Of a stretch of 64,000 nucleotides of DNA, positions 1 through 64,000 are shown piece by piece (the stretch's first letter is position 1; the number at the start of each line of letters is the position of its first letter). The stretch is taken from the NCBI GenBank assembly GCA_907165135.1, contig OU015567.1:15500001-15564000 (forward strand), read 5' to 3'. The position numbers were made by a program, and so were the translations under genes. Under the pieces are notes generated by a model. That model ran no database searches and had not been told where the DNA came from. It worked only from the letters and a program-made list of their open reading frames with translations. This DNA is from Oikopleura dioica. Its lineage: Eukaryota > Animalia > Chordata.

Positions 1-1050
1 CTTCAGAAACGGGAATAACTGGAATGGGCGTAACGCTGTGTTCTGTTGTATTTTCTTGTTGATTTTGATCGCTTTTCTCTGTCGGGATTTGATTCTGATG
101 AGACGGCTCTTTGTGAAAACTATCGATTGTAGGAGCAATATGGGAAGGAGTAATTGCTGGCGCCGCTGGCTGGGACTGTAATTCCCCAGTGGCTTCAGTG
201 AAATCACCGAATTCATCATCATCATCGTCATCTTCGAAGTTTGCTTGGATTTGTTCTTGGGGCTGCTGCTGGGGCTGGGGTTGTTGAACTTGCGGCTCTG
301 GTCGTTGAGAAAGATCTTTTTAGGCTCAAAATTTAACTGGAAGGAATGAAATATTTAAATTTTCAGAGTCATATTCGAGCCCTTCACGAAATCAAAAAAG
401 TTAGGCACACAGGGGAAGTCCGAAATCGTCTGCAAACTGATTTGTGCTGAGTTGTTCTGCTGCCTTATCGCCACCAGGGCCATCGCGGCGAAAAATTCTA
501 AAGCAGCTTTAGAAAAAGAATGAAGAGTTTACTGTTCACACTGACCTTGAAAGGTAAGCTGGCCGGGAAAGGTTTGGTTGCAGACGGACCAGATCTGACC
601 AAGGACCTCTTGAGGAAGTCGTGAATGCACCAGAAGGGGAAATAACAGATTTGTATCGATACCTTGGCCGGAAAGAGTGCAGCTTACGTACTGCAGCACT
701 AGAATTAACAGTTTTAGGCTATTTCATCTAAAAATAAGAGGATTAAGAATGAGGGGCCTGCCATTTTTAACCTATTTGCGTTGAAAACGAAAAAAAATAA
801 ATAAAAAAAATTGGGTTTTTAGGTTAAAAAAGTTTGATTCTCGACCACCGACTCTTTGAAAGAGAAATTACCTTCGACATAAAAAGGTGGAATCTGATTA
901 TTCTGAATCCACAAGATCTGCTGAACATTTTCTATCTTCCTAAATCTGGCTGCTCCAGCATTTCTCTTCAAGTCCAGGCTTTCTTGAAACTTCTTGTTGA
1001 GCTCCATCTCCTCCTTCTTCTTATTGGCTCATTTTCTCTAGAATGCAGAT
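1..1050 (-). CDS. SYNRG: Synergin gamma-like EH-domain protein (partial, runs off window start; 5' end uncertain)
   Basis: Minus-strand exons at ~545-690 and ~420-500 translate to GIDTNLLFPLLVHSRLPQEVLGQIWSVCNQTFPGQLT...FFAAMALVAIRQ, matching the EH domain of synergin gamma as recalled (GIDTAKLYPILMSSGLPRETLGQIWALANRTTPGKLT). Confidence 0.75.
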
Positions 1051-1503
1051 GACCTTCCGGAAGGTCAGCCCTTGACCCCGGGTGAACTCTAGAACGGAGG
1101 AATATGAAAAGGGCAGAAAGGGAACTCTTGAACTGGGAAATGGACTTCAACGAGGCGGAAAAAGCGCCCCTCAGCGAGTTGAGTTGCCTACGCGAAAAAA
1201 GGCCAGAAATCGAAATCCAAAAGACCCAAAAGAGGGAAAAATACGAAAATCGACCCGTTGGAAGACCGGGAATTCGCAATTTGGAAGAAAAAGAGAAGAA
1301 TTATTTGAAGAAGAAAGAAATAATTCGAAATACATTCAATTTTGGTGAGATTTTTTGAGCTAATTCTGTAGTTACTCATCGATTAGCTGTTACTGACTTT
1401 CACAGTGAAAAGTTTTCGATTACCCAACTATCGATTCTTCTTTGGAATCGAATTTTTCTATTGAAAGTTTTTCACTAGAGATATCCCGTCTTCTTACTTT
1501 ACG

Positions 1504-1625
1504 CTGGGATCGGCAACCTGTGTAGAAAACCTGAGTCAGGATTTGCGGCTTCGTTTCTACCTGGCTTTTGTTTGAAGATCTTTCAGACCCTGACTAAGGT
1601 TTTCTGCACAGGTTGCTGAACCCAG
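1504..1625. mobile_element. MITE, CTGGG-terminus family (copy 1)
   Basis: TIR ctgggatcggcaacctgtgtagaaaacctgagtcagg / cctgactaaggttttctgcacaggttgctgaacccag; flanks ACTTTACG and ACTGTAGG match 6/8 (decayed 8-bp TSD). Confidence 0.75.
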
Positions 1626-1863
1626 ACTGTAGGTTTATGCATAGAGACCGATTTAGCGGGATAGGCTATCCCGGATAGCCATATTTTATATGAAACGTCT
1701 GCTGTAAGTCTTCTTTCAGAAGATTGGCATTTAGCCAGGAGAGAGGGTTTTTTAAGTCTCCAAATAAAGAGCTCATTAATTTTTTCAAGCACTTTTCAAT
1801 TTGAATCTGAATCAGCTGAGCAAAAAACTAACAGACATTTTTAGAGAAGGAGAATTCGAGAAA

Positions 1864-3730
1864 ATGGGATATGATTTGTGCCTGTTTGAGGATGAAGATG
1901 TCGACGAAGAACTGATCTGTCCTATTTGCAGAGGAGTTTTAGGTAAACTTATCACCGTTTTTTTTCTTGGTTTTATTCTGTTTCAGAGGAGGCGACTTAT
2001 GCTCCAAACTGCGAACATGCCTTCTGCAGCGACTGTATCCACGAATGGCTGGCCAACCAGCGAACCTGTCCTCTCGATCGGACGTCGCTCAAGAAAGAAG
2101 AACTCAACAGCGTGCCGAGAATCATGAAAAACATGCTTGGCAAGCTAAGGTAAGCCTTTCCTTTCCCATTTCGGAAAGCGACAGATGGGATCATTGTCCG
2201 AAACTGGCACCATGACTTCTGTCCAGCGGGGAGGCTGCATGATCATTCAGCTGTAAAATTAGTAGTCAAGCCTTTCTGCGGTCAAATTTTTGAACTTTCA
2301 ATGTTTACGATGGCTTTTTGAAAGTTTTCAGAGATTATGTTTTCACTACATCTTTACTTTTTCAGTCTGAGAATAATTCTTAAATACAACGGAGTTTCCT
2401 ACTATTACTTTTTCGCCAGGAGGTAATCTTTCAACGATGTATGCTTTATCGTCATAAATTATCACTACTTCCTCGTGAGAGTATTTACCTCCAAGACAAA
2501 CTGATGTCTGTCTGCTCAATAGAGATTTGTTTGAGCCACCCTAAGGTAGGTTAGGGCTTCATTTTCGAGATAGAGCTTGATGGACAAGGCCGGTTATAAA
2601 AAGAAAACTGACAGAAAATCGCCCATTTTTTCTTTTATCCAGGCGAGATTCAGTTGATTTAGAGAAGAGTAACAGTAGATACAGTACACTTAATAACAAT
2701 GGCTATTATGAATTTGCGGAAAAGGTTGAGGGATGGTAAACTCGTAATAATGAATCTTAGGGTCAAGTGCGAAAACAAGGAGCATGGCTGCCAAGAGATC
2801 ATCCGCCTCGACGCCAGAGCAGATCATTCAGTTAACTGCGAGTTTAATCCTAAACGGCCAATTCGATGCGAACAGTGTTGTCTCACGATACCCAAGAATG
2901 AGCTCGACAATCACAACTGTATCCGCGATTTGCGCAAGCAAAGTAAGTAGACTTCTTCATATATCGTTTCTTACAATATCGTTTCTAGTGGCGGTCATAA
3001 ACGATCAAGTAACAGAGCTGAAAAAGTACCAGACAGAACAAAAAGAACGCGACCGCGACCTGATGCTTCAAATCAACCATCTCCGCGAGCTGGTGCGACT
3101 CAACCACGCTGCCTCGCCGAGAACACCGATGCAGCCCAGAATCACCGAAATTCTCAACTGGACGGAGAGTCTTCACAGCGCCAGAGTGACCAGATGGGGT
3201 GGCGTCATTTCTACACCAGGTACGCGCTTACAGTTCGATTACGTAATAGTTACACTTTTTTTATCTTTTTAGATTCTGTGCTCCAGCGGGTCATTCGAAG
3301 AAGCCTGCTTGAGTCTGGCTGCCCAAATCATATCGTTCAAGATTTGATCGAAAACGCTCACGAGAGAAGGTGGCCCAGAGGATTGTCGACGTTAGAAACG
3401 AGGCAATTGAACAGAAGATATTACGACGATTACGTTACCAAACGAATTCCTGGAAAACAAGCAGTGGTGGTGCTGCACTGCGAGAATACACACATGCCCA
3501 TTGACATGATTTCTGGTAAGAAGCGTTTTTTATTTGACTCAAAACCTGCGTAGAAACCTGAGTCAGGCCCTGACTGTGTTTTTACCCCTAACAATCTTGG
3601 CCTGACTCAGGTTTTTACACCGGTTTTCGTCCAGTTAGACACTTATCCCAAAGACTTTCTGAAGCCTAAAAATTTCTATTTAGATCCAGGAATTGTGATG
3701 ATCTTCGCGCATGGTGTTGAAGATGTTTAA
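1864..3730 (+). CDS. RNF41: E3 ubiquitin ligase NRDP1/RNF41 (RING + TRAF-type Zn finger + USP8-binding C-terminus), multi-exon
   Basis: [41 protein letters not shown]; [18 protein letters not shown]; [25 protein letters not shown]; [17 protein letters not shown]; ends [14 protein letters not shown]. Confidence 0.93.
3535..3634. mobile_element. MITE, CTGGG family (degenerate copy 2, in last RNF41 intron)
   Basis: aacctgcgtagaaacctgagtcagg ... cctgactcaggtttttacaccggttttcgtccag inverted pair. Confidence 0.6.
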
Positions 3731-3914
3731 CCTTTCTCCCTGCGATGTCCAAAAAGAGCCTGCTTTTAACTTTAAAAAAGAAATTTACTTTAAAAATGCA
3801 ACTGGTGTTCTTCATTTCTACTGTATAAATTGTTCTTACTTTCTTCTTCTAAATATACCATTTCATCTTTTCCCGTTCAAAGCTTTTTTCTTTTATTTGA
3901 ATCATTCAGAAGAA

Positions 3915-5261
<1,347 letters not shown>

Positions 5262-5628
5262 GTTCTGACACCTTGAAAGTTCAATTATTGAAACGTTGAA
5301 AGATTACCTGGCTGAAAATGATAAATAAACACGGTGAAATCTGAATTGGAGCAATTCAATGTCAACACAGAGTCTTTGACATTGAAATTTTAATTTTATT
5401 ATTGTTCTTTTGGCAAAATAAAGCGGATCGTTCACTTTTCACTCTATTGTTCTTTTCAATTTTATCGTCTTTCCAATAAGAGGGTAAATTGTACATTTGC
5501 GTATTGACACAATGAATACGAATCAGCGCGCCGTTGACATTGCCAAGCCAAACAATGCATGGAAATGTTTATAGCTTCGAAAAACTCCTACAAACCGGCA
5601 AAAGTTGAAATTTTGAAAAAAACGAGAA

Positions 5629-7736
5629 ATGAAAGTGAGCAAACCTGACATTTTATCCGAGCAAAAAATACGAAAATGGCTGAAAACAATAAAACTCAAG
5701 AGGGAATCAACAAGGACATTAAAATGTCGCATAATTGAGTCTATTGAGAGAATGAATATGAAAAAGGACAAATTTGCACAAGAGTGGACGAGGGTCAAAC
5801 TGGTGAAAGGTATTGGACATTTATACGACAAAGATGGCACTAAACTGCAGGAGTTCACTTTCTCCCCGTATCAGAAAGAACTTTTTAACCAAGCCGCGCA
5901 GACAGATGAAATTCTCGATATTGAAAGATCCGATTTGATGCCAGAGAAGGGTTTTTGGATCAAAAAAGTACTCAAGAAGCAAATTATATCCGAAGGTGGA
6001 GAAGCTATCGTCTTTCTTGAGACTTTCAACGAGCTTGAAGTTGCCGTCCGAGTTCAAGCATTTGATCCAGCACTATTTACGTCGAATTACAAAGAGGAGT
6101 ATTATCAGTACAAGGTCAATTTGTGTTCGGATTTCTCTGCCGCTGTCGATAAAAAGACCGACGAAGAAAATGTTATTCCGTATCACGAAAATATTGTTAT
6201 GCATTATACGAATATTGAAATATTCGACAGTTTTGACATTGAGCAGAAAGACTGTTTGGGATGGATAACAATAATGGAAAAATGTGGGGCAAACTTGAGA
6301 ACAAAGCTGAAGTCTGAGAATTTAAAAATTGACAAAAGAAGGCGGATTGCATTACAAATCAAAAATGGATTTCAGTATCTGTATAATCTTGGAATCGAAC
6401 ATTGTGACTTGAAGTTGGAGAATGTTTTGGTCCAGAAGACAAAGGTTAAACTTATTGACTTTGGACTTGTGAGAGCTGTAACTGGAAAGCAAAGTTTTCG
6501 ACAGATGGGCTATGCAAGATATGGATCGAAGTTTAAAAGGATAAACAGTTTATGTACTATCAAGTTGTATTATTACTTCATAAATCTATTTTCAGATGCC
6601 GGCTCTGCGGCATTTTCAAAATCGAGTCAGCTTGTTGGGCAATCTGGCTACCTTCGAAAGAATATTTATGTATTTTTATTCTCCGATTGGATATCTGCAT
6701 GGGCCCTCTTATTTCAACCTGTTGATTGTTTGGACAAGAAACAAGTCAATCAAGCTATCAAAGTAAACTCATTTCAATGTTCATTATTCAAAAATTATTA
6801 GAAGTCCAAAGCAGAATGGATGCGCGGCTCCCGGGAACCGACAGTTGAAGAAATTAATCATACGGAAATCGTCTCGGTCAAAACTCAATGTCAGCATGCT
6901 CTCGCCGACGACAATCTACAGCGGACCATTGGCCTTTGCAATTTGAAGCATGCATTTACGAAGATCATGAATATGGATATGAAAAATTTATCGAAGAATG
7001 TTCTCGATCAAAAAGATTCAAAGCTTTGCGTTGTCGTTGCTGTGACAACTTTAGTGAAATATGCATTGGTTCATGATTTAAATTTTGAGGATAAGCGTGA
7101 CGATTTTACGACTGAAAAGATCTTTATTTTATTGACGATGACAGTCTACCCAAGAAGTCTAGCAGGATTAAATTTGAATCCAAAGAAAGAGGAGCTGCGT
7201 TATCAGTCATCTAACATTCTAAGTCTTTTAAATAGAATGAAGAACAAAACATTCTTGAACGAAAGTGGCTGGGAAATGATTCGCACAAATGCCCCTTTTA
7301 AACCTCAAAAGTCGATTTGTGATTTCGAAGAAGGTAAAGTCTTCATTAAAACTCTTTGCGTATGATGTTATTTTTAGTAATTCTCAACGAAAATTTCAAA
7401 TTTGATAGACCACTTGCAGTTCTTGGGGCGTACTTGCACAAAGACAAACCAGAAGCTGAGTTTCATCAAATGGTTCTTGACCGGGTTGAATCAAAATGTT
7501 ACGTTATTAAAAACTCTCAAATCGACATTGGAGGTGCGACTCTGAGAATTCCTATCAAAAGAGAATACTACGCACCAGAAGAATGCATGAAAAGAGCCGC
7601 ACGTCAGTGGAACAAGTATCTATGGGATTCAGATGGAAGACGAATGTATCTTGTCAATGAAAATTGCAACAATATGGGGAGGAACAAATGGTATCTTCTT
7701 CCACAAGCGTATTCTTTCAAGCTCATTCCAAGGTGA
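5629..7736 (+). CDS. Atypical protein kinase-like domain fused to C-terminal papain-like (Cys-His-Asn) peptidase domain, copy A
   Basis: Kinase motifs ISEGGEAIVF, VAVRVQ, HCDLKLEN, IDFG; then VLDQKDSKLC (Q-x5-C) and FHQMVLDRVESKCYVIKNS (H-x15-N). Exons 5629-~6550, ~6596-6760, ~6803-7333, ~7378-7736. Confidence 0.8.
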
Positions 7737-7998
7737 TTCTGGTCAACCCACTTATTGTTGAGTACGTTTCGAAAAGAAGGATTGTATTTTGCCTTTTTGT
7801 ATCTTATATATGTCTCCTCAAGGTGCGTTTCTTACTCGAGAAAATACTTCCTTCCGATAAGAAAACTGTATGAATGACTTTCAATATCAATAAACAAACT
7901 TTTAAATTGAGTCATGTGTTTGATATTAAACAAAATCACTAGCAGGCGTGGCTTTTAAAACTCAGCAATCGAACAAAGCATACAGTAGTGATACAGAG

Positions 7999-10125
7999 AT
8001 GTTCATTGAAATATGCGGTACAAAGATTTCAACATTCATTTGAAAAAAGTTAAGGTTTACTCGTTGCACTGTTGGTAGCGCGGCTCGTTCAAGTTTATGT
8101 AAAATATGAAATTTTCCATCCAGTTCCTTCGCATTCTTACCCAACAAGAAAAGACTTATACTTCCCTCTTATCAAAAAAGCAGTTGGAAAAGGGACTCTT
8201 CCGAAAATCTTTAGGCCTGAAGAATTTCCGTTTTTGCAATATAGGAATAAGGTCGTAATAAAAAATGTGCTATCTTACGCCACCTGTCGACCCATTGAAG
8301 TGGTGGAATGATTTTCGCGGACTATGATATCATAAAAGAAGCATTTGGCAAAAAAGAGTTGTCCAATCGTCTGTACTCTGAGAAGATTCAAGTGGACAAT
8401 GATCGCTTTTTGAAAGATTGGGGAATTATTGATACAGCCGAGTCAATTCTTGGAAAAGATGACAGACTAGTCAAAAACGGGGTTGGTATTTCCGAAGGCA
8501 TCGGGGACGGATACTACGACGCAACTCATCGAAGATTGCGTGTCCATTGGCATGACACAATCAAACGCCTCGTCGGGAGAAACAAGATCTCGGAAATTAT
8601 CCAGCATAGCTCAGCACAAGTCAATGCTATTCTCAAGGCAGAAGGCTCTGTTCCACAAGGAATTGACCCAAGAGAAGTCTTTGTCAATGGGTGAGGTTTA
8701 TAAAGAACTTGATTGTAATTTATCCGATAATTCTTAAACCTTAAACAAGAACGATGAATGTAGTCACAGGGTTCTCCTTAGGAATCCTCTATGATTTCGA
8801 CGATCCAGATTTCCAAGATCTTTCCCGCTACGTTTCTGTCTTCTTCGAAAACATGCGTGAGATGTACGTCTGGAAACTGCTTGTCGATAATCTTCCTGTA
8901 TGGATGACACAGAGCAAGCTCCTCACTCCATTACACAATCTGAATCCGATGAAGAAATTTGTGCCTGACTGGTGTCAATATATCTTCCGACAAATTAAAA
9001 TCCACAGGCAAAAACTTGACCCTGCCAATCCGAATGATTTTCTCGGTAATTCAACGAATTCTTCCATTTTGCTAAGCTTCAGATATACTTCTCATCGCTG
9101 CTGAAGGAGACAGCGAACTTGGATACTTTACTATTGCTTCGACAATCATTGCACTTTATCTTGGAGCGAGTGATACCCTTACGTTGGGTGTAGGGCGGCT
9201 ACGTTCGAAATTTCGAACGCCGTTCGAAAAATTTTTGAAATTGCTTATAAAAATGAGCCTATATGCGCTCCGCGCCTGATTTGTAAGAAAACTCCCTCAT
9301 AATGATGCCAACTTCCTTAACTTACACGATTACCATGATTTCAGCTCATATTTTGGTAAAGATTTTTGGGAAATTTCGAACGCCGTTCGAAAAATGGGCC
9401 CAAAACCGATTTCGAACGTAGCCGCCCGCCACCCCTTACGTTAGTGCCTAAATTCTTTTTTATAACTGGAGGTCCTTAGAAATACAATGCGCTGGATGAG
9501 CTTGACGCTTGCGGACCATCCTGAAGTGCAAGAAAAAATCTTTGAAGAAATTAACAGATCAATCGAAAAGGATGGCGAGATTATCCGAGAAAAGTGTCCC
9601 TACACACGATCCGTTTGCCTCGAAAATATGAGGTGGCATCCTGTGGTCGACACTTTGCCCCACAGAGCGACAGCCGACGTCACTGTCGCTGGAGTCAATA
9701 TTCCCAACGGAACCATTATGCAAGGTATCATTGCATATTTAATGATTCTCTTGCATTTCCTTAGCCGCACTTACTGCTGTTATGTATGACCCGAAAAACT
9801 TCCCGAATCCTGAGAAATTTATTGCGGATCGCTTTGTCGTTGATGGCGAGTTTGTCAATGATGTCAAGGTCTGTGGATTCTCTCTTGGCCTAAGAAACTG
9901 TATTGGGAAACAGCTTGCGATCGAACAATACTTCACTTACACTGCTAATATCGTTCGCGACTTCAAAATAATCAGGAACTGGTTTCTTTCAATTTGTTGA
10001 ATTCGACATTGCCTAAAAAATCGCACTAAAGAACAAGTGGAAATATGGAAATTGCGAATCACACCGCAATTCTGATGCCCGCCGAAATTAACAGAGTACG
10101 ATTTGAAAAACGACGCCCTAATTGA
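7999..10125 (+). CDS. Cytochrome P450 (clan 2-like), multi-exon
   Basis: N-terminal TM MFIEICGLLVALLVARLV; I-helix GASDTLTNTMRW; K-helix ENMR; PEKF; heme motif FSLGLRNCIG. Confidence 0.92.
9186..9434. mobile_element. MITE (249 bp) with ~26-bp TIR and 8-bp TSD at a P450 splice donor
   Basis: TIR gggtgtagggcggctacgttcgaaat / atttcgaacgtagccgcccgccaccc; perfect TSD CTTACGTT at 9178-9185 and 9435-9442; internal repeat aaatttcgaacgccgttcgaaaa twice. Confidence 0.85.
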
Positions 10126-10343
10126 AACACTCGTCCTGGAATAAATTATCTATTCATATTTTTCCTGCAAATGTAGAATGCTTCGATATGTATATCTTAG
10201 ACTACAGAAAAAGCCACGAGATAGAAGTTCAGTAAAATGAACTGAAATCTATTGTCTAAAGATCACGATGACTTTTATTTTTCTGTGATTGAAGTGTGCT
10301 GGCAAGTGAACGGATTTAAAAAGGCAGTGGTGAAAAGTGAGTG

Positions 10344-12757
10344 CTAGTTTTTCTCGTGGCCGACCATGAAGTAGTCTAGCTTCTTCATGTAATCGTCTTC
10401 TTCGCTGCCTTGGAGCTGAACCTGCGTTTATTAATAAAAAATGTGGCCAAGCTCTAATCACCTTTACAAACCACGCATTCTCGTTTCTCGGGTAAATTTG
10501 CTTCACAAACTGGATGTCGAAATTCTTTATTCGCTCCATCCAGTTGCGCATTAATAGTCGGATGTCGCTGTCTCGCACTCTTTCCGACAAGAGGCGGCAG
10601 GAGAGCCTCTCTTTCGTCGTGCGAAGCTGGCGTAGATCTATCCAGCCTTCAAGGACAAGCGGGCAAACCTTGATCTCCTTGAGCAAGCCATCGAAATAAA
10701 AGAAGCGACCACCGATGGCAGCGAAAGGGTCTCTTGCGTCCATCTGGATCTCGATTGGAGCCATTTCGAAGTAGTCGACGTAATACATCACCATCGAAGT
10801 CGGAGTCTTCCACACCCAGCCTGCGCATGGCCCTTCTGTGACTAGAGTTTCTCCGTCTTTTTCGAACTAGAAAAGCTCTCAAAATCATCCAATAACCAGG
10901 AACTCACCTCGACTCTGTCCTGTCCCTTCTTCAACAGCGCCAGCATGAGCGCATAGCACTGTCTGTTCCTCATTCTGACGATAAAATTCGGCATTTCTGT
11001 GCCATTCTCAACAATTTCGAATCCTCGTTTCTTCCGTTTTTCTTTCTCGAGTTCTTTTTCCGACTTAACGCGCGTAGGATCTTCTTTCAAAATGTTCTGA
11101 TTGAACGGGTCGACCAACTTCTTTTTCTCTCTTGCGTTGTCGAATATTTCTTCTTTGAGGCATTCTATTTGCATCTTGAAACGCTCCAGTCGCTCTTTGA
11201 AGTCTTCCTCCGTGTGAAGTCCCCTAATTTTATTTTAATTCTTGCGCTGGGACGATGTAAACTTACCATCCTCGAATGTCGATTCTGTACCAATCTTCAG
11301 AATTCAGCGCCGGGTAAATTTGATCATGCACTCTACGGATGATGAAACGGCGGCCGATTCCGTTCTTGTAATGTACTCCAATTTGATGGACCAAACTGTC
11401 TGGGTCGTAAAGCTTCCGTAGTTTGCCTGTCTTGCAAGCAGTGGTGATGACTATCTCCAGCTGGCGCTTGATCTTGGCTCCCATGTCAAAGTAGCCTGGT
11501 CGAGGAAAGAGCAGCATCGGAAAACAGAAGAGCTTGATGTGCTGATGATCTCCGAGAACCTCCTCCATGTCGTAAACCTAATAAGGGATGAACATCAACG
11601 ACTTAGGAACAAGCAAGTATTAACCTTTGTCTGACCAGGCTCGATCTGCTCCATCTTAATCTCATCTGCGTAATTCTTGTCTTCGCGTTTGATTCCCTTG
11701 TTAATAATTTGAAAGATGTCAATTGTATCGTAGACAATTTCTGTGTTCATGCTTTGTCTTGCTAGAATTTTCAAGCGCTCTCCAAATCCCTCCCATCTGA
11801 ACAACGGTCCGACGGTGGGAGTGTAGTGGTTGATCTCAGTAGCGTGGCTGAGAACTTTCGCTTCGAGGTATCTTTCGTACGCTTTTTCGTCCTTCTTTAA
11901 ATCTTCATCTTCGCTACTGTCTCCGTATCCTGATTGAAAGCGTCTATTGCAAGAGTTAGTAAAGGAAAAATGAAGTTGCCAACCTTAATTTTCCAAGATA
12001 AATGTCAGCAGAAGCGGCGTGCTCATTCAGAGTCTTGAATTCTTCGTATTTTTGGTCGCAGGCTCTCTCGATGTCTAAAAGCAAATTTGAAAACGAGTTC
12101 TATGACGCCATTACATGAGAATTGAAATTGCTTTCAAAAAAGTTTTCACCTGAAATTGATTGCTTCACCCAGGCGTCAAGACTCTTATCAAAGGCATTCA
12201 TCACTTCCTCTCTATTTCTGTAGACGACTTGCATAGTTTCCTTCGTCCATCGAGGCTCGAATTCAAGAATCGTTTCGAGATACTTTGAGTGGATGTCGAC
12301 AGCTGGATAGAGATACTTGGCAGCTTCGTCTCTCAAGTTTTCTCCAGTCAATTTGATTGTAGACTCGATATTGTGCTGCTCGTTCTGAAAAAAAAGAAAT
12401 TGAAAATTTTCCCTCTTTTTTTTTGGTTTCAATTCCGACCTCCTTCAGGGCCTTATGAATTTCCTCTGAGCAATCTTCGCACAAATTCAGCGGCAGCGCC
12501 TCCTCGCACACTTCTTTTACTTCAAATGCTTCCTCAGAATCGCTTCCAGATTTCCTCCTGACTTTTCGTTTGATTTTTGCGGCCGAAATCCCGCATTCCT
12601 TACATTTGAAGAGCGCCACGAAATCGCCGCACCTGTCGCAGTCGACTTTTTCGAAGTGCTCTGATAGTTCACAGCTTCCGATAACTGGCTCGAATCGGAG
12701 GTTGTCTGGAATTTCTTCTTCAACTTCTAGCGGATCATACGCGCTTGGTTTTAACAT
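10344..12757 (-). CDS. Uncharacterised protein with N-terminal B-box-like zinc finger, multi-exon
   Basis: CDRCGDFVALFKCKECG...LNLCEDCSEEIH; several open exons down to VQLQGSEEDDYMKKLDYFMVGHEKN*. The remainder was not recognised. Confidence 0.6.
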
Positions 12758-12870
12758 TCTAATAAAGATATTCGTGAAAAACGCGATTTTCACCTTTTTG
12801 GAAAAGTTTTATTTGAAGTAACAAATTAAAAGTTAGGCAGTGAACTTGAGTTCTTTTTAGTTAGCGATTT

Positions 12871-15094
12871 TCAAGTGACGCTAATGTCTTCCTGAGAAGT
12901 GTCCATCTTGCTAGTATTCATTATACTCTCTTGGCTCAGATTCAGCGAGGCGTTGAGGTCCTTCTTCTCGCAGTAATCGTGGTAGATTTCGTCCGTCTCC
13001 ATTTTGCGCGAATCAGGGCGGAAATCGGTGACGTCGGTGTGCCGGATTGTTTCGTTGAACATGAGCAACACTTTTCAAGCCTTTGAAAACTGCCTTTCAA
13101 AAAGCAACTTTGCTTGCCTTTATTATCAAAGCCGTTCCTGCACTCTTTCTAGCCTGAATCATCGACTTGATCGTATACATTTCCTTGCTGATTTCCATCA
13201 TTCTCGTCAGCGCGCGCACTCTGGAAACATCGTTCGACGCGCGATAGAACTTTTCCCATAAGTAATGCTAAAACAAAAATAATAGCTTCAGTGTATCAGC
13301 CGCCCTCTTACTCTTTTACACGCCTTCTTCGAAAGCTGACAATAGTTAATTTTCTCAATTTGCTCAATTTCGTAAAAATCTTTTCCAGAAGTAACAAATG
13401 GACAGCCGCAGACTTCGTTTTCGTCCAGCACTTTTGGATCCTAAACTCAATTAATGAAAAGCCAGTGTTTGGATATTTTACGTTGTAATGCTCTGGGCAC
13501 ATGACTTTGAGCCGCTTGCAAAATGTGCCCGTTCTGGCGTTGAAAAAATCGCAGAAAAGCCGCTTCGATCCGTCGACGATTGTTTCCGCAGCGGAGAAAT
13601 ACGCAGTTGCAGACTCGATTTTCCTGTAGCATTTGTTGATGTGCTGGAAATAAGTGATTTGGAAGCAAAAGCACAATAATTTATTGTCTATAAATAAATC
13701 TACCTTTATGATGATCTTGCTGCCACTCAAATGGCCACAGATCGGGCAAAACATTTGCTCGTCAGTTTCACTCTTCGCCTCGACATTTTCAGCATCTCTG
13801 TTGATCGATTTTGTCCTGGAAAAAGTAATGAGTTCCTCGAGAAATTTGAACTTCTTCTCCAAATCGTTCTTTCGCGCTTCTTCCTCATAATATTTTTTCT
13901 CCAGTTTGGTGAGTTTATAGACAAGCTCGATTTCAGAAACAGAAGGGATCTTGCCGATATCGTCGATTTTCGGGACCAAGAATTTGTCTATTCTTGCTGA
14001 CGCCATTGCCAGTCCACAGGCATCTAAGGATAGATATTCTATAGGAGATATTCTATAAGGAGGTTTGGGTTGAAATCGGGCCGGTTGAACATGGTTTGTT
14101 CTGAAAAAAGTTCGATCTGAATCAGATTCTTGAGAGGAACAAATCACTGATTCTTATCATTTTCTATAAAATAACACATGAAAGAGGATTTCCAAAAAAG
14201 ATATAAAATGATTCAAGTACATTAATAGTTTTTTCAGCTTTATTTAAGTAATTGAAGTTTCTCCAAGCAAATTTCACCAATAAATCCCGTGATTTATTCT
14301 TACCTGAGCAATATTTCGATCTCTTTCTAGCTTGTTGAACGCATCTAGGCCCAAAGCACTGTTGAGGTGGCAATTTTTCCTTGACCTTTTTCTTCTTTTT
14401 CGTCAGCGTGTCGTCCAAGTCGAAGGAATCTTCCATATCTTGCGTCGAGTCAGGTTCAAACTCCTCTTCATCTTCAATAAACGAGTCCTTCGAAACCTTT
14501 GTCGGCTCCTTTTTCTCTTTTTCTTTGACGGAAGACATGAACTGCTCAAAGTTGTCGTCTCCTTCATCGTCGGAAAATATCGAGGATGGATCCATTGGCG
14601 CTTTTTTCAAAGACTAAAATTGTCAATTCAAAATCGGAAGATTGTCGCTATATTACCTTTTGAGGCATCGGTTCGTCTTCATCCGACGAATAGATGCGCG
14701 CTATCCGTTTTTTCTTCACTTTCTTATCGACCCGTTCTTTTTCACGCTTCTTTTCTTTTTGCCTCTAAGAAGAGATTGTCGGATGGACCGGGTTTTCGTC
14801 CCATTACCTTTCTGCTTTGTTCTTTGTCGCGTTTTTTGCTGAATCTGGTGACGCATTCAGGATGAGCTTCGGAACAATCTTGGCAAAAGAACTCCTTGAT
14901 ATACTTGGCATCCGACTCGTCTAAATCGATGCATTCTCCATGGAACCACTCCTCGCACTTTAAATCACCATGATCTACTCTTACAGTAGCTCTAGCTGTA
15001 CCTTATCGCATGCAATCATAAACGAGTCATTCGCTGGCCTCCGACAGAGACAGTAAAGCACCTCTTCCTCCTCATTTTCTTTTCTTTTACCCAT
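12871..15094 (-). CDS. CXXC1: CXXC1/CFP1-like COMPASS subunit (PHD finger + CpG-binding-protein C-terminal region)
   Basis: N-terminal PHD LYCLCRRPANDSFMIAC..CEEWFHGECI; PQQCFGPRCVQQARKRSKYCS; RLFCDFFNARTGTFCKRLKVMCPEH; C-terminal LLMFNETIRH. Confidence 0.88.
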
Positions 15095-15346
15095 TTCAAC
15101 AGCCTTGGTCTGAAATCAACAAGGAGAACAACTTTGTCGAATGAACGAATTATTATCTTTATTGCAATAAGCCGCGTCAGCAGGATTTGGGCCCAATACT
15201 GACTATAACAGTAATGGTAGTAAGATAGTAAAAGAAATAAGAAACTAACAGAAATAAGACTCCTTTCAGTTGGTTGAAGTTAACGGATTTTTTGTTGGAC
15301 ATTTACTGAATTGTGAAGGTTTTCAATTGTAAATTGAATCCATCAT

Positions 15347-17134
15347 TTAGTCACCAAGGCGGTTTCCAGCGCCGGTGAACCATCGACCACGTGGTTGGTT
15401 TTCCGTCTGTGCTCGGCGAGGTGGAGCGGTTCCGAAGCCACCGGAAGCGCGTTCTTCGGGGAAGATGTTCAAAAGCCACTAGAATGAAAACTTTAGTCCC
15501 AATCGACTATTGTTTCGAAGTAACTCATGCCAACTTTATCATGCCGATTTTATGACTCCGCCATAAAATAACCAAATAGAGGACTTTTGAAAAAAGAGCG
15601 AAAAACTGAAAAATGCCTACTTTGAGAAACCGAGTTGTTTATGTCAAAAATCTCTCTGAACTGAAAGACCAGATCGCAGATAATTCAATCTGCTGCGTTC
15701 ACTTTGCTACGGAATGGTGCCCGCCCTCGAAGGATATGGAAGCTGTGATCAATACTATGGCCAGGTAAAAATCATGTTCCTGGACTTGAATTGATTTTTT
15801 AGGGATTTCGAAGACGAGGTAGTCTTTGTTCACTGCGATCTCGATCAGGTTGATGAGATTCTTTACGAAATGCCTATCAAGGTATGCTAAAATTCATTTT
15901 CCTCAAGTTTGATACTGTAATTTTAGGCGCTCCCAACTGTGATAATCTTCCGGGACTCAAAGGGAATCGGAAAAATCGAAGGCATGAAAGAACTTGTCAT
16001 CAGAGATGTCTTGAAGAAAGCCCTTGTATAGAAAAAATCCTGATCTTTTCTACTGTTTCTATCTTTTTAATAAATAATCATCAAATTCTTGGAGACAATA
16101 GTAATAAATGCATTTACAGTTAAAGTTACTTTACCTGTGGAGTTTCGAGAAGATTCGGTCCGCCAAACTCGGTTGGATACCTGTACTTCAAAAAGTAGTA
16201 CACGTGTCCAATAAAAATGCCCAAGAGCTCGTTAAATCCATCATTCGCGACGATCAATCCGAACACCATCAAAATCCAGGGCAAATAAATGGCTTTGAAT
16301 TTGAGGCCAAAGAAGAATGATACAATCACATCTGAAAGCATCAATAAGTACAGGCATTCTGTTCAAAGTAGCATACTGGGCTCGGCAACCTATGTAGAAA
16401 ACCTGAGTCAGGGTTTCAGAGAAAAGCCGCGTACCCTGAGTCTGGTTTCCTGAGTCAGGCTGCCCAGTCAATATTACAGTAAACTTACCTTTGTAAAGGT
16501 TGCACCAGACGTAAATACAGGCGATTATTGGAGGGATGAAAAGGACGGGCATTTTCATGATCATTCCGATTCCAACTAAAATTATTATTGATTTTCCGGC
16601 GCTTCAAAACTAAGTTTACTTGTAGTAAGAAAAATGACGAGCATCATGTAAGCCATGTCCGCTGGCTTTCCAGCAAAATGATCCTTTTCCAATCTGGTGG
16701 AGTAATTGTAGAGGAAGTACAGCTTCGTCAGGTAAGGAAAACCCAGACCATAGACAAAGAGAGCAGTGAAGGGTCTCCAAATGTGGAAGCTGCCCCAGAA
16801 GAGATCAGTATTGAGAATTACAGTCTCCCCGGAGACGACGCCCAGACGCAGTGCGAGGGGGCCCACGATTGCCGCTGTGAACCAGTATCTGAACGAAAAT
16901 GATAACATTTATTCACACGGAGATGGGAAATGACGAAACGAATGATACGAAAAAGAATGAAGAGAATATCATATTCGAGAAAAATCAAAATTGTAAAATG
17001 AAAAAACTGCTAATTTTATAGTCACCTTTCTCATAAAAATTGCTAACAACAGAAATACCGTAATTCATAAAAACCGAGATTTACCTGGAAATTGGGGGAA
17101 TTGAATTGTACCATCCCGCCAAATCGTTATTCAT
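15347..17134 (-). CDS. DERL1: Derlin-1 (ERAD rhomboid pseudoprotease), multi-exon
   Basis: MNNDLAGWYNSIPPISRYWFTAA; HIWRPFTALF; LYFLYNYSTRLE; VIVSFFFGLKFKAIYLPWIL; GIFIGHVYYFLKYRYP; C-terminal SHP-like RWFTGAGNRLGD*. Confidence 0.9.
15613..16031 (+). CDS. Small monocysteinic thioredoxin-like protein (WCPPS) nested antisense in a Derlin-1 intron; 3 exons
   Basis: Spliced with two GT-AG introns: MPTLRNRVVYVKNLSELKDQIADNSICCVHFATEWCPPSKDMEAVINTMARDFEDEVVFVHCDLDQVDEILYEMPIKALPTVIIFRDSKGIGKIEGMKELVIRDVLKKALV*; cis-Pro region LPTVIIF present. Confidence 0.8.
16376..16467. mobile_element. MITE, CTGGG family (short copy 3, Derlin-1 intron)
   Basis: ctgggctcggcaacctatgtagaaaacctgagtcagggt ... cctgagtcaggctgcccag; no clear TSD. 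Confidence 0.65.
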
Positions 17135-18102
17135 CTTTCTTTTCTTCTTTCTTCAGATTCACCGATTTTCTCCCAAAGCACTGCTTTCTTCGAAAAATGG
17201 AATTTTCAGATCAAAAAATCGGAGAAAAGAAAAACTAGAGCGACGTGGGCAGAAGCCTACCTAACGCGACGTGTCCTTGCCTCCGGCCAATCACGGCGCC
17301 TTTCTCTGTTTGACTCAGCACGCAGAAGTTAGCGAATTTTCCGCAACTTTCCCGGCGAAAGAAGAAAAATCGAAGAATAGAGAAATTGCTCAGAAAAGAG
17401 CAGAAAATGCATTTTCCAGTTTTAGAGGTAAGTCTGATTTTCTCAATTTTTGTTGGTTTATTTTGTAGCATCTTAGTTTTTTCTGACAATCGCGGAGAAT
17501 ATTTTTGAGTCGTTTTTCGTGACGAAAATATGCCAAGCATATCTTTTGACTCGAAAAATAGTTGATTTTAGACAAAAATTGATTGATTTTCGATTCAAAA
17601 TTAGTCGAAAATCAGTTGAGTTTTTCGACTCGAAAATTAAATCAGCGATTGTCGGAAAATAAACGCACTAGAATTCAAATATAACTTTATATGCAAAAAT
17701 ATGTCAGTAAGTACAGTAAAAACCATCAAATAAAATCTTTCTTTTAGAACTCTTACTCAAAATCGGATCGTAATTTCTAAAGCTCTAGAAATTGAACCCT
17801 TCGGCGTAAAAAAATCCACTCTCGGCTAGACACACTCGCTCAAGAAAAAAACTCGAACTCGCAAAAAAACTCAAAAAAAAATCTCGGAAACTCAAAAATC
17901 GGAACTCAAAAAACTCGGAAAATTAAGAAAAAACTCTCGAATCTATATTATTTCAATACAATATACAATTATTCTCAAATATACACAAAATATGCACTTT
18001 TGTCTTTTATAATTTAGTAAAACATTTCTAACAATCTTTTTAGATTTCAAACACCCTTAAAAAGTTACTTTTAACCGTATTTCTAGAGAAAACGTTATAG
18101 AA

Positions 18103-19453
18103 ATGGTTGTCGATGGCCAAGAAGCCCCAGTTGTCGAAGGAGCCCAAGTTGAGCAGCAAATGAACGAAGCAGCCCAAAACGAGCAAAGACCAGCTCAACA
18201 AAAGACTGGAAAAATGATCGACGATGGAAATGTTGGCAACAGCGCCAAAATGTTTGTTGGAGGTAAGTTTTATTTTTGGAAACGACGAGGAGTCATTTCA
18301 AATCCAAATTTAGGCCTTTCGAAAAACACCACCACTGAAAGCTTAAAAGCCTACTTCTCCAACTTCGGCGAAGTCCAGGACGTCGTCGTCAAAGTAGATC
18401 CAAACACGCAACAGTCACGTGGCTTCGGCTTCGTTCTTTTCATCAACGAAGAGTCGGTCGAAGCTGTCGTCGCCCAACAACACCACGAACTTGACGGCAA
18501 AAAGGTTCATCCCTCCCTTCTTTTTCTTCCAAAAGGCAACCTTTTCAGATCGATCCTAAAAAAGCTCAACGACGCGATGGAAAGATGTTCGTTGGCGGCG
18601 TTCTTCCAGCGACTACCGACGACGAAATCAAAGGTATAGAAACGAAAAGAAGATGAAAGATAGACGCTCTCTTTTTAGCCTATTTCGAGCAATTCGGAGA
18701 AGTCGAAGAAATCATCCGTCCAGTAAACAAAGAGTCCAACGAGAACAAACCCTTCTGCTTCGTTCTTTTCAAGCGCGATGGTGTTCTCTCCAAGTGTACA
18801 AAACGTAAGACCGAGCAAAGAGAGCGCTAGAAAACAAAGAATTCAGAACGATTCCACGAGATTAACGGCAAGCGATGCGAATGCAAAGCTTCGTTTCCCA
18901 AGGATGGCCAACAAGGAGGCGGCATGCGAGGTGGTCGAGGAAACTACCACGGAGGTAAGAGTCTTACAATGACTGAAATACTTTGTCGTGTCTGCGATCT
19001 TTGAAATTTATCTCAATCGAAATAATCAGAAAATATATATCAATTGTCTTATTTGAGATTCTTCTTTGGTGTTTTTACTTTTCATGATTTGACAATCCGT
19101 ATTAGGTAATCAATTTGGCGGTGGACACTTTGCTGGCGGTTTCGGCGGTGGATATGGAGGACAATATGGTGGTGGATTCGGCGGACAAAGCTACGGAGCA
19201 CCGCAAGGCGGATATGGAGGATACCCACCACAGCAGGGATACGGCGGATACCAAGGTACTTCCTCGTTTACGATTTCTTTTGACCAATTTTTAAGGAGGT
19301 CCAGGTGGGCCATCTCCTTACGGCGGCGGGTACGGCGGAAACCAGCAGCAATACGGTGGCGGACGCGGTGGCAGTGGAGGTCGAGGCGGCGCTCCCGGTG
19401 GACGAGGAGGCCGAGGTCGTGGGGGCCCCCGACAAGGCTTCTCTCCTTACTAG
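18103..19453 (+). CDS. hnRNP A/B/D-like protein (2 RRMs + Gly/Tyr-rich tail)
   Basis: KMFVGGL, RGFGFVLF, KPFCFVLF RNP motifs; GGYG/QQ-rich C-terminus ending GFSPY*. Confidence 0.88.
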
Positions 19454-19931
19454 AAATTACATGTTTACTGCCAGGCTTGCGAGTTCACTCATTTAAACAA
19501 CTCGCGAGCTCGAAGTTATCCTTTTTTCCGTTTATTTTCCTATTTCCCTGTGACGCCAATTTTGCCCCTTCTTTCCTGTTTGGAGATTTTCACCTATTGC
19601 TCTCTCGAATACGCTTCGTTCACCAAGAAAGCTGCAAAATACATTATCGAAATGTAATTCATCTATGTTTGTGTGGATTACAGAATATAGAAATATGGAA
19701 GACTCGGAGTTGCTTTTCAGGGCTTGTTTCTTGCAGGAAATCCTTCTTTCGCATTTTGACTGTTACGTAACAAAATTCTAGCGCTAGTAGCCTATCCCAG
19801 TAGCTCTTGGCAGAAAGTGCGAAACTACGCGCATATGTATTATATTAGAAATAATTCTAGAGCAGTTTTCATACAATTTTATTATCGTATGACTTCATAA
19901 ATTGATCTTATTGAGTTTTTATCGTTGTAGA

Positions 19932-21764
19932 ATGCGTCGCGCGGCCTTTCTGGGACAACGAGTAGCTCCAGTGAGCCAGACTCGCCACAAGCATGACTCC
20001 TTGTTGCCTGCTGGCGCTGGCGGACGATCATCCTTCTCCGGTCAGGCTGCTACTGTCTTCGGCGCTACTGGACAAGTCGGCCACACTCTCGTCAACAACC
20101 TCGGACGAATGGGATCGTCAATTGTTCTTCCCCACCGGTACACCCCTTTTCAACAAGCTCTTCTTTTCCCAACCGCTCTTTAGGAACTCTACCGAAGCTT
20201 GGAGATCGAACGACTTGCGATTGATGGGCGATCTCGGCACTCTTCAGTTTTACCAGCACTTCGATGTCGCTCACCGAAGCGATCGAGAAGTCATGGAGAC
20301 TATTGAACATTCCAACGTCGTCTACAACGTCATCGGCACTCGAAGAGGTAGCAAAGTGCCTCCATTAGCTTTTTTAACAAAACCTTCAAGAGCTGAAGAA
20401 CTACACTCGCCGCGAGACAAACGTCGACTGGCCCGAGCGACTTGCCAAGCTCGTTGCCGCCAAGGGCGACGGAACCAGACTGGTTCATCTTGTCCCACTC
20501 AACACTGGCAACGAAGAATACTGCAAGTACTCCAAGATCTTGGAAGAGCACACCGAAGCTTGCGAGAAGATTCGAGACGCCTACCCCGATGCTATCATCG
20601 TCAAGGTAATCTTGTTAAAGAATCATCGGTTTGAACTGGATTTGGCAATCTGTCAGGGAACCTGACTCAGGGTCTTGAAAGAGCTTTGATAGACGCGGTT
20701 ATATTAAATTTATTTCGGGACCCTGACTCAGGTTCCTCCGCAGGTTATTGAGCTCAACTGTTGAATATCCTGGAATTAACCGCTCATTCACATTTATATG
20801 TAGTCTGCTGATGTTGTCGGCTGGAACGACTACTACTGCAACTGGTGGTCGATGAACAACGAGTATTACCAGCGATCGCTCTCGTATATCGGTGCCTTCC
20901 CACTTATGTACGGTGGTGGTGCCCAAACCTACGTTTCGTAAGCCATCGTTTCCCCTTTCTCCACTTTTATCGCAACTTTAGCCCTATTGTTCGACGAGAT
21001 CTGGGTCGCGCCCTCGCCAAGATCGGTGCTCACCCCGACTCCGATGGACACGACTTCGAACTCTTCGGAAACAAGGTCTTCAAGCTCGTCGAGCTGGTCG
21101 AATTTATGTACGACGTCAAGTGGCAAACGATGCGACACTTGAACACTAAGCGAACGGCCAGCGCCCGATGCGCCAGATTGGATGTTGATATGGACTACTT
21201 CCCTTACGATCGTAAGATAATACGAGTTAAATAAATTGCTACCTGTTTTCAGCCCTCGGCGAGCTTGTCGCTGACCCAGTCGACCTTACAACGATGCAGA
21301 AACTCAAGCGAAAGCTCCTCCGACTCCACCTCGCCAAGCTCAACTGGCCACGATTCAACGTCGCTGGCATCCGAGCTCTTGACTACGTCCACCGAAACAA
21401 GTCGATGTACGCCGACTGGACCAGCGAGGTTTGCATATTTTTTACAATCCAGCGGTTTATAAGACTTTTAGGACCACTTTAACATGATGAACATGTCTCA
21501 CAAGCCTACCTTCGAGAACCCCGGCTTTGCCGATATCGGAGTTAAACTGAACGATCCTCTTATTGCTATTCACGAGTGTATGGCCAACTTTTCGGTAAGC
21601 CCCGCTACCAATAACGAAAAATAGTCCATTTCTAGCCCGGAGCTTACCCATCTGGTTTTGGATTAACCGACAACTTCAAACGACTTGATCAATTCGACCT
21701 TCCACCAACCTACGAATGGGACGTCGTGCACACTCAGGAAGCGAAGAGACTGGCATACGCATAG
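19932..21764 (+). CDS. NDUFA9: NADH dehydrogenase 1 alpha subcomplex subunit 9 (SDR fold)
   Basis: [33 protein letters not shown]; DLRLMGDLG; [10 protein letters not shown]. Confidence 0.92.
20636..20757. mobile_element. MITE, CTGGG family (degenerate copy 4, NDUFA9 intron)
   Basis: ctggatttggcaatctgtcagggaacctgactcagggtcttgaaagagct ... accctgactcaggttcctccgcaggttattgagctcaa. Confidence 0.6.
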
Positions 21765-21999
21765 GAAAATACAAAGTCGCGATAATTTAAAATAATTACG
21801 TTTCAAATTGTATTTTACATGTCTAAGTTCAAATCCCTTTCTGTTCAAAGCTATTTATTATTGGGATGAAATAAACTACCCTTCATGAAAAGAGAACTTT
21901 TCGTCGTGTTTATTCATTAAAGAAAGTGATATTAAAGCGAACGAAATCGCAGGCAGTGGTCATTTCATACATCACAAGTTGTCGTCTTCCATCTCTGTC

Positions 22000-22815
22000 T
22001 GTGCGGCTTGTTATTTCTTTTCTATTCAACTCTTCCCCTGTGACTCCGTTGATTTCTTGAGCCACCACGAAGAATCGATTGTATTCGCCGCCGATTTTGA
22101 ACCAGAGATAGTTCCAGCCATTTCCTCCATCTCCAACGAGCCTCGAAGCTCCTTTGAATTCTAGCTCCCATCCCTCGTTTGTGACTTTGATCTTTTGCTC
22201 GTACGAAAACTAAAACAATCAGGGACCGAAGTTCGCATTTAGTTACCTTTAAATTTATTGCATGAGCACCTAGCGAGAGTAACTTCAGGATATTGATGAG
22301 GTCCATTCCCTTCATTTCATCCCTGACGCCGCCGTAGATTGTAGATTTGTCACTCACTTCTCCGATTTTGACGAAATGGCCGACCCCTCCTTTCGGCCCT
22401 AATTTCCACAAAGCATGATCCCTTCTTTTCTCTTTTATACGTTCCTAACTGAAGGTTACCACCTAGACAGGAATTTTCAGAAATCACCTGGGCTAAATTG
22501 GGAGTAAGTCCGGACGCCCCCGATTTTCTTCGTTCCGCTTCTTTCTTCGCCTTTTCAAAGTCGAATATCTGATTGTTGCATGCATCTCTTTTCTATGCTA
22601 AAATTGGTAATAGGATTTTTGAATAATTTTACCTGGAGAAAGTCGAACGCTTCTTTGAGTTTTATGAACTTCTCTTTCGCCCTTGGATCGTTTGGGTTCT
22701 TATCAGGATGCTTCTCTTTAGCTAGTTTTCTGTACGCACTCGTTATGTCTTTCAGCGTTGCTGAAGGTTGCACGCCGAGTATTGCGTAATAATCAATGAC
22801 CGACTTGTAACTCAT
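22000..22815 (-). CDS. DnaJ/Hsp40 J-domain protein (3' extent uncertain)
   Basis: DYYAILGVQPSATLKDITSAYRKLAKEKHPDKNPNDPRAKEKFIKLKEAFDFL with HPD motif. Confidence 0.75.
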
Positions 22816-23369
22816 CTTGTTTTTTGCGGTACTGGCAGGCGGGCTACAAGATTACTGATCAGATATTTTTTTCCACACAAATGACTCAGAGGCAGAGTCT
22901 CGAAAATAGCGGAAATTTCGTTGACTTATTTTTCGTGCTATTTTGCCGAAGTCTGGGAGACAACAAACTATTTTTCAAACACTGTATTTGAGGGGATATT
23001 TTACCAAAAGAAAACAAATCATTATATAATTAATAATTTCTCTAGAGTCTAGACTTTTTGTAGAATTATTTGTGGGTGCTGAAAAGCGTCGCCTTGCGCC
23101 GCCCGGTCCGGTACAAACCGAGTCTCGTCTGACCGAATCATGACCAAAGAGAGTGCTCGGAACCAGGGTTCTAAACGGACATGTCCGTGTACGGATTTTA
23201 TCCGTGTCTGTCCGGTCTTATCCGTACGGACTGTTTTAAAATTTAACGGGATTTTCGGGATCTCAGTTGTTTTCTATCTCTCCATTGACTCTCCATTGAA
23301 AAGAATCCTTATAATCTCAATTTATTCACAGATTAATAAATTTGGCTTGTCGCAGTTTAAACATTTGTT

Positions 23370-26300
23370 TCACATTGTTTCACATTTTAAAGGTAAACAT
23401 TTATTTCGTCTAAAAGAGGAATTTCCGGATGAATTCGAACCAAGAGAAGATGAATCTGACTCTTCTTGCGCTGGAGTAAGAGTAATCGAATATGCCTGCG
23501 GAAGAATATGCCATGTTTCCGTTTTCATGAAAAACTGTTCGTTTGTTAAAGCAAGAAACTCGTTGTTGTCTCCAATATAAACAAAATCATTGTAGTAATT
23601 ATAACAATCTTCCATTATTGCTGCAGAAGCGTAGTACGGTCGGTCAAGAGGGATTCTTATTTGAGAATCAGAATGGTCGATGAGAGTATTTTGGAGAATG
23701 AACTCGGAGTTTTCTACTCGGTCTAGCACCATTTGATGGAAAATTATGGATCCGTCGGGACTCAGATATGCACCGGTAACAAGCAGCACCAGAGTTTGAA
23801 AAACGGTAATAAATCTCGTTTTTTATTAAAAGCACATAAGAAAAATTAATGAAAAAACGCTTATTCATTTTCAAACTCTAGTCAGTGGACGGCGGAAAAC
23901 AAAGTTTTGGTGGAGGAGTACTAAATAATGGTCAGATTAAATTTTGATTTTTGTAACCTCTTTCAAAGTTAAAATCGCCTTTTGTGCTTCCATAAAAATC
24001 CATATCTTTTATAATATTCCATCCACTGTCATTCAAATAAGTTTTGAATTTCATTCTTCTGAGAAGCAATTCTATTTCATTTTCTTGAAATTCTTGTTCT
24101 TCTTTTTTCGGATTTAGATTGAAACCAGCCAAACTGCGCGGATAAATTATCATCGTAAGAAATGTGAAAATTTTTTCGAGAGTAAAATAATCTTCCATTT
24201 TTGAATCACATATTTTTAAATCATTTTTGATTGCCCATCGAATAAGCACTGAAATCGTAATGGGGACAGAGAGATTGCTTTCTTTTTGGTTTAAAACATT
24301 CTTCGTCAAGTTTTCGAAATCAAAATTCATTTGTTTTGTCATTTGACGTTTGAGATTGGCCATTGCTGAAGATTTCGACAAATTTGGATCGTCAAAGCAA
24401 AAATCAGAAGCTGCGTTTTTGAGAGAAATGATTTTTGACGTGCTTTCGATGTCTTCGATTGTGGGAGAATTTCTTGAAAGCCACCCAGCATAAGAGGCCT
24501 GAAAAATATATTTCCTACATATTAATTACATAAAAACTGACCATAAGTTCGCTTTTAATCATCTCTCTCTCAGTTTCGTCGATAGGCTTGAATAGAAGAT
24601 TCCATGCGGTCTTCCAATTGCAAAGAATCAGAATATGAAGTGGTGATTCTTCTCCTCTGGCGTTGTCACAAAGTTGCCAACTATTTGAAAAAGCAGCTGA
24701 GCCAGCATCTACAAAATACGAGATAATAATGAAAACTTAAATTTGTACTAGTACTTAAATATAGTTTTTTACGGATTTTTTGGACATTTTTTCAATTTTA
24801 AAGGGTTTTGGTGCGACATTTCTGAAAAATTCTTTATCAAATCTTTGGACATTTTTCGAGCAAAAATTTTTAGCTTCCAGGTTTCTTATAAGAAATGGCT
24901 TTTTTATTATCAAAAATCTTAATTTTTCTTTAAGAAAGACAAAATTGAAGATTTATCCCGTGCACTAAGACATATTTTTTTGTCTTTGGAGGAGTAAGGA
25001 GAAGAAGATAATCGAGCTCTTCCTGAAAAATATTTAGAATCGCACATAGAGTCGGACAATTATTTTGGGAGCGTGTATCAAATTTTTGGATATCTTTGAG
25101 AAAATCGTGCGACAAAAAAGTCCAAAGATACCATAATTAACTGTATAATGTAATGATGATATACTAGCATCATAGATAGTGAAAAAAAACTCTGAGTACT
25201 CTGCACTGACACTACTTTTAATGATGTTAATCTTTTCGAATTCAAAATCACACCATTGAATACAGTAAGACTTACAAAGATAACGCGATTTTTGATACTT
25301 GCTTCCTGATCTTGCATATCCAAGTCGGCGATAACTCTGACGCTTTGTTTGTTCTGATATCAATCCAAAATCAATGATCTTAGCCTCTCCATTTTTCAAC
25401 AAAACATTTTCTGGCTTCTTATCGAAGTGCTCGATTCCAATTTTATTAAGATAGTGAAGTCCTTCGGTTACCCCAATAAGAATCCTCTTGCGTTCTTCTA
25501 AACTAAGATCTTCATTTTTCAACCTGGAACGAAGATCTGAGTCGCATTTCTCCATCAATGTTATCCAACCAAGGCATTCTTCATGCTTCTTGTCATAGGA
25601 GGAAAAAATTTCGATATTACAAAAATTTTTTATGACATTTTGATGAAATGGGATGACCGGCTTTTCGTCTTCTTCGTCATCAGTAGCAATGTCGTAATCT
25701 TGAAAAAAGTCAATTCCAAATCGAATTTTCGATTACCTTTTGATAAATGGATAACGAATAAGAGTTTATCGTTCGTATCTGCGAACAGAGCCGAGTCAAA
25801 AGCTTGAACTCGAACAGCAACTTCAAATTCTCCAAATTTTTCGTTGAATATAATCGCTTCACCTCCAGACGAAATTATTTTTTGCTCAAAAGATTGATCC
25901 AAAATCCAGTTTCCAGTTTCTTCTTTCAATTCTGATCGGGAAATTTTGCGTCCTTCAAACCATGGATATGCGTCGAGGATCGTTTTTTGAAATGAAGTCA
26001 TCGACCATTCTTCTGTTTCAGAAAATCTTCCACGATACACTTTTCCTTTTCCATTTTCAAAAATAACGTGTTCCCATCCAGCAGACCGATAGTTCTCAAA
26101 CTGCATTCTCTCAACTGACAAAATCAATCTGTCGATATCATCTCTGCTTGTCGTTCTTCTTAATTTCAATTTAAAATCTTTGAGCCATCCTCCGATTCCT
26201 TCTTTTGTCAATTCTCTTGGATGCGTCGAGAGTTGCTCCGAGGTTTGCCCCTTTCTATTTGCGGGCGGGTGTCCATATTTTATACTCGGGTCTTTCTGGA

Positions 26301-28571
26301 ATTTTTCATCGCCTTCGTCGGAACCAAGTTTTATCGAGAACGCCGTATTCGAAATGTACCATGTTTCTTGCCTCATCTGCAAATGAGCCTGCTCGAATTC
26401 GTTTAAATATGTTCGGTCAACTGGTATTGTAACTCGGGAATAATTTTCGTACGTATTTTGCAGTACATAATTCCCACTTTGAACACTTTCAAGAGTCATT
26501 TGATGATAAAATATGTCTTTTTCGACAGGAACTCCAGCAGTTGCAGGAAGATATCCACAAGTGACTGTCAAAGGCCGATCATCAAACTGGAAACCCTTAT
26601 GCAGCGTGACTTAAAAAATAAGCGCGATTCAAATGGTTACTGAAACAAAAATCCGTTGTTATACTAGACACTTACGATATTGTACATTTTTATTAATAAA
26701 TTTAGAAACTGCCCATACAGGTCAAAATGGAAACATTATTTGCTTATTTTAAACATAGACTAAATTGCAAACAAACCTGGTTTATAATCAAAGTTCCCCT
26801 TTGCGTGTCCGATCTCAGAAATAATCTCCCATCCTCTGTTATTCAAATAGGTTTCATATTTTAGCCTGTCTAAAAGTGATGTGACCACGGTCCTTTGATT
26901 ATGAATCTCTTCTTTTCTTGGATTCAAATTAAGACCACTCAAGCTACGAGGAAAAACGACCATTGTCATAACATATAAAATATTTTCCAAGGAGTAGTAT
27001 TCGTTCATCTCTCTCGCACCCATCTTCAAATCATTTTCTAGAGCCCATCTCAATAAAATAGTAACGGAGATAGGGACACAAAGATTCGTATCCTTCTGGT
27101 CAAGAATATCAGGAGATAGATTCATAAAATTTATGTTTGTAAATCTTTTTAATTGCTGTTTTAAATTTGCCATCACGCAAGATTTCATCATATTTTCATC
27201 AGGTTCAAGATCTTGCAATTCACTTTGAAGAAAAATTATTTCTTCTACACCGTTTATATGTCTATCTTTTATGTCAGCCATCGTTGAGTGAGTATTCAGC
27301 CAGTCGGCTTTTATAGTCTTAAAATTGCTGTTTACTCATTATATTGCATAAAAAAGCCTTACAATGAGTTTATTCCGTATATCTTTTCTTATTTGTTCAT
27401 TTTTTATCGGAGCAAAGAGTAGCTTCCAGGCTGTCGGCCACCGGGATAAAATGAATGCAAAAATGCTATTGTTATTTTCACCACTTCTAGCAATAATATT
27501 TGATGTTTTGCAGAATGCAATCGTTCCTGCGTCTATGAAAAAATTGTAAGTAAATATGGAGAAAAATATTCATTCTCTTCATATTTAACTTACACAGATG
27601 ATTTCCATATCTGTACTTGCTCCCTCTTCTCGTATATCCCATCTCGCGATAACGAACTTCGTTTGAGCTCTGTTGGACAATGCCAAAATCAATAAGCTTA
27701 GGTTTTCCATTTCGAAATAAGATATTTTCCGGTTTAATATCCATATGAGCAATATTGAAGTCTTCTAAGTGACGAAGGCCAGCTTTCACTGCAATGCCGA
27801 TTTCTTTTCGTTCTTTAAGAGATAAATAGGCAAAATTTGACTTTTCATGCGCACAGAGTCTTTTTCTTAAATTTCGCTCATCACATAGCTCCATAATTGT
27901 GATCCATCCTAAGCAGTCTTTCGAATCTTCCTTGCTAAAAATTTCGATGTTCGAGTAGTGCTTGATGACATTTGCGTGAAATGGTAGACGTAGCTGGTCG
28001 TATTCTATGCAAAATTTAATAAATATTTGAGAAAAATCGGGTGAGTTCTACCTATAGACATATGAACCTTAAAATTCATTCTGTCCTCTTTCAAATCCTC
28101 CGTGAAAATTGCAGCATCAAAGGCTTGGACTCGAACCGCGTATTCTGACGTTCCGAATTTTTCTTTTAAAACAATTGCTTCACCTCCAATAGAAATTATA
28201 CTGCCACAAGAGAATTTGCGCAGATTCCATTTTCCAGTTTCCTCGTCAAGATCTGATCTTTTTATCCAATCACCACAATAACCAGGGTTCTCCTCAAGAA
28301 TCTTTTTTTGAAATTCCGTTATTTTCCATGATTCACGATCTTTTATAAAATCAACAGTTCCTTCTCCATTTTTAAAAATGACTTTATTCCATCCCGCAGC
28401 TTCTACTTTGTCGAAATCCATGCGCTCTACGGATAAAAGAAGACGATCCAAATCATCTCTGCTAGTTTCTCTCTCTAGTTTTTTTCTAAAAGAGCATAGC
28501 CATGTTTCGACATTCTCCCTCGTCAAATTCATGACTTGTGAGTTTCTTTGTTGTCGATGCCGAAAAATCAT
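23370..28571 (-). CDS. Tandem kinase-like / papain-like peptidase polyprotein (kinase C - protease C - kinase B - pseudo-protease B)
   Basis: Kinase C: ISIGGEAIVL, YAVRVQ, HMDIKPEN, IDFG. Protease C: ILDQKDTNLC, YHQMTLESVQSGNYVLQNT. ORF 25630-26571 runs without a stop from protease C into kinase B (ISSGGEAIIF, VAVRVQ, HFDKKPEN, IDFG). Protease B: VLNQKESNLS, FHQMVLDRVENSEFILQNT. Confidence 0.78.
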
Positions 28572-28710
28572 ATATTTCTTTAGTCAATATTTGGCGACCA
28601 AAGGAATACAATCGTAGATCTGTGTCCGCGTGCTAACAAAACGAAGAGCATCACTTTTCATTTAAAATGTCAGTATTTCCGGGAAGATTTTATTGAGCGA
28701 AACCAAATCA

Positions 28711-31150
28711 TCAAATAGTCATGTACAGATCAAGCGAGTCCCAGAAATCACATCGTTCTGCCCGCGGATCATCCATTTGAATTTTGAATCGTCGAGTACC
28801 TACAAGAGCTCAAGTTGTTTTGTAAACCTTCTGTGACTTTACCTTCATCGCCAATGTCAAGAAACTTATTGTTTATTTCAAAATGTTCCCAGTAAACTTG
28901 ATCTTGGTGAAAATATTCCAGTGGGTTTCCGAGATAGTCTTAGAATAATATTGAAAATAATTATTTTAAAGTTTGATTCACTGTTTGGGTCGCCAGTTCG
29001 AATGAAATTTGCGATGTACTGTTGAATGCTGTATTGAAACTTTGCATCCTCTTCGTATTTTGGGTCGCTTCGGAAGGTGTCATTGAAGAACCAGTGCTCA
29101 CTCGCTCCGTGGGAAACTCCTTCTTCGATCGATTGCCAAGGAAGACGCTGGCTAATGCGGGCCAAGTAGAGTCCAGTTTCGCGATTGTGGCTGCCGGTGG
29201 GATAGCCATCAGTCATGCATCTTTTCATATTGCAGTACCAGGTGAAATCGGTCAGCCATTCATCAGCTTTATGAATACATTCGGAACCATCTTCAGGGCA
29301 GTCGTAGTAGCCAAAGTCTTTGAGCGCTTGGAAGTCCTCGGGAGAAAGAAGCTTCGAAAAGAAGAGATCCCAGCTTTCTTGGCAAAGATGTTGAGAGTCT
29401 GGATAAGTTGTATTCGGGCAGTTTTTGCCCTGAAAAATCGGGTTCACAAACATGTATCCTTCGTTATCAGTGACGTCGATTATAGTGGGCTTGTCGTGCA
29501 TTTCTCCCTTTCGAAAGTGAAAAAATGGCATTTCCTTGAGCATGCCTGTATTGATGATGGGCGCGTAGGGTTCTGCAGCGATTGTTGGCCGGTCGAAGTT
29601 TCCAAAAGGCAGTACTTGCTTCAACTCCCAAGCTGCAGCGTTGATCTCTTTTGCCGACTTGCCCATCATACACGAGATTATTTCAGACGTCGTTGGTCCA
29701 AGACAATGAGGCAGAACACCCGCAGGAGCTTCGCAGCAATGGACAAGATTGGCGATTCCCTGCAAAATCTCTTCGCCTTCGACATTGTTGTAGAATGGAA
29801 TTCCGTTTGGACCGGAATAAGCAATTGCTTTATGGAATAAATTTCGACTATAAATAGAGTTAGTTGACCTTTATCTTCTTTTCGGGGAAAGTATGGGAAC
29901 TCAGAAGACCGTTTCAATTTTATGGGCTGTCAAATATCAAACTGCAGTTATTTGGTCAAATTCGTTCAAACTCGTTCGCCTCACATTTTGACGCATGTAA
30001 AATTACCTGCTCGGCATAACCAGATGAGCATGCATACTTTGGCCACCCGCACTCATTCCTCCGATTGTGATGCTTTCACGGTCCCCAGCAAAGAACTCAA
30101 ATGATAATCACATTTTAGGCCATTCGAGCGACTTACTTTGGCATTTTCAGCTGTCCAAATCATCGCCATTTGCTGATCCATCAATCCTTGATTTCCAGAC
30201 GTAATTTTTCCTTCATAGTATTCTAGGCCATGTTCTTGGCTAATTCTGTCATCAAGGAACTCCGAAAACAAAAATCCAAAAGCACCAAGACGATAATTTG
30301 AGCTCAACACAACTAGATTCTGTTCTGATGCAATTATGGCGCCTTCGATGGGAGAGACGTCCTGATTTGATCCACCCATGAATGCACCTCCGTGAAAGTA
30401 AAGGAAGATCTTGAGGATTTCGTTATTCTCAATGGCTCTTCTGGGGACGAAAATGTCAATGTAAGCGCAGTCTTCTGTCATGAAATCAGTCGCTTCGAAC
30501 GCGCCAGGGCAAGATGGCGAAGTCTCAGTAGCAAAGTAGACAGTCTTCCCGTCAATTATATGCGTTTTCGGGTAACCGTCAAGACCTCGCTCTATAATTG
30601 GAGCTTTCCAGCGAAGATCTCCAACTGGCGGCTTCATGAATGGAATTCCCTGCATAACAACAACATCAGGAAACTCAGTGTGAAGATAGCCCCGGATCGT
30701 TCCCAAGTCGCCGAAATCAACATCGTAGTACTCACCATCGAATGGCGGCATGGTCGATGTGGTGGTTGTCGTTGAAGTCGTAGAGGTGGTTTTTGTAGTC
30801 GTAGTGACAATTGTCTCACAATTTCCAAGCATACAGTCTGCGTAAAGTTCCCATGCGTTCTCATAGCAGAGAGCACTCAAATTTTCATCTTGAAGGTCTT
30901 GACATTTTATCTGCTCATTTATGTAGCGACTTTCGCATTGTTCCTGGCAGTGGCAGTCGTTTGAGCAATCTTTATGGTTGTCCTCGTTGCAAACTGCATT
31001 ACACTCGACGCATTCATCCAGACACGCAGCAACATCTTGAGCTACCTGCTCACATTCAAACTCGCACAGAGAAAGCTTTCCTCGAAGCCTTGATTCGACT
31101 TGAGAAAAGAGAAAAATGTCAAACAGCGCATAATCTCTTCTGAGAAGTAA
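28711..31150 (-). CDS. Type-B carboxylesterase with N-terminal Cys-rich module and Thr-rich linker (5' end uncertain)
   Basis: GIPFMKPPVGDLRWKAP, EDCAYIDIFVP, FHGGAF, NYRLGAFGFL, GNQGLMDQQ, nucleophile ITIGGMSAGG, HGASEH, YIANFIRTGDPN. Confidence 0.88.
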
Positions 31151-31174
31151 CATTCGGTGACAGTCTTCAGATTC

Positions 31175-32376
31175 GGCTACTCCCGCATTTCCCAAAATCC
31201 TGGATTTCCCAAATCCTGGATTTCTCAAAATCCTGAATTTCTCAAATCGCCAAATCAGGATTCTGCCGATTCTGGATTTTGGGAAATGCAGGATTGGGAA
31301 AAGCAGGATTTTGAGAAATGAAAGATTCAGCTGAAATTTCGTCGACTAACACTGTTTTCCTCTATCTGTCAAAACTAAAATAGAATGATTTTACAGGCAA
31401 GACCCAAAATACTGTACATAATTTTGTAGCAGAAATTTGGCGAAAATGTACATTATTTTGGGTTTTTTCCAGTTTTCAAGATAATGGAAGTTTTAAATGA
31501 TTTTTTTCTTTGCTATCAGGTGTGGAGACTTAATGAAAACAGTCATTTTTTATGCTTTTCTAGAGCAATATTTAGATGAAATGGTAGAAAAATTCTATTC
31601 ACAGAAGTTGTGAACAGGGACTCTAGTGAGGACTAGCGCCGAAAGAAGCCACAAAAAAGGGTCAAAATCAACGCCAAGTTTGGCTTCCGAGAACTCAGGG
31701 TAACGATATTGCCCCTTTTTTGGGCTTCTTTCGGCTCTGGTTCTTACTAGAATCTCTGTTCACAACTTCTGTGAAATGATTCTGGTAGTATAGAAGCTGT
31801 TCTACAAACTGAGACTATGGTTAATGGTAAATGACTGGATGGAGTGTTCATCCCTTTCCGGGCGCTCGAAAATTTCTAGCGCATATTTTGGGACTTCAGA
31901 TTCTCATTATTGATCGAAAATCTTGTCCGATTCAGACGAATTCGGTACCAAAATGATCGCCGACCTGGCGATTCTAAATCTGCATCATATTTGCAGTTTT
32001 AAAAGGGCAATCAAAGGGTTAATTTTTCTACCATTACACCTAGCAATATATGAAATTGGCAAATGAGTCATTTCCAACGTTCCAAGTTCCAAAACAGACT
32101 TTCAACCGATTGTTTTCGCAGGGATTAGCAAGCGCGACTTTTTTTGGAGGTGAGAAATTATTCGGAAGGGATTTTTCAGCGCGGAAGATTCTAACAGAGA
32201 AGAATCTGGGTTGGATTTTTAAATCAAGCAAGAAAACTAATTAAAAAGAAAAAAAAATCCTGCATTTCCCAAAATCCAGAATCGGCAGAATCCTGATTTG
32301 GCGATTTGAGAAATTCAGGATTTTGAGAAATCCAGGATTTGGGAAATCAAGGATTTTGGGAAATACGGGAGCAGCC
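31175..32376. mobile_element. Non-autonomous Mutator(MULE)-like element, ~120-bp TIRs, 9-bp TSD
   Basis: TIRs begin ggctactcccgcatttcccaaaatcc and consist of ggattt/aaatcc subrepeats; TSD TTCAGATTC at 31166-31174 and 32377-32385. MULE assignment inferred from the 9-bp TSD and G-terminal long TIR. Confidence 0.85.
31600..31773. mobile_element. Small hairpin/MITE nested in the MULE-like element
   Basis: ~65-bp imperfect inverted repeat cacagaagttgtgaacag...aaagggtcaa / ttgccccttt...ctgttcacaacttctgtg; no TSD found. Confidence 0.65.
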
Positions 32377-32568
32377 TTCAGATTCAACTGGCATTTGTTC
32401 ATCATTAAATTTAGCTCAAATGCGGGAAAGCTCAAATTTGGAAGCAAAGACGAACATTTATATTTCACAAAAATTAATGGCTTGCATTTTATTTTCATAG
32501 ACTATTTTAATTTTTAGTTTAAGAATGAAAGGTAAATTTATAAATTCGCCAACGAGAGAACAGTTGAC

Positions 32569-33018
32569 TCAAATCTTCATCTTGGGAAGGAGTTGTTCGA
32601 AAATGACGTATAAGAAAGGGAAGGCATATCTTTTAAAGATATAAACTGTATATTATATACACAATTGTGATTAACGCCACCCTGAAAGAAAAATCTGCAT
32701 TTCAACAAGAATAACGGCATATTTACATAGAAATAAGTGCACTTATGGCACTTTTTGCACTGTGACAATCCCACCGGTCGCCGGAATTATTTGATTCCTC
32801 TGGTTGCTCTTCAGAAATTCGCTGATTATTGGGTTTTGGAAGACATTGGGGAGGTCTTTCTGGAGCCAACTCAATCACAATGTCACGGCGAGAATTATTC
32901 TATACAGATAATTATTTTCAGCCAAAGACTAACTTTAAACCTCTAATTCTTCGTACGGTGGTGGCAAATCGTCTTCTCTACCGGTTTGATTCGGTCGGAA
33001 ATTGACGAACTCTTGCAT
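32569..33018 (-). CDS. Short PPxY-motif single-pass membrane protein (paralog of 33740-34786)
   Basis: Three-exon model MQEFVNFRPNQTGREDDLPPPYEELE|NNSRRDIVIELAP...SAISALISI|YAFPFLYVIFEQLLPKMKI*. Confidence 0.5.
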
Positions 33019-33739
33019 TTTAAGTGTTTTTATTATTCTTTTTCTGTTTCAGTCTAGTTTCTTACGCTTTTTTTTATGGGAAAAAGGGATAGCAAGACAC
33101 TGATAAATAGACAGTGATAATGAAATGACGAAAGACCTGGGCCAATTTCAATAAGGAATCCAAATTCAAAATCCTAACCCCCCATGTTTTTGTGCTCGTT
33201 GGAAAGAGCGTAAAAAGTTACGTTAGAAAAAAATAGTTTTAGAGGCTGACTCATCATTGATGACGTCATGGCGGCTGGTTGAAGTTCCAAAAGTCCCAAA
33301 AGTTTGATACGCTCTCATTTTTTTTCCACAAATGGAAAATTTGAGTTCAATACTGGAAAATGATCGCCTTGACCTACTCTAGGTGAAGAGCTATATATGA
33401 AAGATCCAACTCTAGAAAAAAAATTTTTTTTTCGATTTTTTCAAAATTTCAACCTAAAAATGTTGAATTGCAATAGAATACTTCCAAATAATGAAATAAA
33501 GCATTTAAATTTGTTTCCAGGTCACAAAAATGATCATTCAAGGTCATCCGGGGTCATTTGAGGTCACAAATCAAAATAATAATAGTGGTGGACGGAAAAA
33601 ACCATGCTGAGTGAAGAATTGCTTTCTTTGCCTAGCCGACTGGAAAAATAAATAAGACAAAGCTATTTTATCAATGTTGATTTTTATTATTAAAAACGCA
33701 GCTATAAATGCTCAGATAAATAATAAAACATTTTCAGAT

Positions 33740-34786
33740 CTAGTCCAAAGAACCAGCATTCGAAGTTATCTCCTCGCCAATTTTCTGCATCAAATCGAGG
33801 GCTTCTTCCTTGATGTCAGAAGGATCTCCGTAGAAATGCATCGGTATAATGATGCTGCCCGATTCCTGCATTTGCGCTGCTGCTCCGGATTGTCTTTCTT
33901 GATTCGCTCCTTCCCCAAGTTTGTCGAATATTTCCCGGTCGATGTATTCAAATTCGTATGTTATTTCGATATCGTCCCAAGAAATTGGAATACTTGAACT
34001 CATAATTGAGTTATTTGTCTTCTGAGAATTCTTACCTATATGTGCCGTTAACATTACCCATATCCAAAGTTTCCGTTTCATTCGACATAGATCTTATCAT
34101 CTCAATGGTTGTCTCATTAGTCGGCGTTTCCGGGGTCTCAGAAGGAATTCGGTTAGTCAAGTCGCCGTAGAATCGGTCTGCAAAATGTTTTCCGAAGATT
34201 TCAGCGATTTCCGCGGTTTGCTAAAAGAAAAAAAAATTGTCTTATTCTGAGGAAGAAAGACTTGAACATACTATTTCTTCTTGATTGTGACCCCATTTGA
34301 CACCGGCGTAAGGATTGTAGGGAGTTGAAGTTCTTTCCAGAGCATGGTACGAAGAAGAGTTAGAAGACGAGTTTGCTTTCGATAAAGCCAGCTTTCCAGC
34401 CAACTTGAGAATCAAACAGCTAAAAATTTGCATTTGAGAATGTAAAAAGAAGGAATCTTACAGAGTCAAAAGAACTACCACAATTCCCCCACTGCTGGAC
34501 TTTTTTGATCGCTTTTTTGGAACTACAGGATTTCCAGCATTTGAAGGTCTAGGCCCACGACCAGCTGGGGTACCGTCTTCAGGAATCACTTGGACCACAA
34601 TGTCACGGCGAGAAGAACTCTTTAAAAAAGTTAGTTTATCATCAAAGGAAGCAATTCTCTCACCTCTAATTCTTGGTACCGTGGTGGCGGATTTCCTCTC
34701 TTATATTTTGGAGGAACATCGGCTTGCCCATATCGTGGAATACTCCGATAGGGACGGAGGCCTTGAGAATCTTGTCGATCTCGCAT
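33740..34786 (-). CDS. Type II membrane protein with PPxY motifs and possible SEA-like luminal region
   Basis: MRDRQ...VPPKYKRGNPPPRYQELE|SSSRRDIVVQV...GGIVVVLLTL|CLILKL...; last exon DDIEITYEFEY...IIIPMHFYG..IKEEALDLMQKIGEEI. Confidence 0.55.
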
Positions 34787-35352
34787 TTAAACTTCAGCGG
34801 TGATTTTTTCTCTGGCAGCGTGTTTTTATAAATACGAAAATCGGATAACTGGAAAAATGATGAAATTTCAACTCAATTGGAAAAAACCCGCGGGCTCGAG
34901 AGTTCAACTATGAGTTGACACTTCTAACCGACTAAAAATCAGATTAAAATCTTTATTTTTGAAAAAAAAATAATTATAAAAAAGGGCGTTCGGAATAACT
35001 TAAATTTTATTTTAGAACTTATCTGGCATAAGGTCCTAGAATTAATAGTTAAATTAGAGATCCCCTTGAGGCCGAAACGCGTCCCAAATAAATTTCAATC
35101 ATCAATAAATTAGCTAAGTTCGGTAGAGTTCAAAAAACAATGCTGTTTTTCTTTCAGTAAGTTCCTTTGAGTACGTCCACTTCGCACCATTTGTCCAACT
35201 TTACCCTGAAGATGATTTAGCCCAATAAAACCAGCTTATCACTTCGCGTTAATTTTTCTAAGCTCCAGTTCACCATCACATCAGAAACGCCTAGAAACAT
35301 TTCTAGCGAAGAAAAGAGTTAACACTTCAACGAAAAAAAAATACAGAAAAGG

Positions 35353-38300
35353 ATGAGTTTTGCGGGAAAGCTTTCACCAGACACAGCGAAAATTGGCGGA
35401 ATCGGCCGATTAGAGGTCCAGGTTGCCGACGAAAATGCTCAAGTCCAGTGGTTCAAAAGTACGATCAAAATTAAATTTTTTGATAAAATATTTTTCACTG
35501 CGAAAATCTGAAATTTCCAACAAATGAAATTTAGACGGAGAAAAGATGGAGGACAACTCGCAACTTCTCAAATTCGAGATGGTTTCCAACGGCCCCCTCC
35601 GAGCTTTGATTATTAAAAACTGCGTCGCGTCCGACTTTGGCAAATACGAAGCTGTTGTTGGAGAAGAACGAGTCGAAACTATCTTTAGAGAGGAGTCTGC
35701 TGATGTAAGGAATTCCTTCCTCCTCATTAAAAATTTTCCCTTAAGGCTCCAGCGCCTGCTGCCCCTGAAGCAATAAAAGAAGCCACTCCTGTCTCTGAAG
35801 CTTCTAAAAAACCTGTCGTTACCGCCGTTGCCGACGCTGTTGTTGTAAAAAACATCCCTAAAAATGTCTATGCAAAGGATTTGGCTGACGCTGAAGCTCG
35901 AGTCGGAGAAATTGCAGTCTTTGAAACTAAGGAATGGTTCGAAAAGGTCTTTAGTTCATTGAGAGCAGTGGTTTTATTTATTATTTTCTTCAGTCAAAAT
36001 TGCGGCGATTTCATCGTCAGTTATTCTTGAAGATTTTTTAATATCATGTTTTGATTGAAACTTTCTTACCTTTGAAATTTGTTTGAAATCGAGTCTCTCA
36101 CCTTCCCGTCGTAAATAAGTACAGTTTGCCTCCGAGAATAAAACAGATTAAAGCCCAGAAGAACGTTCATCATCACTGATTTTGGTTAAAAAAATGAACT
36201 ATGGATCTATCAACTACTTATATTCTTATATTTCTAACCCGTTTCCTAGAAGAAAAATAATAATTGATTGGATACATCTTTCTCTTTCCATCTCGCTTCA
36301 ATCGCTTCTCTAAAAAATATGATTTTTCATATATCTCATTTTCTATTTTATGTTCAAAACCAGGTTTTATACAAGCAGCAAATTTTTGCGGTCAAAGTAA
36401 GTCACGTTCGAATCAAATTACCAATGATTCTGGCAATATTAGCAACATAATTTCTAATGCTAGAATCTCTCTTCTCTTTATCGCTCTACTAATGTTCCGG
36501 ATACGAGAGCAAAGGCATAATTAACGAAATCTTCACTCTTGCCTCGGGTAAAAATGGGTAAAGGTATTATCTCTATAGAATTTCGCCGCTCGGTAAGAAA
36601 TAAAAAAGACGATTAATGTACCAGATACGAGAGCAAGAGCATTTTTTTTCATCACTCTTGCCTCGGGTAAACTCTGAAAATCCTTAAATCGACCGTCGTT
36701 TTAGAACTTTTAACCGAGCGTTCTACAAATTTTAGCGGGTAGTCGATGCGGTTAGTCAATGCTGAAAATTTCAACTTGAAAGAGTCAATTTTCTTCTCTT
36801 CGAAATTATCTCTAAATCGTAAAAAACGAAGGGCAGACTCATTTTTTAGTCTCTTTATAATTTTACTGGACATCGCGCGAGGCAAGAAAACTTCAAAAAA
36901 AGACAGTTAAAAAACTCATCGGCGGTGAAAAGTAAATTGATCGGGAAAATAATCACCGACCGAGTGGCAAGGAAATCTGAACGAGATGTTAAAAAAGACA
37001 CTTTAGCAATGTAAAGCTGCCAATTTTCGAATCATAATAAGCTTGCCGCTGATCTGCCCGTCCAGTGGTTTTTCCGAGGCAACGAGATCACCAAGGAAAA
37101 ATACTCAATCCTCAAGTTCGAAGCTGTTTCGGAAGGACTCGTTCGCAAGTTGATTGTCAAAAATATTTCTGCCGATGATTTCCAGCGTTTCTCTGTTTCC
37201 TGCGAAGGACAGATCCAAAATGCCCATTTGAAGAAGCAAGCTCCTTTTAAAAAGCCACTCAAGGTTTGAAAATGTCACATAATTGAATTAATTTCGCCTC
37301 TAAATTTCAATTACTAGCTCGGCCCTTCTTTCCGTTCAGAACAAAGTTTTTTTTATTCGTAAATTTCAGGATGTGACAGGCATTCAAACGGAAATCCAAT
37401 TGCTCCAGTGCACCCTCAACTCCGCCCAACCTGCCAAGTGGTTTTTCGGCGATAAAGAAATCACCAAAGAAAACTTTTCCATCCTCAAGTTTGAACCGCG
37501 AGAAGACAAGAATAACGTACGAACTCTTATCATCAAAAACATTCGAAACCAGGATTATGGACAGTACTCCGTTGAAGGTATTTTATCGGTTAGGGTTAGG
37601 GTTAGGGTTAGCAAAAATTTTGTCTTGCGAGAAAATGATCAACCTTATTAAGGTGGTATATATCAAGAATCGCCATTTGGCTGTAGCTTTTTCTCCAAAA
37701 TTTTACAAAGTGACACCCTTATTTTTCTCCGGTAACTAAAAGTTTGGACCTTTATTTATCTCCTATGAAAGCCGAAATTCCTAATTTCGATCATTTTTTT
37801 TCACAAGATTCATCATCAAAGATCCCGATTAGCGAAAATCTTATTTTGACGACAATCGAAGGTACCAGATTTGCATTGTAGCCTCTCGAAATCTTAAGAA
37901 ATCTTAATTTCTGGCTTCCATTGAAAATAGATAATTGCCTTAAATGAATTCTGAGCAGGAAAAATAAGGGGGTAACTATCACAAAAATTCGAAAAAAGAC
38001 TGCAAGGAAATCAGATTCTTGATATCCTCCCCCGAGGGGCGTTATAGTGCTTCTAGTGTAAAGATTACAGTTGATAATTTACTGCGCGAGTTCGTACCGT
38101 ATCTCCGAGTCGACACGTGAGGACGGGAGGTACATCCTAACACGTTTTCAGTATCTGGCGAGCGAGTTAGCTGTTCCCTCTTAGCGCCCTTCCCCTTCGT
38201 GTCCAAAGTTCGCGATGCAGAGGGCCCACGCGGCGGAATCGCCAGGTGATTTATCGAAAAAAAGAAAGTAGCATTAATCATCGTAAATTATTTTTTCAGA

Positions 38301-38922
38301 TTTGAACTCATGGTCTACCCAAATACAGAAGTCACGTGGTTTCTTGGAAACACCCCCATTACTCCCCAGAATTTCAGGTTCTTTCGGACAGTTTTGGATG
38401 ATTTTGACTTGATTCAAAAATTAAGCATTTTGAAATACGAATCCTCCGAACGACGGGATGTCCGACAACTCCTCGTCAAAAACATCAACGACGACGACTA
38501 CAACGTTTTCATCATCGGTGCTGAGGCCAATGGACACAGATGCAACGCTCGAGTCATCGAGGGACCGTAAGTTTTTCACAACAACCCTTTGCTAACGCAA
38601 CTGTCAAGTGGTCTCGGTCAGTCCAGATTTGCTGGAAAAGAAATCGCTCCCAAACGAACCATCAAAGAAGCTCCAGAAGTTGACTACGATAGCAAACCCA
38701 AAGATCCTAAATTTGGTGTCTTTGGCCTCAAGGTTCCCACTGGTCTTTCTGAAAAGGTAGATTTTTTGTGCGAAAATGGATCATTTGAAATGATTCATTT
38801 CTCATTATTTTAAGGCGATCAAAGAATTCGTCCTCCAAGCCGCCATGGAGCGCGACATGGAACTTGGCCGAAAATGGGTCCGAAACGGTTCATCTTTCTG
38901 CCGAAACCCTTCTCTTGCATAA
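35353..38922 (+). CDS. Ig I-set repeat protein (titin/obscurin/MyBP-like domains), at least 4 Ig domains
   Basis: Repeats GRLEVQVADENAQVQWFK..LKFEMVSNGPLRALIIKNCVASDFGKY; VQWFFRGNEITKEKYSILKFEAV..RKLIVKNISADDF; AKWFFGDKEITKENFSILKFEP..RTLIIKNIRNQDYGQY; VTWFLGNTPITPQNFSILKYES..RQLLVKNINDDDY. Confidence 0.75.
37590..37611 (+). repeat. Interstitial telomere-like repeat (TTAGGG)3 TTAG
   Basis: ttagggttagggttagggttag just inside an intron of the Ig-repeat gene. Confidence 0.8.
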
Positions 38923-39393
38923 ACTGACAAATTTTATTTTCAACTTTGTAAATATACATTTCTATAAACAATTGTCTATCCTCTTCTTCGACAAAACAAC
39001 AGCTTTCTCCGACGATTTTCTTCTTCGAGTTGATCAGCAAAAATTTCACCCGCGTCAATTTGGCTTACGTCCAGGCCGAATAAGTCGCTCTAGAATTCTT
39101 TTTGCAAAGTTGAAATTATATTTTCGTACCAATTTTTCGAAAAGCAAGTCTAAGAAATCTTCCACGAATCTGATTATGGTCATTCTCTGTCATACTAACA
39201 CGCATTGGTGAGTTTTGAAATGCAAACTTGAATTCGTTTGTAATGATTAACTCCCTTCGCATACAAACCCATCCACCCTTGCCAAATTTTGAAAAAATCT
39301 GCAAACAGAAGTCATTTTTTCAAAATCTCTTCCATTTATTGCAGTTTCTTTCCGACAAAAATAAGACAAATGCTGCAGACTTTTTTTTTTAAT

Positions 39394-42326
39394 TTAGATT
39401 AAAACAACATTTATTCGGATAAAAATGCCGTTTCCATCTTCGAACTTGATAAAATTCATTTCGCCATTGTCAATGCTGATGAGTTCGTGTCGATTGGTGA
39501 CAGTTCCACTGCTAGGATTAATCTCTTCCGCCACTGCTTTGAACGGAACTTTTCCATCTGGGACAAATTAAGATATTTTAGTCAGTCTGTTGGTTTTACC
39601 TCTCTTTGCAAGGGAGAAAAAATTCTCCATCTCCGCCGAAAAATTTTGCAGCAGTTTTGAATTGTAAAGTCCAACCTTCTTTTGTGCTGTTAAAATTATT
39701 CTTCCACAGAAATTTGAGATTGATTGATCGCTGTCCAAGTGAGAGTGCTTTGAGAACATTGCTGATGTCGGTTTCGTCCATGAAGTCTTTTTCCCGCTCC
39801 CAACTAGTTCTACTCTGGGCTCGGCAAACTGCGTAGAAAACCTGAGTCAGGGTCGGAAAGAGCTGAAACGGGGTTTAACCAATCTATAACAGTGATTTTA
39901 TGGATCAGGGTTCTGATTGGTCGGTAGGCAACATTAACCAATCTTATTGGTAATCAAAGAATGCACTTCGATAAATTGGTTAAGTCCTCCAATGGCGACT
40001 TTTCATTTCAGCTCTTTCAGACCCTGACTCAGGTTTTCTACACAGGTTGCTGAGCCCAGGTTCTACTATCGTCTCCGTAGAAATTTCCGATCCCTCCGAT
40101 TCTTCCTATTTCTTCTCTCATTTTTTCGAGCTCTTCTTTGCGCAATTCATCTGCGCTTTTTGGACAAGGCTCTGTCCGAAGTAGCAAAAGGTCAAGTTCT
40201 TCTTGCAAAAGCGGAGTTCTCAATAAGAGCTTTTGCAGAACTAAGTTAAAATCAATTAAAGGGACCACCCGCACCGAGCTCGCGCCGCTTTTCAAAAGCG
40301 CAGAACTTTTCCTTATCTTCCTCAAACTTTTATGAATTTATCAGATCTAGTGTAGTTTTTCCTCCTCTTTCATCTCCAATTCGAATTTTTTTCACATCAT
40401 GATTTTTGAATTCAGGAGAGAGAAAAAGTGAGGCTCAACTTCAAAAGGCATCAGCTCCTAAAGTACTTGTCAGTTGAAGTTATAAATACCATCATCGAAA
40501 AGCGCATACAATTTTGACCAGGTCTACGTTCGCGTGGTCTTCAAATTTTGTTTGTATACGATCGTAATCGGGGGATTTATCAAAGAACACCCTTCGCGCG
40601 GCGGGGAATTTGCACTATTTTGGCTGAATGGGCACGCTCCACGCTGCGCGACGCTGGTTTCACACCGAGTTACTGTACTAATCCCCTGATTTTGGCCAGA
40701 TTTAAGCGAAATTCGAAGACCACGCGAACGTAGACCTGGTCAAAATTGTATGCGCTTTTCGACGAAAAACCTGAAAATATCAACAAGGGCAACAAGGGCA
40801 GCAAGGGCAACAAAAACAACAATGCTAGAGATGTTGGCGCGAAAGATGAGGAGTTTCCTAGAAGACAGGCGCGGAGCGCATACTCTCTTTGATTGATCTT
40901 CGTTTCGCCCGGTTAATCTAGATGCTGTTAAGTTTCTTTTGTTTTTTCATAAAAACAGATAGTTGCAATGACGAATCTTAACGATAAAACAGGGCGATTC
41001 GTGCATTTTGGCTTGGAATCAAACGCGTTGGAAAAACAATTTCAATATGAAAATAAAAGGACTTTCGTTTTTCGTCTGTCCACTTTTGAGGATGATCTTG
41101 ATCCAAGAAATTACTTTCATACTTATTAATTTCTAAAACGGAGAAAAGGGATTAAATCAACAATTCTAGAGACGCGCGTTCAAAAACAATAACAGAAGCC
41201 AACTCAAAAACAGCGCAACCTCTCAAAACCTGAAAATATCAACAAGGGCAACATTGTTGCCCTTGTTGCCCTTGCTGCCCTTGTTGCCCTTGTTGATATT
41301 TTCAGGTTTTACCCTTTTCGATGAGGGTATTTATAACTTCTACTGCCAAGTACTTTAGGAGCTGATGCCTTTTGAAGTTGAGCCTCACTTTTTCTCTCTC
41401 CTGAATTCATGATATGAAAAAAAATCGAATTGGAGATGAAAGAGGAGGAAAAACTACACTAGATCTGATAAATTCATAAAAGTTTGAGGAAGATAAGGAA
41501 AAGTTCTGCGCTTTTGAAAAGCGGCGCGAGCTCGGTGCGGGTGGTCCCTTAGCAAAAAAGCTCTTTTCCTTGAATTTGTTTCGTTAAATGTATTTTCGAG
41601 ATTTCTGAATTCTTCTTCCAGAATTGTCGAGTTTCAAAAAGAAGAAGTTTCAAATTTAAAGTTAATTCTAACAGTAAAGAAATAAAACGTCAAAAATTTG
41701 AGACTTTTCCAAGCCACTCGCATTTTTCGCTTTCTCGAAGCATATTATTGATTGCTCCTTCTGTCGCTTCAAGTTGATATTCTAGCTCTCGCAAGGCGTT
41801 TGATCGGTAGTAGAATTCTTCTGTCAGATTATTTCTTTTCTGAAATATCATGATATTAATTCAAGTTATGTTTTTATTGTTTTTACTTCGATAAGCGCCG
41901 TGCGTTCATTTTCCAAATCTTTCTTCCAATTTTGTGGTCGATTTTCGATAACTCCGTAGCAAGGACAATTTGAAATTTCATTTTCGTAAGCCTTTCTTTT
42001 TGGATTGAAGATTAAGCGTTAAAAGTTTTGCCTGATCCAGGAATAACTTGAAAATGTATTTATGCTCAAAAAATTGAATCTTTCATCAAAATAGAAATAA
42101 ATCCATTCCTGCAGGACTCTTTGCAATCTTCATTGTCACATTTTTGAAGACACTCATTTTTTACTCTCCTAAAATTTTCGCTGCATTTTTCTGATTTTCT
42201 TCTCAAACGAGTGCCTTCCGCGCAGAACTCTTCGCAATTAAAATCATTCGAGCAAACATGTATTTTCTCTGCTTCTACTAAGACTTGAAGAAAAAGAATA
42301 CATAAGCCGAGATCAAGTCTTCTCAT
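39394..42326 (-). CDS. Secreted Cys-rich + coiled-coil + unassigned C-terminal domain protein (paralog 2; interrupted by TEs)
   Basis: Signal-like MRRLDLGLCILFLQVLVEA; CSNDFNCEEFC..KSEKC..NECLQKCDNEDCKESC; after removing the MITE: GGIGNFYGDDSRTSWEREKDFMDETDISNVLKALSLG; last exon GKVPFKAVAEEI...IRINVVLI*. Confidence 0.62.
39815..40059. mobile_element. MITE, CTGGG family (intact 245-bp copy 5) inside a coding exon
   Basis: ~55-bp TIRs; perfect 8-bp TSD GTTCTACT at 39807-39814 and 40060-40067. Confidence 0.9.
40261..41548. mobile_element. Foldback element with ~285-bp TIRs and GGGACC termini (about 729 bp without the nested insert)
   Basis: 40261-~40545 is the reverse complement of 40715-40762 plus 41322-41548; TTAA-like flanks (taaa / ttag). 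Confidence 0.8.
40763..41313. mobile_element. TIR element with 9-bp subrepeats (caagggcaa)n nested in the right arm of the foldback
   Basis: TIR ..aaaacctgaaaatatcaacaagggcaacaagggcagcaagggc; 8-bp TSD CTTTTCGA at 40755-40762 and 41314-41321; internal agacaggcgcggagcgca shared with 48514-48988. Confidence 0.8.
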
Positions 42327-42482
42327 TTTTCTGCGCGAGCAAAGTACTCTTGAATGTTTTGATTCTGTAAATTGAGCCTCTTTGCTCCTCGGATCTGCAC
42401 CTATTTTGCATCATCTGCAGTTTTTTTCGTTAGGTAGGGATTTCAAAATCTGAGTGATTTTTATTTCAGTGATTTACGAAAA

Positions 42483-44642
42483 CTACAGCAATAGAATATT
42501 GAGTCTGACAGTATTACCCCTCGCGTCTTTGAAGTTAACGCAGTGCTCTTCATTTTCAACGGAGCTGAATAAATCTAGCCGCGAAAGAACTTCGCCCTCG
42601 CTCAAGAAAATGTGCTCAATCAACGCCTCGAATGGAACTTGTTTGTCTTAAATAATCAAAATTAAAAAAATGATAATTGTTGTTTTTATACCTTCGTTTG
42701 CCAGGCAAAAGTATGATTCATTGATATCCAAATCATTTGGGTGATCTCTCGTGTGTTTAAACGTTATCTTCCATTTATCTTCGGCAACTTCTCTGTCGTA
42801 ATTGAACCAAAACGTTTTACAGGGACGAAAAAGCTTATTTTTGAATCAAAGATAGGATTTAATCCCTTTCCTTGAGATTGAGTTTTGTCTCACCAAGAGA
42901 CAAAAGTCTCAGCACCTTTGAAATTGCTTCTTCACCCATTGTTCCCCTGACACTTCTGCTGTCTTCGCCGAAAAAATGCCCAGATCCTCCGAGAGCTCCA
43001 ACTTCCTCTCTCAAGCTGTCTAGCTTGTCTTGTCGAACATCATCTACTGTCTTCGCGATTGAGCAATTCTCCAGTTTATTCGAAAGAAAATTGATTACCT
43101 CCTGCAGAATTTCGTTACTTCAAAAAAGCTTGAGCAAAGCTAAACCAAATTAATATGTCCTTTCAAGCTCCCTTCCTTGTTTCGGATTCGTTGATTCTCT
43201 TGTTGAGCTCTTGATTCTCTTTTGACCAATAGTTCACTTCCCGATTGTTGCTCTCACATTCTCTTTGTTGATTTCTGATTGCGTCCAGCTCATTGTATCT
43301 TTTTGCAGCCGCTTTCAATTTTTCCTCGTTTTGCATTATTAGCAATTTTGCCTCCTCATTTTTTGTCTGTTTAGCCTCGATCTCCTTTGAAATAGAAATT
43401 TTAAATTTAGATTTTTTCATAGAATTATTTTACCTCTGTGACGCCTTCAATTTCATTTATGATTTTTTGAATCGATTCATTTTCTCGATCTAGTGGGAAA
43501 GAGGTGATAATGTCGTAGCATGGGCATTTCTCAGTTTCTTGTATGTAAGTGTCTCTTTTAATGAATTGTTAAGGGGGTAGAAACAACTTTTGCCCAAGAT
43601 GGAATACTAAAGATTTTTTCTAAGATTCTGAAAGCCTAGGACACAAAGAATAAAAGCGCTATCAAAAGTTACCCCCTTATTATGTTGGAATGTCCTTTAT
43701 ATTGCCTTTAAAGTTGGAGTTTTGGGAAAAATTTTAAATTTTCGAAATTTATCGAGGCTTAAATTCGTGAAATAAAGGGTTGAACGCCGATTAGATAGAT
43801 TTGTTTGGATCACATTATAATCGGGAATAACTTTGGTAGGACGATAACTTAAGGGTATCACGAAAAAATTCTGTTTCAAAATCAAAATTTTGAAAATTTG
43901 ATACAGAAGTTGCAATCGAACTCCCAACACTATCATTTTTTATGATTACGCAATCTACATCATAGATGCTCCTAGAAAAAGGGTTGAAGTATCTTAAAAT
44001 GAAATAATAAATTCTCGGTTAATCACATGTCTCGAGATAATCGTGCTTGAAAATGGGCGAAAATCGGGATTTTCGACGAGATGGGTTGCTGATTCGCTCT
44101 CTACCGATAAACTGGGTAAACAAAAATTAATTCTAAAAACAGATGTTCTTAGATCTAAGATAAATCTAACTAAAATCGAAGAGAGAATTCAAAAATTTAA
44201 GGTTGGCTGAGCTCGGGCGCTGTTCAAAAATCGGCTTTTTCAAAAGCTGTTTCTACCACCTCAAGCTGATTGAAAAAATGTAAAAATAAGACTTTTAAAG
44301 GTATGATTGCAATATTTTCCGATTTTTCTCTTCCGAAATGGTCATTAACAATCCGTTCATGCAGTGATTGACGCAAGGACCGCTGTCTTCACAGCTTTCG
44401 ATACACTTATTTTCGATCTTATCGTTTCTTTTCATGCATCTCTCAGATTTTCTTTTCAAATCTGATGCCTCCTCGCTTTGACAAAAGCCAGCGCAAGTGA
44501 AGTTCATCGAGCATATACTTCCGTAAGTCGAGTTTCCAGTCGATTTAGCAGAAGTGCAATGAAATAAGAGAAATATTTCGAGGCAGAGAAACCTCATGAT
44601 GCTTTGACCGTAAACCTGTTTATAGCAACAAAAGCGAATCAT
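42483..44642 (-). CDS. Secreted Cys-rich + coiled-coil + unassigned C-terminal domain protein (paralog 1)
   Basis: MRFLCLEIFLLFHCTSA; CSMNFTCAGFC..KSERC..NKCIESCEDSGPCVNHC; coiled coil 43163-43420; GALGGSGHFFGEDSRSV..EAISKVLRLLSLG; last exon KQVPFEALIEHI...VRLNILLL*. Confidence 0.65.
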
Positions 44643-45425
44643 GCTTTTTGTGTTGAAAAAACTAAGTCAAAAGAGGCGTTGAATGATCATTACTTCACAG
44701 AGGATTATGGTTTGAGTTATGTCGCTTTTGTTGCTATTCTCAAGTTTGTCTTTCTCAAATTTTCCGGAAGGTAGCGAAAAAAGTATCTTTCAGTCTTTGA
44801 GCACTCTATGCTGATCTTTGCCCCGTCCGTGAGATCTTCACCTTTAATGCATTATCTGCAGTTTTGGGCAGTTCTCAATTTATTTGAATGGTTACTTTTT
44901 TGATGCAAAAGAAGGGTTATCCTTATTAAAATTGGCCTCAGACTACGATAATATGCGTAAACACGTGATTGACAAAGTTGAGACTAATTAATTAAAAAAG
45001 TTTATTGCCCTTCAAACAGTTCAAGTAGCGAATATCAACTTCAATTACAAATTCCAACAGAGATCGACGTGTACAAATAAATTAAAACTGTATCTCTTGC
45101 CCCCTCTGATAAGTTGAAATCACGTGTGCGCTGAGAGGAACATCAATCATTTCTTCAGAAGCCAAATTTACTCAACCAAACACGCTGAAAATAACTTCTT
45201 GAAAAAATTCGATTTTTGAAGATAAATTATTCCTGATCATTTTTATTAATATTTATCCATAATAATTTATTGATGGTGCAACTGACCCTCTGAACGAGTA
45301 AACAGTATTCTGAAATAGAAGTTTTATGGGCAAAAAGCAATTAAAAATATCAACAGCTCAATGGCTCTATAAATCAATGGCGATAATAGAATCCCTCGAG
45401 CCAGAGATCTCCAAGTTACCAGAGC

Positions 45426-46420
45426 TCATCGAGGGCGGCGAAATGATGATTCTCGGAATGGCTTTTTGACCAAGAACGACTTTTGAAGACAGAAGATTTC
45501 CAGCACGGTCGGTGTAGAAAAGTCCAAGGCGTTTCTTTCCAATTCGCGCTGGGTAGGAAGAAGGGTTGGAGAGATTTCTGATCGCTTGAAAACGGGATTG
45601 AAAAAGATGTCGAAGAAGATAAATTCCTGTCTAGCCAATCATCTTAATTATTCGAAAGAAACGGATAAGGTGGACTGGGCGCCGTCTCGTTTTCGCAGCA
45701 ATTTGCGAAAAAGAGTAATTCGTCGGATAATCTCGATCTGCAAAATTATTCGATTAGATAGTTTTTCTTACTGAAACTCGCAAGACCCCGCTCCTTTTCC
45801 ATTATTTCCGAAAATATAAAGCAGTTCTTCTTCGACTGATCCGTCTTCTGAAAGGATTCGAATCTGCCCTGAGCCGTATTGAGCGCCGCCGAGCCTTTTG
45901 TACAGGCAGACCCCTACTGAGATGATCACAATCGCCAAAAGGACGCAGGATCCAGTTATCACCACGAGAATTATTCTGAATGAAATTAAATTTGAAAGAT
46001 TCAATAATCAGAAAGAAACTGTATTTAGTAATAAATTAACACAGTGACGCTCTTATTGAATATTATCAAAAATGGGATGATGTCTGGAACCGACAAAAAT
46101 TTCGACAAATTTTGCGTTGCCGGCTTCTCGGTTGCTGATTGGCCGGTTTGCCGAATCCAGGCTTCTGATTGGTTGAAAGTTTCTAAGCAAAATTTGTCGA
46201 ATTTATTTTGTCGGTTCCAGACACCTCCTCAAAAAGACAACTAAAACTTCTTACCGTGGATTTATTTGATTTTGAACCCCGTCGTTCTGCAAATTCGATT
46301 CTGACAGTGTCAATTTTCGTCCATTTTCAATAATCATGTCACTCAATCGTTTAGCGACCTCCTTTTCATTCCCTTCCATTTGACTTTGACCATTAGAAAC
46401 AGTTTTCTAGGGAAACAATT
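45426..46420 (-). CDS. Putative single-pass membrane protein
   Basis: Hydrophobic segment IILVVITGSCVLLAIVIISVGVCLYKR with open flanking exons; family not recognised. Confidence 0.4.
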
Positions 46421-47734
46421 CGCTCTTATTGCTTATTTTCTTCCTTGATTTCAAAATCTAAATTTGTCAAAAACGGTGTTTTGGTTTATCTTCTTTTTCT
46501 GATCTCAGCGACAGGGCTGGACTCCTCTTTTTTTTTAATTCGCCTTACCCCCTTTGGCGCCCTCAAACTCGTCAATTTTTATCTTTTGTGAGTGATGAAA
46601 CCAAATAAATTGAACTTCTGTTTATTCACTATCTTTTTATTCAACTTTTTGGAGTGAAAGAAAAATGCCTCGATGTGGCTTTTTATTAAGAAAAAGGCAA
46701 AAAATGATGAAATGGTAATGACAGAAGTGACATTATTTATTCAGTTTCTGTTGCCCTTTTCTGCATTCAGCGGTTACAACAAGTTCATTATGCTTATTGA
46801 TTTTTGCAAAAGGAATATTTATCCAAGACAGTTATTTGTATTACGAACATGCGTTTTATATCAAAAAAGATTTTTTTTTGGAAAACAATTTAATTCAGCA
46901 GTTTTGGGTGCCTCTTACTCTACAAATTACGCCTCGTTTTTCTTCGCAATCGGTGTTGTTCCACTTGTTTGATTCAAGAATTTCGACAGAGCCCGCAAAA
47001 CTTTCATCACTTTCTAACGGAAGGGTCGAATTTTCGCATTTTAAAATGAGATCAAAGGCCTACTGTAGATAATGAAATCTTTCTTATTAACAGAAATTGA
47101 CAGATATTCGAATTCTGATGATTTTTAGAGTCAATGAGCGTGAGTGCGCTTCGCGCCTGTCTTAAAGGAAATTTTACGGGTGATTCATTCATTTGTTATA
47201 AAAATATATTTTTGGCTCTTGAGCATCGATTGACTTCCGAACAAATCACTACTAAGTCGTTGTTTACTTTTTACTTTACTTTGCGGATAGCAAAAATCGA
47301 AAAAATCCGAATCGTTCGAATACCAAAACCTTCATTTTCTCTTCCAATGATTCGGGAAATCCAGAATCATTTGAGATCCCGAACTGTTCGAAGTTTCAAC
47401 CACTTGAGATCTTATATTTCTGACAATTTCTACGATGAAACTTCTGAGTTTCTTGTCCGTAATTTTGTTTACAAAATCATTGAATAAATGATTCAAAAGC
47501 TTAAATCTATAAGTAAAAATAAACGATGTTTATGTTCCATAGATACCTAAGTAACACTGTTAAAGAATCTTTTGCGAGTTGACCCTCGATCTTGACAACA
47601 TTTTTTATATCTTCAATGCAAATATTGACAGCGCCAAACCCCGCCATCTCAGCATAATTCTCAAACCAAATTCATACGTACAAAAGATCAAGCTATAAAT
47701 AGAAAAGTTGAATTTTCGCTTGAAATTTTCGAAA

Positions 47735-50200
47735 ATGATTGGTCAAATTGTGCATGGACATTATCGAGTTTTACGAAAGCTGAAGGAGGATAGAGAGGGG
47801 AAAATTTACTTTGTCGTCGAGGACCAAAAAATGGTAAAAAACGTTGATAAAAAATGATGAAGAAATTTTTATCAAAAGGAAATGAGCTGCGGATGCTCAA
47901 AGGAATCGGTCTTCTGGGAGAAAAGGAAGAACACGATGCGAATCTGGAGATAAATTTGCTTCGACAATTAGGATCGTTTTCACCGTTTCATTTTTAAAGG
48001 ATCTGATTTCGAGCTTTTGAAAATCGAGTAAAGATCATGACTACGTTGTAAAACTTGTGGACGATTTCAAGTTCACCGCTCCAAACGGCTTGAAGTATCA
48101 CGCTTTGATTTTGGAATATCTCCCTGGCGGCGATTTGGCGCAGTTTTCGAGGATATGCTCAACAACCGTAATTCTTACCTAAATACAAAAGAAAAATATA
48201 TATTATTTTCAGAAGGGAGCGAAAACGAGCTACCATGGGCGCAAAACGATGCCTTACGAATTTCTGCACAACTAGTTCTAGCGCTAGGTAAGACTTCTTA
48301 GATATCAACAGTTCTTACTTCCAAATTTCAAGACTACATTCACGGAAAGAATATCATGCATCGGGATATCAAGCCGGAGAACATCCTCATGTCCGCTGAT
48401 AGACAACAGGTAACGAAATCCATTGTTATTTTGACAAACGATTTAGGTGAAAATTGCCGATTTCAATGTTTCCCGCGCCGTTGCAGAAACAGTTCACACT
48501 GGCGTCGCTAAATGGGAAAACCTGAAATTGTCAACAAGGCCATCAAGGCCATCACGGCCATCAGGGCCATCGAGGCCATCAAGACCATTTTAGAAATCAA
48601 CAAAAGTCCCCATAACCTGAATTTGTCAACAACGCCATCAAGGCCATCAATTCTAGAAAGTTGTTTCTTGGGTTTCCCATAAGACAGGCGCGGAGCGCAC
48701 ACGCGCTTCTTTTGCTTTCTGATCGTCGATTTTTGCTTCAAAAGTACAAAAATTGATCTGTTTCCAACGCAGTGTCCTTTACAACAGCTAAAGCAATTTT
48801 TCATTCAAATATTGAGTTAATAATTCATATAATCTGAGAACAAGAACGTTTCAAAAACCGCGCTTATAAAAACAACAACAAGCAAATCTACAAAACTTCT
48901 CAAAACCTGAAATTGGGAATTGATGGCCTTGATGGCTTTGCTGGCCGTGATGGCCTTGATGGCCTTGTTGACAATTTCAGGTTCGTCCCGCTAAATCAAT
49001 GGACTACTTGGCGCCTGAAGTGATTAAAAGCCAAGGAAATTCAGCGCCTCTCTCGTTTTGTCAGGATGTTTGGGCGGTTGGCATCATTTTTCAAATGCTG
49101 TGCACTTTCAGGAAAGATTCGACAAAAGTTTAACAGTCAATAATTGATGTTCTATTTGTTCAATCGTGCAAGACATCCGTTTACGGCTGGGAACCCGTTT
49201 CAGACAATGACAAACATCGTCTACAAAGCCAGGCGTCCTGCTGAAGTCGTTTTTCCGGCGATGGAAAGTCTGGTCCGGCGATGTCTTGTCGTTGAAGTCG
49301 GTGAACGAGCAGAAAGCGCTGCTGCGTTGATGACTCACCCGGCCCTGGTCAGTTTGATCGAGCAGTTGAAGAATCGAGTTTTGCCAGCTGATCTTACTTT
49401 TGGGTTGACTAGAATGGAAACGACGATGAAAATCAACCAGTTGCTGGATCGGGAAAATATCGAATCGAAGAATGAGCTTTCTAAGGAGAAGAAATCGTCG
49501 AAAAAGTTGAAAAAAAGAAATTGCTGATTTGAAACGACTCAACAACACGTTCATCAACGACATTAACAAACTCAAACGACAAACTCAAAAACTGGAAAAC
49601 GATCTTCGCGAATCAAAAAAGCCCAAACCTGTCGCCCCACGAATTCCGGAAACTGATCGATCCGAAATTGTAAGATATTTTGGTTCGAATGCCGCGATTA
49701 ATGGATTTGGTCATTTCTTTGGTCTCGACTCTAGCTCTGTCCGAAATTCCCACGACGAGAATGCAGTGCGAAGAGTGCTTCGAGCAATGGCGGCTGGATT
49801 CTCGGAGTTTAATTTGAAGGAATTGGATAAAATTGCATTTTTTAGTTTTTTTTGATTTTTGTTTCGACGCGATTTTCATCCAAAATAAAGTTTTTTTACG
49901 ACAAAAATTTAGAAGTGACAGAAGCTGGATGGACAATCCGACAACAATCGCACTTCGAAAACTTCGGCGGCGACGGCTTCTGGAAAATATGGATTCTTTT
50001 CAACGGTATTGATTGTTGAATTTGAGATTTTTATTTTTTTAGGAAAACGCGTCGACTTTCAAGTTGACGCGGACGATATTAACTATTTTACTGGGGAGAG
50101 CAAAAACTCAGCAAAGAAGTTGACGCCGGATTCACAAGGAATGGTCAAGCTCAAAGGAGAAGAAGGTGTTGTCCGCTGGAATATAACTGTAAAAAAGTAA
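47735..50200 (+). CDS. Ser/Thr protein kinase (NEK-like, DFN motif) with coiled coil and unassigned C-terminal domain
   Basis: HDYVVKLVDDF, LILEYLPGGDL, IMHRDIKPENILM, VKIADFN, DYLAPEVI, QDVWAVG, HPFTAGNPFQTMTNIV; C-terminus NGFGHFFGLDSSSV...GKRVDFQVDADDI. Confidence 0.8.
48514..48988. mobile_element. TIR element with (caaggccat)n subrepeats inside the kinase activation-loop exon
   Basis: TIR gggaaaacctgaaattgtcaacaaggccatc / gatggccttgttgacaatttcaggttcgtcc; 8-bp TSD CGCTAAAT at 48506-48513 and 48989-48996. Confidence 0.85.
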
Positions 50201-50762
50201 TTCTGTACATCTTAATAAAAATTTCGATGGATTTTTAAGAAATGAATTCTTTCATATACGCGATTCTCATCAACGAAAATTAACTTTTAGGGAGTTGCCA
50301 GTCGCCAATGATTGTCAAACTATATTTCATTTATTTTCAATTTTAGATAACTCAAAAAGATTTTCAATTATTCATTCTTTTAAATTGATTTTTATTTAAC
50401 CAAGACTCTTCGTAGATTTCAAAGCGCTATTGATCAAAAGAACATGAATTCAAGCTGAAGACACTCAGTCTTATTTACAGTCCATTTTTCGCAAGATTTC
50501 AAGGAAATATCGGCAACTCATTTATGAAGCTAAGCAATGTGAGTATTTTGAAAAGAAGAAAAAAAAATAGAAATTCACAGAAAAATTTTCCTGTTCAAAC
50601 CCCTTACGCCAATAAAAGTCCAGAGCATTCCATTTCTCATGCATAATTCATGCGAAAAACAACTGCCGCTGCTGGTTTCGTTCTGCATAAAACGGTCGTT
50701 ACACCCCGCTAAGTCTCAATCTTCTACAAAATTTCAGGAAAAAAGTCTAAATTAACTAAAAA

Positions 50763-51020
50763 ATGAAAATTTTCATCGCTCTCGCATTTTTTAGTGGTTC
50801 AATTTCCGCCAGATCCAGCGGCGCTCCAGGATACACTCCAATTCTGCAAAATTTGAAGCCAGGAGGACCTCATGCTAGATTGTGGACGACCAAGTAAGAT
50901 AGATTAAGATTTAAATCAAGCTTCTTCGAGATTTTTACATGAAAGATTCACAATTTTGTTTACAGAGAAGAATTTGGGCCTGCCCATCACCACATCAGCT
51001 CGCGGGCCTTACGGATGTAA
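50763..51020 (+). CDS. Small secreted peptide precursor (2 exons, ~62 aa)
   Basis: MKIFIALAFFSGSISARSSGAPGYTPILQNLKPGGPHARLWTTK|EEFGPAHHHISSRALRM*; donor aa|gtaag and acceptor tacag| keep the frame. Confidence 0.45.
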
Positions 51021-51925
51021 TAACGTGAAATTTTTTAAGTTTTATCAAGTAGAAAAAAAATTTGTAATAGATGAAGAAAGTGTTATTTTCTTTAAAATCG
51101 TCATTTTTCACCCAATTTGAACTTTAATTTTCGAAAAAATCACAACTATTCTCAATTATTGTCAATTTATTAGAAGAATATTTTGTTTAAACAATTTCTC
51201 GCAGCAGAAATCATGTTTATATCGGTTTAAGTACAGAAAATCAAATTTCAAAAATTCGATAAATCAAAAATTCCCGACTTAAAATCGGTTTTTTCTTAAG
51301 TTAAGATGATCCAATCAAAAAATGTTAGGAAAAAAATGTTCCTTTTTTATCGAGGAATTCAAAAATAAAATCAAAATTTCGAAAAATCGAAAATATTCTC
51401 GACCACAACCCCCTTAACAATAAATGTCAACACCAAAATATCATCATCATTTAGACGGGCACTTTTGCAAAATGATAGAACCGCCCGTCGAAATTTCTAT
51501 CAGTTTTTAAATTTCATGTCTCACAGACTCAGTACACAACATTTTTTTTTCTCTAGACGCTAAAATTTCGTTTAAAAATTTCCATTCTCAATCTTTAGTG
51601 TGCCGCAAAGCCTCTTGTTGTGTGAATTTCTTGTTCCCAATTTTACTGTCAAATTAAGTACTGAAGATGGTCTCATGACCCAAAGCTTTACTACAAAATA
51701 ATCCAAAAGTAATTTGTGGTTTATTTCTGAGCTTTCGAGCTTAACTGCTCATTATCAAAGAAGAGGTTGACAGGCTACGAATTCAAATTTAGCTTAGATA
51801 TAAGTAGAAATCAAGAACCTGAATTTTAACGGCAAAACGTTTCTCTCAGCAAGTGAGGATTGTGAACAGACATGAAAACAAGGAATAAAGTTATCTAGAG
51901 AATATTTCGCTTTAAGCGTGATTAA

Positions 51926-52612
51926 GGGTACCTAGGTCGAGTTTGGGTACCCCCTTAAACCATTTTCTGACCAAAGAATCGAATTCTTCAGGTTCTAAGG
52001 AACAAAAAACTCTATAATGACCCTATGGCTATCTAAACGTTTTCACGGTCAAAAACCACTGTAAAGTATAAAATCTATAGGAAATGCTAGTGCCTCAAAT
52101 TTTTACGAAAAATTTTCCACCTCCAATTTTGCTGATTAAGGGCTTAAATAAAAGCTTATGGCCTGGTTAACATCGTAGTGAAGCTTAAAATTGCCCAAGA
52201 AAATTAAATTCTGTTCAAAACCGGGGAAAATGGAAGCTTACCAAGCAAAAATGCGGAATTTGTGAAGACTAGACCAAACTTTTGAAAATTTTCTTAAAAA
52301 AAATCTTTGAAATCCAAATATCTGCTCTGTCACGATTGTAAAGGAGGCTTTAGACTTTATGTATCCAAAAAGAAAAAAAATGTTTGTATGAAAATTTTCG
52401 CCTGAATTTAGCGTCCAAGTTGGCCATTTTAGGCCGAGACGCCAACTTTGAGGGTATTTTTTCTGAAAAAAATTTTCGATATCGAAAAAACTGCTCTGTT
52501 ACGATCCGAGATCTAGGATAGATCTGTTGAATGAGCTATTAAGGAGCTTTTTTCGTTAAGAATTAAGGGTAGTAATTAACCCTCAAAGATGGCCATCTCG
52601 ACCCAGGTACCC
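51926..52612. mobile_element. TTAA-flanked non-autonomous element (GGGTACC termini; Kolobok-like by TTAA + RR ends); mirror copy 56124-56809
   Basis: TTAA|gggtacctaggtcgag ... ctcgacccaggtaccc|TTAA. Confidence 0.75.
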
Positions 52613-52943
52613 TTAAGGGTGATAAATTCATTTGGAGCTCAACTTATCACGCTTAAAGCGAAATATTCTCTAGATAACTTTATTCCTTGTTTTCATGTCT
52701 GTTCACAATCCTCACTTGCTGAGAGAAACGTTTTGCCGTTAAAATTCAGGTTCTTGATTTCTACTTATATCTAAGCTAAATTTGAATTCGTAGCCTGTCA
52801 ACCTCTTCTTTGATAATGAGCAGTTAAGCTCGAAAGCTCAGAAATAAACCACAAACTTCATTCAAATGACGTCGACAATATCATATGTTTAATCCAAAAG
52901 TAGTAGCTTTTATTTAGTTTATTTCGCTAAAGCTTAGCTAATT

Positions 52944-53207
52944 TCATAAATCAACCCCTTTCCAAGTTTTCGAAGCAGCGCGACTTCGGATTCTGCATCT
53001 TCTTCTTGCTCTTCGTTCATGAAACCGATTCCCTTGAGCATTTTCAGCTCGTTGTCTAATAAAGATTACGTAATAACCCCTTCCAGATTTTTCCTTACCA
53101 TTTTGAGTATATTTGACGAGAAAGTAAATCTTCCCATCTCTTGGCTTTTTCAGTTCTCTGATTGCCCTGTAGCGCTCGATGATCATTTTACCTTCCATTT
53201 TTATCAA
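52944..53207 (-). pseudogene. 5' fragment of a kinase paralogous to 47735-50200 (copy 1 of 3)
   Basis: MIIERYRAIRELKKPRDGKIYF..|NELKMLKGIGFMNEEQEEDAESEVALLRKL aligns with HGHYRVLRKLKEDREGKIYF..NELRMLKGIGLLGEKEEHDANLEINLLRQL; no downstream kinase exons found. Confidence 0.65.
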
Positions 53208-53628
53208 AATTTGACTTTGCAGAATAAGAAGAGAATTTGCAGCGCTGCCAGCTTATATGTTTGCAAAGATTGCCTTCTTCAAATTATGTAAATATTGCTA
53301 GGAATAACGGTCGTAACAACCTACAACTGTATTTGCTTTGCCTATTTACTGGACATCTCGAAAGAATACGGGCAGAAAGGTTTATCAGCGCAAGTAAAAG
53401 TTTCTCTGAATCAGAACTTGTTCGCTTCATTATCTTTCAAACCTATCTTTAAATACTGGCTTAGCCGCCTCGCGGCTTCGTTTAAAAAAAAGGCGCTTAG
53501 CGGGAATCTAAAATTACAGACAACGGATAATCACTTAACTTCCTTTCACCTTTTAATTTTTTTTTGTTTCTTAAAAAATCAAATAAATGAGTTTATTTTT
53601 CATTTAAATGCTCCGCACAATTGTCAAA

Positions 53629-53765
53629 TTAAAGATTTCGATGATAACATGATGGTTCTCCTTCCTTCTCGTTCCAGCAGCATAGCTGTAAAGCATCACA
53701 TTCGTCTTCTGTCGTCGGCCCGCAATCAACTCGTTCTTCATTTGCTGAGCAGCCAAAAGGTGCAT
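53629..53765 (-). CDS. Trefoil (P-type) domain terminal exon (copy 1 of 3)
   Basis: APFGCSANEERVDCGPTTEDECDALQLCCWNEKEGEPSCYHRNL* fits C-x-R-x-DCG-x-C-x-CCW-x-CY; preceded by acceptor tttataag|. Confidence 0.7.
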
Positions 53766-53994
53766 CTTATAAAGAGATTATAGTTTTTTTTTTCGAAGAA
53801 CGGATGTTTAAACATCAGAAAATCAGAGTTTTTTTCTTTGAAAGAAATTTTTTTCCGATGGGCGATTTTTTTTGAAGCCAGATTTGGATTCGTCATCGAA
53901 AAAGAGTCCGATCAGTTGGGGTCCATTTAAAATATCGGACACCGAAAGAATGAGTAATCAGACTTCAAAGGGGCTTTGTGCAATATGCGTTTAA

Positions 53995-54741
53995 GGGACC
54001 CGGTTAGGTAACGCCAAGCTCAACTTCACGCGCCCGCCGTTACTCTTGTGAATAAGATTTTTCAGAAGTTCTTTTTGCTAACGATATTTACAGATCTTCA
54101 GCTTTCTCATCCACTTCTCAGTTTTTTTCTATCATCACTCGTTCAAGAGCAAGGTCAAAAAGAGGGAGCGCAACTTCAAAAAGTTTCATCGCCTGCAATC
54201 ATTTTTCAATCTTCATGAAACCTGCACCATCGAAAAGCCCATTAAATTCTGTACAAATCTTACCTATTGCGCAAAAATGAAACAGTACTAATTGCGGATT
54301 AATGGCTGATAAACCAGAGAACTTAGCGCGCTCAGCATGCTGCGGTGCGGCAGGACGCTCCGAGATAGCTATTTTGGGCACCCGGGACATGATTCCCGCT
54401 GGGCGCGCGCTAAGAAGTTTTGCTTATCTGATCTGTATCGCTAATAAGTACAGATTCAGTTTTGCGCCATCGGTAAGATTTGTACAAAATTTAATGGGCT
54501 TTTCGATGGTGCAGGTTTCATGAAGATTGAAAAATGATTGCAGGCGCTGAAACTCTTTGAAGTTGCGCTCCCTCTTTTTGACCTTGCTCTTGAACGAGTG
54601 ATGATAGAAAAAAACTGAGAAGTGGATGAGAAAGCTGAAGATCTGTAAATATCGTTAGCAAAAAGAACTTCTGAAAAATCTTATTCACAAGAGTAACGGC
54701 GGGCGCGTGAAGTTGAGCTTGGCGTTACCTAACCGGGTCCC
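53995..54741. mobile_element. TTAA-flanked foldback element (GGGACCC termini, ~300-bp TIR) at the palindrome centre
   Basis: TTAA|gggacccggttaggtaacgcc ... ggcgttacctaaccgggtccc|TTAA; 747 bp. Confidence 0.85.
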
Positions 54742-54970
54742 TTAAACGCATATTGCACAAAGCCCCTTTGAAGTCTGATTACTCATTCTTTCGGTGTCCG
54801 ATATTTTAAATGGACCCCAACTGATCGGACTCTTTTTCGATGACGAATCCAAATCTGGCTTCAAAAAAAATCGCCCATCGGAAAAAAATTTCTTTCAAAG
54901 AAAAAAACTCTGATTTTCTGATGTTTAAACATCCGTTCTTCGAAAAAAAAAACTATAATCTCTTTATAAG

Positions 54971-55107
54971 ATGCACCTTTTGGCTGCTCAGCAAATGAAG
55001 AACGAGTTGATTGCGGGCCGACGACAGAAGACGAATGTGATGCTTTACAGCTATGCTGCTGGAACGAGAAGGAAGGAGAACCATCATGTTATCATCGAAA
55101 TCTTTAA
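54971..55107 (+). CDS. Trefoil domain exon (inverted copy 2)
   Basis: Mirror of 53629-53765. Confidence 0.7.
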
Positions 55108-55528
55108 TTTGACAATTGTGCGGAGCATTTAAATGAAAAATAAACTCATTTATTTGATTTTTTAAGAAACAAAAAAAAATTAAAAGGTGAAAGGAAGTTA
55201 AGTGATTATCCGTTGTCTGTAATTTTAGATTCCCGCTAAGCGCCTTTTTTTTAAACGAAGCCGCGAGGCGGCTAAGCCAGTATTTAAAGATAGGTTTGAA
55301 AGATAATGAAGCGAACAAGTTCTGATTCAGAGAAACTTTTACTTGCGCTGATAAACCTTTCTGCCCGTATTCTTTCGAGATGTCCAGTAAATAGGCAAAG
55401 CAAATACAGTTGTAGGTTGTTACGACCGTTATTCCTAGCAATATTTACATAATTTGAAGAAGGCAATCTTTGCAAACATATAAGCTGGCAGCGCTGCAAA
55501 TTCTCTTCTTATTCTGCAAAGTCAAATT

Positions 55529-55792
55529 TTGATAAAAATGGAAGGTAAAATGATCATCGAGCGCTACAGGGCAATCAGAGAACTGAAAAAGCCAAGAGAT
55601 GGGAAGATTTACTTTCTCGTCAAATATACTCAAAATGGTAAGGAAAAATCTGGAAGGGGTTATTACGTAATCTTTATTAGACAACGAGCTGAAAATGCTC
55701 AAGGGAATCGGTTTCATGAACGAAGAGCAAGAAGAAGATGCAGAATCCGAAGTCGCGCTGCTTCGAAAACTTGGAAAGGGGTTGATTTATGA
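55529..55792 (+). pseudogene. Kinase 5' fragment (inverted copy 2)
   Basis: Mirror of 52944-53207. Confidence 0.65.
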
Positions 55793-57110
55793 AATTAGCT
55801 AAGCTTTAGCGAAATAAACTAAATAAAAGCTACTACTTTTGGATTAAACATATGATATTGTCGACGTCATTTGAATGAAGTTTGTGGTTTATTTCTGAGC
55901 TTTCGAGCTTAACTGCTCATTATCAAAGAAGAGGTTGACAGGCTACGAATTCAAATTTAGCTTAGATATAAGTAGAAATCAAGAACCTGAATTTTAACGG
56001 CAAAACGTTTCTCTCAGCAAGTGAGGATTGTGAACAGACATGAAAACAAGGAATAAAGTTATCTAGAGAATATTTCGCTTTAAGCGTGATAAGTTGAGCT
56101 CCAAATGAATTTATCACCCTTAAGGGTACCTGGGTCGAGATGGCCATCTTTGAGGGTTAATTACTACCCTTAATTCTTAACGAAAAAAGCTCCTTAATAG
56201 CTCATTCAACAGATCTATCCTAGATCTCGGATCGTAACAGAGCAGTTTTTTCGATATCGAAAATTTTTTTCAGAAAAAATACCCTCAAAGTTGGCGTCTC
56301 GGCCTAAAATGGCCAACTTGGACGCTAAATTCAGGCGAAAATTTTCATACAAACATTTTTTTTCTTTTTGGATACATAAAGTCTAAAGCCTCCTTTACAA
56401 TCGTGACAGAGCAGATATTTGGATTTCAAAGATTTTTTTAAGAAAATTTTCAAAAGTTTGGTCTAGTCTTCACAAATTCCGCATTTTTGCTTGGTAAGCT
56501 TCCATTTTCCCCGGTTTTGAACAGAATTTAATTTTCTTGGGCAATTTTAAGCTTCACTACGATGTTAACCAGGCCATAAGCTTTTATTTAAGCCCTTAAT
56601 CAGCAAAATTGGAGGTGGAAAATTTTTCGTAAAAATTTGAGGCACTAGCATTTCCTATAGATTTTATACTTTACAGTGGTTTTTGACCGTGAAAACGTTT
56701 AGATAGCCATAGGGTCATTATAGAGTTTTTTGTTCCTTAGAACCTGAAGAATTCGATTCTTTGGTCAGAAAATGGTTTAAGGGGGTACCCAAACTCGACC
56801 TAGGTACCCTTAATCACGCTTAAAGCGAAATATTCTCTAGATAACTTTATTCCTTGTTTTCATGTCTGTTCACAATCCTCACTTGCTGAGAGAAACGTTT
56901 TGCCGTTAAAATTCAGGTTCTTGATTTCTACTTATATCTAAGCTAAATTTGAATTCGTAGCCTGTCAACCTCTTCTTTGATAATGAGCAGTTAAGCTCGA
57001 AAGCTCAGAAATAAACCACAAACTTCATTCAAATGACGTCGACAATATCATATGTTTAATCCAAAAGTAGTAGCTTTTATTTAGTTTATTTCGCTAAAGC
57101 TTAGCTAATT

Positions 57111-57374
57111 TCATAAATCAACCCCTTTCCAAGTTTTCGAAGCAGCGCGACTTCGGATTCTGCATCTTCTTCTTGCTCTTCGTTCATGAAACCGATTCCC
57201 TTGAGCATTTTCAGCTCGTTGTCTAATAAAGATTACGTAATAACCCCTTCCAGATTTTTCCTTACCATTTTGAGTATATTTGACGAGAAAGTAAATCTTC
57301 CCATCTCTTGGCTTTTTCAGTTCTCTGATTGCCCTGTAGCGCTCGATGATCATTTTACCTTCCATTTTTATCAA
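57111..57374 (-). pseudogene. Kinase 5' fragment (copy 3)
   Basis: Direct copy of 52944-53207. Confidence 0.65.
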
Positions 57375-57795
57375 AATTTGACTTTGCAGAATAAGAAGAG
57401 AATTTGCAGCGCTGCCAGCTTATATGTTTGCAAAGATTGCCTTCTTCAAATTATGTAAATATTGCTAGGAATAACGGTCGTAACAACCTACAACTGTATT
57501 TGCTTTGCCTATTTACTGGACATCTCGAAAGAATACGGGCAGAAAGGTTTATCAGCGCAAGTAAAAGTTTCTCTGAATCAGAACTTGTTCGCTTCATTAT
57601 CTTTCAAACCTATCTTTAAATACTGGCTTAGCCGCCTCGCGGCTTCGTTTAAAAAAAAGGCGCTTAGCGGGAATCTAAAATTACAGACAACGGATAATCA
57701 CTTAACTTCCTTTCACCTTTTAATTTTTTTTTGTTTCTTAAAAAATCAAATAAATGAGTTTATTTTTCATTTAAATGCTCCGCACAATTGTCAAA

Positions 57796-57932
57796 TTAAA
57801 GATTTCGATGATAACATGATGGTTCTCCTTCCTTCTCGTTCCAGCAGCATAGCTGTAAAGCATCACATTCGTCTTCTGTCGTCGGCCCGCAATCAACTCG
57901 TTCTTCATTTGCTGAGCAGCCAAAAGGTGCAT
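57796..57932 (-). CDS. Trefoil domain exon (copy 3)
   Basis: Direct copy of 53629-53765. Confidence 0.7.
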
Positions 57933-58163
57933 CTTATAAAGAGATTATAGTTTTTTTTTTCGAAGAACGGATGTTTAAACATCAGAAAATCAGAGTTTTT
58001 TTCTTTGAAAGAAATTTTTTTCCGATGGGCGATTTTTTTTTTGAAGCCAGATTTGGATTCGTCATCGAAAAAGAGTCCGATCAGTTGGGGTCCATTTAAA
58101 ATATCGGACACCGAAAGAATGAGTAATCAGACTTCAAAGGGGCTTTGTGCAATATGCGTTTAA

Positions 58164-58907
58164 GGGACCCGGTTAGGTAACGCCAAGCTCAACTTCACGC
58201 GCCCGCCGTTACTCTTGTGAATAAGATTTTTCAGAAGTTCTTTTTGCTAACGATATTTACAGATCTTCAGCTTTCTCATCCACTTCTCAGTTTTTTTCTA
58301 TCATCACTCGTTCAAGAGCAAGGTCAAAAGAGGAGCGCAACTTCAAAAGTTTCATCGCCTGCAATCATTTTTCAATCTTCATGAAACCTGCACCATCGAA
58401 AAGCCCATTAAATTCTGTACAAATCTTACCTATTGCGCAAAAATGAAACAGTACTAATTGCGGATTAATGGCTGATAAACCAGAGAACTTAGCGCGCTCA
58501 GCATGCTGCGGTGCGGCAGGACGCTCCGAGATAGCTATTTTGGGCACCCGGGACATGATTCCCGCTGGGCGCGCGCTAAGAAGTTTTGCTTATCTGATCT
58601 GTATCGCTAATAAGTACAGATTCAGTTTTGCGCCATCGGTAAGATTTGTACAAAATTTAATGGGCTTTTCGATGGTGCAGGTTTCATGAAGATTGAAAAA
58701 TGATTGCAGGCGCTGAAACTCTTTGAAGTTGCGCTCCCTCTTTTTGACCTTGCTCTTGAACGAGTGATGGTAGAGAAAAACTGAGAAGTGGATGAGAAAG
58801 CTAAAGATCTGTAGATATCGTTAGCACAAAGAATTTCTGAAAAATCTTAGTCACAAGAGTAACGGCGGGCGCGTGAAGTTGAGCTTGGCGTTGCCTAACC
58901 GGGTCCC
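58164..58907. mobile_element. Second copy of the GGGACCC foldback element, with imperfect (ancestral-looking) right TIR
   Basis: TTAA at 58160-58163 and 58908-58911; the right arm carries ~8 mismatches to the left arm that are absent from copy 53995-54741. Confidence 0.85.
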
Positions 58908-59907
58908 TTAAGCGTCAATTACAAAATGAATTTCGCCCTTAGAAAAGCGATACCAGTTATCTTTAAATTCAATGGATTGAAGGTCACAATAATAATATTA
59001 ACGATACAACTTACAACTATCTGTTGAAAAATATATTGATGCAACGTCAATCGACAAATTCGGCATATCATAAGCACTAAAGAATTATTTTAAAAATGAT
59101 ATATCTTTAAACATACGTAAAACCGTCTCCTTTGTATGGTCCTTTGCCCAAACTCCAATCTGCTATATTGTGGCTGCGATGATACTCGAGGTTGCCGTAT
59201 CCAGTTTGAGCGCGACTTAAAATTATGTTTCAATGAGAACAGAAATCCAAAGCAATTGTTTGCTTGCATTGTGAGCGAACTAATTCTTCACTCAGAGGGT
59301 GATATGGAGAGCTTAATTTTACCAAGTGTAAATCTCGGCTGGTAACTGATTTTTACTTAGAAGTTAGCACATTTGCGGGAACAAGTGTAGAAAATTCTAT
59401 TTTACTAATAAGAACTTGTTGCTGAAATAAAAGAATAAATGGTTTTAATCAATAAAATATTTTTTATTCAATTCGAGATCAATGACTTGCCAAATTTATC
59501 GTTTACTTACAAAGAATGGCCGCCAATATATGGGTTGTCAATATGAATATGCAAGGCAAAATCAACCGGGGTAAGGGGATTATTCTTTTCTGAAACCATC
59601 CAAAACAGTTCTCCTTCAACACCAACCATCACGCCATTGTCTGCGTTTGCTGAACCAAAAGCCATACTTGTTCTTGGAGCAACGGTCATTCCAGCGTTCA
59701 CGTACAGCTTCCCATGAGAATATGATCGTGCACCAAAGATAAGAGTACGATCAGGCGAGTTATTTGTTACTGTCACAAAGTATGCTCGACTTTTACTCCT
59801 ACAAGTATTCCAATCATGGATGATTTGATCGATTGAAACAAATTTCCCCGGAGCTGAATCCAATTTCGATTGGTCGTTATGTAGAGTGTTTAAAAACTCA
59901 GTGACGT
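58908..59907 (-). CDS. Actinoporin/aegerolysin(Cry34)-like beta-sandwich cytolysin-like protein (first exon not located)
   Basis: Exons 59907-59511, 59215-59117, 59076-59015 and ~58960-58908 splice in phase: ..VSIDQIIHDWNTCRSKSRAYFVTVTNNS..GVMVGVEGELFW..HIDNPYIGGHSFRAQTGYGN..GKGPYKGDGFT..GEIHFVIDA*. Confidence 0.6.
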
Positions 59908-60674
59908 CTAAATTTAATGTTTAAAAAGCAGTCTTGGTCAGCTTTATAAAATTACTGAACTGAAATTACTGAAATTACTGAAATTTACTGGTCAAAAAAT
60001 TAATTTTAATTGACAGAATTGTTCTATGGAATCAGGCGCGGAGCGCATATTACTCTTCAATTTCGTTCTTTTCAAAATGATGGTACAAAAGTGTGAACCG
60101 GGTTCACAATTAGGAACCTCGCCGCCCTACACCCACAATTTTTGTTGATTTTGGGTTATTATTACCGCTCAAATGAAAATGATTGATCGTTACCTTCTGA
60201 AAATTCAAAAAGTATTTTTCTTCAAATAAGAAAATTTTTAAATAAAGAAATGGAGGAAGAACCAACAAAAGGGAGTAAAAAGATAGGAAGTGACAAAAAA
60301 GAAAGTGATATTTTTGGGAAGGGTTTTCATAAGCCGGTGGGCCAAATGCTGTAATCTAATTGGTCTTGGGAAAAATTAACAAGAAATATCATTGCTAAGT
60401 TTATTTTTCTTATGAAATTAAAAAAATTTGATTTCTTTCAACAAAAGTCGGTCAAAATTTTTCGAAAATAAATTTTAACTTAAACTTCGAAGAAATTCGC
60501 AAATATCGTCAAATTTTGCATTTTTACTATTAAAAATTTTTTGATGAAAATTTCGTAGAAAAATATAGTAATTATCGGTTTGATTGCAAAAATCAAATTT
60601 TTATTCGATAATCTTGCATTCTCGATTAAAATGCTCGACAAATCCCAACTATGAGCCCTGCAAAACAACCATTC

Positions 60675-61500
60675 CTAATTTTTGGACTCGTTCTCTCTTA
60701 CGCCTGAATTTTCTTGCTTACCTTTTGGTGTAATTGGCGGAATGTAATCAGAAGCTCCGAGTAAACTTTGACCAAGTGATTCATCTAGATGTTTGCAATC
60801 ACCATAGTCATTCACGTGCGAAGGTTTCGTGCAACCGTTTTGAGTATAATTGAGACCTTCTTTTACAGGACACGTTCCTGTGTTAGCAGCGCAATTCTCA
60901 TCCTTAGCAACGCACAATTTTATCTTACATGACACTTTTTCTTTCTGACTGATAGATCGTGAATCAGACGAAAAAGTATTAAATGTAAAGCTCGCTCGTT
61001 TCGTTGCCTTGTGATTGTGATATGGGCCAATTTTTTTGATATTCAAAGCACTTGAATAACAGTTATCTTTGATTATCTCCACAGACGTTGCATGATTGTC
61101 ATAAATATCAACAGAGCAATCTGTAATGAAGTAATCAATCAGGTTTTGAGACAAATCCCATGTTATATCAGCCCAAACTTGTGATCCAATATAAGTTTTC
61201 GTATCCAATTTTTTGTTCGTTTTTGGTCGGCAAAAAGATTTAAAGAAAAACCCGCTGTTAAATCTCCAGAAGCAGAAAGTTGACCCTCTGTGAGAATATC
61301 CGTGACGTTAAAAAATTACTCGAAACCTTGATTTCAGACGCATATCTACATGACGCCTTCAACACTGAAGTTTGAGCACTATATATTTTCATTTTTTCTA
61401 TGATGACTGTTGGATTATTAATTTCAAGATTAAAGCTAATTTCGCCGTTGATTTCGGAGGCTGCTGTCATTCTACAATCTCCAAGCTTGCAATCCATAAC
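60675..61500 (-). CDS. Zona pellucida (ZP) domain protein, multi-exon, 5' part unresolved
   Basis: KASCRYASEIKV; YIGSQVWADITW; YFITDCSV; IIKDNCYS; ASFTFNTFS; VSCKIKLC..NC...CP Cys pattern of the ZP-C subdomain. Confidence 0.7.
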
Positions 61501-61822
61501 ATATTGTCCATCTTCATATTTTGCAAAAGGAAATGAATAAGCCGCAGTTACCTAGGGCCAGCAGACATCAATGAAAGCGAAGGCACTGAGTATGGTCCGA
61601 ATGGTCCGAGTGGTCCAGCCAAAAAAATGAAAATAAAAAACAAAATCTGTTGTAGACAAAATAATTACTGGTTAAATATCGCGAATAAGACAGTAATTTA
61701 AGCTTACCCATACAATAAGGCGTCAAAAACCTAACAAAAGGGAAAGTTTTTAGTCGAAAAATCATTTGTCTCCACTCATTTTACGAATTCAAAGCTTTAA
61801 TCCCTATACGGTATAGGCTATA

Positions 61823-63404
61823 CCCGAAGTGTACAATTTTTGTCGATTTCGCGATATAAGGACCCCCTGTCAAGATTTGAAAATTACGAATTTTTAAATT
61901 TTGACCTCGGATTCGGATTACTCATGCCGGAAAACTATTTTTTCGCTTCATTTTTTGTCGCCCTATCTCCACTCTAACACCCTAAAATTTGAGTTGAAGT
62001 TTTGAAAATCGTAATAGTGGAGCGCTGAGAGCGTACTAGGCGCGAGTAACATTTTCACGGAAAATGTGTGAATCACGGATTTTCGCCTATTTCATTATTG
62101 GGAAGCATATTTTTATTAATAAATTAACATAAATTATTACTTTTTATGGAGTTTCTATGAAAATTTTGTCGTTTTTATCAATTTCACGTTAAAAATGAAA
62201 AATTATTTTTCAAGTGAAACTTTTATGAATTTCAAAAATAACAGCGTGATGCCCCCAAGGTTGACCCAAGCTTTATTTTTGTTTTTAAAAAATTATGTAA
62301 CTTAAGGTTCTCCAAGAAAAATCGATGTTTGAAACTTTAACCTACTCTTACGACACCCTTAAGAAGTGGACGAGGGTGCCTTTACTTCTGGTGCCCTAGA
62401 GCAACTATCGGGCTATACTATGGGATAAAAATTTTTCGAAAATCTTAAGAGGATCACTCCAAAATCACTGTTTGAAAAATTGTTTTCACATGACGGAGGG
62501 GTCCATAATCGCCCGCCGAATGGAACTGGTAGGTCCGAATGACCTGAATACTCAAATGAGTATTTGCAGAAGACTTACGCACCTTGTCGCAAAATTTCGG
62601 CCTGATAAGCCCAATAAGTACTGCCCGAGTACTAATTTTCTCACGCCACCCCGCCTGCTTCAAGAAAAGAAAAATTTCCCTTCATCTTTTGGAGTCATCT
62701 TTGCTCTGGTTTCAAGTTTATCTTTTGATTTTCTAGTATGTGGAATTCGAAAACCATCGTTAAAAATGAAAAAGATGAGTTTTTTAGAGTTGGTCCGTAT
62801 TGCCTAGGATCCTATATGGTCCACTGTCTCGGTGGGTGAAGGCGGCTAGCCGAGCCAGAGAGATGCAACGGGCCCACCGCCATGTGCTTACCTCCGCAGA
62901 GGCTCCGCCTTGGCTCAACGCGACTGTAGCGAGGCAATCCCTCCATTAACCATCAACAGAGAATGATTAAGATAGAAGATCAAAGACTTTATCGATCAAC
63001 AAGCAGTGTTTTCCGTCGAGTATCCTTCTCGAAAAGGATAAAGCCCTTCTAGATCAGGAAAATGCCTATTTCGGGCAGGAAGTTTCGCGAAAAATACAGC
63101 CCAAAAATAGAAGCCCATAACCTTATTGTGGGCAGTAATAGGTATTTTATGGATCCTGAAGGGCTTTTCTTGTTTGGGCAGTAAATTAAGCGAAAGTTAC
63201 TGCCCCTCAAATACTAGACATTAAAAGTCATTTTTGACTTCAAATTCGGATTTTACACACCCAAAAACCCTATTGGGGATATTTCTAGCGAATTCTATTT
63301 TTTGTCTTCCATATCTCCATATTTGCGGCTTATCCGGGGTTGAGCTGGATCTGATTAAGCAGCTCAACTCGCTCATTTTGTGTACAAAAATTGTACACTT
63401 CGGG
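61823..63404. mobile_element. Non-autonomous TIR element with TA target duplication (Tc1/mariner-type by TSD)
   Basis: TA|cccgaagtgtacaatttttgt ... acaaaaattgtacacttcggg|TA, perfect 21-bp TIR; no transposase motif recognised. Confidence 0.7.
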
Positions 63405-63417
63405 TAAGGGTTCTTAA

Positions 63418-64000
63418 GGGTAGAACATGAAATCGGCGCGCGGCGCCTCGCTCGCCCAGCGCCCCGCCGTGCCCTACTTTTCAGAATGCCCTAAAATCGG
63501 AACGGATAAAGCTTTTCAAAAGTTTCTTCGGATTTCAGATCATCAAAGCCTTTACTTTGCACAGATCAAAAATGAGCAGAATCGTCAAACAATTAGTCGG
63601 AGAAAATGACATGAGTTGGTTAAACTCTATCTCCTCTCGCAATTCTTATCCGATTTTTCAAATTTAGATAGGTCCAAAGTGCTCCGTTAGACCTAAAATT
63701 TCGTTGTCTCAGAATTAATTTTGAAGCTTCTTAAAGTTCCACACGGCTTCTCAAAACAAGTGCTTTCACGCCGCGCCGCTTCTTTTCTCACGCGGCGCGC
63801 CTCACGACGGTGCAGCTCTCATTTCAAAAGCTCATATAAAATTCTATAAAGATTCAAAATTAATTCTGTGCCAACGAAATTTTAGGTCTAACGGAGCACT
63901 TTCGACCTATCTAAATTTGAAAATAATCGGATAAGAATTGCGAGAGGAGATAGAGTTTAACCAACTCATGTCATTTTCTCCGACTAATTGTTTGACGATT
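63418..64000. mobile_element. Foldback element truncated by the window end
   Basis: 63580-63706 is the reverse complement of 63872-64000; probable left end TTAA|gggtag at 63414-63418. Confidence 0.7.

What the first reader, a model, noticed from the sequence alone, without database searches (positions are those of the whole stretch)
6820..7736. Cryptic papain-like Cys-His-Asn peptidase fused C-terminally to a kinase
Seen in three copies: V/I-L-D/N-Q-x5-C (VLDQKDSKLC, ILDQKDTNLC, VLNQKESNLS) and H-x15-N (HQMVLDRVESKCYVIKN, HQMTLESVQSGNYVLQN, HQMVLDRVENSEFILQN), with about 130 aa between Cys and His in copy A. Known: papain has Q19-x5-C25, H159 and N175, the same spacings (VKNQGSCGSC; HAVAAVGYGPNYILIKN). 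There is no signal peptide or I29 prodomain, so it would be cytosolic. Inference: an unannotated clan CA protease regulated by the adjoining kinase-like domain.
Basis: partly seen in the sequence, partly recalled or inferred. Interest (0 to 1): 0.85.

Follow-up and report, generated by a model that had tools for sequence, protein, structure and literature searches.

The report
Kinase fused to papain-fold peptidase
The last two exons of this Oikopleura dioica gene encode a very divergent papain-type cysteine peptidase domain, with all four catalytic residues intact, joined to an unusual protein kinase; it is one old copy of an unstudied family with at least about 60 sampled copies (136 exon matches) that no domain database recognises and whose function is untested.

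Summary
In copy A the spacings are Gln-x5-Cys, Cys-131 aa-His and His-x15-Asn, as in papain.

The window is Oikopleura dioica (OKI2018_I69, chr2). Copy A is an intact four-exon gene of 660 codons, with an N-terminal region, a kinase domain and a roughly 295-aa C-terminal domain.

Pfam, NCBIfam and PDB sequence searches miss that domain. AlphaFold models of two relatives both hit papain-fold (clan CA) peptidases almost exclusively. Family C1 (papain/cathepsins) is nearest, at Z 8.8 and Z 13.0.

The genome gives 136 exon matches to this domain. In 62 sampled loci, 48 of the 57 with all four positions readable keep Gln, Cys, His and Asn. Median dN/dS is 0.26. A distant clade in unnamed marine metazoan contigs has the same kinase-then-peptidase layout.

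So the clan CA reading is supported. Regulation by the kinase is untested, and so is peptidase activity. I found no reads for copy A, but there was no positive control.

This scan has reported the family at least eight times on other DNA of this genome. The joined copy-A protein was not folded, and the Cys-His-Asn distances could not be measured.

The parts
5629..6553 (+). Copy A exon 1. It encodes the start codon, about 110 aa of N-terminal helical region, and the kinase N-lobe, catalytic loop (HCDLKLEN) and DFG.
   Evidence: ORF. Pfam Pkinase scores 56.1 bits against a cut-off of 31.7. The GT donor at 6554 was read. The junction agrees with the annotated O. dioica relative CBY13560.1 (P0007).
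6596..6762 (+). Copy A exon 2. It encodes the remnant of the kinase C-lobe (AGSAAF ... SDWISAWALLFQP) and the linker.
   Evidence: A 42-nt GT-AG intron at 6554-6595 and a 39-nt GT-AG intron at 6763-6801 were read. The reading frame is kept. The segment aligns with P0007, P0003 and P0030.
6802..7333 (+). Copy A exon 3, the 'Cys exon'. It encodes a conserved lead-in segment and the helical (L) half of the papain fold. Gln434 is at 7009-7011 and Cys440 at 7027-7029. It also carries the family motifs YPRSLAGLNLNP and SGW.
   Evidence: In the paralogue models the Cys sits at the N-terminus of a long helix.
7378..7736 (+). Copy A exon 4, the 'His exon', including the stop codon. It encodes the beta-barrel (R) half of the papain fold. 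His571 is at 7464-7466 and Asn587 at 7512-7514. The stop is at 7734-7736.
   Evidence: In the models the His lies near the start of a long strand and the Asn directly follows the next strand.
7889..7894 (+). AATAAA, a possible polyadenylation signal about 150 nt after the stop codon.
   Evidence: Read directly. It was not tested.
26218..28571 (-). Copy B (paralogue). The kinase exons lie at about 27487-28571, the Cys exon at 26760-27281, and the His exon within the ORF 25630-26571. That ORF runs on into copy C without a stop.
23373..25900 (-). Copy C (paralogue). The kinase exons lie at about 25034-25900, the Cys exon at 23932-24381 with Ser in place of the nucleophile Cys, and the His exon at 23373-23789.
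   Evidence: dN/dS is 0.17-0.24 against its closest paralogues.

Best explanation
Window 6802-7736 encodes the C-terminal 296 residues or so of a 660-codon cytosolic Oikopleura dioica protein.

This part is a highly divergent papain-fold (clan CA) domain, nearest to family C1. The Cys exon gives the helical half, with the oxyanion-hole Gln434 and the nucleophile Cys440 at the start of a helix. The His exon gives the beta-barrel half, with the general base His571 and the orienting Asn587. The intron falls at the boundary between the two halves.

The domain is permanently fused behind an atypical protein kinase. That kinase has Arg in place of the beta3 Lys, an intact HxD...N catalytic loop and DFG, and a shortened C-lobe.

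Most likely the domain is a working thiol hydrolase, a peptidase or isopeptidase, that acts inside the cell together with the kinase on the same polypeptide. Copy A is an old, intact member of a large family that has been kept under purifying selection.

Shown here: the gene structure, the fold class of relatives, residue conservation, selection, the fusion and the family size. Inferred: catalytic activity, the kind of substrate, and any kinase-peptidase coupling.
For: - Motifs and spacing. Intact GT-AG exon model summing to 660 codons.
- Organism: O. dioica OKI2018_I69 chr2. P0066 = CAG5114306.1 lies on a contig of 16,158,756 bp, the length of C5.
- Paralogue model (L040, about 40% identical to copy A; mean pLDDT 74.5, most 10-residue blocks of the core above 89). 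All 50 top VIA matches are clan CA peptidases. The best are C1: xylellain Z 8.8, Der f 1 Z 8.5, cathepsin B Z 8.0-8.3.
- The Foldseek list is dominated by clan CA, at E 0.04-0.4. The nearest Atlas clusters are mostly Peptidase_C39_2, which is also clan CA.
- Distant-clade model (P0079, pLDDT 80.3). C1 enzymes score Z 13.0-10; most other clan CA families score 9.5 or less, the one exception being a 'P210 CD lyase' entry of unassigned family at Z 10.5.
- Profile-profile alignment to this genome's own C1 cathepsins puts Gln, Cys, His and Asn on papain's Gln19, Cys25, His159 and Asn175. P is 8.9e-4 for the distant clade and 0.016-0.07 for profiles that include the Oikopleura clade.
- A language-model feature search points to Peptidase_C1 clusters at 0.90-0.93.
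- Family: 136 genomic matches. 48 of 57 fully readable loci keep Q-C-H-N, and these columns rank 7 and 25 of 166, and 5 and 12 of 109.
- Median dN/dS is 0.255 over 540 pairs. Copy A is at most 49% identical to any sampled paralogue, with saturated dS, yet is fully open.
- The kinase lies directly upstream in copy A, in O. dioica proteins and in the distant clade.
- Kinase catalytic loop and DFG are kept in 24-27 of 25-27 readable copies.
Against: - No sequence database recognises the domain. Pfam gives nothing at E up to 1, NCBIfam gives nothing relevant, and PDB sequence and profile searches give nothing.
- A PF00112 search of the whole genome finds the canonical cathepsins but none of this family.
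- Foldseek E-values are all above 0.001.
- Z 8.8 for the Oikopleura-clade model is only just above what unmatched models typically reach.
- Copy A itself was not modelled. The models are of relatives.
- Cys-His-Asn distances were not measured.
- No reads of copy A were found in three O. dioica RNA-seq runs, though there was no positive control. The only RNA hit is a 200-nt metatranscriptome contig with a 1-nt deletion.
- Typical C1 features are missing: signal peptide, I29 propeptide, disulfide cysteines, and the Trp of NSW.
- The kinase lacks the beta3 Lys, so it may be a pseudokinase.
Confidence: 0.72

Rival explanations
1. The domain has the papain fold, but in the cell it is not a protease of protein substrates in the usual sense. 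It could be a deubiquitinase or UBL-specific isopeptidase, an amidase or an acyl-transferase. It could also cut only its own polypeptide, for example at the kinase-peptidase linker.
For: - Clan CA contains all of these chemistries. UfSP, ZUFSP, ATG4, phytochelatin synthase, a pseudomurein isopeptidase and a 'CD lyase' entry all appear among the matches at Z 5-10.5.
- The protein is cytosolic and has no prodomain, as many isopeptidases do.
- A strongly conserved family-specific motif, PRSxxG...NP, lies in the L half and has no C1 counterpart.
- Copies B and C form one open frame, so self-cleavage would have something to cut.
Against: - C1 endo- and exopeptidases are the nearest structures, by 2-3 Z units in the better model.
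- The Gln-x5-Cys and His-x15-Asn geometry is that of papain.
- No ubiquitin-binding or other substrate-recognition feature was identified.
Confidence: 0.2
2. The domain is a catalytically dead scaffold (a pseudo-peptidase). It serves as a docking or regulatory module for the kinase, and the conserved 'catalytic' residues are kept for structural or binding reasons.
For: - Nine of 57 fully readable loci have lost at least one of the four residues. These include copy C (Cys to Ser), which is still under purifying selection at dN/dS 0.17-0.24. So the domain can be retained without the nucleophile.
- Canonical C1 features are absent.
- No expression or activity data exist.
Against: - 48 of 57 loci keep all four residues.
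- Those columns are among the most conserved in a family whose mean column conservation is about 0.68-0.70.
- The residues are also kept in the distant clade, at about 20% identity.
- The losses are scattered tips on the tree, not an ancestral state.
Confidence: 0.12
3. Copy A is a silent or decaying gene copy. The family may be real, but this locus makes no protein.
For: - Zero reads were laid on 5400-8000 from three oligo-dT RNA-seq runs labelled as the same species.
- Earlier follow-ups in this scan also report no transcripts for several other copies.
Against: - All four exons are open, and the three introns have GT-AG ends and lengths of 39-44 nt.
- dS to every sampled paralogue is saturated while Q-C-H-N and the other family motifs are kept. 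A long-dead copy would not show this.
- The RNA runs had no positive control, and only about 56-59% of each run was read.
- A metatranscriptome contig matches 7492-7692, with 2 changed letters and 1 gap in 200.
Confidence: 0.25

Closest known systems
Papain family, MEROPS C1A / Pfam PF00112 (papain, cathepsins B/L/S/C/X, Der p 1/Der f 1, falcipain, xylellain)
   Same: - Two-lobe papain fold.
- Catalytic order and spacing: Gln-x5-Cys, about 130 aa, then His-x15-Asn.
- Local motifs are similar. DQxxxxLC(x)2(F/I)S resembles (D/N)QGxCGSCWAFS, and H(Q/A)(M/V)...(Y/F)(V/I)(I/L)(K/Q)N(S/T) resembles H(A/G)V...YWI(V)KNSWG.
- These are the best structural matches: Z 8.8 for the Oikopleura-clade model and Z 13.0 for the distant-clade model.
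   Different: - No PF00112 match even at E 1.
- No signal peptide and no I29 propeptide.
- No conserved disulfide cysteines, and no Trp after Asn-Ser.
- An extra conserved PRSxxG...NP motif and a conserved lead-in segment.
- Cytosolic, and fused behind a kinase.
- Sequence identity is about 6-16% in the structural alignments.
Bleomycin hydrolase / PepC (MEROPS C1B, PF03051)
   Same: Cytosolic papain-fold thiol peptidases without a signal peptide or classical prodomain. They appear among the structural matches, and the feature search lists a Peptidase_C1_2 cluster.
   Different: The structural scores are lower, at Z 5.3-7.7. The barrel-forming hexamer features and the C-terminal arm of C1B were not seen. 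There is no PF03051 match and no kinase fusion.
C39 / C39-like peptidase domains (PF03412, PF13529), e.g. PCAT1 and ComA
   Same: These are minimal clan CA domains with Gln/Cys/His/Asp-Asn. They are routinely fused to another enzyme domain on the same polypeptide (an ABC transporter). They are the nearest clusters in the ESM Atlas shape search and score VIA Z 7.2-9.2.
   Different: They are much smaller (about 130-150 aa) and bacterial, and they are specific for double-glycine leader peptides. There is no Pfam match here. The Cys-to-His distance is 121-131 aa here, against about 80 in C39 by my own recollection. C1 scores higher in the better model.
AvrPphB (C58 papain-like protease) acting on the kinase PBS1. 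This is cited from general knowledge, as a functional analogy only.
   Same: A clan CA cysteine protease whose biology is tied to a protein kinase.
   Different: There the protease and the kinase are separate proteins from a pathogen and its host. Here they are one polypeptide of an animal. No sequence or specific structural link was found here.

Membership tests
Clan CA (papain-fold) cysteine peptidases | Two-lobe fold: a helical lobe with the nucleophile Cys at the N-terminus of a long helix, and a beta-barrel lobe carrying the His | tested here: met
   This was tested on relatives, not on copy A itself. In the L040 model, Cys77 begins helix 77-92, and His198 lies in strand 194-206. The top 50 VIA matches are all clan CA. 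In the P0079 model, Cys77 begins helix 77-96 and the best match is Z 13.0.
Clan CA (papain-fold) cysteine peptidases | Catalytic residues in the order Gln (oxyanion hole), Cys, His, Asn/Asp along the chain | tested here: met
   Copy A has Gln434, Cys440, His571 and Asn587. The same four are kept in 48 of 57 fully readable paralogues and in the distant clade.
Clan CA (papain-fold) cysteine peptidases | Cys, His and Asn side chains adjacent in 3D | not testable with these tools
   No tool returns model coordinates or residue-level structural alignments. The only support is secondary-structure position and profile alignment to C1.
Clan CA (papain-fold) cysteine peptidases | Thiol-dependent hydrolase activity | not testable with these tools
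   This needs recombinant protein and probes or substrates.
MEROPS C1 / Pfam PF00112 Peptidase_C1 | Match to the family profile above its gathering score | tested here: not met
   There is no PF00112 hit at E up to 1 for the copy A exons or for eight relatives. A genome-wide PF00112 search finds 20 cathepsin exon matches and none in this family.
MEROPS C1 / Pfam PF00112 Peptidase_C1 | Profile-profile similarity to C1 with the catalytic columns coinciding | tested here: inconclusive
   hhalign against an alignment of this genome's own C1 exons gives P 0.016-0.07 (probability about 1%) for profiles that include the Oikopleura clade. It gives P 8.9e-4 (probability 23%) for the distant clade alone. 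In every alignment Gln, Cys, His and Asn fall on the C1 catalytic columns.
MEROPS C1 / Pfam PF00112 Peptidase_C1 | C1 structures are the nearest solved structures | tested here: met
   In one search, ranks 1-12 are all C1 (Z 13.0-11.0), and most other clan CA families score 9.5 or less. The exception is an unassigned 'P210 CD lyase' entry at Z 10.5. In one search, ranks 1-14 are C1 or C1-like (Z 8.8-7.2), but there the margin over C39 (Z 7.2) is small.
MEROPS C1 / Pfam PF00112 Peptidase_C1 | Secretory signal peptide and an I29-type inhibitory propeptide | tested here: not met
   The N-terminus, MKVSKPDILSEQKIRKW..., is hydrophilic. There is no Inhibitor_I29 hit. A kinase precedes the domain instead.
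MEROPS C1 / Pfam PF00112 Peptidase_C1 | Conserved disulfide cysteines (CGSCW context) and the Trp of the Asn-Ser-Trp motif | tested here: not met
   The family consensus is QK.s.LCVPisv and ilQNtli. It has no second Cys and no Trp. This genome's own cathepsins have CGSCW and KNSWG.
Peptidase C39 / C39-like (PF03412, PF13529) | Profile match, or clearly the nearest structures | tested here: inconclusive
   There is no Pfam hit. The nearest Atlas clusters are mostly C39_2, but at TM 0.37-0.45 by query. VIA gives Z 7.2-9.2, below C1.
Eukaryotic protein kinase (PF00069), for the adjoining domain | Profile match above cut-off, with the catalytic loop HxD..K..N and DFG present | tested here: met
   Pkinase scores 56.1 bits against a cut-off of 31.7, over profile positions 75-156 only. 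Copy A has HCDLKLEN and IDFG. Across readable paralogues, Asp is kept in 27/27, Lys in 26/27, Asn in 25/26 and the DFG Asp in 24/25.
Eukaryotic protein kinase (PF00069), for the adjoining domain | ATP-anchoring Lys in strand beta3 (VAIK motif) | tested here: not met
   Copy A has VAVR. Arg occupies this position in 38 of 39 readable paralogues.

The most novel reading that the evidence does not exclude
The family is a new kind of intracellular signalling enzyme in a chordate lineage: a single polypeptide in which an atypical kinase and a C1-like cysteine peptidase work as one switch. Either phosphorylation gates cleavage, or cleavage releases the kinase. Its expansion to at least about 60 sampled, fast-diverging copies (136 exon matches) reflects an arms-race role, for example in innate defence or in gamete function.
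Probability: 0.15. Interest if true: 0.8.

Novelty: new variant of a known kind. Interest (0 to 1): 0.55.

Why it matters
Papain-fold peptidases and protein kinases are both textbook enzymes. I found no described case of a cytosolic fusion of the two in one animal protein, and none has a Pfam, NCBIfam or PDB relative detectable by sequence.

Oikopleura has one of the most compact animal genomes. Keeping a family this large (136 exon matches) under purifying selection therefore implies real biology that nobody has examined.

The finding also shows a blind spot in annotation. These proteins are filed as 'uncharacterized' or merely as 'protein kinase domain-containing', and the reference gene model in this very window mis-joins copy B to a DnaJ gene.

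If the peptidase is active, this defines a new clan CA family and a new enzyme architecture that can be tested with standard probes.

For this particular locus the news is modest. It is one more intact, old member of a family that this scan has already flagged at least eight times.

Tried and rejected
- **Pfam, copy A exons and relatives.** Only the kinase is found. NCBIfam gives nothing relevant.
- **PDB sequence and profile searches** with A1, A2 and A3 give only chance hits at E 0.39-1.4.
- **Foldseek against PDB** gives no match at E <= 0.001 for either model. I used the lists only as enrichment.
- **hhalign against this genome's own C1 exons** is not significant for the Oikopleura clade.
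- **Complex prediction** with the two copy-A exons as two chains, to see whether the halves dock into one papain fold: no verdict (score 0.00, alignments not used, partner pLDDT under 50). This is evidence neither for nor against.
- **Read laying.** Zero reads from three RNA-seq runs, but with no positive control, so it is no test of expression. There was one 200-nt metatranscriptome contig.
- **Literature.** Three searches gave nothing on this family.
- **Census limit.** The census covers 62 loci, not all 136 matches.
- **A first dN/dS script timed out**. I reran it with my own Nei-Gojobori code, pooling counts over the two exons' aligned codons.
- **Readings rejected:**
  - A chance motif, because of family-wide conservation.
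  - A nematode origin, which was my first guess from the TTTTCAG acceptors. The accession on the same 16,158,756-bp contig shows O. dioica.
  - A C39 assignment as the best family, because C1 scores higher.
Full report
**What is there.**

The sequence is eukaryotic, with tiny GT-AG introns. Copy A is a four-exon gene:
- Exons: 5629-6553, 6596-6762, 6802-7333 and 7378-7733, with the stop at 7734-7736.
- Introns: 42, 39 and 44 nt.
- Total: 660 codons.

The finding's range covers the last two exons. The mechanical ORF list shows them as 6820-7365 and 7356-7736. In the spliced numbering the residues are Gln434, Cys440, His571 and Asn587. The N-terminus is hydrophilic, so there is no signal peptide. 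Pfam sees only a partial Pkinase match in exon 1 (56.1 bits) and nothing in the last two exons, even at E 1.

**Organism.**

A database protein made partly from copy B (P0066) is CAG5114306.1, 'Oidioi.mRNA.OKI2018_I69.chr2.g8366'. It lies on a contig of 16,158,756 bp, exactly the length of the contig that holds the window. The window is therefore Oikopleura dioica, Okinawa assembly, chr2. Relatives P0007 and P0030 are O. dioica CBY13560.1 and CBY31442.1. UniProt names them only 'Protein kinase domain-containing protein' and 'Uncharacterized protein'.

**It is a big family.**

A profile of the three Cys exons finds 136 matches in this 64-Mb genome, with E down to 1e-91. Most have no internal stop.

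In 1.84 billion representative proteins, the same profile finds only 82 hits. A full-domain profile finds 58 among 5.8 billion. The only named hits are from O. dioica. The rest are short marine metagenome or metatranscriptome fragments, and none carries a Pfam domain.

**Fold.**

Instead I modelled two relatives that exist as uninterrupted sequences.

1. **L040:154-1035(-).** This is an intron-less paralogue, about 40% identical to copy A, modelled with a 47-row alignment. Mean pLDDT is 74.5, and most 10-residue blocks of the core are above 89.
   - An exhaustive structural comparison with about 48,000 PDB representatives gives 50 top matches that are all papain-fold (clan CA) enzymes.
   - They are headed by family C1: xylellain Z 8.8, Der f 1 Z 8.5, cathepsin B Z 8.0-8.3, falcipain Z 7.9.
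   - Foldseek gives only weak E-values (0.04 and above), but the list is mostly clan CA again.
   - The nearest ESM Atlas clusters are mostly Peptidase_C39_2, also clan CA.

2. **P0079.** This is a 322-aa member of a distant clade, about 20% identical, modelled with a 38-row alignment. Mean pLDDT is 80.3 and pTM 0.80.
   - C1 enzymes score Z 13.0 to 10 (Der f 1, Der p 1, cathepsins C, X and B, falcipain, caricain).
   - Staphopain, C39, streptopain, UfSP and ATG4 follow at 9.5 or less. One entry of unassigned family, a 'P210 CD lyase', scores 10.5.

In both models the Cys sits at the N-terminus of a long helix. The His lies near the start of a long strand, and the Asn comes directly after the next strand, as in papain. 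The intron between copy A's last two exons falls between the helical half and the barrel half.

I could not measure Cys-His-Asn distances, because no tool returns coordinates.

**Sequence link to C1.**

The genome's canonical cathepsins are easily found by PF00112, but no member of this family is.

I aligned exons of those cathepsins and compared profiles:
- For profiles that include the Oikopleura clade, the score is not significant (P 0.016-0.07).
- For the distant clade alone it is suggestive (P 8.9e-4, probability 23%).
- In every case the optimal alignment puts the family's Gln, Cys, His and Asn on the C1 columns: DQxxTxLC on DQGxCGSC, H on H, and KNS on KNSW.

A protein-language-model search also points to Peptidase_C1 clusters at 0.90-0.93.

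So the domain is best described as a very divergent C1-like member of clan CA. It fails the formal C1 tests: no profile match, no propeptide, none of the conserved disulfide cysteines, and no Trp after Asn-Ser.

**Conservation and selection.**

I fetched 62 family loci and aligned their Cys and His exons to family profiles.
- Of the 57 loci with all four positions readable, 48 are Q-C-H-N.
- The exceptions are scattered: Cys to Ser in four loci (one of which has also lost Asn), Cys to Asp in one, His to Asp in one, Asn to Ser in one and Gln to Glu in one. A ninth locus (L036) lacks the Gln and Cys positions in the aligned exon and has Arg in place of Asn.
- On a tree they are scattered tips, not an ancestral state.
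- The four columns rank 7th and 25th of 166, and 5th and 12th of 109. Mean column conservation is 0.68-0.70.
- Other near-invariant features are PRS..G, NLNP, GW and the C-terminal W.LLPQAYS. These are family-specific.
- Nei-Gojobori dN/dS, pooled over the two exons' aligned codons, has a median of 0.255 over 540 pairs with dS between 0.05 and 1.5.

Copy A sits on a long, old branch. It is at most 49% identical to any sampled paralogue, with saturated dS. It nevertheless keeps open exons, good splice sites, all four residues and the family motifs. That is hard to reconcile with a dead copy.

**The fusion.**

The kinase lies directly upstream in copy A and in the O. dioica database proteins.

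It also lies upstream in the distant clade. On metazoan-looking metagenome contigs, a Pkinase ORF ends 30-160 nt before the peptidase-like ORF. One protein, P0077, reads peptidase-kinase-peptidase. On the 21-kb contig, a neighbouring dystrophin-type EF-hand gene is 62% identical to O. dioica's. The peptidase-like protein itself has no close counterpart in O. dioica; its best match is 37% identical. The fusion is therefore older than O. dioica.

Across readable paralogues the kinase has Arg in place of the beta3 Lys in 38 of 39. It keeps the HxD Asp in 27/27, the loop Lys in 26/27, the loop Asn in 25/26 and the DFG Asp in 24/25. This looks like a conserved but atypical kinase, not a decayed one.

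**Expression.**

Three oligo-dT RNA-seq runs labelled as the same species gave no reads on 5400-8000. I had no second call for a positive control, so this is no test. One 200-nt contig of a marine plankton metatranscriptome matches 7492-7692, with two changed letters and a 1-nt gap. Expression of copy A remains open.

**Interpretation.**

- The added claim that the kinase regulates the peptidase is untested. The constant, ancient linkage of the two domains argues only that they work together.
- I commit to an active intracellular thiol hydrolase, either a peptidase or an isopeptidase, as the most likely function.
- The rivals are another clan CA chemistry or self-processing only, a pseudo-enzyme scaffold, and, for this locus, a silent copy.
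- I found no paper on the family.

**Relation to earlier scan notes.**

The scan has flagged this family at least eight times on other DNA of this genome, and twice more on this window. My independent tests agree with those notes on fold, fusion, family size and the beta3 Arg.

Its peptidase exons show dN/dS of 0.17-0.24 against close paralogues despite the Cys-to-Ser change.

**Limits.**

- Copy A's joined protein was neither folded nor searched.
- A two-chain attempt with its two exons gave no verdict.

Noticed in passing
window 25630-26571 (-), with 22555-22815 (-): Copy B's last exon runs without a stop into copy C's first exon, in a 313-aa open frame. The reference annotation (CAG5114306.1 = P0066) instead splices part of copy B onto the DnaJ gene at 22555-22815. 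That skips copy C and looks like a mis-joined gene model.
   Followed up: partly
window 23373-24381 (-): Copy C has Ser in place of the nucleophile Cys. Even so, its peptidase exons show dN/dS of 0.17-0.24 against close paralogues that are 73-75% identical.
   Followed up: partly
window 6040-6060 (+) and family loci: The kinase beta3 motif is VAVR, not VAIK. Arg replaces the ATP-anchoring Lys in 38 of 39 readable paralogues, while HxD, the loop Asn and DFG are kept. The residue before the catalytic Asp varies (C/F/Y/L/H), so this is a non-RD kinase.
   Followed up: partly
L043:525-2157, L078:7798-9354, L079:4467-6023, L044:403-3455: A distant clade, about 20% identical to the Oikopleura family, lies on marine metagenome contigs that look metazoan. 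One contig has a dystrophin-type EF-hand neighbour that is 62% identical to O. dioica's. This clade has the same kinase-then-peptidase layout. One 686-aa protein (P0077) reads peptidase-kinase-peptidase. The source organism is unknown.
   Followed up: partly
L036:1968-3755 (+) = G000:C4:807251-809038: A single 596-aa open frame reads a degenerate peptidase domain (the Cys region is missing and Asn is replaced by Arg), then the N-terminal region, then a kinase. This is a second head-to-tail fusion of two family members, like copies B-C.
   Followed up: no
G000 contigs C1, C2, C4, C5: Family copies are strongly clustered, for example at C1 5.49-5.97 Mb and 15.4-16.6 Mb, and at C2 11.6-12.7 Mb. 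All listed matches are on C1, C2, C4 and C5 or on two small contigs; none is on C3. Several loci are open frames that read through the intron position.
   Followed up: no
window 7492-7692: A 200-nt contig from an oligo-dT marine plankton metatranscriptome matches the His exon with two changed letters and a 1-nt deletion at 7587, at depth 2. It could be a population variant, a close paralogue or an assembly error.
   Followed up: no
window 3700-5100 (+), 8070-10000 (+), 28878-29765 (-), 22555-22815 (-): The neighbouring genes are ferrochelatase, a cytochrome P450, a carboxylesterase-family gene and a DnaJ-domain gene (Pfam). Ferrochelatase, copy A and the P450 are on the same strand with short gaps between them, which is compatible with an operon-like arrangement.
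   Followed up: no

What the first reader, a model, noticed from the sequence alone, without database searches (positions are those of the whole stretch)
23370..28571. Kinase-protease-kinase-pseudoprotease tandem polyprotein
Seen: ORF 25630-26571 reads without a stop from the His/Asn half of one protease-like domain (YHQMTLESVQSGNYVLQNT) through a linker into the next kinase-like unit. Two full kinase+protease units therefore appear joined in one reading frame. The upstream unit keeps the catalytic Cys (DQKDTNLC); the downstream unit has Ser there (NQKESNLS) but keeps His and Asn. Known: active/inactive tandem pairs and kinase fusion proteins occur in plant immune receptors. Inference: a self-processing or decoy-sensor signalling polyprotein, possibly for tunicate immunity. 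I do not recognise this architecture from any described family.
Basis: partly seen in the sequence, partly recalled or inferred. Interest (0 to 1): 0.88.

Follow-up and report, generated by a model that had tools for sequence, protein, structure and literature searches.

The report
Two kinase-peptidase genes fused in tandem
Two neighbouring copies of an unstudied Oikopleura-only gene family (an odd kinase-like domain joined to a papain-type cysteine peptidase domain) have merged into one reading frame, most likely by loss of a stop and a start codon, and the second copy is decaying, so this looks like an evolutionary by-product and not a designed polyprotein.

Summary
On the minus strand, eight exons with seven GT-AG introns (28571 to 23958) give 1,215 codons without a stop. 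They cover unit A (N-terminal domain, kinase-like domain, peptidase-like domain), a 46-codon linker, and unit B.

- **Catalytic residues:** unit A keeps Gln/Cys/His/Asn. Unit B has Ser for Cys.
- **Peptidase fold:** a family model matches only clan CA peptidases (C1, C39, staphopain, UfSP), at a modest Z of 7.6 or less.
- **Kinase domain:** it is a divergent protein kinase with Arg at the beta3 Lys position in every member.

Three points were missed:
- Unit B's His/Asn exon cannot be joined in frame through the conserved GT donor and an AG acceptor.
- Unit A's peptidase lacks about 33 residues that the family has.
- The locus is a tandem pair from a family of more than 50 copies known only from Oikopleura. 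Members are normally one unit of about 700 aa, and many copies are broken.

The window is O. dioica OKI2018_I69 chr2. Its annotation here is a chimera that ignores unit B. Transcript support is one 200-nt metatranscriptome contig across the linker.

Best reading: a read-through fusion of tandem paralogues. Self-processing, decoy and immunity roles are untested. The scan met this family earlier on other DNA of this genome.

The parts
28052..28571 (-). Exon 1 of the fused gene: unit A N-terminal domain and start of the kinase-like N-lobe (glycine loop 28187-28173, beta3 Arg 28133-28131). ATG at 28571; the second ATG at 28532 aligns better with the family's start.
27594..28004 (-). Exon 2: unit A kinase-like core (HMDIKPEN 27747-27724, DFG 27690-27682).
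   Evidence: Pfam Pkinase 51.5 bits against a cut-off of 31.7; splice sites; junction also used by annotated model P0111
27363..27532 (-). Exon 3: unit A short kinase C-lobe remnant.
26777..27317 (-). Exon 4: inter-domain segment and N-half of the unit A peptidase-like domain (Gln 27098-27096, Cys 27080-27078).
25737..26609 (-). Exon 5, the junction exon: unit A peptidase C-half (His 26505-26503, Asn 26457-26455), the linker, unit B N-terminal domain and unit B glycine loop and beta3 Arg (25812-25810).
   Evidence: 0 stops in frame against 13 and 19 in the other frames; 0.89-0.96 of its 31-mers are present in five DNA runs of two studies
26188..26325 (-). 46-codon hydrophilic linker, the former 3' end, spacer and 5' end. 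AGA at 26217-26215 sits where unit A and other members have their start ATG. The first in-frame ATG of unit B comes only at 26106-26104, inside the conserved N-terminal domain. No AATAAA or ATTAAA.
   Evidence: metatranscriptome contig 26151-26350 spans it
25276..25698 (-). Exon 6: unit B kinase-like core (HFDKKPEN 25429-25406, DFG 25372-25364).
   Evidence: Pfam Pkinase 46.4 bits
24709..25275 (-). Unusually long intron (567 nt) in the unit B activation segment. The same intron is 61 nt in unit A and 42 nt in gene C.
24542..24708 (-). Exon 7: unit B kinase C-lobe remnant.
23958..24498 (-). Exon 8: unit B inter-domain segment and peptidase N-half, with Ser (TCT 24270-24268) at the nucleophile position.
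   Evidence: metatranscriptome contig 24130-24407
23370..23822 (-). Open frame for the unit B peptidase C-half (His 23738-23736, Asn 23690-23688, Ser/Asp-rich tail, stop 23372-23370). It is one base out of frame with exon 8 via GT 23957 and AG 23816. It can be joined in frame only by skipping the His strand (acceptor AG just upstream of 23722) or by a GG donor after 24002. AATAAA at 23827 lies in the intron.
5629..7736 (+). Third paralogue (gene C): an intact single unit of 660 aa in 4 exons (5629-6553, 6596-6762, 6802-7333, 7378-7736). It has Gln/Cys/His/Asn and its own stop directly after the peptidase domain. It shows the normal family form.

Best explanation
The locus is a tandem pair of paralogues from a gene family known only from Oikopleura. 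The normal product of this family is one unit of about 650-720 aa. A unit has an N-terminal alpha/beta domain of unknown fold, then a divergent protein-kinase-like domain with Arg in place of the beta3 Lys and a short C-lobe, then a papain-fold (clan CA, C39/C1-like) cysteine peptidase domain with Gln, Cys, His and Asn at papain spacing. Here the upstream copy no longer has a stop after its peptidase domain and the downstream copy no longer has its ATG (AGA at the homologous codon). The former spacer of about 35 codons is now read through as a hydrophilic linker, and both units lie in one frame of at least 1,215 codons. This much is shown by the sequence. What follows is inferred. If the locus is expressed, the product is a two-unit protein. 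Unit A may still be a peptidase, although about 33 residues are deleted from its beta-barrel half. Unit B's peptidase module is inactive: it has Ser for Cys, and its His/Asn exon is not joinable in frame at the conserved intron. The fusion is best read as a by-product of tandem duplication in a fast-turnover family, with the second peptidase module on the way to loss, not as a purpose-built self-cleaving polyprotein. For the family as a whole, the likeliest mode of action is a cysteine peptidase whose activity or targeting is governed by the attached kinase-like, possibly non-phosphorylating, domain. That is inference only.
For: Continuous frame with seven GT-AG introns. Unit B has introns at the same positions and phases as unit A. 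Exon 5 is open only in the coding frame, and the linker has no poly(A) signal. AGA stands at the codon aligned with the start Met of unit A and other members, and the first in-frame Met of unit B lies 37 codons further on, inside the conserved domain. Single-unit proteins of about 700 aa are the rule among more than 50 O. dioica members, and none longer than 795 aa was found in a search that allowed up to 1,391 aa. Gene C in the same window ends with a stop right after the peptidase domain. Family-wide counts: Cys 57 and Ser 2 at the nucleophile position, His 61/61, beta3 Arg 37/37, HxD 50/52, DFG 45/45. Fold of the peptidase model: all 50 best VIA matches are clan CA peptidases (Der f 1 Z 7.6, PCAT1 C39 domain Z 7.4, cathepsin B, staphopain, UfSP, ATG4). 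ESM Atlas matches are C39-like, both for my model and for the Atlas's own model. Kinase fold: all listed Foldseek matches of the full-length model are protein kinases at E about 1e-7. Frame problem of unit B's last exon. A 33-residue gap in unit A. Exon 5 is present in five DNA runs. One contig from an oligo-dT metatranscriptome spans the whole linker. Decayed copies exist elsewhere.
Against: There is no direct evidence that one mRNA covers both units. The three raw-read RNA runs laid on the stretch gave only fragments of paralogues. The metatranscriptome contig is 200 nt at depth 2 and could be unspliced operon RNA or DNA carry-over. Units A and B are only 42-52% identical, so the duplication is old, yet unit B's exons are all still open. 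That argues for long-term selection on unit B and against simple decay. The one-base frame offset lies next to A6 and T5 homopolymers in what I recall, without having checked it here, to be a Nanopore-based assembly, so it may be an assembly error. O. dioica also uses non-canonical splice sites (bioRxiv 10.64898/2025.12.04.692336).
Confidence: 0.55

Rival explanations
1. A functional two-unit protein. An active kinase-peptidase unit is paired with a catalytically dead Ser-type unit that acts as a regulator, decoy or substrate trap. Alternatively, it is a polyprotein that unit A's peptidase cuts in the linker.
For: Both units have stayed open over an old duplication at 42-52% identity. Unit B keeps all kinase motifs and the His, Asn and Gln of the peptidase. 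The segment of unit B upstream of its first Met is well conserved with unit A, as expected if it is translated as part of the fusion. Cys/Ser pairs exist in other papain-like families; Plasmodium SERA5 is among the structural matches.
Against: No cleavage-site motif, no orthologue and no expression data. No second two-unit member was found among the family proteins retrieved. Unit B's His/Asn exon is not joinable in frame at the conserved site. Unit A, the supposed active unit, has a 33-residue deletion in its peptidase. The kinase domains show no active/inactive asymmetry.
Confidence: 0.12
2. Two separate gene products from one operon-like transcript. Unit B would be released by spliced-leader trans-splicing or made by internal initiation at Met 26106-26104, and the open linker would be incidental.
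For: Operons and SL trans-splicing are abundant in O. dioica, and tandem same-strand genes with short spacers are typical (bioRxiv 10.64898/2025.12.04.692336). An open linker in the right frame has a chance expectation of about 3%, which is not negligible.
Against: No ATG precedes the conserved N-terminal domain of unit B. A start at the first in-frame Met (26106) lies about 27 codons into the domain, counted from its conserved Trp, and removes most of the roughly 30 best-conserved residues. Exon 5 has no poly(A) signal. The one RNA-library contig that covers the linker carries no leader or poly(A).
Confidence: 0.13
3. The whole locus is a silent or dying pseudogene pair. The open frame is a remnant and no protein is made.
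For: Three oligo-dT RNA runs under the species label gave no reads of this gene. The annotation has no model for unit B or for unit A's first exon. There is a frame offset at the last exon, a deletion in unit A and a 567-nt intron in unit B. Earlier follow-ups found other copies broken and untranscribed.
Against: 1,215 codons plus a further 150-codon exon carry no stop in AT-rich DNA. All seven introns modelled keep GT-AG. Two exact or near-exact contigs occur in a plankton metatranscriptome. It is not known whether the RNA runs come from the lineage of this assembly, and no control stretch could be laid.
Confidence: 0.15

Closest known systems
Clan CA papain-like cysteine peptidases, structurally nearest C39 (PCAT1/ComA bacteriocin-processing domains) and C1 (Der f 1, cathepsin B)
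   Same: The predicted fold matches. The nucleophile lies just before the first long helix, His lies on a beta-strand and Asn on the next strand. Spacing is Gln-6-Cys and His-16-Asn, as I recall for papain (Gln19, Cys25, His159, Asn175). All 50 best structural matches belong to this clan.
   Different: No sequence-level membership: no Pfam family at E up to 1 and no PDB sequence match at E up to 10. Z is only 7.6 or less. The domain is not attached to an ABC transporter, has no pro-peptide and no signal for secretion in the window's copies. It is fused behind a kinase-like domain. Found only in Oikopleura and in unnamed marine metagenome fragments.
Eukaryotic protein kinase superfamily and pseudokinases
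   Same: Pfam Pkinase hits above cut-off, a kinase fold, and HxDxKxxN and DFG kept in nearly all members.
   Different: Arg replaces the beta3 Lys in 37 of 37 members. There is no APE motif. The predicted C-lobe looks short, with only short helices after the activation segment. Similarity to any solved kinase is weak (E 3e-5 or worse). Whether it phosphorylates anything is unknown.
Plant tandem kinase-pseudokinase resistance proteins (e.g. wheat WTK1/Yr15, PMC6170490)
   Same: Two kinase-like domains in one polypeptide that arose by duplication or fusion.
   Different: Here each kinase brings its own N-terminal and peptidase domains. The two kinase domains have the same motif state. The asymmetry is in the peptidase (Cys against Ser). 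There is no link to immunity.
Plasmodium SERA family (papain-like proteins with Cys or Ser at the nucleophile position)
   Same: A paralogous family in which a few members carry Ser where the others carry the catalytic Cys. SERA5 is among the structural matches (Z 6.3).
   Different: Unrelated in sequence, SERA proteins are secreted and there is no kinase domain. In the Oikopleura family Ser is rare: 2 of 59 counted, plus unit B.
Read-through fusion of tandem duplicate genes
   Same: Same-strand neighbours, loss of the stop and the start codon, and the spacer converted to a linker.
   Different: Nothing unusual. This is the ordinary mechanism that I think applies.

Membership tests
Eukaryotic protein kinase domain (Pfam PF00069) | Profile match above the curated gathering score | tested here: met
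   Unit A 51.5 bits and unit B 46.4 bits against a cut-off of 31.7; the matches are partial (profile positions 77-161)
Eukaryotic protein kinase domain (Pfam PF00069) | Bilobal kinase fold | tested here: met
   Full-length family model (pLDDT 75, pTM 0.70). All 50 listed Foldseek matches are protein kinases at E about 2e-7 to 9e-7, and at least 500 matches have E of 0.001 or less
Eukaryotic protein kinase domain (Pfam PF00069) | Beta3 (VAIK) lysine | tested here: not met
   Arg in units A, B and C and in 37 of 37 family members
Eukaryotic protein kinase domain (Pfam PF00069) | Catalytic loop HxDxKxxN and DFG | tested here: met
   HMDIKPEN/DFG in unit A and HFDKKPEN/DFG in unit B; family counts 50/52 and 45/45
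Eukaryotic protein kinase domain (Pfam PF00069) | APE motif and full C-lobe (helices G to I) | tested here: inconclusive
   No APE. Only short helices follow the activation segment in the model and the alignment. I could not inspect coordinates.
Eukaryotic protein kinase domain (Pfam PF00069) | Phosphotransfer activity | not testable with these tools
   Needs an ATP-binding and kinase assay
Clan CA papain-like cysteine peptidases | Papain fold (helical lobe plus beta-barrel lobe) | tested here: met
   Model of P0016:385-638 (pLDDT 72). All top 50 of 48,161 chains are clan CA, Z 7.6 to 4.3. Weak Foldseek matches to C39 and staphopain. Atlas C39-like matches at TM 0.41-0.56. Z is in the range where the tool warns of common arrangements; the uniformity of the list is what carries the call.
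Clan CA papain-like cysteine peptidases | Catalytic Cys before His in sequence, with Cys at the start of the central helix | tested here: met
   Met for unit A and gene C: Cys lies 3 residues before helix 31-44 and His159 on strand 157-167 of the model. Not met for unit B, which has Ser, TCT 24270-24268.
Clan CA papain-like cysteine peptidases | Oxyanion Gln about 6 residues before Cys and Asn/Asp about 16 after His | tested here: met
   Gln441/Cys447 and His583/Asn599 in the fused protein; the same spacing holds across the family
Clan CA papain-like cysteine peptidases | Sequence membership in a described family (C1, C39, C47 and others) | tested here: not met
   No Pfam hit at E up to 1 for any peptidase exon. 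No PDB sequence hit at E up to 10. A profile search of 1.84 billion proteins found only Oikopleura proteins and unnamed marine fragments.
Clan CA papain-like cysteine peptidases | Peptide-bond hydrolysis | not testable with these tools
   Needs the expressed domain, a Cys-to-Ala control and activity probes
Self-processing polyprotein | Cleavage between units by the embedded peptidase | not testable with these tools
   No recognisable site. A Gly-Gly just before unit B's N-terminal domain is not conserved in paralogues.
Tandem kinase-pseudokinase proteins | One active and one degenerate kinase domain in one polypeptide | tested here: not met
   Both kinase-like domains carry the same motif set: Arg at beta3, HxD and DFG
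Oikopleura kinase-peptidase family (unnamed; UniProt 'Protein kinase domain-containing protein') | N-terminal domain, then Arg-beta3 kinase-like domain, then Gln/Cys/His/Asn domain, 40-55% identity to members | tested here: met
   Units A, B and C align over the full length with P0016, P0022, P0032 and others

The most novel reading that the evidence does not exclude
The fused gene makes a single protein of about 150 kDa. In it a still-active kinase-peptidase unit is permanently tethered to a Ser-type dead copy of itself that regulates it, traps its substrate, or is released by cleavage in the linker. That would be an animal counterpart of active/decoy tandem signalling proteins, built from a kinase-peptidase module not described in any organism.
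Probability: 0.1. Interest if true: 0.75.

Novelty: new variant of a known kind. Interest (0 to 1): 0.42.

Why it matters
The family deserves attention more than this particular fusion does. A chordate carries more than 50 copies of a gene that welds a kinase-like domain with a family-wide Lys-to-Arg change to a cysteine peptidase domain detectable only by fold. No paper, no Pfam family for the peptidase part and no reliable annotation cover it. Knowing what it does (regulated proteolysis, a conflict or reproduction-related function, or something else) would add a new signalling module to animal biology. The tandem fusion gives a natural experiment: a Cys unit and a Ser unit in one frame. It is also a concrete warning about gene models in this compact genome, where the published model at this locus is a chimera with the neighbouring DnaJ gene.

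Tried and rejected
1. **RNA evidence.** Three raw-read oligo-dT runs under the species label gave only 10-38 partly fitting reads at 90-99% likeness (most at 90-95%), all on conserved motifs and all with loose ends. The only 'joint' (25823 to 28161, 16 foreign letters between) comes from reads of a paralogue that touch the glycine-loop/beta3 motif of both units. It is not a splice.
2. **Exact-product look-ups.** Three window ORFs were not found in public assemblies.
3. **Metagenome scan.** A scan with the junction ORF found no relative.
4. **Peptidase exon against PDB by sequence.** Nothing.
5. **N-terminal domain.** No usable Atlas match by features, and TM below 0.5 by structure. Its fold is left unassigned.
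6. **Transposon in the 567-nt intron of unit B.** There is no second copy in the window, only weak inverted repeats. Not supported.
7. **A second in-frame tandem fusion in another lineage.** The P0001 locus (L003) holds two tandem units about 600 nt apart, the first with a degraded peptidase part. They were merged only by annotation.
8. **C39-type membership.** Rejected. There is structural resemblance only, and Asn stands where I recall C39 peptidases have Asp.


Full report
**Observation.** The minus strand between 28571 and 23370 carries a string of ORFs that fall into two homologous series. tblastn of each piece against the window finds its partner in the other series at 30-49% identity. 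It also finds a third copy on the plus strand at about 5590-7730. I placed introns by eye from the sequence and by homology, then checked them in a script. Exons 28571-28052, 28004-27594, 27532-27363, 27317-26777, 26609-25737, 25698-25276, 24708-24542 and 24498-23958 are joined by seven GT-AG introns of 47, 61, 45, 167, 38, 567 and 43 nt. They give 1,215 codons without a stop. Three of these junctions are also used by the genome's own annotated model. Units A and B have introns at the same four positions and phases, and gene C shares three of them. The duplication was therefore genomic and carried the introns with it.

**The junction.** Exon 5 (873 nt) has no stop in its frame and 13 and 19 stops in the other two frames. 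Family proteins end two to four residues after the motif AYSxxL, or carry a short acidic/Ser tail. Gene C in this window ends that way, with a stop at 7734-7736. Unit A instead runs on through a 46-codon hydrophilic linker (26325-26188) into unit B. The last 10 or so residues of the linker are homologous to the N-terminal leader of unit A and other members (L-T-R/K-E-x4-W). The codon aligned with their start Met is AGA (26217-26215). The next in-frame Met (26106-26104) lies inside the conserved N-terminal domain. No AATAAA or ATTAAA occurs in exon 5. A shuffled linker stays open 9% of the time and the frames would match by chance one time in three, so the arrangement is unlikely to be accidental (about 3%) but not wildly so.

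- *Unit B's last exon.* The frame 23822-23373 is open for 150 codons and holds His, Asn and the family's C-terminal motifs. It is one base out of register with exon 8 when the conserved phase-1 donor (GT at 23957) and the nearest AG (23816) are used. That splice gives a stop after 16 codons. The only in-frame alternatives either delete the His strand (acceptor AG just upstream of 23722) or use a GG donor after 24002 and drop 15 residues. The offset sits beside A6 and T5 runs. An AATAAA at 23827 lies inside this intron.
- *Unit A's peptidase C-half.* It lacks about 33 residues that all other members have between the RxYY and WYLLPQAYS motifs, and its last motif is altered.

Neither unit is therefore a pristine copy.

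**Family context.** Word-based and profile searches found more than 50 O. dioica proteins at 40-55% identity. All are named only 'Protein kinase domain-containing protein' or 'unnamed'. Full-length members are 634-719 aa with one unit each. A profile of the peptidase domain, run over 1.84 billion representatives, gave 200 hits. Every named one is O. dioica and the rest are exon-sized fragments from ENA and JGI samples. A search that allowed proteins up to 1,391 aa returned nothing longer than 795 aa. A two-unit protein would be close to that length limit, so this negative is soft. Members often share contigs. One such locus has two separate same-strand genes about 1 kb apart. Another has two units about 600 nt apart, the first with a degraded peptidase part, merged by the annotation. 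Motif counts over all retrieved sequences:

| Position | Count |
|---|---|
| Nucleophile | Cys 57, Ser 2 |
| His | 61/61 |
| Beta3 | Arg 37/37 |
| HxD | 50/52 |
| DFG | 45/45 |

. Two earlier follow-ups of this scan, on other DNA of this genome, described the same family and found their copies broken by transposons or frameshifts and without transcripts.

**Folds.**
- *Peptidase domain.* I modelled it from a family member because the window's own domain is split by an intron. The model of P0016:385-638 with a 24-row alignment has pLDDT 72 and pTM 0.73.
- *VIA-align search.* Against 48,161 PDB representatives, the 50 best rows are all clan CA peptidases: Der f 1 (Z 7.6), Der p 1, the PCAT1 C39 domain (Z 7.4), cathepsin B, xylellain, ComA, staphopain, SERA5, UfSP1/2, ATG4, SpeB, IdeS, AvrRpt2 and ZUFSP. 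Z values are modest and the tool warns about that range. The uniformity of the list is what carries the call.
- *Other searches.* Foldseek gives the same families weakly. ESM Atlas searches give C39-like clusters at TM 0.41-0.56, both with my model and with the Atlas's independent model.
- *Catalytic geometry.* In the model the Cys lies three residues before the first long helix, His159 on a strand and Asn175 at the end of the next strand. Gln is 6 residues before Cys and Asn is 16 after His. This is the arrangement I recall for papain (from memory, not tested here). I could not open the coordinates to measure the triad geometry.
- *Full-length model.* The model of P0032 (pLDDT 75, pTM 0.70) gives only protein kinases by Foldseek (E about 1e-7). 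Sequence similarity to solved kinases is weak (E 3e-5 or worse).
- *N-terminal domain.* It has no assignable fold.

**Provenance and annotation.** Window 21000-30500 is 100% identical to O. dioica OKI2018_I69 chromosome 2 (GCA_907165135.1, OU015567.1, about 15.52 Mb). The published model there (g8366, 489 aa, P0111) starts inside unit A's kinase at 27642 and skips the stretch that holds the catalytic Cys. It leaves exon 5 within the peptidase C-half and joins the DnaJ gene at 22857-21913. Unit B and unit A's first exon belong to no model. That is a chimeric prediction of the kind reported to be common in this genome (bioRxiv 10.64898/2025.12.04.692336). It is no evidence against the fusion.

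**Reality of the DNA, and transcripts.** Five DNA runs from two studies hold 0.89-0.96 of exon 5's sampled words, although one may be the assembly's own source. On the RNA side, one oligo-dT plankton metatranscriptome has two contigs. One (24130-24407) lies in exon 8. The other (26151-26350, one mismatch) covers the entire linker with 25 nt of flank on the unit A side and 37 nt on the unit B side. This fits a continuous transcript. It is thin, however: depth 2, 200 nt, and unspliced operon RNA or DNA would look the same. Three raw-read runs under the species label gave only paralogue fragments. Whether they come from the lineage of this assembly is not known.

**Interpretation.** Shown: a two-unit open frame, the loss of stop and start at the junction, Cys against Ser, the papain-type and kinase-type folds, and the single-unit norm of the family. 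Inferred: the fusion arose by read-through between tandem duplicates, and unit B's peptidase module is being lost. I give this 0.55. The main counter-argument is the age of the duplication (42-52% identity) together with intact frames in all of unit B's exons, which points to long selection on unit B. That leaves room for a functional tethered pair (0.12), for two products from an operon-like transcript (0.13) or for a silent locus (0.15). Nothing links the family to immunity. A hydrophobic N-terminus in one subfamily hints that some members may be membrane-anchored or secreted, which would matter for any functional guess.

**Novelty and score.** The domains are known kinds. Their combination is not described in the searchable literature, and the peptidase domain has no sequence family. 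The tandem form is a variant of that undescribed family, and the scan has already met the family elsewhere in this genome. I rate it a new variant of a known kind, interest 0.42. The family is worth a study. This fusion is a curiosity until a transcript is shown.

Noticed in passing
window 21910-27642 (= L002:10001-15733): The published OKI2018_I69 gene model g8366 (P0111) is a chimera of part of unit A and the downstream DnaJ gene. Unit B and unit A's first exon are unannotated.
   Followed up: yes
P0029, P0032, P0033, P0011, P0012 residues 1-25; P0005, P0038, P0040, P0043 residues 1-13: One subfamily begins with a hydrophobic stretch of about 20 residues followed by basic residues (signal-anchor or signal-peptide like). 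Another begins with a shorter hydrophobic stretch. The window's copies show none in their first exons as modelled.
   Followed up: partly
window 28572-28652 (minus strand): An ATG at 28652 opens a short hydrophobic coding stretch (MLFVLLA...). A 32-nt GT-AG intron would join it in frame to the ATG at 28571. It may be a missed first mini-exon of unit A resembling the family's hydrophobic N-terminus, or it may be chance.
   Followed up: no
window 24709-25275: The intron in unit B's activation segment is 567 nt, against 61 nt (unit A) and 42 nt (gene C) at the same position. It has no other copy in the window and only weak inverted repeats, so its origin is unexplained.
   Followed up: partly
L003:6001-10694 (O. 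dioica GCA_000209535.1, FN653227.1): Another same-strand tandem pair of this family about 600 nt apart. The first unit's peptidase part is reduced to fragments, and the annotation (P0001) merges the two kinases into one protein.
   Followed up: partly
window 23827: An AATAAA lies inside the last intron of unit B. If used, it would give an mRNA whose protein ends shortly after exon 8, without the His/Asn half.
   Followed up: no
window 28878-29765 and upstream (minus strand); 21913-22857 (minus strand): The flanking genes are a carboxylesterase (Pfam COesterase, 764-aa model) upstream, with an AATAAA at 28877, and a DnaJ-domain gene downstream. All three genes are on the same strand with gaps of a few hundred bases.
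   Followed up: partly
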